Part shown: in pieces, positions 1 to 64,000 of the stretch | Position numbering within the stretch: the stretch's first letter is position 1 | Layout of the letters: the number at the start of each line of letters is the position of its first letter | Source: Camelus dromedarius | Lineage: Eukaryota | Reading direction: 5' to 3' | Assembly (NCBI RefSeq): GCF_036321535.1 | Contig: NC_087436.1 | Location: 122,946,001-123,010,000 of the forward strand | DNA length: 64,000 bases | The notes under the pieces: generated by a model | Seen by the model: the letters and a program-made list of their open reading frames with translations, nothing else | What the model was told of the DNA's origin: nothing | Databases searched by the model: none | Translations under genes and position numbers: made by a program

Positions 1-93
1 ATGGGCACTACAGCCTGGAGGATTTGGGGGCCAAGGACACAGGTAGAAAGGAACGGATTTAGGGGGTGTAGGGGTAGGACTGCACTCACGCAC

Positions 94-14634
<14,541 letters not shown>

Positions 14635-15759
14635 GGCAGGGGCGCCAGGGCACCCCAACCCTATAGACCCACCCGACCTTTGTCGCTCCCGGAGCCGAGG
14701 TCCGCGCCCCACGGCCGGTTCCGCCTCCGGGTTGCGCGCCACGTGACCGCCGGCGCCGGGAGGGGCCTCGGCAGGAACGGGCCAGGAGGAGTCTGGCCGG
14801 CGGTGGGAGGTGGGAGGGGCCGGGGCGGTGGGCGAGGAAGCGGGTTAGTGGACGTGAGGTCGCTGACCCGGGTCGGTGGGCGTGGGGCGGAGCGGGCCCC
14901 CGGAAAGTGGTGGCTGTGCGCGGTGTCTGGCGGAAGGTGGGAGGCGGTGCCGGGGTGGTGGGCGTGGAGCGGGGCTGTGGGAGGGGCGTGTCTGGGGAGG
15001 GGGAAAGCGGTAGATATGGGCGGGGTCAGGAGGGAGTGGGCGGGGGCGGGGATGTGGGCGCGAGGCAGTGGGGCCGGAGGCTGGGGCCGTGGACGTGGCG
15101 GCGGGGCCGGGGCAGTAGGTGTAGGGGGCAAAGGGTCGGCAGCCCCCAGCAGGTAGTGCCCCTCCGTCCCCTCCCGCGCTGAGGCGCTGAGCGCGCTGTG
15201 GGCACTGGACGACACTTGGAAAGCACCTGGTTTTTAGCCGCACGGGTGAGAACCGTCATCTGCAACGCTTCATAAGGTCGGCCCTCGGAGCAGGAAGGAG
15301 CCTAACGCATGGCTCAGACCTGCGATGGTTGGGCGGTGGGCAGAGGTGGTCAGATGTGGGACACATTTGGAAGGTGGACTGGTGACCCTAAGGAATTTGA
15401 CTGCAGCAGCGTGGGGGTGTGCCGTTTTCGGAGAGGGGCGCGGTTGTAAAGCAGCAGGGGTGGCCAGAGAGCTAAGCTGCCTTTAAGAAGCCAAGTGGAC
15501 GTCCCTTCAGGACAGCCAGGCAGCCTGGCCTGGGTGTTGGGGAGGTGGCGGTCAGCGGTGTAGGTGTTTAAGCTTTCAGCTGCATGCATATGCTGCATGT
15601 GTGTGTCTGTATACCTGCCTGTCCTGGAGGTCGCACAGCATCTTCCCCACCAACCGAAGGTCTCGGAACCCAGGGGAGGACCCCTTCCCTGCACGTCCTC
15701 CCTCAGTCAGTAGAACCCACCCGGAGCCAGTCGCTGTTGCCAGTCCCTTGGGTCGGTGA

Positions 15760-16200
15760 CAGAGACAGCATCTGAAGAGACAGGAACTGATAATGTTCTT
15801 AACGTGATGGAAGCCATCCAGCCACAGAATCAAGAGGTGCTCTGTAGCCGGAGGAAAAGTAGAAAGAAAGCAGAATCCAAGCTTCTAATGAAAAGCAGAA
15901 ACCAAAGACAAAGGGAACACCTTCAAAGCAGCAGGAGGAAAAGAGGGCCTGCAACCCTTGAAGTGCGGAACCACAAAGAAGAACACTGACTTCCAGCCGA
16001 GGCGACTGAAACCAGCAGACGAGGAAACAAAAACTTCAAGGCAAATAACTCATAGCCAGACTTCTACCTCCAGCAAAAAGTCTACTTCGAAAACAGAGGT
16101 CAAATAAAGACACTCCAGAGAAACAAAGTCTGAACATGTGTCTCCACTGACCCCCTTTACCGAAGCGGTGATTGGTGTCCTTCCAGGAAAAGAAGGATCC
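15760..16200 (+). mobile_element. L1 ORF1 remnant
   Basis: A-rich and degenerate; ccagcaaaaagtctacttcgaaaacagaggtcaaataaagacactccagagaaacaaagtctga resembles the C-terminal coding region of L1 ORF1. Confidence 0.6.
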
Positions 16201-16789
16201 TGTCCCTGGAGATGCAGGGAGGGATGAGACGCAGCACAAAGAGCCTACTGTACATGAACCTAACGCAGCGACACACACAACAGCAGCTGCACCTCATGGG
16301 GCTCGAAATACACCCAGAGACTAAGGGGTATGCAGGGTTGTGAGGGGAACACGGGTGTGCGGGCAGTGGCTCCCAGCCGCCCCCACGACCCAGAGTGTGC
16401 GCTCTGCCGGTGTGACTAAGCTAAGGGTCTGGAGATGGAAGATTAACTGGGTGCTGGGGAGCAGGGTCCTGGTGGTGGGACCACAGTGGCATAGTGTGGT
16501 TTTCCAGGTGAGGCACCCTTAACTTTTCCAGGTGAAAAACAGGAACATAGGGGTCTGTTTTCTCCCCTCTATGCTCTTACATCAGTCTTGTCTTCCATTC
16601 TTTTCTCCCTCCTCATTTCTTTATTCGTTTATTTTTCTGTTTGGTATTTTGTCGCTGTCTCTGGCTGGAAGAGGACCAGGCAGCACCACCAACCTTTCTT
16701 CTCTTAAACAAAATCCTGATTTTTCTCTTTAAAAAAATCTGGCCTGTATCTCTAAGCAGGTGAGAATGATTTCCCTTCTGTCCCCCTGT

Positions 16790-17300
16790 CTGTCTCTAAC
16801 TGTACTGGTGATAGTGGCTTATTTTCGGTATTTTGGGTGCTCTGGCACTCGGGGTCTTGGTCCTGGAGAGGCTGCCCTTCCTGGACCAGCCAGTTCCTGG
16901 AACCAACTGAGCCTCCCCACAAATGGATGGGACCAGAGCCCCCACCCCTGCCAGCCCTTCTCCCCCCTCTCACATGCCATGCTGATGTCCCATCTGCACC
17001 AGCTCACCCCAGGGCCATGTACCCAACAGCCAGAGGCTGTCCCCAGAGCTCAGGCTGCCAAAATCATTCAAAACGTCCAGTCCTCAATTGACTGTGTGTA
17101 CCTGGACTGCCTCACCCATCCCTTCCTGCGAAAACCCCAATAAAGGCTCTGGGCCACATTGTCTCCACTCCTGCTTCTGTTTCCTGACCCAAAGCTGTGG
17201 TCCCAGTGTCCCTGCATGTTGCGGGGTCCCTCCTCTTGAGAAATGTCATAAATTCTTTCTTCAAAGGCAGGTGTCTCCGTGACTGTCACCTCACCCTGTC
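16790..17300 (+). mobile_element. Solo ERVL-class LTR remnant (MER21/MER77-like)
   Basis: ttcctgcgaaaaccccaataaaggctctgggccac...ctgcttctgtttcctgacc resembles the R region of this LTR class; AATAAA at 17139-17144. Confidence 0.5.
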
Positions 17301-17929
17301 TGATGAAAACAAACCTGGGTACACATTTTAAAACGAAGGTGCAGTGCTGCTGGCTTTGATGATGGAGGAGGGGCCGCGAGTTGGGGAGGGCCCAGAACAG
17401 GGCTACAGGAGCAGCCTCTGGAGGGGACATGGCCCTGCCCATGCCTGGAACACATGCAGAGGGCTTCTGCCAGCCTATACTGGGACTGTCTTCCAGAACC
17501 GCGTGGACGGCATGGCACAGCAGGGACACGTGGGTCCGCACAGTGGCCTGGGTTCATGAGGGCCTGGGTCATACACTCACATGGTTTTGTGACATTTGCT
17601 AAACTAGGACAGCATGACCACAGCGGTTCCCACACTATCTTGGGTCCCCGTCACACTTCCCCTCTTGCTGGGGTGGGGCTGGGGTGGCACTTTCGGGGTC
17701 TGGCCAAGGGGAAGCTGAGTGGTGGGAACGTCTGTGGGTCATGGACATGTCTGTCCCTCACTGTCACTTCCTTGCTTAGCGAAGTCAACACCAGACATCC
17801 GGGTGCAGAAAACAGCTTCCAGGAACACCCCTGGCAGTTAGCCAGGGGAAGGAGTGAGTCACATGCACTTTGGGGAAAGGATTGGACATCCTGCTGACTT
17901 CACAGGAAACGCTGACACTGACAAGACAG

Positions 17930-18430
17930 AGTGGACCCCACAGTCAGTGTGACAAGGGCACCATGTAAGAAGGCCCGTCAGAGCACAGGGGCATTTTGGA
18001 TGAGTCATGACACAAGAAAAGTGCACTACCCTGAGCCGCCTCAGCTTCCAGATGAGACAGACTCAACAAAGTTGTCTCCAGGCTTGGCAGCAGCCTCGGC
18101 AATGTGCATGACACAACCAGGAATGAGTTTTTCTCTCTCTTCTCTCCCTGGACAATGACATTACGAAATTGTTATAAAAAGAGACAATAAAAATGTAGAT
18201 GAAAACAGAATCATTGTGGAGTAGGAAGCAGTTATGAATGAAAGTTGTAGGGTTTTTTCCTGGATTTTGTGATGTTTGTGCCATTTGTCAGTGTTTTTAA
18301 TGTTCACTTTGTTGTGATTTTCTCTCATTCTGAATAAATGTGTATCTAATTTTATCATAATAATTTTGCATTTTTCTTAAAGACAGCCCATCAACCTCAG
18401 GCTGCCCCAAACCTGGACTGGCCCGCATCA
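17930..18430. mobile_element. Ancient DNA-transposon-like fragment (hAT-Tip100-like)
   Basis: AT-rich island in GC-rich DNA ending ttttcttaaagacagccc...ccccaaacctggactggccc, reminiscent of hAT-Tip100 termini. Family uncertain. Confidence 0.35.
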
Positions 18431-19259
18431 CACTGACTGGCCATGTGTCGGCTGAGTGGACATGAGACCACTTCACATCACACCGCCTGGAGGCTGGCAG
18501 GTGTACACTTGGAGACAGACAGCCCTCTTCCTCAGACAGGAGCATCTTCACAGCCTCAGGGCAGGCAGGTGCTTGAACAGGACTCAAAGGCCCTTCCCAG
18601 AAGGGAAAGGCTGACCAGCTGGCACAGAGGGAAATAAAGAATGCCTTTGACCCAGAACCACCACTGAGAAGGTGATGTGCAGGAGGGTGTGGACGCAGTC
18701 CATCCCAATATTTCCGGGTCCTGTCTTTGCGAAGACCCATTGTCCCCACCATCTACCCTCACGGCACCTTTGAGGTTGCCTGTGGCCGTGTGCCGAGCAT
18801 TGGAAACCAAGGCCCGGCCTTCCTGCGTCCACTCACCGGTGAGTGTGTCCTCCTCCCGTCGGTTCGGTGCTGCATTTCCACTCTTGTGCTCTCGGCTGGT
18901 GATTTTGCTGCTTATACGGGCCCCAGCCTTGTGCTCGTTCCATCCAGCATTCTGCGCGAGAAACTGGGCCGTGCCCGGCAGAGGAGCTCCGGCATCGGGC
19001 GAGCTCCGTTCAGGACAAGGGACAGCGCCGCTGGCCGGAGGGTCAGTGCTGGTGAGTCAACAGTGTGCCTCCAATAGGCGGCCCTGAATGGAAAACACAT
19101 GCAACGGGGTTCCGTGTTGACCCATCGGTGAACATGTTGTGACCAGAGGCTGACGGGAAGCAACTCCGAGTTTCCCCAGAGTGGCTGATCAGCATTCGAG
19201 GACTCAGGGATTCTAAGCTCGTGGCGACTTTATAGAGAGTAAGTTTAAGAAGACTGAGA

Positions 19260-19720
19260 ATGGGCTGTAATTGACAAAGGAGTCACTTCCAGAATGCATA
19301 AAGAATTCCTATAAATCAATAAGAAAAGGACTCAATAAAAAAGTGACAAAGACACCTAGCAGTGTCTCATCAGAACAGCTGTAGATGCAGACCGATCTGG
19401 GACCAGGTGCTGGCCTCCCTCGCCACTGGGTGGCAAAAGCCACAGCAACGTAGATACCTCTGCACCGTTACCAGAGAGGCTGGGATGTGAGACTGCTGGT
19501 GTCCAGGGCTGGCCAAAGTGGGCAGCAGAAGAGAGGGAAGTCTCCTGCTGGTAGAAGTGTGAACTTTCATTTTTGGAGAGCTGTTTGGGATTGTTTTCTA
19601 AGAAGTAAAGGTAAACATGTAGACATGTGTGCACAAGGTATCCAAACACATGGACAAGAATGTTCCCAGAAGTGCTTTTTGTAACAGGCAAGGTCTGGCA
19701 CCAACACCCAAGCCTGCTGA
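19260..19720 (+). mobile_element. Old L1 (L1ME-like) ORF2 end/3' UTR remnant
   Basis: gacaaaggagtcacttccagaatgcataaagaattcctataaatcaataagaaaagg matches the distal L1 ORF2 pattern. Confidence 0.6.
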
Positions 19721-19874
19721 TGTAGAACTGAGGGGCAGCACCTACTGCAGCAGGACACAGACCCACCAGTGGAGCCCAAGACGAAATGTGGGGTGAGAAT
19801 CCAGTCACCAAATAATGCAGGACTGGCCATTTCTGGGCCTTCTGGTCAGGCTGGCAGAGTCTGTGGGAACGTCA

Positions 19875-20195
19875 GGTTTCCTGGGTTCCCAGAACAAAGC
19901 ACCACAAACTGGGTGGCTTAAACAACAGTAGATTCTCCCGCTGATTAGTAAATTGAAACTCTAACCCTATGTGATGGTATTTGCAGGTAGGCCTTTGGGG
20001 GTAATTAGGGTCAGATGAGATTGTAAGGTGTGGGGTCAGTTCTCTCTCTCTCTGTCTGCAGGCCAGGAAGTGGGCCCTCACCAGAAACAACCAGGCTGGC
20101 ACCCTGATCTCAGACTTCCAGCGTCTAGAACCAACAGAAATAAATGTCTGTTGTTTAAATTGACTGTCTGGAATTTTGTTAAATGTCCCAAGCAA
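19875..20195. mobile_element. Two MaLR (MLT1-like) LTR fragments in opposite orientation
   Basis: 19875-19935 is an antisense end (acaaagcaccacaaactgggtggcttaaacaacag). 19960-20195 is sense (gccctcaccagaa...gcaccctgatctcagacttccagc...aataaatgtctgttgtttaa). Confidence 0.75.
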
Positions 20196-21899
20196 AGGTT
20201 TAAGTTTAAGCTTCACCTAGAAGCTGTTAATTATTTTGGAAGGTTTCTAAGAAATTCATGGGACAGTTTGATGGAAGTAGGTTTGCCATTTTAGTTACTA
20301 TACTGGATCAGAAAGCGCAGTTTGAGTTCTGCAGAAATTGTCAGATGTGGGTTTTCCTTTTCAAGATGTTTTCCCTGCTCTCCACTTTCTCACAGAGGGA
20401 GAAAGGTGTGTGCTGAAATCCTATTTCCTTAGAAGCCGGCTGTGGTTTGGATTATGGGGACTGGGCTTCAGTAGAAACCTCCACATCTCGCAGGTGCGTG
20501 GCTGGGCCACCGGGGAGGCAGGTTGGCCTGAGGCAGGTTGGGGGATGTGCTGAGGAGACAGGGAGGAGTGGGCCCTCAGGCCACATGGGTTGAGGCTGGG
20601 AGGGGGAGGTGGGCAGTAAGCCTGATGCTCCGATGCTCCAGTACCCAGGGGCCACCTGAGGAGCCCCACAGGAAGGGGTGTCCTTGCCTTTCCAGCATCA
20701 CTCTGCCCCAGGGCTCTTGTTCCACTCCCAGGATGTCTGTCCTCATGGTCACTCAGTCCTGGCTCCTCCCATCCATGGCTGGCACCAAGACACTAAGTGG
20801 CATTTCGGGCTGGTTTTTCAGTGTGTTGTTGTCTATCTGCCCTAGAACTCAGCCCCAGGGGAGCAGGGAAGCCAGCCCAGGACTCCAGGTGCACAACCAG
20901 GCCAAGCTCCCGCCCACCTTCTCAGGGGTCTGCCATTCTGCTCTTCAGGCCAGCCCCTGGCACCACCCTCCCTCTCTCAGCCACCCATCTCTTCCCTCTG
21001 TCCCCTCTCTGCAGCCCCTCACAGCAAGTTCAGCCTCCAGGCATTTTCCTCTATATTATCCTCCCCTGGCTTCCTCCCCTGCCCTAGTTTTCTCTTCCTC
21101 TGGGGCCCTGCTGCCCCTGCTCGCCCTGCTGGGGTGGGGGCCTGGCTCCAGGATAGCTCACAAAAACAAGGCAGGGACCAGCCAGGTCCCAGGGAGGCCC
21201 CTTGGCCCATGATGCCCAGATTGGTCACTCCCACTGCAATTCGCAGTCAGGGCCACAGGGGCAGGGACCCCGGAGTGGGGCAGGGTGACCCGCCTGGACA
21301 CCTCTCCAGCACCGACTGGAAAAGACAACTCGGGGGAGGGGGGCAGTTTGGGGGCTGGGATTCACTGCATCCCCTGGGAGTGTGGTGGAGGAGGTTCTTT
21401 CACAACGAGGAAGGGTCCAGGAGGCCTGAGACAGAGCACAGACAGGTCAGCTGCCAGGCCATGCAGGAGGGTGCCAGACCCTCCGGCTCCCAAGGCAGAG
21501 CTGATGGGAGGAAAATCCTTTTGCAAGAGACCATCCGCAAGCAGGCGGGACAACAGCGTCCCGGCGGGCTGCAGGCCCTGGCTATCGCTGGCCAGGAGTC
21601 CGGTCTGTGATGAGGACAGGGGCCTAGCTCCTGGGGTTGCTCGCGGCTGGGCAAGGTCCACGCCTCCCAAGACCTTGCAGACAAGAGCCGCCCATGCAAG
21701 GCTGGTTGGAGCATGCAGGGGAGGCAGGCCATCTCAGCCCCAGGGCCATCTCCATCGCCCGCCTCCTCCACCATGGACGCCTAGACGTGGACCCAGAGGT
21801 TCTGGGTCCTCTCCAGACCTCAATCTGGGACCCCCACCCTGGGATCTCAGCCCCTTTCCCGCCCCACTGACTCCAGGAGGACCCCGAGGGCCGAGCCTG

Positions 21900-22760
21900 G
21901 CCTCCAAACCCCACTCTGGGGACCCGGAGCAGGGCGGAGCGCTCTCCACGTCGCCCTGCCCAACCGCGAGCCACTCGCGGGATCCAGGTGCCGCGTGGGA
22001 GGTGTCCGTCTGCGCAGGCGCATGCCTGGGCCCCGAGGTGCAAACCCTTCGCTTCGGGGTCTGAAGGCCGTGTGCCAGGAACCGGATTCCGGCTACTGGC
22101 CTGAGTCTTCGGGCCACCAAAAACATAACCTGTCCACCAGGCCGCACGGCTCGGACCCCAGCCTACTCCGGGATCCGCGGGCCAGCCCGGCAGTGCCCCG
22201 CCAACGCCCCGTCCCCAACAACAGGCCCCGCCCTTCACATCGCCCCGCCCTCAAGACCCGCCCTTCCCCGCCCCTCGCCCCGCCCTGCTGGGCCGCGCCT
22301 GCGCAGTGGCGGTGGGCGCAGTCGGAAGCCCCGTGCGGACCACGGCGGACCGCGGGGGTATCGCAGGGGACCAAGGCCCCTCTCGCCCTCAGCCCGGACC
22401 CGGCACTCGTCCGCCGCTGGGGCTTGGGCTGCCCTGGCCGGGGATGGCGGCGGCAGCTGAGTCCGGGGCCCGCGCCTGGCTTAGCGGTGGCTCCCCGCGC
22501 CCGGGCAGCCCAACCTCCAGCCCGGAGCTGGGCGCCGGAAGCCGCTCGCGACTGGGGCCGGGGTCCGGGCCAGGGTCAGGGATAGAGCGGCCAGGCGCCA
22601 GGCCACCTGGCCCCTCCGCGCCCGGCCACAGCTTCAGGAAAGTGACGCTCACCAAGCCCACGTTCTGCCACCTCTGCTCCGACTTCATCTGGGGGCTGGC
22701 CGGCATCCTGTGTGATGGTGAGCGCCCGCGACCCCACTGTAGACCCCAGCCCCTGGCCCA
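21900..22760 (+). promoter_or_regulatory. DGKQ CpG-island promoter
   Basis: CpG-dense region. NRF1-type TGCGCAGGCGCA at 22011-22022 and GC boxes near 22275-22285, upstream of the ATG at 22444. Confidence 0.85.
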
Positions 22761-25700
22761 GAACGGGCATCTCACCTCTGACCTCTGCACTGCCAGCAAT
22801 GGCCTCCCCAGGACAGAGCTCCTTGCCCCTCTGGGCAGGAGTGTGCCAGGCCCAGACCTTCCCGGGGAAGTGATGAGGACCCGCTCCTCTGGGGTCTGAA
22901 GGCGTCAAATGGCCTTGGCCCCCTCCCCGAGGAAGGTGGAAAGAACTGTTCCCTGGGCTTCCTCACCTGGGTTGGGATCCGATGGGGGAAGGACATCGCA
23001 GCCGCACCGTGCAGGTGCAGTGACGCGAGAGGGGTGAAGCCAGCCAGCCCTGAGCAGGCAGCAAGGGGTAGCACTGTAGCCAGGTAGAGTTGGCCTGGAC
23101 CACTGGCTCCTGGGGCCTGGCCGGGTCAGTCTCCCCTGGGTGCCTGCTGCTGCCCATAGCGGCCGAGTGCTGGTGCTGCCCAGGCTCAGACTCCCAGAGA
23201 GCTGGGCCGGGGCCTGCCGCCGTGAGTGTGACGTGCCCTGACAGGGCTTCCACCCAGCCACCAAGCCAGCCTGGCTGGGCGAGGAGGCCCTCCCTCCTCT
23301 GGCTCCCAGGCAGCTGACACGCATGCTTCCAGTCCTGCTCCCCTCCACAGGGGACCGGGCTTGTGCCTGTCCTGCTCAGGGAAACAGGCTTTTGGCTCTG
23401 GGGGCTAGGGACCACTCAGGCCAGGGCCTGCAGAGGATGCTTGGCTGGATCTGGGTACAGGAGGCTGTGCTCCTCACGCATGATGTCCTCCCTAAGGGGA
23501 ACTGGCAGGAGAAGGCAGGGTCCCCTCAGGGGTATGACTTCCTGCAGGTGGGCTTCAAGGGCAGAGGGGGGAAGAAGTTCATGGAAGGGAAGTGGGGGTG
23601 ATGTGGCAGCTGGTGACCTTGGGGAGCAAAGGGGCCTGACAAGGGTGTGGGAGGAAGAGCCCCTTCCCCTGTCCGGGAGCACCCAGGATGTGGAGGAGGG
23701 AGCAGGGGCTATCTCTGTGGGCCAGAAGGGGAAGCCGGGCGCCACCTGCAGCTGCTGCCTTCCATGCAGAGCCAGTCTGGTGCCTGGAAGGGAGCTGACC
23801 TGCTCTGTGCCTCCCCAGGATGGGTACGGTGCCCCCTCGCTGCCCCGCAGGCCTTGTGAGCATAGCTCACTGCCTTTGGAGCTTCTGGGCCTCCACCCCT
23901 CTGGGCAGGGGCAGGTGCCACCCTCACTGGGCCAGCCACCTTGCCTGCCTCAGGTGGTGGGGGGTGGTCCTGGTCTATCACAGGCTGGCTGTGGTCTGAG
24001 CAGGTGCGTTATGCATGGGAGGGGTAATTAGGGGTGTATGCAGATGTATAGAGTCAGGGAAGGGTGTCCCTGGCCCTGGCGAAGCCGGTCTTGGGGGTAG
24101 GTGGAGATGCAGGAGCTGGCCAGGTGCCCACCTGCCCGCCCACCCTCAGCAAAGACTGCATGTGGGGGTGGGGGTGGGCAGGGGCCGCTCCCAGGACACC
24201 AGAATACACCATCATCCAGGATAGTCCGAGGCACCCAGGGCCCTGCTCCTGCTCTGGGCTCTCAGAGGTGGGGCAGGGGATCAGGCTGTCGCTGGGCCCT
24301 CCCTCTGCTTCTAGGACCAGGGTGAGGGTTAGGAGGGTGGGAATCACTCTGCCCATTATTCCTGCAGTGGGACGGGGCTGGGGCATGGCAGTGGCTCACC
24401 ACTGCGAAACCACCCCCGTCAGGTCTGGGAGAGCAAGCCCACTGTGATGGGCTCTCTGCCCCTCACGGAAGGCTGCAGCCCATCAGTGCCACTGGCTGCG
24501 GCCTCCCTCCCAAGATGCCCTGGGGTCTCTTGATTCCTGTGCGGGACGGGGGCCAACTCACAGGCTCTCATTCCTACAGTCTGCAACTTCATGTCCCATG
24601 AGAAGTGCGTGAAGCACGTGAAGACCCCCTGTACGAGCGTGGCCCCCAGCCTGGTCCGCGTGCGTATGGAGCGTGGGCTACTGCACTTGCCAGGGGAGGG
24701 TGTGGAGGGTCTGGGGAGGCCAGCTCTTGTGGCAGGGGCTGGGCTGGGAGTCAGGCTGGTGGGTTGGATAGGGTGGGCAGTGGCACAAGCCCTGAGGGGC
24801 TGGGGTGGGAGTGTCCCCTTGTGCTGGTCTGGGCTTCTGAGCCGCAGACTGCATCCCTGCACGTGGGCCCCTCCCTGGGCAGAGGCTGGGCCTCACTTCC
24901 TGGTGGTTCTGACCCTGGCCCTGTGGTTCTCCGGGGTCCCAGGTACCCAGCACTGCCTCTCCTGCCTGTCATTGGGCCTCCATTCACCTGTGCTTTAATC
25001 CAGGGGCCAAAATGCATCATGGAGGGCAACAGGCTTGGGGGAGTGGTCAGGGCCTGCACAGCTGGATCAGGCCCGGGCAGGACCAGCTGGGGCCTGAGCT
25101 GCAGAAGGGGCTGTCAGAGATCACAGCCTGGGGCCACCCTGAATTCGTCCTGCACAGGGAATGGGGCATGGGCGTGCTGGGCAGTCCCCAGCAGGACTCC
25201 TTGGGAGCCTGCAGAGGCGAGAGGCACACACAGCACCGTGTTAATAGTGCTCAGGGAGATTCAGGGGCATATAGTGGTCAGGCAAATGGTGGTGGGAGCT
25301 CCCTGGGACAGAAGAAGTGGCGCTTGCGGGACGGGATCAGGGGTGTGGCGCCCGGCTGTAGGCCCCAGGCTAAGGCAGTGCTCTGCCCCTTCCAGGTCCC
25401 TGTGGCCCACTGCTTTGGCCCCCGGGGTCACTACAAGCGCAAGTTCTGTGCGGTCTGCCGAAAGGGCCTGGAGGCGCCGGCGCTTCGCTGCGAAGGTATC
25501 TGCCTCGAGCCTGCTCCGCACCCTTGGGGTCTGAGCCCCACCCTCTCACAGGCACCTGCCCAGGGTGGCCCAGGCCTCCCTGCGATCAGGCGACTGCTCT
25601 GGTTTGGGGAGGGGCGGGGCGGCAGTGTTTGCCGATTCTAGACTTGCCAGCGCAGGGAGGCAGGTGCCGGGGCCGCAGGGGCGCAGGGGCTCGGGGGGGG

Positions 25701-28700
25701 GGGGGGGGCGGGCGCAGAGGCGCGGGCTGCTTGCTGAGGTGGGCTGGACGGGGAGAAGCTGGCTCCCATCCCGCTGAGGGATGGGGGACTGCTCCTGCTG
25801 TACACGTTGGGCCCAGGAAGGTTAAAGAAAGTGCGGCCAGGGCCGGGGCGGACCCGGCCAGAGCTGAGAGGCCGGCGGGAAGCAGGCAGGCGGGGTCGCG
25901 GGGGAGCGGCGAGAGGCCCCTAACCCTGCCCGCCCCGCAGTGTGTGAGCTGCACGTTCACCCCGACTGTGTGCCCTTCGCCTGCAGCGACTGCCGCCAGT
26001 GCCACCTGGACGGGCACCGGGACCCCGTGAGTGCGCAGGGCCAGGGACGCCTGAGCCTGGTCGAGGGCCACTGGGGGACCGGGGCCCTGCCGAGCCCGCT
26101 GACAGCCCTCTCCGCAGGACACACACCACCACCACTGGCGGGAGGGGAACCTGTCCTCGGGCGCGCGCTGCGAGTTCTGCCGGAAGACGTGCAGCTCTTC
26201 CGACGTGCTGGCCGGTGTTCGCTGCGAGTGGTGCGGTGTCCAGGTGGGCGGGGCGGGGCCGGGGCCTGGGGGCGGGGCCTGCGGGGGCGGGCTGCACCGT
26301 CCACTGGCAAAGCAGGGTAGGGGTTGTGGGGGCGCCCCTTCTCGCCGAGCTTGTTTGCATCACACTCTTTTCCGACTTTGGGGAGTGGGGGTTCGGATGT
26401 ACAGGGGAGAATCAGGGCTTCTTCTGGTTGGCGGGTGGCGCCCAACCCCCCACCAGGGGCGCTCAGTGTGGACCTCTGGGGAGTCACCCCAGCTCAAGTT
26501 TGACCCCCAACCCCCGCCCCAGGCCCATTCGGTCTGCTCCGCGGTGCTCACCCCCGAGTGCACTTTCGGGCGCCTGCGCACCATGGTCCTGCCCCCAGCG
26601 TGCGTGCGCTTGCTGTCCCGCAACTTCAGCAAGATGCACTGCTTTCGTATCTCCGAGAGCGCGGCCCCGGAGCCAGGTGAGCGACGGGCAGCGAGGACCG
26701 GCACTGGGCTGGGGAGGGCAGGCCTTGATTGAGGCCAGCTGAGACCTCCCACAGGTGATGGGGACGACGGTGTGGACGGAAGCGCCCCTGCTGGCCCTGG
26801 TAAAGAGGTGGCAGCGCCGGAGTCCAGTAAGTGGCCTTTAGCTGCTGCCCAGTCCCCCATCCCATCTCCTGTTCGCTCATCCCTTATTCTGCCCCCATAT
26901 TGTCCCCCATTTCCCCTTCCCATCCCCGACCCCATGTACTTGCACCCACTTCCCTGTGGCCCAGGCAAGCAAACTCTGAAGATTTTCGATGGCAACGACA
27001 CAGTGCAGAGAAACCACTTCCGTGTCATCAGCGTCCCCCGCCTGGCCAGGAGCCAGGAGGTGCTGGTGAGAAGGAGCTGCCTTGCCGGCCCACTCCTGGG
27101 GGGAGCTGCAGGGCGCCTGGCACGGCCTGGCTCCTGTCACACCGGCCCCCACTGCAGGAGGCGGCGCTGCGGGCCTACTACATCACGGAGGACCCCCAGG
27201 CCTTCCAGCTGCAGGCGCTCCCCCCACCCACTCAGGCTGGTGACGCTGACACCGAGGCCCTGGGGAAGGTCTGGAGCGGTGGGACTGCCGAGGACGAGGG
27301 TAGTAGAGGCCCAGGGTCCCGAGACGTTCCCGAGGCCTGGGTGATTCGTGCTCTGCCCCGCACCCAGGAGGTCCTGAAGATCTACCCTGCCTGGCTCAAG
27401 TGAGGCCCAGGCCTGGGGCAGGGGTGCTGGCAGGAGAGGGTTGGGGGCCATGCCACCAGAGCTCCTGAACTCGTCCCCTGCAGGGTCGGTGTGGCCTACG
27501 TGTCCCTCCGTGTGACCCCGCAGAGCACGGCCCAGACTGTGGTGCTGGAGGTCCTCCCACTGCTTGGACGCCAGGTGTGTACTCGGGCTGCCCTGGTCCC
27601 AGCCAGCCCAGGGTGGTTGCCCCGTGTGGGTCCTGGTGGGGTGGGGGGGATCCAGGCCTGATACTCCAAAGTCCATCCCTACAGGATGAGGGTCCGGAGG
27701 GCTTCCAGCTGCTGGAGGTGCTCATGGGCAGCAGGCAAGGTGAGTAGGCAGCCTATAGCTGATGCCCTGGCCAGTTCTGCCCCAGTGCCCTGGGGTCGCC
27801 GGGCAGCTGTTTGCAGAGGTGGCTGGGGTTTAGGTGCTGACGGGCGGCGTCTCTCAACCCTGCAGTCCAGCGGATGGTGCTGGCGGATGAGGAGCTCTTG
27901 CTTGGCCGGCTTCAAGCTATCCGGCAGGTCAGTGGGTGTGGACGCTGGCCCCGGGCCAGGGCCTCTGCCTCACAGAGAGGGAGTCTGTTCTTAGGATGCC
28001 ATATCCATCCTGGCCTGCAGCTAACCTTGGCCAGCAGGGCTTCCCCTCCCCCTGAGTTCCCCAAGGGAGGAAGCCTGTGTGTCCTCCTCCTTCCATTCAA
28101 GGGGAGTTTAGCCTGGGGCATCTTCCCTTCGGCCCCCTTTGTGGACAGGGAGGGTGGAGGGGCTCGTCCCCTGTGCTCTGCTCAGTGTCCCTCCCCTGCC
28201 CACAGACGTCCCTACGGCAGATGAGCCAGACACGGTTCTATGTGGCTGAGAGAAGAGCGGTGGCCCCACGTGTCTCTCTGTTTGTGGGAGGTCTGCCCCC
28301 TGGCCTGTCTCCCCAGGAGTACAGCAGTCTTCTGGACGAGGCTATGTCCCTGAAAGGTGTGGCTGCCTGGGCTGGTCTGAGGCTCTTGGTCACAGCGGGG
28401 CAGGGCGGGTGTCCTGAGAGCAGGCCTGTGGGCTGCTGTGCAAGGCTGGGTCCTCCTGCTCCCCTGCTACTCCAAGTCACTGTTGGAGCCTTTGCTGAGC
28501 TGGTTTCTGGCCCAGAGGGTCTCTGTCCTCACCTCTGGGGCCCAGACCCCGTCACCTCCTTCGAGGGGTTTCTGAGATGCCTGCCCTGGGCCCTGGGGGG
28601 GGCCCTGGGCCTGGAGTGGGGGGTGCTGTCTGGGATGGGCAGCCCTGGGAGGCGGGGCCTGGGTCAGGTGCTGCACTTCCCGACCACAATCCGTCTTTGC

Positions 28701-31700
28701 AGCTGGCCTGGTGTCCATGAGCCACGTCTACTCTTCTCAAGGTGAGATGCCCCACAGGCTGAGGTCAGGTTTGTTCAGAGGCCACTCATGGGCTAGATGT
28801 GAGCCCTGCTCTCTCGCTTTATCCCGCTGGTGACCCGTGGGCCCAGGAAACGTTTGTGTTTAATTTCCTGGCTCGTGGCTGTAACGCTCTTGCCTCAAAG
28901 CATGACTGAGGTGCAGAGGACGTGTCCTCCGTGACCCATCTGTGGGTGCACATCTTTTATCACGGAAAACGTCACATCAACCGAGAAGTGGCAGAGAAGT
29001 ACCATGAGCCTTGCGTCCCCTCTGTGGGTCCACAGCAGTGACCCATGCCCTCTGTGCCTCTCTCGGGTCCTGGGAGGCTCGGCGTGGCCGGGAGACTCAG
29101 GTGCACGTCTGCTCCCCTTGCCTCCTGGGAGCCTTGCTTGTATCCCTCAGCACACCCTGTCTCTGAGCCCAGCCGTCCTTGCAGCCTCCCCCCAGGGGAG
29201 AGAGTCACGCACCGTGGGGCATCTTGTGATGGGCTGGCTGGAAGCAGGCCGTGGCCAGAGATGAGGCCATTGGCCCGCTGGAGGAGGCAAGGCCCCTGGC
29301 CCAGGCACCACAGGGGCTGGAGCTCCAGAACAGACACCTGAGCTCATGGCTGACCTGCCACAGGTGCCGTGGTGCTGGACGTGGCCTGCTTTGCCGAGGC
29401 CGAGCGGCTGTATATGCTGGTCAGGGACACGGCTGTTCACAGCCGGCCGCTGACTGCCCTGGTGCTCCCGGATGTGCTGGTGAGTAGCACCGGGTAGGGG
29501 CCTGGGGGGCGTGGCCTCTATGGCTGATTTGTCTAATACTTGGAGCAGTTGGAACAAAGTCCGAGTTGGCTATGCCTGGCTGATTCACACCAAGGGAGGG
29601 CCCAAAGCCCGGTGGTGAGGCATGCACACCAGTTGAGTGGCCCTGCAGTGGTTGCCTCCTGAGGGCTGGCCTGTATTTGTGACTGTGCATGGCCCTTGGT
29701 CTCGCTTGAGTCACTGGTCCTGGCCCCACCCTCCCTGCCCAGGAGGCCTCTGGACCCCTGCTCACACCCTGGGCCTCCTCTGGCCAGACTTTGGAGGCTG
29801 TCCTAAAGACCCAGCAGTGCCCTGGAGCCCGCCCTGTGCTGGGTATGTGCCTTGGTCCTCAGCCTTGCTGGCCCCCAGGGAAACCCCACCCAGGTGTCCA
29901 TGACCCGTGACCCTAGTTCAGGCTGAGCAGAATTAGAGCGGGCTGAGTTTAGGGTCTGTGGCTGAGTGGGCAACATCCTCAGGTCTCAGTTGCCCTGCCC
30001 CAACCCCGAGCGGGGTCAGGACCAGTGGCTCTCCCACTGTCCAGACAAGGATGCAGGCACTGCAGATCAGGGCCCCTGTGGGCAGACACGGGCGGGTGAT
30101 GCCAACATGTGCTTTCTCTCTCCTGGCAGCTGCCTGCCCTGGGGTGAGCCGGTAAGTGGTGACTGTAGGCAACTCTGCCCAGTAGGTCACACGTCACCCC
30201 AAGTGTGTCCTACCTAGGCCTTGAGCCACGGCTGAGCTCGTGAGCTGCCACTGCCCACCATGTCTGCGCCTATCTGTCTCCCGTCACCCAGCATCCCTTG
30301 TTGTAGGGACCCCAGCTCCCTTCCCACACTCTCTTGGACACTGTTTCTGTGGTTGTGTGTAGGGGATGAGCTTTGTCCCAAGGCCGAGGGGCCACCCCTC
30401 CTGACTGCGGTGTGAGTGGTTGGGGGGCCCTGGGAGCCAGGTGGCTCTTAGGGGGCAGATGGAGTCCTGCGTAGGCTTCCAGCCTGGGCTTGCAGGCTGC
30501 AAGGATCAGGCAGCAAGTGTGGTCTGAGGACTCATCTCACGGCGGGTGCGGCATGGCCTGTGTGCTTGGAGCTCCAGGCTGGCCAGCATCACCCCGCCCC
30601 ATCAGCCAGTGGACTGTGCGTGCCCCCTCTGCTGTGGGAGGCGACCCAAGTGGCCACTGGTTAGGTGGGGCTTGTGTGTGCCTCTGTCAGGAGGGGGCTC
30701 TGGCCAGGGGCTTAGGGCCAGGGCTGCCGCTGCCCGGGCAGCCTGGTGGGGAAGCGGGGCAGCTCTGCCTCTGGGTGGCAGCCATGGGAGCCCGCCCTAA
30801 CGCTGCTCCTGTCTATCAGCACACGAAGCTGCCCCCAGACTGCTGCCCTCTTCTTGTGTTTGTGAACCCCAAAAGCGGAGGCCTCAAGGGCCGCGATCTG
30901 CTCTGCAGTTTCCGGAAGCTGCTGAACCCGCACCAGGTCTTCGAGCTGACCAACGGGGGGCCTCTGCCTGGGTGAGTCCTGTGGGGCCCCACTGCTGCAG
31001 GAGCAAGAGCGCTCGCATGGCTCACGGGCGGAATCCTCAAGGGCCGTCGTGGACGTGGGAGGAGCTGCGACCCGCTTCTGCCCCAGGGGTGACTGCCTGT
31101 GCCCTCCTGTTGCGTGGCTGTGAATGTGGCTGGTGGTAGGATATACCGTGTCTCCCTGCTGCCAGGTTCCACGTGTTCTCCCAGGTACCCTGCTTCCGGG
31201 TGCTGGTGTGTGGAGGGGATGGCACCGTGGGCTGGGTGCTTGCCACCCTGGAGGAGGTGCGGCACCGTCTGGCCTGCCAAGAGCCTGCCGTGGCCATCCT
31301 GCCCCTGGGCACAGGTGAGGTCACCCAGGGGGTTGGGGGGGCTCGGGGGCCTGTCCCTTCTGCCCTGTTTCAGTCCGGGCCTGGGGTGGTGGGCAGGTGG
31401 TTGTGGAGAATCAGTGTGGTTCTTGCCGGTGTCCCAGGGAATGACCTGGGCCGGGTCCTCCGCTGGGGGGCGGGCTACAGTGGAGAGGACCCATTCTCCG
31501 TGCTGCTGTCGGTGGACGAGGCTGACGCTGTGCTCATGGACCGCTGGACCATCCTGCTGGACGCTCAGGAGGCTGGTGGAGGGGAGGGCAGTGTGGTGGA
31601 CGCAGAGCCGCCCAAGGTACTGCTGTGCCCAGGTCAGGGTGTGGCACCATTGGGCCCCTGTGGGCGACTACCACGTCTGTCCAGGCCCTTGTCCTTGTCC

Positions 31701-33172
31701 CAGGCACACCTTGGTGTCGGTGCCAGTGCCGTCCCCTGAAGCTGAGGCACAGGGCGGGGACTGGCCGTGCTGGGTCATGTGCCACACTGCCCCCTCTTGG
31801 GTGCAGGGCAGTCACCAGACAGAAGCAGCTCTGAGACCAGGAGGCGGGACCCACCTGGGGGGAGGTGGGGAGCACCTGGTGGGGGCTGACTGGGCCACGG
31901 GAGGATTTCCTGTTCTTAGATCGTACACATGAGTAACTACTGTGGGATTGGCATCGATGCAGAGCTGAGCTTGGACTTCCACCAGGCTCGGGAGGAAGAG
32001 CCTGGCAAGTTCACGAGCAGGTGCTGGAGGCACGGGGGCAGGAGCGGTTACTTCCTGGGGCCCCCGGCAGTGACAGAGGGACAGGGGCTAGGACCCGGGG
32101 GCTGCCACGGGGGTTGCACCCCACCTCGTGATGCAGGCTGCCCTGCCCCACAGGCTCCACAACAAGGGCGTGTATGTGCGGGTGGGGCTGCAGAAGCTCA
32201 GCCAGGCCCGCGGGCTGCACCGGGAGATCCGGCTGCAGGTGGAGCAGCAGGAGGTGGAGCTGCCCAGCATCGAGGGCCTCATCTTCATCAATATCCCCAG
32301 GTGCCAGGGAGGCGGGGGAGGGGGGCTCCTGGGCTCTGCCCTTCTCCGGCCTTCTGTCCAGCGGGGACTCTTACCTGAATGCCCCTCCCTCCTGGTGCAG
32401 CTGGGGCTCGGGGGCCGACCTGTGGGGCTCTGACAGCGACTCCAAGTTCGAGAAGCCACGCATGGATGACGGGCTGCTGGAGGTGGTGGGGGTGACGGGA
32501 GTCGTGCACATGGTAAGTGTGGGGGCCGGGGGATGGGGACCAGGGCTGAGGTGTCCGCCAGGGCCCGCTGAGTGAGGCTCGCTCTCTCGGCCCCCAGGGT
32601 CAGGTCCAGGGTGGGCTGCGCTCTGGTATCCGCATCGCCCAGGGGTCCTACTTCCGTGTCACCCTCCTCAAGGCCACACCTGTGCAGGTGGATGGCGAGC
32701 CCTGGGTCCAGGCTCCCGGGCACATGATCATCTCAGCTGCAGGCCCCAAGGTATGTTAAGTGTAGGTTGAGCTGGGTGCGGCCGGAGAGCCAGCAGTCAG
32801 GTGGGCTTGGTACTGGCTGGCCTGGCCAGGTGCCCAGGGGAGGTCACAGGGCCTGGAAGAGGCTGGCCAGCCCCTAAGGGGCACCTGTTTCTCATGGAAA
32901 TGAGCCCCCTGGTGCCTCAGAGGGGAGGGTATCTCTAGGGCAGCAAGCTTAAGCCTCCTGCTCCTTCCCATCCTATGAAGTGGGCTGAGGTGGCACCAGC
33001 TGTTACAGGAGCCCCAGGCCAGTTGCCTGCAGTGTCGGGCAGCCATCTGACCCTGTCTGTCCTGGGACAGGTCCACATGCTCAGGAAGGCCAAGCAGAAG
33101 CCCAGGAAGGCTGGGAACCCCAGGGATGCACGAGTGGACGGGGAGCCTGCCCCCGAGGGAGACTCCAAGTAG
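22444..33172 (+). CDS. DGKQ: Diacylglycerol kinase theta, 947 aa
   Basis: 23 exons: 22444-22717, 24580-24659, 25396-25495, 25941-26026, 26118-26243, 26523-26676, 26755-26826, 26965-27065, 27158-27399, 27484-27574, 27685-27739, 27866-27927, 28206-28356, 28703-28741, 29364-29479, 30820-30971, 31166-31314, 31438-31616, 31920-32020, 32154-32300, 32401-32512, 32598-32750, 33071-33172. Total 2844 nt, all GT-AG. Three C1 domains, [36 protein letters not shown] and QVDGEPW motifs. Confidence 0.98.
25693..25708. repeat. G16 homopolymer in DGKQ intron 3
   Basis: 16 consecutive G. Similar runs at 6067-6077 (G11) and 6119-6133 (G15). Confidence 0.85.
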
Positions 33173-34791
33173 AGGAGGGCCCTGGAGTCCTGCAGAAGTG
33201 CCCGCGGTGGAGGGACTCAAACACAGCTCTGACCACAGGCGTCTCCTTGTCCCCATCCCTGTGCCACACGGAAGCTGCAGGGTGGGTGTTGGGCATGGGG
33301 CTCCCACTGGCCACCCCCTCACCCCCTGGGGCCCGGGCCACTGTCCTGGGGGGGCAAGCACTCCTCCCTTTGTGTCCCTGTGCCTCCACTGAACCCCTTG
33401 AGAGGGGCAGTGCTGGACTGCATCTCCCACCCCTCTGGCTACACTCACGGGCCCTGGATGTGCCCAGGATGGACCCAGGACCCCTCAGGCACTATTTCCC
33501 CTGGCCTCACTTCACCACTGGGCCTGGCCTTGAGCTGGGCTGGTGGCCCTGGAGTGACAGGGCTGCACCTGGGGAGGCCAGGTGGGCTTGGCTTCTCCCT
33601 GGAGACCTGGTGTGCTGCCCAGCAGGGAGCAGCAGGCCTGGCCGGGAGCCCAGAGGGAGTCAGGAGAGCGTGAAGTGGGGAGCAGTGGCTTTAATCACTG
33701 AGGTCAGTGTGGGGCTTGTCCTTCCATCTGTCCAGTCACCAAGCCAGTTCCATGTCTGCTCGGTGGGCCAGACTTGTCTCAGTGCTTCTCCATGGGGGAG
33801 CTCGGTGATATGGGACATGGCTGTGGCTGCTGGGCGGGCTGCTCACCACAGCCCTGCTGCTGAACCCAAGTCCAGCTGGCTCAGGCCACAGGGGAACCTG
33901 ATCAGAACCTAACAAGCTGCCTAGCACGTCCCGTGCCCCAGAGGGCCTGCCTCTCCTGACTGTCTGGTACCCTCGCCCTTGGCAGTCGGGCCTCCTAGCC
34001 TTCACACCTCAGGCGGCAGCATCACCAGGACGTTTGGCCTCAACCTCAGATGTGGCCCCACCCAGCCCCCCAAGCTTGTGCCAAAACCGCCCGGACATGC
34101 ATCGTAAGGGCTGCAAGTGATGGGCAGCCTTCTCAGGTTCCTCTGGAACACGTGTGATGTGTGAGACTCTCACGTCTGTGTCCCCAGGGGTGGACTTGGC
34201 TTTTGCTTTGCAGGCCCTGTGGGTGGTCAGGTCCTCCGTATTTAAGTGAGTCTGTGTCCCCAGAGGGGGCTCCGCACTGATGCCCTCCCTCATGTGTAAC
34301 TTACCACTACCTGAAGGCGACCATAACTTATATCTGGGACAAATACAGTCCGGGAATCCAGTCCTGCATGGTCTCCTGCTTCTCTGCGCCTGAGACCAGT
34401 CTGTGGTGTGGGGAGGGCTGGCTGGCAGCCCAGCACCACTGGGCTCTCCGTGGGCGGGGACAGTGGGGCTGGGGAGGGGCCGCTACCTGTCCAGGACGCG
34501 GGCCACGTCATACACCCACGGTCGCCTCGGGCTGAGGCTGTGGTCTCCCCGCTGGTCCCCAGCCGCCCCCTGCCCGCAGCCCATCTTTGCTTGACGGAGG
34601 CAGAGGCAGAAAAGTAGACCTGGGCGGACAGAAGGATGCGGCAACACAAGTGAAGCTCCCATGAGACTCTTAACTGCGCAAGCAGATGACAACCCGCGGA
34701 CTCATGCCGCGCAGGAGTCTCACAAGGAAAAGACTCAAGCTGGCCCCGCGCATGCGCCGACCTCAGGCTGGGGTTGGGGGTGCCGGTGGCA

Positions 34792-37700
34792 CTAGCAGGG
34801 GGCAGGGAGGAGTAGGGAGCACGTGTCGTCCCTGGGGCCCCCGGGCGCTGGCCGGGTGGGTGCCGGCCGCAGGGCAAGGTGCGGCAGGGCCCGCAGGATG
34901 GCCAGTGCCAGGCGCACGAGGAGCCGCAGCAGCAGAAAGGCGAAGGGCACAGCGATCTGCATGAGGTGGAAGATGGCCGTGCTGAACCTGGTCAGGATGC
35001 AGGTGGAGGCAAAGGCCAGCAGGCTGGCACAGGGGTACAGCGCGAGCTTGGCAAACATGAAGGCGTGCTCCTGGCCGCCAAAGCGCGCGGAGGGCTGCAG
35101 CGTCTCCCCCTCCTGCAGCAGCGCCGTGGTCCAGATGGCAAACTGGAAGATGCTGGCGAAGAAGATGATGGCGCAGCTGACGCGCACCCTCTCCAGCTCG
35201 TCGTGGGGCTGCTGCGCGAAGGCCGAGGTCTGCTGGTAGGCCAGGGGCAGGCCGCCCACGAAGGCCAGCGAGAGTGTGTTGAGCAGCCCCATGGGCTGCG
35301 TGGCCTTGCGGACGTGCAGGAAGAGCGAGTGGTGGGCAAACCAGAGCAGGCCGACCGTGGCGAAGGAGCCGAAGTAGGCCAGGAAGTGTGGCCCCGACTC
35401 GCTCAGTGCTGCCACCAGGCTGCCGCTGAACTTCTCCCGCACGTCCTTGGGGTCTGGGACGTTGTCTTCGCTGAGGAGTGAGACACGTGGCATTTGCAGC
35501 AGCCGTACTGAGGGCGTGGGCTCAGGGCTGCTGGCCCACCCTGTCCCAGGCCTGAGGGGCTGCATCCTGCCCTCCCCCCCAACTTCAGATGAATGACGTG
35601 CACTGAGTTTTCCTTGATCTGTGCTCACTGCAGGCAGGATACTAAACAATTCAGTGCTCACAAGCTCAAATTTAACTGCATCTTGGGTTTCTCTGCTGAC
35701 TGGCAGCCCTACCTGCTGGCCCCTGGGGCTGGTGAGCAGCCTGGGCCCTGAGCCCTTGGCCCCTCTGGCCCACGTGGGTGGGGGCTTGTGAGGTCTGTCC
35801 ACCCTCCTGCAGCTTCCTGCAGTCCACAGTGGTCCTGCAGATCTGAGGGGGTTTGCCTCTGAGGTTCTGATTCCTGGGCCGAACTTCACTGTAAGGACCA
35901 ATGTGAAGGCACGCTGGGCCCAGGCTTCTCCCCGCATGGAGGTGGTGGGTGCTGTGGAAGGGCTGAAGCAGCCTGGGCCACCTCTGTCCTCACAAAAGCA
36001 GCGGACAGAGACGGGGGGTTTCCTGGGGGTCTGCACCTGGGCCCCTGGGCCCCACAGCCACTCCGTGCTGCCCCCGCTGGGGGGACCTGCAGAATGGCTC
36101 TGGCTGCAGAGCAGAGGCAAAGCCAGCTCATTCCAGAACCACAGGTCTAGGCCTCGGAGACTGGTACCAATAAGCATTTGCTTCCGACTTCTTAAAAATT
36201 CACAAATGACAGTAAGAAAACTCTGCCAAGAGAAAACTGGGAGCATCGTGACTGCAGACTGTCAGAAGCAGAACAGAAAATCAGGGTGTTTCAACACTGA
36301 CAAAGTAAGAACAAACTGGAACCTGACCGAGGAGTAAAACACTACAAAAAAGGACGGAAAGCTGGAAAAGCAGCAGGTAGAACACTTAGAAATAAAAGGC
36401 CAGTAACTCAGGCTGGAGCTCAGACTGACTGGAGGACAGGCCAGGTGGAGCAGAAGAGCTGCAGTGAAGGGTGGGGGCAGGAACTCAGTGGAACTTGGGG
36501 ACCGACATAGGGAGCCGGGAAGCCACCCACTCAGTCAGGTGGGTCCTCAGGGTGGGGCTCCCTCTGGGGAGGGGGGCAGGGAGACCTCAGGGCCTCTGGG
36601 GTTGGAGCCTGGGCAGGTCCTCACCAAATGTCCAGGATGAGCAGCGTGGCCACGATGGCGTAGACCCCGTCGCTGAAGGCCTCCACCCGCTCCTTGCTGA
36701 GAGGCCCATGCAGGTCGAAGGTGAAGAACTCCAGGCTGTGAGCTGGGGGCTCCCTGGGGCCTGCGGGAGTGCAGGGGGAGGAGTGGCCAAGCCCTCAGGG
36801 CCTCGGGGCCAGCTGGGGGTCGCTGCCCTCTTGCCTGAGGGGCCGGAGCATGCAGGCCAGGGGAGGGGACCCTGCAGGGACGCCCGGCTGGCAAGGGTGC
36901 TCCGAGGCCCCCACTCTAGCCTGCCCAGGCACCTACCCACAAGCCTGCCTCGGCACCAGCTGGCGGCCTTGCTGACGTAGGGGAGGAAGATGACTGTCGC
37001 CATCAGCAGGTACGACTGCAGGAGACACGGGTGCGTCAGTGGGGCTTGGCACCTCCACCGAGGGCCGGGCCCAGGAATCCCACCCTGGAGCCATCCGCTC
37101 CAGAGGGAGGGCAGCACAAGCAACAGAAGCAAGACCGGCAGCTCGTTCCCCATCGAGATGCAAACCTGCTGTGCATCAGGGAGTGTTACCAGGAGGCTGG
37201 GAGCATGCGCAAACCTCCTGTCAGAGAAGAACCTCGTGTCCAGCACGTGTGGGAGCTCCTCCAGCTCCACGTCAGAAAGACAAGTAACCAACTGAAAAAT
37301 GGGCAAAGGACTTGAACTGACATTTCTCTGAAGAGAGACGCAGCCCCCACACACAGGGACAGGTGCTCAGCACCACCAGTCCTCGGGGAGACGCGAATCC
37401 AAACCACAAGAGTGCACCGCACGCCCAGGGACAGGCGGCGGCGAGGACAGGGAGGCTGGAGCCCTCGCACACTGTTGGTGGGATGTAAGATGGCTCTGCT
37501 GCTGTGGAAAACAGAACAGAGGGTCCTCAAAAAATTAAAACAGATAATTACCAGCAATTCCACTTCTGGGTATAAACCCCAAAGAACTGAAAGCAGGGTC
37601 TCGAAAAGACATTTGCACACCCACGTTCACGCGTCACTATTCACAGCAGCTGAGATGCAAGCACCGTGGACGCAGGATGTGGCCCGTCCACCAGTGGCTG

Positions 37701-40700
37701 ATGGGGGGGGGAGTCCCGACACTGCGACAGCAGGGGTGATCCTTGAACACACGCTGCGTGAAAGAAGCCACACACACAAGCCTCGTATTTTGTGATTCTG
37801 TTTATGTGAAATACCCAGAACAAGCAAGTCTGTATAGACAGAAAGTAGATTCGTGGTTTCCTGGGACTGAGGGGAGGAGGAGTCAGGAGTGACCGCTAAT
37901 GGGTATAGGGTTTCAGTTTGGGGTGATGAAAGTTCTAAGACCAGACAGGGGTGATGGGCGCACAGCGATGTGCCTGAAATTAATGCTGCTGAGCTGTGCA
38001 CTTCAAAATGGCCACAGCGGTCAATTCCATGTGATGCATAAACCCAATTATTTGAACAGGGGAGCATGGTGGGCCAGGAGTGTTTCTAATCCGAGGTGGT
38101 CCCACCGCCCCACCCTGTGCCCCGCCCTCAGGGAAGGGCTCCCGCCCGTCCTTCCTGGCTGTGTGTCCATGTCACCTGGCGTGGCCAGAGGACTCAGGGA
38201 AACAAGGGGCACTTTGTAAACAGATAGGGCAGGGTGGCCTCACAGGCCTGCTTATCACCCAGTTTCCATGTGACAAGTCACACACGTCACTCGGCAGACA
38301 CACACGGGGTGGCGGCGGATCCCAGGTGTGAGGCAGGTAAGAGCAGGGGCTCTGGGAGAAGGCAGGAGGGGATGGGGTGGGAGGTGCTGCGGGACAGGAG
38401 GAAACAACACACAACAGGGAACCCGAGTGCAGTGGAGGTTGGGGGACCCTGCCCTGGTCTGGAGGGATGCGAGTCCAGGGGGAGCAGGCGCCAGTACCGG
38501 CATGAGGGGCTCAGGGCAGAGGCCCTGGGACCCGAGTGTCACCAGCAGAGGAAGGTGGTCCAGAGGGAGGTCAGAACGACCTGAGTCAGGGCAGTGAGCA
38601 TGGCTGGACCTGGAGGGTGGGTCCAGCAGTGTCCCGGATGGGGAAGGGTGGCGAGGACGCCTGGGAGGGTGGCCATGGCTTGGCAGGGAGGCTGCGGTAG
38701 GTGGGCCTGGGGGCGGGGAGGCTGTGACAAGCTATGTCACAGGTGATGACGGGCAGGGGCCCAGGCAAGGAGGCCAGGGAAGGGGGACAAAGAGGAAGAT
38801 GGGAAGAACGCCGCACAGAGAGATGACTGCTCTCTCTGAGGCTGCCGCATGCGCTGACCACCCAGGCTCCCTAGCCCCACCGAGGACCCTCCCCTTTCCC
38901 AGTGTGTCGGCCCAGGTGTCCCTCCCCGGCTGCCACCGTCCCGCCAGGGCCTGGTCACCATCCCCCATAGCACGCTGTGCACTGCCAGCCTGGCCCCTGT
39001 GGCCCACCCATCCCTTCCTTCCCTGCCCAGCGTCTGGGCCCTGTTACTGCGCACAGACCCCCGTGTCCTCCACTCTGCTTGCCTCTCCTTGCCAGGCCCC
39101 ATGTGCCACACCCCAGCTGTCCCCCCATCCTCCTCACCCTAACCCTGACCCTATCCACAGACAGGAGGGGTGTCCCACTGAAACCAGGATGCAGATGCGG
39201 CCTCAGACCTGCTGTCCCATAACCCCATCCTTCCATCCCTCCCTGCTGGCCCTGGCCGGCCCTGCTCTGTCCACAGGGAGCTGCTCTGCTGAAGCCACAG
39301 CCAAGGACACCCTGCCTGACCCTGAGGGCCCCTGCAGCACGCCTCCCACCAGCGGGAGCTGGGCCCTCCTCTCGCACAGCAATCACGTTCAAGTCTGAGG
39401 AAAGCAGGCAGAGGCCCTAGGTCTGCCCCAACCTGGGGTGTCCACCTTCCCCTCTGCCTGCCCCTGGCCTGACCTGGGCGTGCCATGGACCCCAGTGCCC
39501 AGCCCCATCCTTCAGGGAACAACCCTGCAGCCCTTGCCAGCCTATTTGTGTTAAACTTGGAATTCTCTGGAAACACTTACTAGAGATTTAAAATAACGTG
39601 AACCATTCATTTTTTCCACAATTCTTTGGACGCTTTAGGTTTAAACGTTCACTTTACTTCTCTGGCGCTCAAGTAGAGCCAGGAGCTGTGCCTAAAGCTT
39701 CTAGGCAGCTCTGAGACAGCGGCTTGTCAGAACTCACCTTGGCTCCTGGATGACGGAAGCGTCACTAGAACAATGTTCCCCTTAAATTAGCTGCTGGCCA
39801 AGAGGGGGGGTCTCAGCCAGCCTTGACCCCTGCGGCTTGGCTAGGATGTTGCTAAGGCATCTCGCTCCCTTACGCAGAACTGTGCGCACTCAGTGGAGCC
39901 GGGGACAGAGCCAGACACGTCTGCACGGCCATCTCTTCTTGCACTCGGGCAAGTTGTGCCCGGGCTGGGCTCCACTCACCACTCACCTCCCTCTTCTCCA
40001 CTCCCTCCATCTTTCCGGCTCTGGAATTTCTCTCTCTCTAACCCCGCCCCCTCAACAGAGAAGGCAGGCACAGCCCCCTGCGTCCCATCCCCCTTGTCCC
40101 CCCCTTGAACCCCTTGTGGGGAGTGGGTGTGAGCCTCGCTCAGGGCTGCCCCCGCCCCAGCTTCCAGGGCACCAGGGGCCCTGGCGCAGCTCAGTGCCTC
40201 CCTCCTCTGAGCAGCCTCCCTCCCCATCCTGGGGTGGCCTCCTCACCCACTCTGCTGCCCCTACTCACCGCAGGGTAGAAAAACAGGGAGAAGCCGGCTG
40301 CCGCGAAGCACAGCGCAGGGCCGTGGAGGATGATGCGCAGGATGTGCCGCTTGTAGAGCGCCTGGTGGGCGGAGCGCTGGATCTGGGGGTTCAGGAGGTG
40401 GGGGAAGTGAAACGCATACCCCACGATCAGTGCCTGCAGGAGAGATGGGCCGCAGGGCTGGAGCAGAGGCCTCTGGCCAGTGCCCACCTTCCTCCCACAC
40501 ATACAAGCGGGGACCCTCAGGGATGCAGGGTTCTGCTGTGAGGCTCTGCAGGATATTCTGGGGGTGCAGGGGGTACAGGAGCCCTTGCTCTGCTCCCAGG
40601 ACCGTGTGGGGGTCTCAGAGAGCCCTGCTCCCCTCCAGAGCACCCCAAAGTGGCGGCGGCCCCATCTCACTGTGCTCATCAGCACAGGGGCCCAGGCCCT

Positions 40701-43700
40701 GAGCGGACAAGGACATGTCCTACCTGCACAGCCCCGATGGCGATCACACACATGCAGAACAGGAAGATGCCCAGCGGCACGTCGGGGAAGGTCACCATCA
40801 GGGAGAACTGCAGTGACAAAGGCCTCGGGTCAGGGTCTCAGGCCCAGGCCCCGGAGCCTTCTGTGCGTCAGCTGGGCTGTGCCTGGGCAGCGACGAAGCT
40901 GCCTCGAGTTAGGGCAGCAAGAGCCCTGGAGGTGTGCCTTCCCCAAGAGCGAGTCCGAGGGCTTCAAGCATTTAGAGCTGAAACGTCATCAGATTCGTGG
41001 ACAATCCCCGACCTCAGTTCTGGGATGCACTGAACTCAGAGCACCGTCCTCCTTCAGAATTCAGAGGGAGCTGCTGGCTGAGGAGGCGGTGGGGGTCACA
41101 CTCTGGGGACAAGCCAAGGTTGGCCGGGAGGCCATGGGCTTCGGGGGGCTGGTGGGAGCTAGGAGGGCCGGGGAGCACAGAGGGAACACCCCTCCTTGGG
41201 CCCTGGAGGCCTCCCCTCTCCATCGAGCCTGGACACCCCAGTTACACCTCTTCCCCCAGACCCTTCCCTGCAACCCTGTGGTCCACACCCTGGACCACCC
41301 AGTGGTCTGAGAGCTTCTGAGGAGGAAACATCTTAGGTCTGGGGCCTCTTGCCCAGTGGAGGACAGGCTGGACCCAGGGTGGTGCTCTGCAGGGCGCCAG
41401 GGACACCAGGGGTGATCCCTGTGACTCACTGTGAATGGCAGGAAGGTGATGGTCATCATGCAGGCCTGGGGAGGAGGAGGGGAGGGGTCAGGGAGGGCAG
41501 GCCACTCCAGGTGGCCGGCCAGCAGATGGGTCCCAGGCCCTGCCACCCAGAGGCATCAGGGGGCTGAGCAGGCAGCACCCCCCCCCACCACAGTGAAGGG
41601 AGAAGCTCACCAGGTTGAGGAGGGCAAGCGTGTCGTCGATTTTCCCAACAACCTGGAACAATCTGAACAATGGGAGGGAGACGGGGTAAGTCACACCATC
41701 AATAAACGTGGTCCTACCGGCACCAAACATGCTCCCAAGACGAAACGGTGGTCCATGGAGGCGGGAAGACGTGACCAGAGACCGAAAAGGAGCCAGGGGA
41801 CAGGCAGAGTCACCAAGAGTCAACTCAGGGCCGGAAACTAACATCCCTTCTGAAAGCCGTCCGTGTCCCCCTGAGCACGGGGCCTTCTCCTGGGCTGCGC
41901 TCAGCGGGCCTCGGTCCACGACCTAGGAGGTCTGCACCCAGCCAGGGGCCTCCAGGGCCTCTCGGGGCTGGTACTCAGGGCTGGCTCTGGGGCTGGGCGC
42001 TTCTCTAAGTCAGAGGAAGGGGCCCTGTCCCCACTGGCGACCCACTGAGCCCTGGGCGACAAGGCCCAAGGGTGGACCTGTGCCACTCCTGGAAGCCAGG
42101 CCTCAAGCTCTAGGGTGTGGCCTCTGCTGAGCGTGCCCCCACGCGAGGCACCTGTGGCCCTGTCCACGCTACTGGGCTTACGGGGGGTCCACTGTGCCAG
42201 CAGCCTGTACGGCCACCGGCAGGACTAGACAGGGCAGCTGTGGCCCACCTGGCTTTCGCCAGCCCCTGGGCCTCCTTGCTGTCCGTGAACACGGGAGGCA
42301 GAAGAGAAAAGGCCCCTCAAAGCCTTTAGAGGATCACTTGTTCCCGCCAGAAAATCACTTTGCCGAAAGCAAGTACATGACATAAAATGTTAAGAGACAC
42401 TTCTAAGGCACACGCCAGTGCCTCACGGGCTCCTGGGCTTCCGGCACCCCCAGCACCCCCAGTCAGAGAACATCACCTCCCCTCCCACCCAGAGCCCATC
42501 CCTGGGGTTCTCCCTGCCCTGGCCTGGGGCTCAGACGTCCCCTGGGTCCTAAGGAACCTCTTCCCCCTAAAGAGGAAGCTCAGGCCCGACTCCTGTGTCC
42601 TGAGGCCTCCACTCTCCTCCCCAGAGTCTGGACCAGGATGGAGGGGCCTGCACACGCGAGGTTGCACAGTGGCTCAGGCAGGCGGCAGCGCCGTGCCCGG
42701 CCCAGACACGGGCAGCGTGGGCCTGTGTTCACACGCCACCGCCCTTCATGTCCTGGGCCTGGGGTGGGAAGCCCCATCACGGTTGTGAGCAGATGGGAAC
42801 GCAGAGGCCTGAGCAGGAACCTGCAGTGAGGGGGAGAGGCCCACTAACACCCCCTCCTGGGTGCTCAGCCACGGCCCACCCCGAGAGCGGGTGGCTCAGG
42901 GCCCAGGGCACACGTGCTGCCCCCGGCCCTCAGCAGGCCCAGGCCATACTGGGCACACATGCCGAGCCGCCAAAAATGTGGGCGTCAGCCTGGGGAGAGG
43001 CCCTGGCCCAGCCCCATACCGCGTGTGTGCTGCCCAGGCCACGGTCACGATGAGGAATGTCATCAGGTAGACGGCAATTCTGGTTGCTAGAAGCTTCTGT
43101 ATGCTCTTGTCAAACTCCTGGAACAGAAGAGCATCACGTCAGAGACAGCTTCACTGCATGCACCCAGCAGCCCCGCCACAGGGCACTGAGACCCCAGGGC
43201 GGGAGAAGCGCTGAGAGGCTCGGCCTCTGTCCAGGCCCCGCTCACAGATGCACATTCCAGGGTCCTGGGCGGATCCCCCAGAATGCCAGCTCCCGGGCAG
43301 AGAGGTTCCTTCGAGCCGCTCCAGGACCATGGCAGGGTCCTGTGGCAGCAAGGCCTGTGCTGCCACGGGAGCCACAGCGTTGCCAGGTAACAGTCCTTCA
43401 GGAGAAGTGTTGCCTGGCGCAGGGCGCTGGGTGGGGCGGTAGGCTGGGCTTCCTCAGCGAGACCTCCAAGTGCGGCGCTGGTGCCTTTCCCATTCTTGCT
43501 GGTTCTCTGCACCCACATGAGCAGCCACTCCTTGCCTCACTGGGTGGGTCCTGTGGCCTTGAGGACTCTCCTGTCATGTCCTGGCAACACCTTCTCTGAA
43601 GGAGGCACCCAACCGCTGTGCGAGCCCTTCTGTTCAAAGCTCTCTAGAACTAGTCAGCAGAGAGAGGTATGACTTCTCAGCAGAACTCATGACCTCCAAG

Positions 43701-45175
43701 AACATGACCCTGACCGTAGAGAAGCGAGGAGATCTAGCCTCATGTACGTCCCCGTGTCACCTCCTGGCATCTCACAAGCACACACCCACAACCCCATTCT
43801 GAAACTGGTGGCACCAAGGTCCCCAGAAGGTTCCAGCGCAGCCAGGTGAGTGCCACGGCCCCTGGGGGGACACGGCTTTCCTGAGCTCGGCCAGCACTCA
43901 GCACCAGGCCCCTTCGGGGGGCCCTGGAGCAGAGGGAGCTGCACAGGGCCCTTTACTTATTATGCTGGGGGCCGGCTGCCAACATCTGGCTCGACCTGCA
44001 TTTCCATTCAGTTCACATCCCAAGCACACGAGAAGCAGCGTCGTCACCTTCCCACAGGTGCAAAGGCCAAACCCCACACCACTCCGATGAACCCCAGCGG
44101 CCTCCAGGCTGAATGTGCTGGTCGGACCAGAGCCGGACCGGGGCCATGCACACGGGACCCAGCGCTGTGCACCCAGGTGCCTTGAGGTGACACTCACTCA
44201 GGGTAGGAGGCCCAGGGAGCCACACTCGCACACGCATGCCCAGGGGCTTCTGGAGGACTTCCAAAATCATGTCAGGCTTCTAAGGTGCTACCTTAGTCAC
44301 TATTTTACTTATAAAACGGAAATACTCCAAGTTGTCTATAAATAGAAACTCTGCTTTAAAAAACCTGGTTTGCCACTTGCCTCCATGGCAAAACCACAAG
44401 TGTCCGTTTATCACGCAGGCCCAGGTGGGAGCATCTCCTGAGGCTGCCGGCCACTGGGCCCGCTGGTCAGGCAGGCAGGCCCCCCTCTGCTCCCCGAGCA
44501 CCCAGTCTGAGTGACACTCCAGGAGTGGCTGGCAGAGACTCTGGGTGGCACAGGTCCCACACCAGCCATCAGCACCCCTTCCCTCCTCAAGCTTCCTCAG
44601 GGCTCAGCCGAGGGCACACCTTTGTCCGCAGGCTAGGGTTAGGCTGACCAGCATCGCTGGGGGAAGTGTCAGTCGGCCTGGCCCCTGGTCCCAGCCAGGA
44701 GCGCCCGCACAGAGCCCCACCTCCAGCTCATGGACTGTGAGCCCTCTGGACCCTCACCCACATGCCAGGTGCTGCAGACTCCCCAAGTACCTGTTCCGGG
44801 GAGATGTCCGTGTGGGTCACGGGCAGGATCTATGGGAACAAGACACAAAATGACCCGATGGACACCTCTCAGGCTGGGCACTGACTGCTTTTTGGATGCC
44901 ATGGTGTCGGGGACCTGAGCCAGCCCTGGGCTGCTCCTCCCACCCTCTTGACTGCCTGGGGCCTGGGGAGCTCAGGAGGCGGTGGGGACCCAGGCCGGGG
45001 TCTGGGCGGGGCCCACACGGACCATCACAGTGGCAATGATGGACAACAGTGCATCACTGAAGCTGAGCATGCGGTGGGAGTGCTGGGTCCCGTCGGCAGC
45101 GTCCTCATCCCCCGGGCCTATGGAGGAGGCTCCCTGCACATTCAGGGCCGGCTCTGGGCTCTGGGGCCTGGACAT
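34792..45175 (-). CDS. TMEM175: Endosomal/lysosomal K+/H+ channel TMEM175, 506 aa
   Basis: Coding exons: 45023-45175 (exon extends to 45201), 44791-44829, 43020-43117, 41611-41662, 41430-41465, 40724-40807, 40269-40433, 36937-37015, 36625-36760, 34792-35470. Total 1521 nt, all GT-AG. Both RxxxFSD motifs are present (RMLSFSDALLSIIAT, RVEAFSDGVYAIVAT), with I46, T49, I271, T274, D41 and H57 in human numbering. Confidence 0.98.
37215..38055 (+). mobile_element. L1MB-like 3' end remnant in TMEM175 intron 8
   Basis: aaaaatgggcaaaggacttgaa, ccagcaattccacttctgggtataaaccccaaagaactgaaagcaggg and gacagaaagtagattcgtggt are L1 3' signatures. Confidence 0.8.
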
Positions 45176-45204
45176 GGTGGGGCCTGGGAGGAAGCACAGG
45201 TCTG

Positions 45205-46310
45205 AGCAAGAACAATATACAAAACTCAACAACACATCTCTGAACTAGCAATAACAAATCTGACAATAAGCTTAAGACGACAATTACATTTACAATAGCA
45301 TCAAAATACTTAGGAACAAAGTTTAACAAAGAAGTGCAAAAAGTTACTAAAGAGATTAAAGACCCCAATAAGGGGAAAGACAGCCCTTGCTCGTGGATTA
45401 AAGAACTTAGCATTGTCACGACTGAGCTACAGGTTCAGCTCAGTCCCTATCAAACTTCCAACTGCCTTCCCTGTAGGAGTTTACAAGCTGACCTTAAAAT
45501 TCATATGGAAATTTAAGGAACCCTTGGCTATTTAAAGAGTAGCCAAAACAATCTTGAAAACGGAAAACGAAGGTGAGGACTCGCACTTCCCGATTTCAGA
45601 ACTTAGTGCAAAGCCATGCTAGTCAAGTCAGTGTGGTACCAGCATAAAGACAGACGGACAGGCCAGTGGAGAAATCAGAGTCCAGAAGTAAACTGCTACG
45701 TTTGTGGTCAACTGATTTGCGTTAAGGGTGTCAAGACCATTCGGTGGGGAAAGAATTGTCTTTTCAACAAATGTTGCTGGGACAACTGGATATCAACATA
45801 CCAAAGACTGAATTTGGAGAGTACCTTATATCACATCCAAAAATTAACAAAAAATGTGGCCCGGGTCTCAGTAGCCAAAAGGTGGATGACCCAAGTGTCC
45901 AACTATGGGTGAACATCTAAACAAAATGTGGCAAATACATCTACAACGGAATGTTATTCAACTCCCTTAAAAAGGAAAGAAATTATCCTGTTACAAGATG
46001 GATGAACCCGAGGACACTATGCAGAGTGGAATAAGCCAGCCACAAAAGGATAAATGCTGTGTGATTCCACTTACACGAGGTCCCTAGAGGAGTCAGTCTT
46101 GCAGACAGAAAGCAGAATGGCGGCTGGCGGGGCTGGTGGGGAGGGAGTTACTGTTCAGCAGGAACAGAGTTTCAGTTTTGTAGGATGAAGAGTTCTGGGG
46201 ACGGGTGGTGGCGACGGCCGCACAGTGGTGTGAAAGTACTCATGCCCCTGAGCTGTGCGCTTAGAGGGTTAAGACGGCAGATTTTGTTACGTGTACTTTA
46301 CTATGGGCAA
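45205..46310 (+). mobile_element. L1 ORF2/3' remnant in TMEM175 intron 1
   Basis: catttacaatagcatcaaaatacttagg, tcttttcaacaaatgttgctgggacaactggatatc and gattccacttacacgagg are L1 ORF2/3' UTR signatures. Confidence 0.8.
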
Positions 46311-46759
46311 ATACATCCCAGGGCCTGGCACAATACATGTTCAAAAACATGTCAGCTGCACGTAACCTGCGTCACACACAAGTCCTAAGACTCGTGGTGA
46401 CGAAGGAAGAAAACAGGACTGACAGTAGAGGAGGGCGGAGTTGAGAAATGATTTTTCTTTAATGAGAGAAGAGACAGGAGACTTTTAAAAGTTCCGATGA
46501 CAACAGGAGGAAAAGCTGAAAACTTGTACAACACAGAGGCAGTAATGAAGGCTTGTGACCCTGGAGAGCGCCACGCCCTGCGCCGGGCGTTAGCGGCAGA
46601 CTTGGCCTGGACAGCCCCCACAGCAAGTCAGCGCTGTCCCAGAGACGCCTCAGGGCACCGTGGAGCACGGAGCTTCCCTGGGTGGACCGAGTCTGGCGAA
46701 GCCCTCAGAACAAGGGGCGTCTGCAAATATTTATGACAAAGTGATGAGAACATGAGAGA

Positions 46760-46870
46760 CGTTTATCAAATATTCACTGAGTGCCAAGCACTGTTTCGAG
46801 TACTTCATGCAAACTACCTCTTCTCATTCTCAGACAAATGCTGTGAGGATTACTGAAGGCAAAGAGGAAC
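46760..46870 (-). mobile_element. MIR remnant
   Basis: tgccaagcactg...tctcagacaaatgctgtgagg...gaggaactg resembles the antisense MIR core. Confidence 0.45.
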
Positions 46871-47049
46871 TGGCTGTGCGTGTGTGTGACAGAGAGCGTG
46901 GTGTGACCACAGCACGAGGGCTGGAGCCCGGGCGCAGCCTGCGAGGGGCACCTGAGTTGGGCTGGGGCTCACTCGCAGAGCCTCGTGCGCTCACTCAGGG
47001 GCCCGGACCTCTCGGCGGGGACGGCGCAGGGACTGTGGGCCTCCCTTGT

Positions 47050-48610
47050 TGTGTCCATGCAAGCTTGTTCACGTGTGTGTTTTATACATTCTGTACACAA
47101 GTCCACTATCAGATATCTTCTCCCATTCTGGGCTGTGTTTTCATTTCCTCAACAATACACACGTATATATTTTTTAAATCGGTAACTACTTTTAGAGCAG
47201 TTTCAGGTCTGCAGGAAACCTGAGGGAAAGTACAGAGTTAGTTCCCATACCGTCAGCTCCCTGCCACGGTGTGGCACAGCTGGACACCGGACGGCCAGGC
47301 CACACTGCGTGCTCTGGTCCCATGGGTGATTCTGACAAGTGGGCGACTTGCCCTCGCCATTAGAGGCACACAGGACACTTCCACAGCCCTATGATCCCGT
47401 GCTCCCAGCCGCCCCTGTCTCCCCTGAAGCCCCTGGCACCTGTCACATCTTCCCTTTCCCAGGATGTCACGCAGCCGGAATCAAACAATAGGTAGTGTTT
47501 TTGGACTGGCTTCTTTTGCTCAGTAAGTGACTTTAAGGTCCCCGTCTTTCGGGGGCTTGGCAGCTCGTCTCTTCTCATCACTGAATAAGATCCCATGTCA
47601 CAGAGCACCACAGTGTGTCCACCCACCTAGGAAGCGCATCATCACAACGCAGTTTGAAGCTCTCAGTGCTGACGAGTCCTGGCTCTCTGTTCTTTTATGG
47701 GTTGCTCTCTGCTGCTGTAGTGAAAACCCTCACAGACTGTTTTCTAGAAGTTTTAGAGTTTTAGGTTTCACATTTAGATTTATGATCTATTTTGATGCAA
47801 AGTACGGATAAGCATTTTTTAAACGCATGGATATCCAATGTTTCAAACATCATTTGTTAAAAAGACTACCCTTTCTCCAATTACCTTTACTCCTTATTCA
47901 AAGTCAACTGACCATACGTTTACTTGGGGGCCAATTTCCGGGCTTGGTATCCTGTTCCACTGATCTACTTCTGTCATCTTCATACCGGTGTCACACCACC
48001 TGGATTACTGCAGCTTTGTAAGTACAGAAGTCAGAAAATAAAGGCATACAAATTTGTTCTTGTTCAGATTTATTCTAGTTTCTTTGCAGTTCCAAGTGAA
48101 TTTTAAAACCAGTGTTGATTTTTATTTTTATTTTAAAATTTATTGGTTTTTTTGGGGGGGGGTGCGTAATTAGGTTTATTATTATTCTTTAACTGAGGTC
48201 CTGGGGATTGAGCCCAGGACCATGCTAAGCACACGCTCTACCACTGAGCTATATGCCTTCCCCCCGACAGTGTGTCAATTTTTACAAAAAAAAGTCTGCT
48301 GGGAATTTAACTGGAATGGCATTGACTGATTAATTTGATTTCCAACACTGAATCTTCTAAGTTAATGAATACTGTGTATCTTTCCACTTATTAAGGTCTT
48401 TAGTTTCTCTCAAAGTTTTTCATTTTTCAGTTTATAAGTCTTGCACATCTTTTTTTTTTTTCAGATTTATCCCAAGTATTTAATATTTTTGATGCTGTTT
48501 TAAGTGGTGTCTTTTCCTTAATTTCAACTTCCAGTATTTGTTGCCAGTTATTTAAAAATAGCATGTATTTTTTACGTATTAACCATGTACCCTGCAGCCT
48601 GACTAAGCTC
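47050..48610 (-). mobile_element. Antisense L1 fragments (3' UTR and ORF2)
   Basis: agtacagagttagttcccat and catttgttaaaaagactaccctttctcc...atcccaagtatttaatatttttgatgct. Interrupted by a SINE at 48125-48264. Confidence 0.75.
48125..48264 (-). mobile_element. tRNA-Ala-derived SINE (Vic-1 type)
   Basis: ctggggattgagcccaggaccatgctaagcacacgctctaccactgagctatatgccttccccc is homologous to 4135-4248 with a small internal deletion; T-rich tail on the left. Confidence 0.8.
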
Positions 48611-48658
48611 ACCTGCCAGTTCTAGGAACCTTTCTTTCTTCTTGTTTTTAAATCTAGA

Positions 48659-48858
48659 GCAGTGATTCTCAACTGAGAACCGAGAATTTTGCCCCTCAAG
48701 GGACATGTGCAATGCCTGGAGACCCTCTGGTTACGACAAGCGGTGTGTGTTCCTGGCACCTTGGAGCTGCCAAACATCCTACAGTGCACTGGACACCTCT
48801 CCACCCTGGCAAGGAATTACCTGGCCCACGTCAGCGGTGCCAAGGCTGGGAAACGCTG
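48659..48858 (+). mobile_element. MER20 (hAT-Charlie MITE)
   Basis: cagtgattctcaac...ttttgcccctcaagggacatgtgcaatgcctggagac...gctgccaaacatcctacagtgcactggaca...gggaaacgctg follows the MER20 consensus end to end. Confidence 0.8.
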
Positions 48859-49441
48859 ACATGGATGATCACGTGGGTGATTTTCCATATATCTGCAGTT
48901 GATTTCTACCTTAACTCCACTGTGGTCAGAGGGCATGTGCCCAGAGCACGCCCCATCTTGGTCAGTGTTCTTTACGTGTTTGACACTGTGTGTGCCACTG
49001 TCACTGTGCAGAGCATTCCACACGTGCCCAGTCAGGCTGGTCAGTGGTGTCACTCACCTCTACCACATCCCTGGTGAGTCGGGGTACTTGCTCATCTTTT
49101 GTTGAGAAAGACGTATTGAAGCGTCCACCTCAACTGTGGGTGTGTCTACCTCTCCTTGCTTAGTTTTATTTTAGTTTATTAGTTTTGCTTCATGTATTTT
49201 AAAGCTTTATTATTAGGTGCAGAACTGTTTAGTATTGTCATGTCTTGTATGAATTTACCCCTTCAACATTATATAATGATTTTAATTTTTGGTAATAGTC
49301 TTTGTTATGAAATCTACTACAGAGGGAACAGGTTTGGGGATGAAGACTATAAATTCAGTTTTGACACATATATATGAGATGTGCTGTCTAAGACTAAATG
49401 TCTAAGAGCTCAGGAGGGAAGTGTGGTCTGGAGACAGGTAT

Positions 49442-49516
49442 GTTTTTGATTTTTTTATGGAGGTAGTGGGGATTGAATCCATGTCCTCATGCATGCTAAG
49501 CATGCACTCTACTGGC
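49442..49516 (-). mobile_element. 5'-truncated Vic-1 type SINE
   Basis: ggaggtagtggggattgaatccatgtcctcatgcatgctaagcatgcactctac matches the same SINE core. Confidence 0.75.
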
Positions 49517-49829
49517 TTAGGACAGTGTTACCAGAGCACCTAGGGCAGGGCCAGTATAGACAGGTGCTCCACAAGCATGAAACACCAAGTCTGAACAGAC
49601 TCTCGCTCCAAAGTAATTGCACTGTTTAGAAATCTCCACCTGACCCTAGGTCCTGCGAGAATAAATTCACAGCCTCAAACTCAAATGAACCCTCAGACTG
49701 TATCATACTTTCCACTGAGTTATTCACTAGGTTTTCTGCAACAGCTATTTTGGATTTCTTTCCACACTGCTCAACCCTCAGCTCCTACTTTCCTTCTCAT
49801 TCTCAGTAGATGTTTTCTTTTCCTTATTC

Positions 49830-50450
49830 ACAGTGAAAATAGAAGTTATCAGAGAATCCCTTTGCTTTCATCCCAGTAAACACAAGTTACCTGCAACGGC
49901 AACCCATCTTCCTTTCTGTGACACTTAAGAGTGGTTTTCCTGTGTTCAAAGAGAACATTGCTGCATGTCACTCCCTCCTACCTTGCAGAGGACCTCGCTT
50001 CACACCTGCCTCTTCTGCCCTAGCAAACCTCTCTCACTGGCTCCCTTCCACCAGCTTTAGGCTGCTCCAGAACCTCCCATCTTAAATCATCTCTGCACCA
50101 TCATCACTCAAGCTCCCACACTTCCTCCTCCACAGCCAAACACCCAGAGTTACCTACATCTCCATTTCTGTATCCTTCGATATCCTTCGACTTCTGGTCA
50201 GCCCACCATGCCAATGAAACAGTATTACTCTTAGCAAGGTCATCAAAAGTCTCACTGTTGCTAAACCCAACATACATCTTTTACTCCTTTTCCTATTTGA
50301 CTTTCAAATGGCATTTGACACGCTTAATTATCTTTTCTCTCCTAGAAACATCTTCTCTCTTTGGCCCCATGACATAACGTTCCCTTGGTCTTATTCCTGC
50401 TTCCCTGGCCACTCTTCGCTCTGAAGACTATAACCTCTTTTAGTCCAACC
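49830..50450 (+). mobile_element. L2 ORF2 remnant
   Basis: gcaaggtcatcaaaagtctcactgttgctaaacccaa...ggcatttgacac...ctagaaaca matches the L2 reverse-transcriptase region. Confidence 0.7.
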
Positions 50451-51119
50451 TCGTTGTCGCCACTGGTGCTCCCTTCAAGTCAACTGCCACCCATATGCTA
50501 GGGACCAACAAACATCTGTCTCTCTCCTTCCCGAGCCCCAGTCTCTGTATTCCATTGACCAGACAGGCAAGCTGGTGGAAAGGCCGCATGACTTCGGTGG
50601 AACTCTGGCCGTACACTTGTGGACCCTGGCCACCTGGCTGAGGAATGACACTGCTGAGCATGTGTCTTGCCCAAAGCGGAGGGTGGGCGGGAATTAACTG
50701 TACTGTGCCTTCTTCTCCAAGGTATGCTAGGCTCACTAAACTGGACACTTAGAAAGCACTGTATGGACTAAGATACTTTATTATAAGAATAACACATGTT
50801 AACCTGTCTGGAAAGAGATTTTTAATAGCTTGAAATTCTAGGAGGGTTAGGCCGCTGACTGGGGCTTTCGGCTGCCTCTTTCAGTTTGGGAACGAACACT
50901 CCATACAGGTACCTGCAGGAAGCAGCCAGGTAACTTAAGTGAGCCAAGTGGGTCAGGCGAGTGGTCGTGTCTTACCTGAGGGGCAGCTCTAGGTGATTGG
51001 TGACACTCGGGATTCTGGATCCAATGTTGCCAGATCTGATTTTCCTACGGAAGCTGCAGGACTGGGTATTTAAAGCGTAAGTCTTTTATTAACAACCAAC
51101 TCATTAAAAAAAAAAACAA

Positions 51120-52070
51120 ACCAACAGACACCGCGGACCCCACCAAACCGACGGGCGAGGAGCTCCCCGCTGCCCGGCGTCGCGGGAGTTCGATCGCTCG
51201 GGGACGTCCCCCGACCCGCTCCTCCGCCGCGCGGCCTGGCACACGCCGCCCTCCGTACGGCGAGCCCCTGAGCAGCAGTCTCCGCAGAAACAGCCACGTG
51301 GGGACGGTTGGGAGTCGGGCTGGGAGCCGGGCTACCTGGGCGGGAGCCGCCGCAAACACCTCCCGCGAGCTCGACGGCGGAAGTCCGTCTCGAGGCCGGC
51401 GCGCCGCGCACGCGCGAACCGCGACCAGCGCTCTGCGCACGCGCAGCCGCCGCGAGGCGGAAGTGAGGCGCTACGCTCTTCCGGGCGGCGTCGCGGCCCC
51501 GCGCCTGCGTCGCGCCGTCGGGCGGAAGCTGGGGCGGCTCGCGGCCGGCGGTTGCCCAGCGGACCCGGACGCCGCTGGACCCCGAGCCCTCCGCCCGGCG
51601 CCCGCTGCCGGCCGCCGCCATGTCGCTGCTGCAGTCTGCGCTCGACTTCCTGGCGGGCCCGGGCTCCCTGGGTGGCGCTGCCGGCCGCGACCAGACTGAC
51701 TTCGTGGGGCAGACGGTGGAGATGGGCGAGCTGCGGCTGCGGGTGCGGCGCGTCCTGGCCGAGGGTGAGGCCGGGGCCGGGGGCACGAGCCGGGCGCGGG
51801 GAGGGTCGCCGCGGGGCCGAGGGTCACGGCCGGCCGGGAGGTGGCTGCTGAGGGTGAGGCCGGTGTAGGGCTGGGCACTTCCTTGTCGGAGGCCTGGGGT
51901 CAGGCTGTGGCAAGGGAGTGGAAGCAGCAGGCGTGGGGCCGACCGCGCCTGGGGGAGAGGCTGTGGCGGTGGGAAGGACGTTGGGCAGGCTGGGGGCGTG
52001 AGTGCGGGGCCACAGTGCGGGCGGTGGCGGGGCGGGAGGGTGCTGCAGGGCTGCAGGCTGGAGTCTGGGG
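51120..52070. promoter_or_regulatory. Bidirectional CpG-island promoter of GAK/TMEM175
   Basis: Dense CpG. NRF1 site TGCGCACGCGCA at 51434-51445, ETS/GABP site CGGAAGTG at 51458-51465, further CGGAAG cores near 51377, 51479 (minus strand) and 51523, and E-box CACGTG at 51295-51300. Divergent gene starts on each side. Confidence 0.9.
51336..51440 (-). other. TMEM175: Probable non-coding exon 1 of TMEM175
   Basis: Minus-strand donor CAG|GTAGCC at 51335 inside the CpG island shared with GAK. The 5' end is approximate because no TSS data are available. Confidence 0.5.
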
Positions 52071-55000
52071 GCGGGCAGTGGGGTGGGTGGGTATAAGCCC
52101 GGCCCTTCCCTCACATCTAGGGCAGTAGTAGGGCAGCGGGACGCGACTGGACCTCTGGACAGAGGTAGGGCTGGCTCTCCTCAGGTGCCGGGAACTTGGG
52201 CGTGGGTGATTGCAGTTCTGCTCTCCTTGAGTGTTGGACAGACGGCGCAGTGTCCTTTAACCAGGCTTTCCCCTCTTACCATCCGAGCGTTCCCCTTGCC
52301 TCGAACGTCTGTCTGTGAGTCCATGGAACTTACGGAGAGCTGAGCTAACAGCTGTTATCTGTACTGAACATTGCAGGTTGGGCTGGTCCGTCGGGGAGGA
52401 ATTTCCGGGTAGATCTTTAGTCGGCTGTGTTTCTGCTGCTGTTTCTAGCTTCCTGAACGCCCTCTCCCTTCCCTTCCTCGCAGTAGAATTTATCACCAGT
52501 GTTGCCGCGGTCCTGTTTTCTCCTCTGGGTTTTTCTTTGTTGTCCAGTGGCGCTTACAAGGGTATGCCGGATTCCCCTAGCTGTAGTGCTCACCAGCTAA
52601 ATACAGACGGCTTTGGGGCTGGTGCTGAAACAGAACTGTATCCCCTGTGTTAGGATGGGGCGAGAGAGTGGTAGAGTGAACGACCAAGCCTGTCTCTGGT
52701 GGCTCTCAGACCTGTAGGCTCACCCTGTCACGGCGGGCACCCCTGCTGCCATTTGAGCTCAACCAGCTGACCGTTTTGATGCCCATCTCCTGAAGGCCTG
52801 AGGCACTACTCTGGCCTTAGCATCATCACACATTTTTTCTCCAGGGTCAGAAGCAAAGAGATTTGGGTTGATTTGGTGAGGAAATTTTAGGCTTTTTTGG
52901 GAATGGGGGTGTGGTGGGGCCGTATCTCTAGTAACATTATGAAGTGTGGTATTTTGGCATATCTACTAGAGCGAGAGTTTCCCCAGATCAGTTCATTTAT
53001 TCTGAAGACAACAGGCAAGTATTTTGTTTCTTCCGAAAATTTATAGTGGAGAGTACATGGTTTCTGCCTTGTGGAACCTAAAGTAAGACACATGCTCTGA
53101 AAAGACAGCTCACTGCAGGGGCCCAGCTGAGGTGCAAGGGGTGAGAATGAACCCCTGCCAGGTGCAGGGGCAGGCCAGGGGTAGGAGAGTGGGAGGGGAA
53201 GCGGGTCATGGAAAGAAGGAAGCTCATTCCCGTGGCTTAACACCCAGAATGAAGAACAAGGAAACGAGGCAGCTGCTGTGGTTGTGCCACAGAGGGCGCT
53301 CCCCTGGCTGTCTAGGCAGGTCAGGAGCCACAGTCACAGTGCGGCTGTGAGCTGTGGACTTCCTCCTCTTAAACTTCACCGGTGGTTCACTGCCTCCAAA
53401 GCTCATAGAATGGGAATTCAAGCTGCTTGTATAAGCATGAGCAAGGGCCCAAACCCAAAACCATTGGGTACCTACCTGTGTGTCAGAGTTCTTCAGAACT
53501 TAGAAAGATAGTGCATTCCTGTGTGTCCTGGGATACTGCCCCGGGACTTGGGGAAGTGTTGTACGGTCAAATGCATGAATGTGTTTGTCACTGAATGAGT
53601 GAGTATCCTCTCTGTGGGACAGTTAAGTCTTCAGACAGCTTCACCTCACTTCATGTCAGGTGTTGCCCCACGTGAATTTATAATAGATCAGGCTTCACTA
53701 TCACATGTCTTAGGGAAAAAACATTGGTCTTCGTAGCTTTTTGGAATTGGCACTTGTCACCTGAAGTGAGTTGTAGGGCAGAACTGTGGAGCCAGATAGG
53801 TTTCTAATCTTTTCAGAATTTGTTCGAAATTTTCACTTTTTTAAAGCAGATCATTGGGAGTACCCACAACTCTGAGATGCCCAGTCCTAGTGGACTTAAA
53901 GTACATTCTGTGTCCTCTTGTTTTGGAAGCTGTGCTCCTGCTTCCTCTGCCAGAAAGGATAACAGGGATGGGTCGCTATGCCCAGACCAGGGTCTCGTCA
54001 CTCAGGCAGCCACCTCTGCGGCTGCTTTGTTCTCTGGACTCGCGGTGGGTGAGGTGGACGACGTGGTGTGTGGCCACTGCGGTATAGCTAGAACAAGACC
54101 TGCAGCCGTTTTGTAGTCTGTGTGGCAGGTGGTATGTGAACCTGAGGCATCAGCACCCGTTTACTGGAACGCTTGTGTGCCACGCGTGGTGTGGTTCCTG
54201 TTCAAGGGTGTGTGTTCTCTCTGGGGTCAGGGCTCACCTGAGAAGCCATGAGGACACCCCCATGTCACCTCCCAAGCCCTGGACGTCCGCCTGGTGCCTT
54301 CTGGCCACAGCTCTCAGCGGGCTCCTCCGTTGTGACTGGGTGAGGGCGCAGGGAGTGCACGGTGTGGCTGGAGCGGCAGTTGCGGGACCCTGTGGTAGTC
54401 AGGACTCTTGGCCGCAGGTTTCAGAAACCACTGAGGTTGGTGTGGTGGAGGCAGAGGACCCAGACCCTCCTGTAGGGGTGCTCAGCGCTTGCGCGGGTGG
54501 GTTTTGTAGATGGCTGGGCTGCCATGGCACATCCCTCTCCCACTGAGGAAGCGCAGCTGGGCCCTTAGTGTCTCCTCCTCCAGGACCCAGAGGCCTGAGG
54601 GCGAGGGCAGTCTCTCCCAGGGAGGGCTCTGAGTGGACGTTTCTTCTTCGGATACCACAGAGCACGGATAGGCAGGGTCTTTGCAGCAGGGGCACGGGGC
54701 TTGGGCAGCTGGTCGAGACCATCGGGATGCGACAGTCCCTGTCTGGTGCCCGAATGCTCGCTGTGCCCCTCCCCGCCCCGGCAAATGGGCAGCTTTGTGG
54801 TCAGCCATTAACTACAGTGACAGCGCCCAGCCCGGGATAGAAACGTTCACCACAGCAGCACTTGTGGGGTCCTGACTACTCGCAGAGCACAGTCCCTGGT
54901 GTCAGGGCCATGATGATCCTGACAGTGCTGAGGTCTGGGTGTCTGTAGCTTCCCAGAGCTGCAGGGGATTGGGGGGTGATGGTGGAGTTGGGGTGGGAGC

Positions 55001-58000
55001 CCAGGGGATACTCTGGCCTGTGGGAACGGCTGGTTCCATCTTAGGTGTGTCCTGGAGGAAGATGTGTCCAGAGGACATGAAGGTAAAAGAAGCTGCTGGA
55101 GCGGCTGCCAGTGGGCATGGTTGGGGGGCCAGAGTGGGGCGTCCGTGGGCGTGTAAGTGCCTGGAGCGGGACACAGTAGGGGGAGATCTCCATGGCGGGT
55201 GGTCACCCTGGGGAGGGGGCTCTCCTTCCTCCTCTCATGGCCCTGCCGTCTGCGTGGGGCCATGTGTCCTGTCAGGTAGCTAGCAGGCTGTGATCATGGG
55301 AGCACAGGGGAGATAACAGAACTCTGCTCCCAGGAGAGTCCAGTTCTTAGAAACAGCGCTGATGGAGAAAGCTCGTGGAGATCCCCCAACTGCCTCCCGT
55401 GCTGCTGCCCCAGCTTCCCGGGTGCTTGCTGTCCCAGCCAGCGGTGCCCCCTCACCCTACCGTCCGTGACCCTGTGCCATGGGAGGACAGGCAGCAGCCA
55501 GTCTCCCCGCATCCTCCTCACTTTGGCGCGCATGAGTGGTGTCTGGTTCTGTTGATCGGTGCTTCTTTGGTTCATGAGTTGGAGAGTATTTCAGTGCCTG
55601 TTGGTCATTCAGGCCCCCTCTGGAGTTGCACGTTCACGTGCTGTGCCTCCGTCTTTTAATTAAAAGTGATTTGAATTGAGTCATTTACATAGGGCGGTGT
55701 GGAGTTTAAGTGTTCTGACAGAGGCAAGCGTGGTGTCGCAAACACCTGTGCAGAAAGAACAGCTGAGGCGCCCCAGGGAAACTTGTGCCCCAGACGCCCC
55801 GCCCTGCCGCCTGCCTGGTTTCCTCTTTTAGAAGGTCACGAGTGTGACCTGCGGAGCCCTGTGTGTTCACCACCGGCCTTAGGGGTTCCGGGCTCGCTGC
55901 CCTGATGCCTGCGGCCTGCGTGTGCACCCCGGCCGTGGGCCTGCGTGTTTCTGTTTTGGACTGTCAGCAGTGAAGCTGCCAAGGACGTTTTCACAGGGTT
56001 TCTTGTGTGTGTGGACATGTGTGTGTTTCACTCTTAGGTGAAATACCCAGGAGTGGACCGCTGGCCTTTAGGCCAGGTGTAGGTTTCACTTTACCTGAAA
56101 CAGCCAAACCCCTCGGAGTCGGGCCGCGCCAGGTACCCCCGCCCCAGCGCGGCGCCTCGGTCGCCCGCTGTCCTTGTGACAGCGGCTGGGTGTGTTCTTG
56201 AGCATGCACAGTGGCTGAATTTGTGCCTCCTTGGTGGTACAACGTGGAACACGAACACCTTTTCACCTGCTGACTCTCCAGTCGTGTGTCTTTTGTGTGT
56301 GTGAAATGTTTGTCCAGGTCGTTTCCCCACTTTTTATTGGGCAGCAGCTGTGGGAGTTTTCTGTTATTCCAGACGTTGAGTCCTGTCCTCGTATAACACG
56401 TGACACGTGTGTGAGGAGGAGGAGGTGAGACTGTCCCGATTCCGCAAGGCGCACAGGAACGGCTGCCTAGGACAGGGTCTCGGCAGTGCCCAGCGTGGCC
56501 TTCTTTCCTGTGTGTTACGTGCTAGTGTTACCGTTTTTATTTGAACTCTTCGTTTTGAGGGAGTTGCAGATTTACATGCAGTTGTAAGCAGTGATGCAGA
56601 GAGATCCCGGCGCACCAGCTCCTTCCCCACGGCAGCGTCCTGAAAAGCTGGCATTGCTGTCACAGCTGGGAGCTGGTGTTCGCATCCCCATGAGGGCCCC
56701 TCGTGCCTTTCGTGCCACTCCCACCTCCTGGACCCCTGGGAAGCACTTCTCTGTTCCCCTTCTCTGAAACTTTGTCATTGAAGAATGCTGTGGAAATGGA
56801 ATCATGCCGTGTGGGCTGTTGGAATTGGCTTTTTTGCCTAGCATGATTCCCTGGGGACCTGTCAGGTTGTGTGGCATCGTTTGTCCCCTTCTGTTGCTGC
56901 AGAGCATGCAGGGTGTAGATGTACAGTATTTTACTCAACTGTTTGCTCCCTGGAGGACATCTGGGTTGTTTCCTGATTTTTTGGGCAATAGAAATAAAGC
57001 TGCTCTAAACGTTGGTGTGTGGGTTTCCATGTGGACCCACGTCTCCGTTTCTCTGGAGCAGATGCCCAAGAGCACAGGCATGGTGCCATGTGGCGGCTGC
57101 ACGTTTGGTTGTGGAGAAAGCGGCCAACCTGTTTTTTTTCTGGAGGGGCCACCCTGTTTCCCGTTCCCACCGGCAGCGGGTGGGTGTCTTCATCTGCTCA
57201 GCCGCTGAATGGGCCACAGACTCTGTAGCGTAAACAGCAGGTGGATTTTCCGGTCCTGGAGGCTTGGAGTCCGAGGTCAGGTGCCGGCAGGGTGGTCTCT
57301 GGTGAGGCCCCTCCCCTCAGTGGGCGCTCGGCACCTTCTGTGTAGATCAGTGGAGGGGCTGTCCTGGGGTCTCCCCTCTTCCTCCAGGCCTGTTGGATCA
57401 GGTCCCTGTCCTAGGATCTCAGTTAACTTTAATCACCTCCCTAAATGCCCTGCCTCCAGATGCAGCACATTGGGGGCTGGGGCTTCAACATGTGATGTCC
57501 AGGGGGCACATTTGTGTCAACACAGGGTGATCCGGTCTCTCTGCGTCCTGACGGCGCTCTGTTGCGTGTTCCCTTCGCTCTGACAGCTGTGCAGTGAGCG
57601 CTCACGGGGGCTGTCGGGCGCGTCTCCCTCCAGGATGGTGATGTGCTTGTTTCCACCCGCCCATCCTTGCAGGGGGAGTGTCTCTGTGTCTTTTGCCTGC
57701 TTTCAAATTGTGTTTTTGTTTTGAGTTTTGAGAGCTTGTCGTGGGTTGTGATGCGAGTCCTCCATCAGAAGTGCTTGCAGGCTTCTCTGGCAGCTGCAGC
57801 TGGGCGCTCTGTCCTCTGAACAGGGTCTGCCAGTGTCTCCTGTGTGAGCCCTGCTCTTGCTTTTGGGTCTGAGGCCTCTGCAGGGATCTGGGTCTCTAGG
57901 GCTTCTCTCCTGGTTTTTTCTGAAAGGCTCATAGCCTCCCATTTGCGTACTCTGTGTTAGTTACTGTGCAAGGTGTCAAGTTTAGATGGAAGCTCTTTTT

Positions 58001-61000
58001 GTTTGGTCTGTGGATGTCCGGTTGCTCCAGCACCGTTGGTGGAAACACAGTCCTTCCTCCATGGGGTTGCTTTTGCGCCTCTGTCAGAAATCACTTGGGC
58101 ATATTTGTCTGGCTCTTTTTCTGGATTTTTCTCCGTTGTTCCATTGATCTACGACTCTGTCCCTCCACCAGTGCCACACGGGCTTAATTGCTGTAGCTGT
58201 GTAACAGAATTTGAAATGGGGCATTTTTTTTAAGTTAGGAAAAATTTCAGAAATGCCGAAAAGTATGAAGAGTAACAGAACACACAATTTTGTCTCCGCT
58301 ATCTAGAGTTAATAAATGTTAGCTTTTTCAGCAAGAAAAGTCACGTTTGGCTCCGGAACCTTTGTAAAAACTCAGGCGTCACAGGTGCTGTTGCAGGCCC
58401 CTCTGCCTCCTGGTTGCCTCTCTCTCTCTCTCTTTCTCTCCAGAGGCAGCCACACCGTGAATTAGTGCACACGCTTCCTGTTCGTGTTTTATACCTCGTC
58501 TGCGTGTTCTTGTGCGCACAGACAGCGCCTGATACGCTTTTGGGGCGTTAAATGTAATCTAAATGATGCTGTGTTTTAATATCTTAAAATTGCTTTCACT
58601 TGGGACTTTTGCTCAGTACACATTTCTGATTGCCCGCCCGCTGTGTGTCAGGCACTGTTCTAGCTGCTGGCAACACAAATGTGAACGACCTGGGTGACGT
58701 TTGTGCCTTCTGAGTCTACAGCCTGGTGGGAGAGACGGCAGACAGGTATCCCAGTGAGTGTAGTGCAGCACCAGGTATCAGGAAGTGCTGGGGCGCACTG
58801 GGGAGGGGTGAGTCAGGCTGGGGTGCCCCCGCGGGGCTGTGGCGGTGGACGGGACCCGGTCGATCATGGGCTTGGTGAGTCTGAGGAAATGCAGCCATGT
58901 CCGTGTGGCTGCAGCTGGGAGAGAGGCCAGAGAAGGGTCCCCAGGACTGTGTCACCTTGCTAAGGTCCCTCTTTAGTCCTGGAGATTTTTGGTAGAGTCC
59001 TTGAGGTTGTGTGCTTTACAACCCATCACCTGTAAGTAAGCACTGTCTTAGTCCTTCCTTTCTGATCTTCCTGCTCCTTGTTGGTTTTTCTAGCTTTCTT
59101 GCGCTGACGGGGCTCGCCAGTAGAGCGTACTAGAGCTGAGAGCAGGCATCCCTGTGTCGTTCTTGGTCCTAGAAAGAAAACACCTGGAAGTCTTCTGTTA
59201 GCTGTGGGTTTTCCGTGGTTGCTGAGGTTGAAGAAGTTTCCTTTGATTCCGAGTTTGTTGAACGTTTGTTTTTACTTCACTACTTAAAAAAATCACGAAT
59301 GGATTTTACATGTGGACAGATGTTTCCTCTGTGTCTACTCGGGATCCTCCTTCCCTGGTGGTTAATGGTGTGTGTACACTGATTGCTGTTTAGTGTTGAG
59401 CCAGTGTTGCCAACACTCCTGGGGTGGAGCCCACGTGGTCACAGCATTCTGTCCTCACTGCATATCACCAGAATCACTTTGCTGGTATTCTCCTGAGGAT
59501 CGTTTATTCCCACTCTGATGAGTGATTTTGGTCTGTAATTGTATCTTTGTTGTCTTCTCTGCCTCAAAAAATAGTCTGGGAACTATTTTCTCCTCTTATC
59601 TTGGCAAAGACTTTGTGCAAGATTGTTGTGCTTTCTTCACTTCAGTGCTTGATAGAACTCACCAGCGAAGCCATCTGTTTCCTATTTCTACTATCTATTT
59701 TATGGATTTTCATTTATTTCCTTTCATCTATTTTTCATGTGGATTTATTTATTACTTAAATTTTTTAATGTCTGTCTTGAGATAAAAATGACATACAGGA
59801 ACTTGGCACATATGTGTCAGAACACTTTGAACATGTGCAGCTGAGTGCACGTCAGTGGAGCCACCGCTGTGATCAGGGTGGGAGCCATCTGGAGCCAGCG
59901 CAGTACCCCCCTCCCACCGCCGTGGGCCCCTGGCCTGCTGCGGGCCAGCCTCTGTCGCCGCACATCGTGTGTGTGTTCTGGGGCTTTCTGTGTGGACACG
60001 TGTACTTCTTCCTGGCCCTTTCTTTCCAGCAGCTGTCTTTGCGTCCCGTGCCACGTGCTGGCGGTACCTGTCCAACCTAGGGGTGAGCGTGCTCCCTGTA
60101 GGGGCAACGGGCTCCTGCCTCATTGCTGGTGTACGGTGGGTTGTTTCCAGCTTGGGCAGTTCCACACAAGGCTGCTGTGAACGCTCGTATTCAGGTCTTT
60201 GTGTGGGTGTGTGCTTCCATTCTTCCCGGGGAAATACCTGGCAGTGACGACTGGGCTGTGGAGGGGGTGTGTGCTTAACTTGTCAAGAAGGCCAGACTGT
60301 TTTCCAAACTGATCGTGCCATTCAGTGTCCCCTGAGCAGGGTCAGCAGGGTGCACGACACGAGGGGTGTGCAGCAGGCCCTTGTGGTGTAAGTGTGCCTT
60401 CCCCCAACGCGCAGGGACATGGAGCGCTTTGTCATGTGCCTGCGTGCCAGCTGTTTATCTTGGCCACGTGTCTTTTCATGTATTTTGCCCATCAAAATGT
60501 TGTTGAACTGAGCTTTCTTCATATTTTGTGGGTAGAAGACCATTACTGGGTGTGTGATTGGCAAAGTCCACACCCAGGGGCTTGTCTTTTCACCCTCTCG
60601 ATGGTATAGTTCAAAAACCAGAAGTTCTTCAGATGGACTTTGAAGAAGTCCATGTATCATATTTTTCATTTATGGATCATATTTTTGTTTTCATATCTAA
60701 GAAATGTTTGCCTAACCTAGGGTCTGTAGAAGTAAAATTGACTTTTCACGTGTGACTTCCATCCCTCAACTTTCCTGAACTCATTTGTTACTTTTGGGGG
60801 GGTGGGTACAAGGTTGTCTACGTAGACAATCATGTTGCCTGCAAAGAAGAACAATTTTTCTTCTTCCTTTTCAATCTGATTCCTTTTATTTCTTTTCTTG
60901 CCTGATTACACTGGCCAGGACTTCCAGTAAGGTGCTGAGCGTTTGCCTTGGCCCTGATCTTAGTGGGAGGCCTCTGGTCTCCACCGCTGAGCGTGGGGTC

Positions 61001-63331
61001 CCTGTGTGTCTCTCAGAGCTGCCCTTCACCTTCTCTCCCGCCTTTGCTGAGAGTTGTGGGTTTCATGATGTCATTCCCCACTATAGGGAGCTAGGAAAAG
61101 CGAAGCAAATGGAATCAACAGAATTACATTGATTTTCACTGTTAAACTAACTCCACTAAGTTGTGATGTTTTGTGCTTTTCTGTGTGCTGTTGGGTTTGA
61201 TTTGCTAACGCTGAATTTTATTTAGAATTAACGCTTTAAGGATTCTTTCGTCCATGTGCATGTGTGATATTGGTCATTGATTTGTTTTTGGAGAACTGCT
61301 TTTGGTTTTGTTGATTTTTCCCTCATTAATCTCGTTCTTATGTTCATTTCCTTCCTGCCTCAAAGCAAGATGTTTAAAGGGCAATATTACACAAATTGGG
61401 GCTTATTACTATTGTAGAAAACAAACTGCGGCCACAAGCCCAGCCTGTATTTTACTTAGTAAAGACATTTTTTAAGCTCATTTTTGAGTAAAATCACAGC
61501 ACTGAACTGACACGTGTATTTTTCTGACTTTCAGGAGGGTTTGCATTTGTATATGAAGCTCAGGATCTGGGAAGTGGCAGAGAGTATGCACTGAAGGTAA
61601 AAAGGGTGACAGCATTTTTATGGGGTTTTAGTTCGTTTTAAAGGAGATCTCCAAGTGACATTTTCAGAGATTTGTTCCTATTCTTTATTTTATGTTTCTT
61701 TCTTACAGTCTGTGTCTGTTTGTCTTATTTGTTTATTTCAGCGTGAAGCCATCAGCAGTTCTGAGGACTTTAAAGCTGTGGCTTCCAGCTTTGGGGCGGG
61801 GACCCAGTGGAGGGTGGAGGGTGACCTCACAGTGTTGAAACTGCCAAAATAAGGGCTCCACAGATGCCAGGAGTTTGAAAGCCACTCATGTGAAACAGCG
61901 TGTCACAGTGTACCTGTAAATGGGGGGCGGGGGGCATCTGGCCCACGTCGGGTGCTGGGCGCACAGGCTGGTTTGTCTTGAGACTCGCCGAGGGCTGGTC
62001 TTGGTGCACAGCTGAGCTGGGGGCGTACTTGGACTGTGTTGTCCCAGAGCCAGACCCATGTCTCCCCTCCCTTCCCTCTAGCCTGTTTGAAGAAAACCCT
62101 CCTGTTTTTAGTTTTTCTTGCATCCTTGGATCGTGACCATTTCCGAGGGTCTTTAACCTCTGTCAAGTTTCTACATGAGTCCACGTTAGAACACAGTTAG
62201 GCAGGGTGAGCTCTTAGATGCGTTGTGTTTGTTCTCTTGGATGCAGCGTGGAAAGAGCAAATCTTTCATCTTCTCTCGTGTGTTCTTTCCCGATACAGAG
62301 ATTACTGTCTGACGAAGAGGAGAAGAACAGAGCCATCATTCAGGAAGTTTGTTTCATGGTATCCTTTCTGGGGACTGAGCGCAGACCTGGTCGCGTGGCG
62401 GGGCCTGTGCCCGGCTCCTGACGGCACCCTTCTCGATGTGCTTTCACTGGGCTTCCCTGTGGCGTGTCTCGCACAAGGGACTTTTTTTCTTGTTCTTCAC
62501 TCTCAGGGTGATAAACAGGGAGGGTCTGTAGCTTTGGGAGTGGAGGTGGGCGTCCCTGACAAGAGGTCTACAGGCCCCGGGGGTGGGCCGACCCCTGCCT
62601 CTGCCCTGCGTCTGCCCCTCGTTCCCTGATGTGGCCCACGGCACCCGGCAAGTGGCTGTGCCCCCAGCCCCTCACCAGGCCTGGCTCCATATCGATTCTG
62701 CTCAGGGCCGGGGTCTGTCTCACGTCTCACCCTGGCTGGAGCGCTTGGGGCCTGGGTGTCCGTGCACAGAGGGCCCGTCTTGCTTGCTCCCCACTCCTGC
62801 ACACGTTCTCCCCAAGCTGGGGCCTTGCCCTTTGCTGTCAGAATCAGTTCTCTTCTGTCCTGAAGCACTGTTCACTGTGAGCCTGCCAGCCGCTTGGGCT
62901 GAGGGCGCTCACCTCGCTGGGCTTGAGTGGCTGCGTGTACCGTCACACCTCAGCCCTGCCGCACCCTGTGCTGCTGCCTTGCTTGGCTGGGGCTGGGTGT
63001 GGCCAGCCCACTGGGGTCTTCACCCTAGCCTGTCCTTCTCCTGCTCACACCCCCTGCATCCTGGCTGCCCCCACCCCCCCGCATCTTACTGCTCTGACAC
63101 CCTGCCATGGTGCACTCTTTGGATTCGGTGTTTTGACTTTAGTGCCCTAGAATTGTGTACATGTTTGTTCTCAAACGTGCAGGCTTATACCTTCTCCTTT
63201 AACAAGATCCCCACAGAAAAAACTTTCAGGTCACCCCAATATCGTCCAGTTTTGTTCTGCAGCATCAATAGGAAAAGAGGAGTCGGACACGGGGCAGGCC
63301 GAGTTCCTGCTGCTCATGGAGCTCTGCAAAG
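51620..63331 (+). CDS. GAK: Cyclin G-associated kinase (auxilin-2), exons 1-4; 3' partial
   Basis: Kozak gccgccgccATG at 51620. Exons 51620-51764, 61535-61596, 62299-62358, 63217-63331. Translation MSLLQSALDFLAGPGSLGG...LAEGGFAFVYEAQDLGSGREYALK(69)RLLSDEEEKNRAIIQEVCFMKKLSGHPNIVQFCSAASIGKEESDTGQAEFLLLMELCK gives the NAK kinase N-lobe. Confidence 0.97.
56020..58260 (-). mobile_element. Cluster of antisense L1 remnants with an inserted MLT1 LTR (about 57215-57495) in GAK intron 1
   Basis: L1 signatures tggaatcatgccgtgtggg and ttgctccagcaccgttggtggaaac. MLT signatures gtcctggaggcttggagtccgaggtcagg and ttaatcacctccctaaatgccct...cacattggggg. Confidence 0.65.
58610..58930 (-). mobile_element. L2 3' end remnant
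   Basis: gtgtgtcaggcactgttctagctgctggcaacac...tctacagcctggtgggagagac matches the antisense L2 tail. Confidence 0.6.
58960..61330 (-). mobile_element. Fragmented antisense L1 remnants upstream of GAK exon 2
   Basis: T-rich degenerate L1 ORF2 text (gttgaagaagtttcctttgattcc, tgattacactggccaggacttccagta, tttcatttatggatcatatttttg). Boundaries approximate. Confidence 0.6.
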
Positions 63332-64000
63332 GTCAGGTTCCAGCGGGTCTGAGCCCCGACAGCAGGGTGCGCCTGGGGCCTTCGCTCCTGAGACCCACTG
63401 GTCCCAGTGGAAGAGCGTGGCTAGCTGCCTGGCGGGAGCTCTTGCACCCCCACCCTGCCACGGCCTGTCCCAGCACTGGGGGGAGAGTCCCCCGGGGTCC
63501 CTGCCCTGGGGGCGAGAGCAGAGCTGGCGCTGGGAGGAAGGGTGAGCGCTGGCACCCTCGTGGGCTCTGGGGCAGCAGGAAGGAGCTTGGCCAGGAAATA
63601 GTCAGGCAAGGCTGGGAGCTGGGCCTGTGGGAGCTAGGCAGCTGCCTCGGCCCTCAGGGCTGGGCCCCGTCTGCAGTGCAGCAGGACCCACACCTGGAGG
63701 TCCCTGAGCTGCCCCCGTTCCTGTGGGTGGGGCGGCGTGTTCCCCTTGGAGGCCCCGCCCCGCCCACTTGGTCCCCGTCTGCCTCGTGCTCTGCTGCTGG
63801 CAGTGGACGTGTGTCTCTGTGTTTTCGGCTGTTTGTGTCTCTGGTTCGTGTGCTGTGTTCCCCGTTCACCATCCAGGATGCTTTGGCTTTGATGTTCGGT
63901 TTTAGAGGCTGTGGCTGCCCTGCTGCAGGTGCGTGCGGGCCTGGAGTGCAGGAGGTGCCAGGAGTGGGGCCTGGTTGCCCACATGTGTCGGGGCATCCTT

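What the first reader, a model, noticed from the sequence alone, without database searches (positions are those of the whole stretch)
63316..63318. GAK kinase gatekeeper is Met, not Thr: a natural T123M
Seen: exon 4 reads GAG TTC CTG CTG CTC ATG GAG CTC TGC AAA (EFLLLMELCK). Exon lengths 145/62/60/115 fix the numbering (catalytic K69, alphaC E85, hinge E124-L125-C126), so the ATG is codon 123. Known: human GAK has Thr123 as gatekeeper, unlike the Met-gatekeeper paralogs AAK1 and BMP2K. The small Thr underlies GAK being an off-target of gefitinib/erlotinib-type inhibitors and is analogous to EGFR T790. Inference: this ortholog has converged on the AAK1-like pocket and should resist back-pocket inhibitors. 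ACG to ATG by CpG deamination is a plausible route. It may be lineage-fixed, polymorphic or an assembly error.
Basis: partly seen in the sequence, partly recalled or inferred. Interest (0 to 1): 0.75.

Follow-up and report, generated by a model that had tools for sequence, protein, structure and literature searches.

The report
Camelid GAK kinase has Met gatekeeper
Camels and alpaca carry methionine instead of the usual threonine at the "gatekeeper" position of the drug-target kinase GAK; the change is real, expressed and shared across the camel family, and it probably makes camelid GAK less sensitive to some inhibitors, though nobody has tested that.

Summary
Window 63316-63318 is ATG, and it is codon 123 of GAK. 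Exons of 145/62/60/115 nt have proper splice sites, and RNA contigs confirm the exon 2-3 and 3-4 junctions.

Solved human GAK chains differ from exon 4 only by T to M. The literature names Thr123 as the GAK gatekeeper, against Met126 in AAK1 and Met130 in BIKE.

It is not an assembly error or a private variant:
- Annotated GAK proteins of Camelus dromedarius, C. ferus, C. bactrianus and Vicugna pacos all have Met123.
- Two further DNA samples carry ATG.
- One RNA run of a different haplotype carries ATG in a spliced transcript.

The change therefore most likely predates the camel/llama split.

Thr123 is found in about 119 non-mammalian tetrapod clusters (one frog has Ser). It is also found in primates, rodents, rabbit, marsupials, platypus, polar bear, hedgehog and seven unnamed mammal contigs. 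Four of those seven use ACG, so ACG to ATG at a CpG is a plausible route.

Met is not unique to camelids. An unnamed second mammal, starfish and a mussel have it too.

Other artiodactyls could not be sampled. Reduced sensitivity to back-pocket inhibitors is a reasonable inference but is untested. Interest is moderate: a natural variant of a known kind.

The parts
51620..51764 (+). GAK exon 1 coding part (ATG to donor), 145 nt, codons 1-48 plus 1 nt
   Evidence: GT donor at 51765. The translation is identical to Camelus GAK P0411.
61535..61596 (+). GAK exon 2, 62 nt. It ends with the catalytic Lys69 codon AAG (61594-61596).
   Evidence: The RNA joint 61594/62297 (cut +2) in run X16 confirms the donor.
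62299..62358 (+). GAK exon 3, 60 nt, codons 70-89. It includes the alphaC Glu85 codon (62344-62346) and Met89.
   Evidence: The RNA joint 62357/63216 (cut +1) is.
63217..63331 (+). GAK exon 4, 115 nt, codons 90-127 plus 1 nt. It holds beta5, the gatekeeper and the hinge.
   Evidence: RNA contig 63216-63332 has 0 differences from the window.
63316..63318 (+). Codon 123, ATG = Met, the gatekeeper position (Thr in human and mouse GAK)
63319..63327 (+). Hinge codons Glu124-Leu125-Cys126, unchanged from human

Best explanation
This is the true camel ortholog of GAK (cyclin-G-associated kinase). In it the ATP-site gatekeeper residue Thr123 has been replaced by Met through a single C to T transition, most likely ACG to ATG at a CpG. 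The substitution is shared by Old World camels and alpaca, so it most likely arose in or before the common ancestor of living Camelidae. It is transcribed and spliced normally.

Mechanistic inference, not tested here: the longer hydrophobic Met side chain fills the small cavity behind Thr123 and removes its hydroxyl. In human GAK that hydroxyl takes part in the water and hydrogen-bond network used by gefitinib and by 4-anilinoquin(az)oline probes. Camelid GAK should therefore remain an active kinase, as AAK1, BIKE and several invertebrate GAKs are with Met at this site. It should bind back-pocket and Thr-dependent inhibitors more weakly.
For: Shown:
- ATG at codon 123, with correct exon structure and splice sites.
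- T to M is the only difference from solved human GAK chains in exon 4.
- Synteny with SLC26A1 and TMEM175 upstream supports orthology.
- The spliced exons are 127/127 identical to Camelus (P0411) and alpaca (P0414) GAK. All exon-4-bearing members of that cluster, from C. dromedarius, C. ferus/bactrianus and Vicugna pacos, have Met123.
- Two non-source DNA samples, X12 and X14, carry ATG. RNA run X16, a different haplotype with 8 intronic differences, carries ATG in a high-depth exon contig with correct joints.
- The 70-mer around the codon is held by runs of five coded organisms in 8 studies. This is weak evidence because only 2 words were sampled.
- Thr123 is present in about 119 amphibian, bird and reptile clusters and in all sampled non-camelid named mammals.
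- In a 12-species panel, T123M is the only camelid-specific change at an otherwise invariant kinase-domain site.
- ACG is the codon in 4 of 7 Thr-bearing mammal contigs.

From the literature:
- T123 is the GAK gatekeeper (PMC6312924).
- Thr123 against Met126 (AAK1) and Met130 (BIKE) shapes the back pocket and the water network used by SGC-GAK-1-type inhibitors (10.1101/2020.03.06.976563).
- Thr123 is part of the hydrogen-bond network that stabilises gefitinib (PMC6129943).
- Small Thr or Val gatekeepers explain GAK's capture by back-pocket binders (PMC10888910).
Against: - No biochemical data exist for any Met123 GAK. The effect on inhibitor binding, ATP affinity or activity is inferred by analogy.
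- The contigs used for the read check drop rare variants, so a low-frequency ACG allele in camels is not excluded.
- Pig, ruminants and whales were not sampled, so the age and breadth of the change inside Artiodactyla are unknown.
- Because the CpG is mutable and a second mammal also has ATG, independent origin in camels and alpaca cannot be formally excluded, although it is less parsimonious.
Confidence: 0.85

Rival explanations
1. Assembly or consensus error: the real camel codon is ACG (Thr).
For: A single-base difference at a CpG.
Against: The same Met is in annotated proteins from independent assemblies of four camelid species. It is also in two other DNA samples and one RNA sample of a different haplotype.
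Confidence: 0.01
2. A polymorphism segregating in camels rather than a fixed difference.
For: Contigs cannot show minor alleles. An altered sequence could not be queried, so absence of ACG was not tested directly.
Against: ATG is present in every sample examined, in three Camelus species and in alpaca. Sharing across the Camelini/Lamini split implies an old, fixed or near-fixed state.
Confidence: 0.04
3. Met123 is not camelid-specific but an older trait of a wider clade (for example Artiodactyla or part of Laurasiatheria). The unnamed second Met-bearing mammal would then be another member of that clade.
For: A second mammal (contigs L001-L006) has ATG at codon 123. Its introns align with camel over about 1.5-2 kb, at 67-69% identity. 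No named pig, ruminant or whale GAK could be retrieved.
Against: An intron identity of 67-69% is no higher than camel against another, Thr-bearing contig (L011, 68.5%). In exon 4, L001 is closer to Thr-bearing L010 (6 differences) than to camel (10 differences). The laurasiatherians polar bear and hedgehog have Thr. Recurrent ACG to ATG at a CpG readily explains two origins.
Confidence: 0.15
4. The substitution is functionally neutral. Met and Thr are interchangeable at this site of GAK, with no meaningful effect on catalysis and only incidental effects on synthetic inhibitors.
For: Met occurs in GAK of starfish, a mussel and other invertebrate-like fragments, and Ser in some others. That suggests tolerance. 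No other pocket residue changed in camelids.
Against: Thr is kept in nearly all of the roughly 200 vertebrate clusters seen, which argues for constraint. In other kinases, gatekeeper Thr to Met changes alter ATP affinity and spine stability; this is established knowledge, for example EGFR T790M, and was not tested here.
Confidence: 0.4

Closest known systems
Human and mouse GAK (cyclin-G-associated kinase, NAK family), e.g. PDB 4O38, 4C57, 5Y7Z
   Same: It is the same gene (ortholog). The kinase domain is 93% identical over 335 residues. K69, E85, the hinge E124-L125-C126 and the DFG region are identical. Synteny is the same. The full-length camel protein has the kinase, PTEN-C2 and DnaJ domains (Pfam list).
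   Different: The gatekeeper is Met instead of Thr. A few other substitutions lie away from the pocket (S21A, S26T, L35M, V60L and N74D in exons 1-4).
AAK1 and BMP2K/BIKE (NAK paralogs with a Met gatekeeper)
   Same: Met at the equivalent gatekeeper position (Met126 and Met130), which fills the back-pocket space that is open in human GAK.
   Different: They are paralogs, not orthologs. The hinge residue after the gatekeeper+1 position is Phe (AAK1) or Tyr (BIKE), against Leu125 in camel GAK. The pocket is therefore only partly AAK1-like.
EGFR T790M and other Thr-to-Met gatekeeper mutations
   Same: The same residue class changes at the same structural position, and the same quinazoline inhibitors (gefitinib, erlotinib) are concerned.
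   Different: Those are somatic, drug-selected mutations in a tyrosine kinase. Here the change is a germline difference between species with no drug involved. No resistance has been measured.

Membership tests
GAK ortholog (cyclin-G-associated kinase) | Sequence identity to solved or annotated GAK over the N-terminal kinase exons | tested here: met
   Exon 4 is 37/38 identical to human GAK chains, E=3.5e-19. Exons 1-4 are 121/127 identical to human and 127/127 to annotated Camelus and Vicugna GAK.
GAK ortholog (cyclin-G-associated kinase) | Conserved gene neighbourhood (SLC26A1 - DGKQ - TMEM175 - GAK, as I recall it from human 4p16.3) | tested here: met
   Sulfate_transp+STAS ORFs lie at 9944-12837 (+) and a TMEM175 domain ORF at 34792-36246 (-), both upstream of GAK exon 1 at 51620. 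DGKQ was not checked. The human gene order is from memory.
GAK ortholog (cyclin-G-associated kinase) | Full architecture: kinase + PTEN-like/C2 + J domain | tested here: met
   The window holds only exons 1-4. The matching full-length Camelus protein P0407 carries PF00069/PF07714, PF10409 and PF00226.
Active protein kinase | Catalytic Lys (beta3), alphaC Glu, HRD and DFG motifs intact | tested here: met
   K69 and E85 are in the window. HRDLK and CDFGS are present in camel P0411.
Met-gatekeeper NAK pocket (AAK1/BIKE-like) | Met at the gatekeeper | tested here: met
   ATG at codon 123.
Met-gatekeeper NAK pocket (AAK1/BIKE-like) | Aromatic hinge residue (Phe128 in AAK1, Tyr132 in BIKE) | tested here: not met
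   Camel keeps Leu125.
Inhibitor-resistant gatekeeper variant (T790M-like) | Measured loss of inhibitor affinity or raised ATP affinity | not testable with these tools
   This needs binding or enzyme assays. No paper with GAK and T123M was found.

The most novel reading that the evidence does not exclude
The GAK gatekeeper is a recurrently switched site. A mutable ACG codon has flipped to ATG independently in camelids and in at least one other mammal, and Met is also found in echinoderm and mollusc GAK. In camelids the switch would have been kept by selection, for example through altered kinase activity in clathrin-mediated trafficking or virus entry, rather than by drift. As a by-product, camelid cells would be naturally refractory to GAK-directed host-targeted antivirals.
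Probability: 0.1. Interest if true: 0.6.

Novelty: new variant of a known kind. Interest (0 to 1): 0.4.

Why it matters
- GAK is a frequent off-target of quinazoline drugs and a candidate host target for antivirals. Its inhibitor selectivity rests largely on the small polar Thr123.
- A natural Met123 ortholog that is viable in whole animals shows that GAK function tolerates the classic resistance-type gatekeeper change.
- It offers a ready-made control protein for probe selectivity studies.
- It warns that camelid cells or animals may respond differently to GAK inhibitors than human or mouse systems do. This is my own inference, not a tested result.
- It is also a clean example of a CpG-driven, possibly recurrent, substitution at a pharmacologically critical residue.

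Tried and rejected
- Broad mammal sampling was difficult. A search with a frog GAK kinase domain returned only amphibians, birds and reptiles. A 210-aa mammal fragment returned few mammals because of the length filter. A 60-aa region of a frog GAK that is identical in mammals finally gave primates, rodents, rabbit, marsupials, platypus and camel, but no other laurasiatherian among the 120 listed of 959 hits. All three searches are now used.
- Naming the second Met-bearing mammal failed. No paper cites its SRA run numbers. Exon and intron distances to seven other unnamed contigs were not decisive. No diagnostic residues were found.
- Several encoding-contig runs were not sent because the service was busy.
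- Run X19 (organism B, RNA) did not reach exon 4.
- I did not fold the protein. At 93% identity to solved human GAK, a model would add nothing about pocket chemistry with the outputs available.

Full report
**What is in the sequence**

The window reads GAG TTC CTG CTG CTC ATG GAG CTC TGC AAA, with ATG at 63316-63318. The exon 63217-63331 translates to KKLSGHPNIVQFCSAASIGKEESDTGQAEFLLLMELCK.

I located the three upstream coding exons at 51620-51764, 61535-61596 and 62299-62358. Every internal boundary has AG...GT.

The spliced product places Lys69 (AAG), Glu85 (GAA), Met123 (ATG) and Glu124-Leu125-Cys126 exactly as claimed. Solved human GAK chains (4O38, 4C57, 5Y7Z) match exon 4 at 37 of 38 residues, and the only difference is T to M.

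Upstream of GAK lie a sulfate-transporter gene (Sulfate_transp + STAS, 9944-12837, + strand) and a TMEM175 exon (34792-36246, - strand). That is the neighbourhood I recall around human GAK, so this is the ortholog and not a paralog or a processed copy.

**What is known about the residue**

- Thr123 was mutated as the "gatekeeper" of GAK to build analog-sensitive alleles (PMC6312924).
- Thr123 is contrasted with Met126 of AAK1 and Met130 of BIKE as the reason for GAK's distinctive back pocket and water network (bioRxiv 10.1101/2020.03.06.976563).
- In the gefitinib complex, Thr123 belongs to the water-mediated hydrogen-bond network that holds the drug (PMC6129943).
- GAK's small gatekeeper is used deliberately in back-pocket inhibitor design (PMC10888910).

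**Is the Met real?**

Earlier notes of this scan called the genome a camel, and I tested that. The spliced exons are 127/127 identical to annotated GAK of Camelus (P0411) and of alpaca (P0414).

The 90% cluster that holds them contains only camelid proteins: Camelus dromedarius, C. ferus, C. bactrianus and Vicugna pacos. Every member that includes exon 4 has Met123.

Contigs of four public runs were laid on 61400-63900:
- Two DNA samples not flagged as the source (X12, X14) span the whole stretch. They differ from the window only at 63380, so they carry ATG.
- An RNA run (X16) comes from a different haplotype, with eight intronic differences. It has a 117-nt exon-4 contig (63216-63332, word depth about 143) with no difference from the window.
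- X16 also shows GT..AG joints for exons 2-3 and 3-4.

The allele is therefore transcribed and spliced as read.

A 70-mer centred on the codon is held by runs of five coded organisms in eight studies. That is weak evidence, because only two words were sampled.

Assembly error is excluded. A rare ACG allele cannot be excluded from contigs, but sharing between camels and alpaca makes an old, fixed state by far the simplest reading.

**How unusual is it?**

- An exhaustive profile-free scan with exon 4 found 76 relatives, mostly with Thr.
- All of about 119 amphibian, bird and reptile GAK clusters have Thr, apart from one frog with Ser.
- Thr is also present in primates, many rodents, rabbit, three marsupials, platypus, polar bear and hedgehog.
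- In a 12-species kinase-domain panel, T123M is the only camelid-specific change at an otherwise invariant position. The other three camelid-specific sites (281, 307, 335) vary elsewhere. No other ATP-pocket residue differs.

Met is nevertheless not unique to camelids:
- Starfish (Asterias) and a freshwater mussel (Potamilus) GAK have it.
- So does an unnamed mammal represented by many recent sequencing runs (P0002/P0196, contigs L001-L006). It also uses ATG, together with Arg128 and Leu164.

The second mammal's introns are about 67-69% identical to camel. That is no closer than another, Thr-bearing contig, and its exon 4 is nearer to a Thr-bearing contig than to camel. Convergence is therefore more likely than shared ancestry, but I could not name the species.

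I could not retrieve pig, ruminant or whale GAK, so the position of the change within Artiodactyla stays open.

**Mutational route**

Seven Thr-bearing mammal contigs use ACG (four), ACC, ACT and ACA at codon 123. Both Met-bearing mammals have ATG. A hypermutable codon would also explain recurrence.

**Function (inference)**

- The kinase motifs are intact (K69, E85, HRD, DFG).
- Met at this site is compatible with NAK-family catalysis, as in AAK1, BIKE and the invertebrate GAKs.
- Replacing Thr with Met removes the hydroxyl used in the inhibitor water network and fills the small cavity next to it.
- I therefore expect weaker binding of gefitinib/erlotinib-type and 4-anilinoquinoline inhibitors. 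By analogy with other Thr-to-Met gatekeeper changes, ATP affinity or spine stability may also be altered. None of this has been measured.
- No paper in the library mentions GAK with T123M, or GAK gatekeeper with camel.
- The pocket is only partly AAK1-like, because Leu125 in the hinge is kept.

**Verdict**

The change is lineage-fixed in camelids and rare among vertebrates, but it is not unique and is probably recurrent. The functional claim is plausible and untested.

It is a natural variant of a well-known kind at a pharmacologically important residue. It is useful as a control protein and as a caution for inhibitor work in camelid systems. It is of moderate rather than high interest.

Noticed in passing
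L001:2307-2421 (also L002-L006; proteins P0002, P0196): A second, unnamed mammal has ATG (Met) at GAK codon 123, with Arg128 and Leu164. It is seen in contigs of many recent runs (SRR31744756/57, SRR35083078/157/195, SRR34641888; 67 index blocks). Introns are about 67-69% identical to camel. This is probably an independent T to M change.
   Followed up: partly
proteins P0020, P0197 (Asterias), P0027 (Potamilus), P0106 (Gastrophryne), P0071/P0075/P0076: The gatekeeper state varies outside vertebrates. Met occurs in starfish and a mussel GAK. Ser occurs in one frog and in some unnamed invertebrate-like fragments.
   Followed up: partly
window 62356-62358 (codon 89): The regulatory-spine position 89 is Met in camel, human, marsupials and non-mammals, but Leu in mouse and other rodents. 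The published 'L89' spine residue therefore refers to the mouse sequence.
   Followed up: partly
window 63380: Both independent DNA samples (X12, X14) read T where the window has C. This is an intronic SNP or a private base of the assembled animal.
   Followed up: no
window 62753, 62856, 62872, 63126, 63159: RNA runs X16 (labelled reproductive system metagenome) and X19 (organism B) share five intronic differences from the window. This suggests both come from another camel species or haplotype. They also contain unspliced intron sequence.
   Followed up: no
window 9944-12837 (+) and 34792-36246 (-): Two large ORFs carry sulfate permease + STAS domains (SLC26A1-like). A further ORF carries a TMEM175 domain. 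The CpG-rich stretch at about 51400-51620 just before the GAK ATG looks like a shared TMEM175/GAK promoter region.
   Followed up: partly
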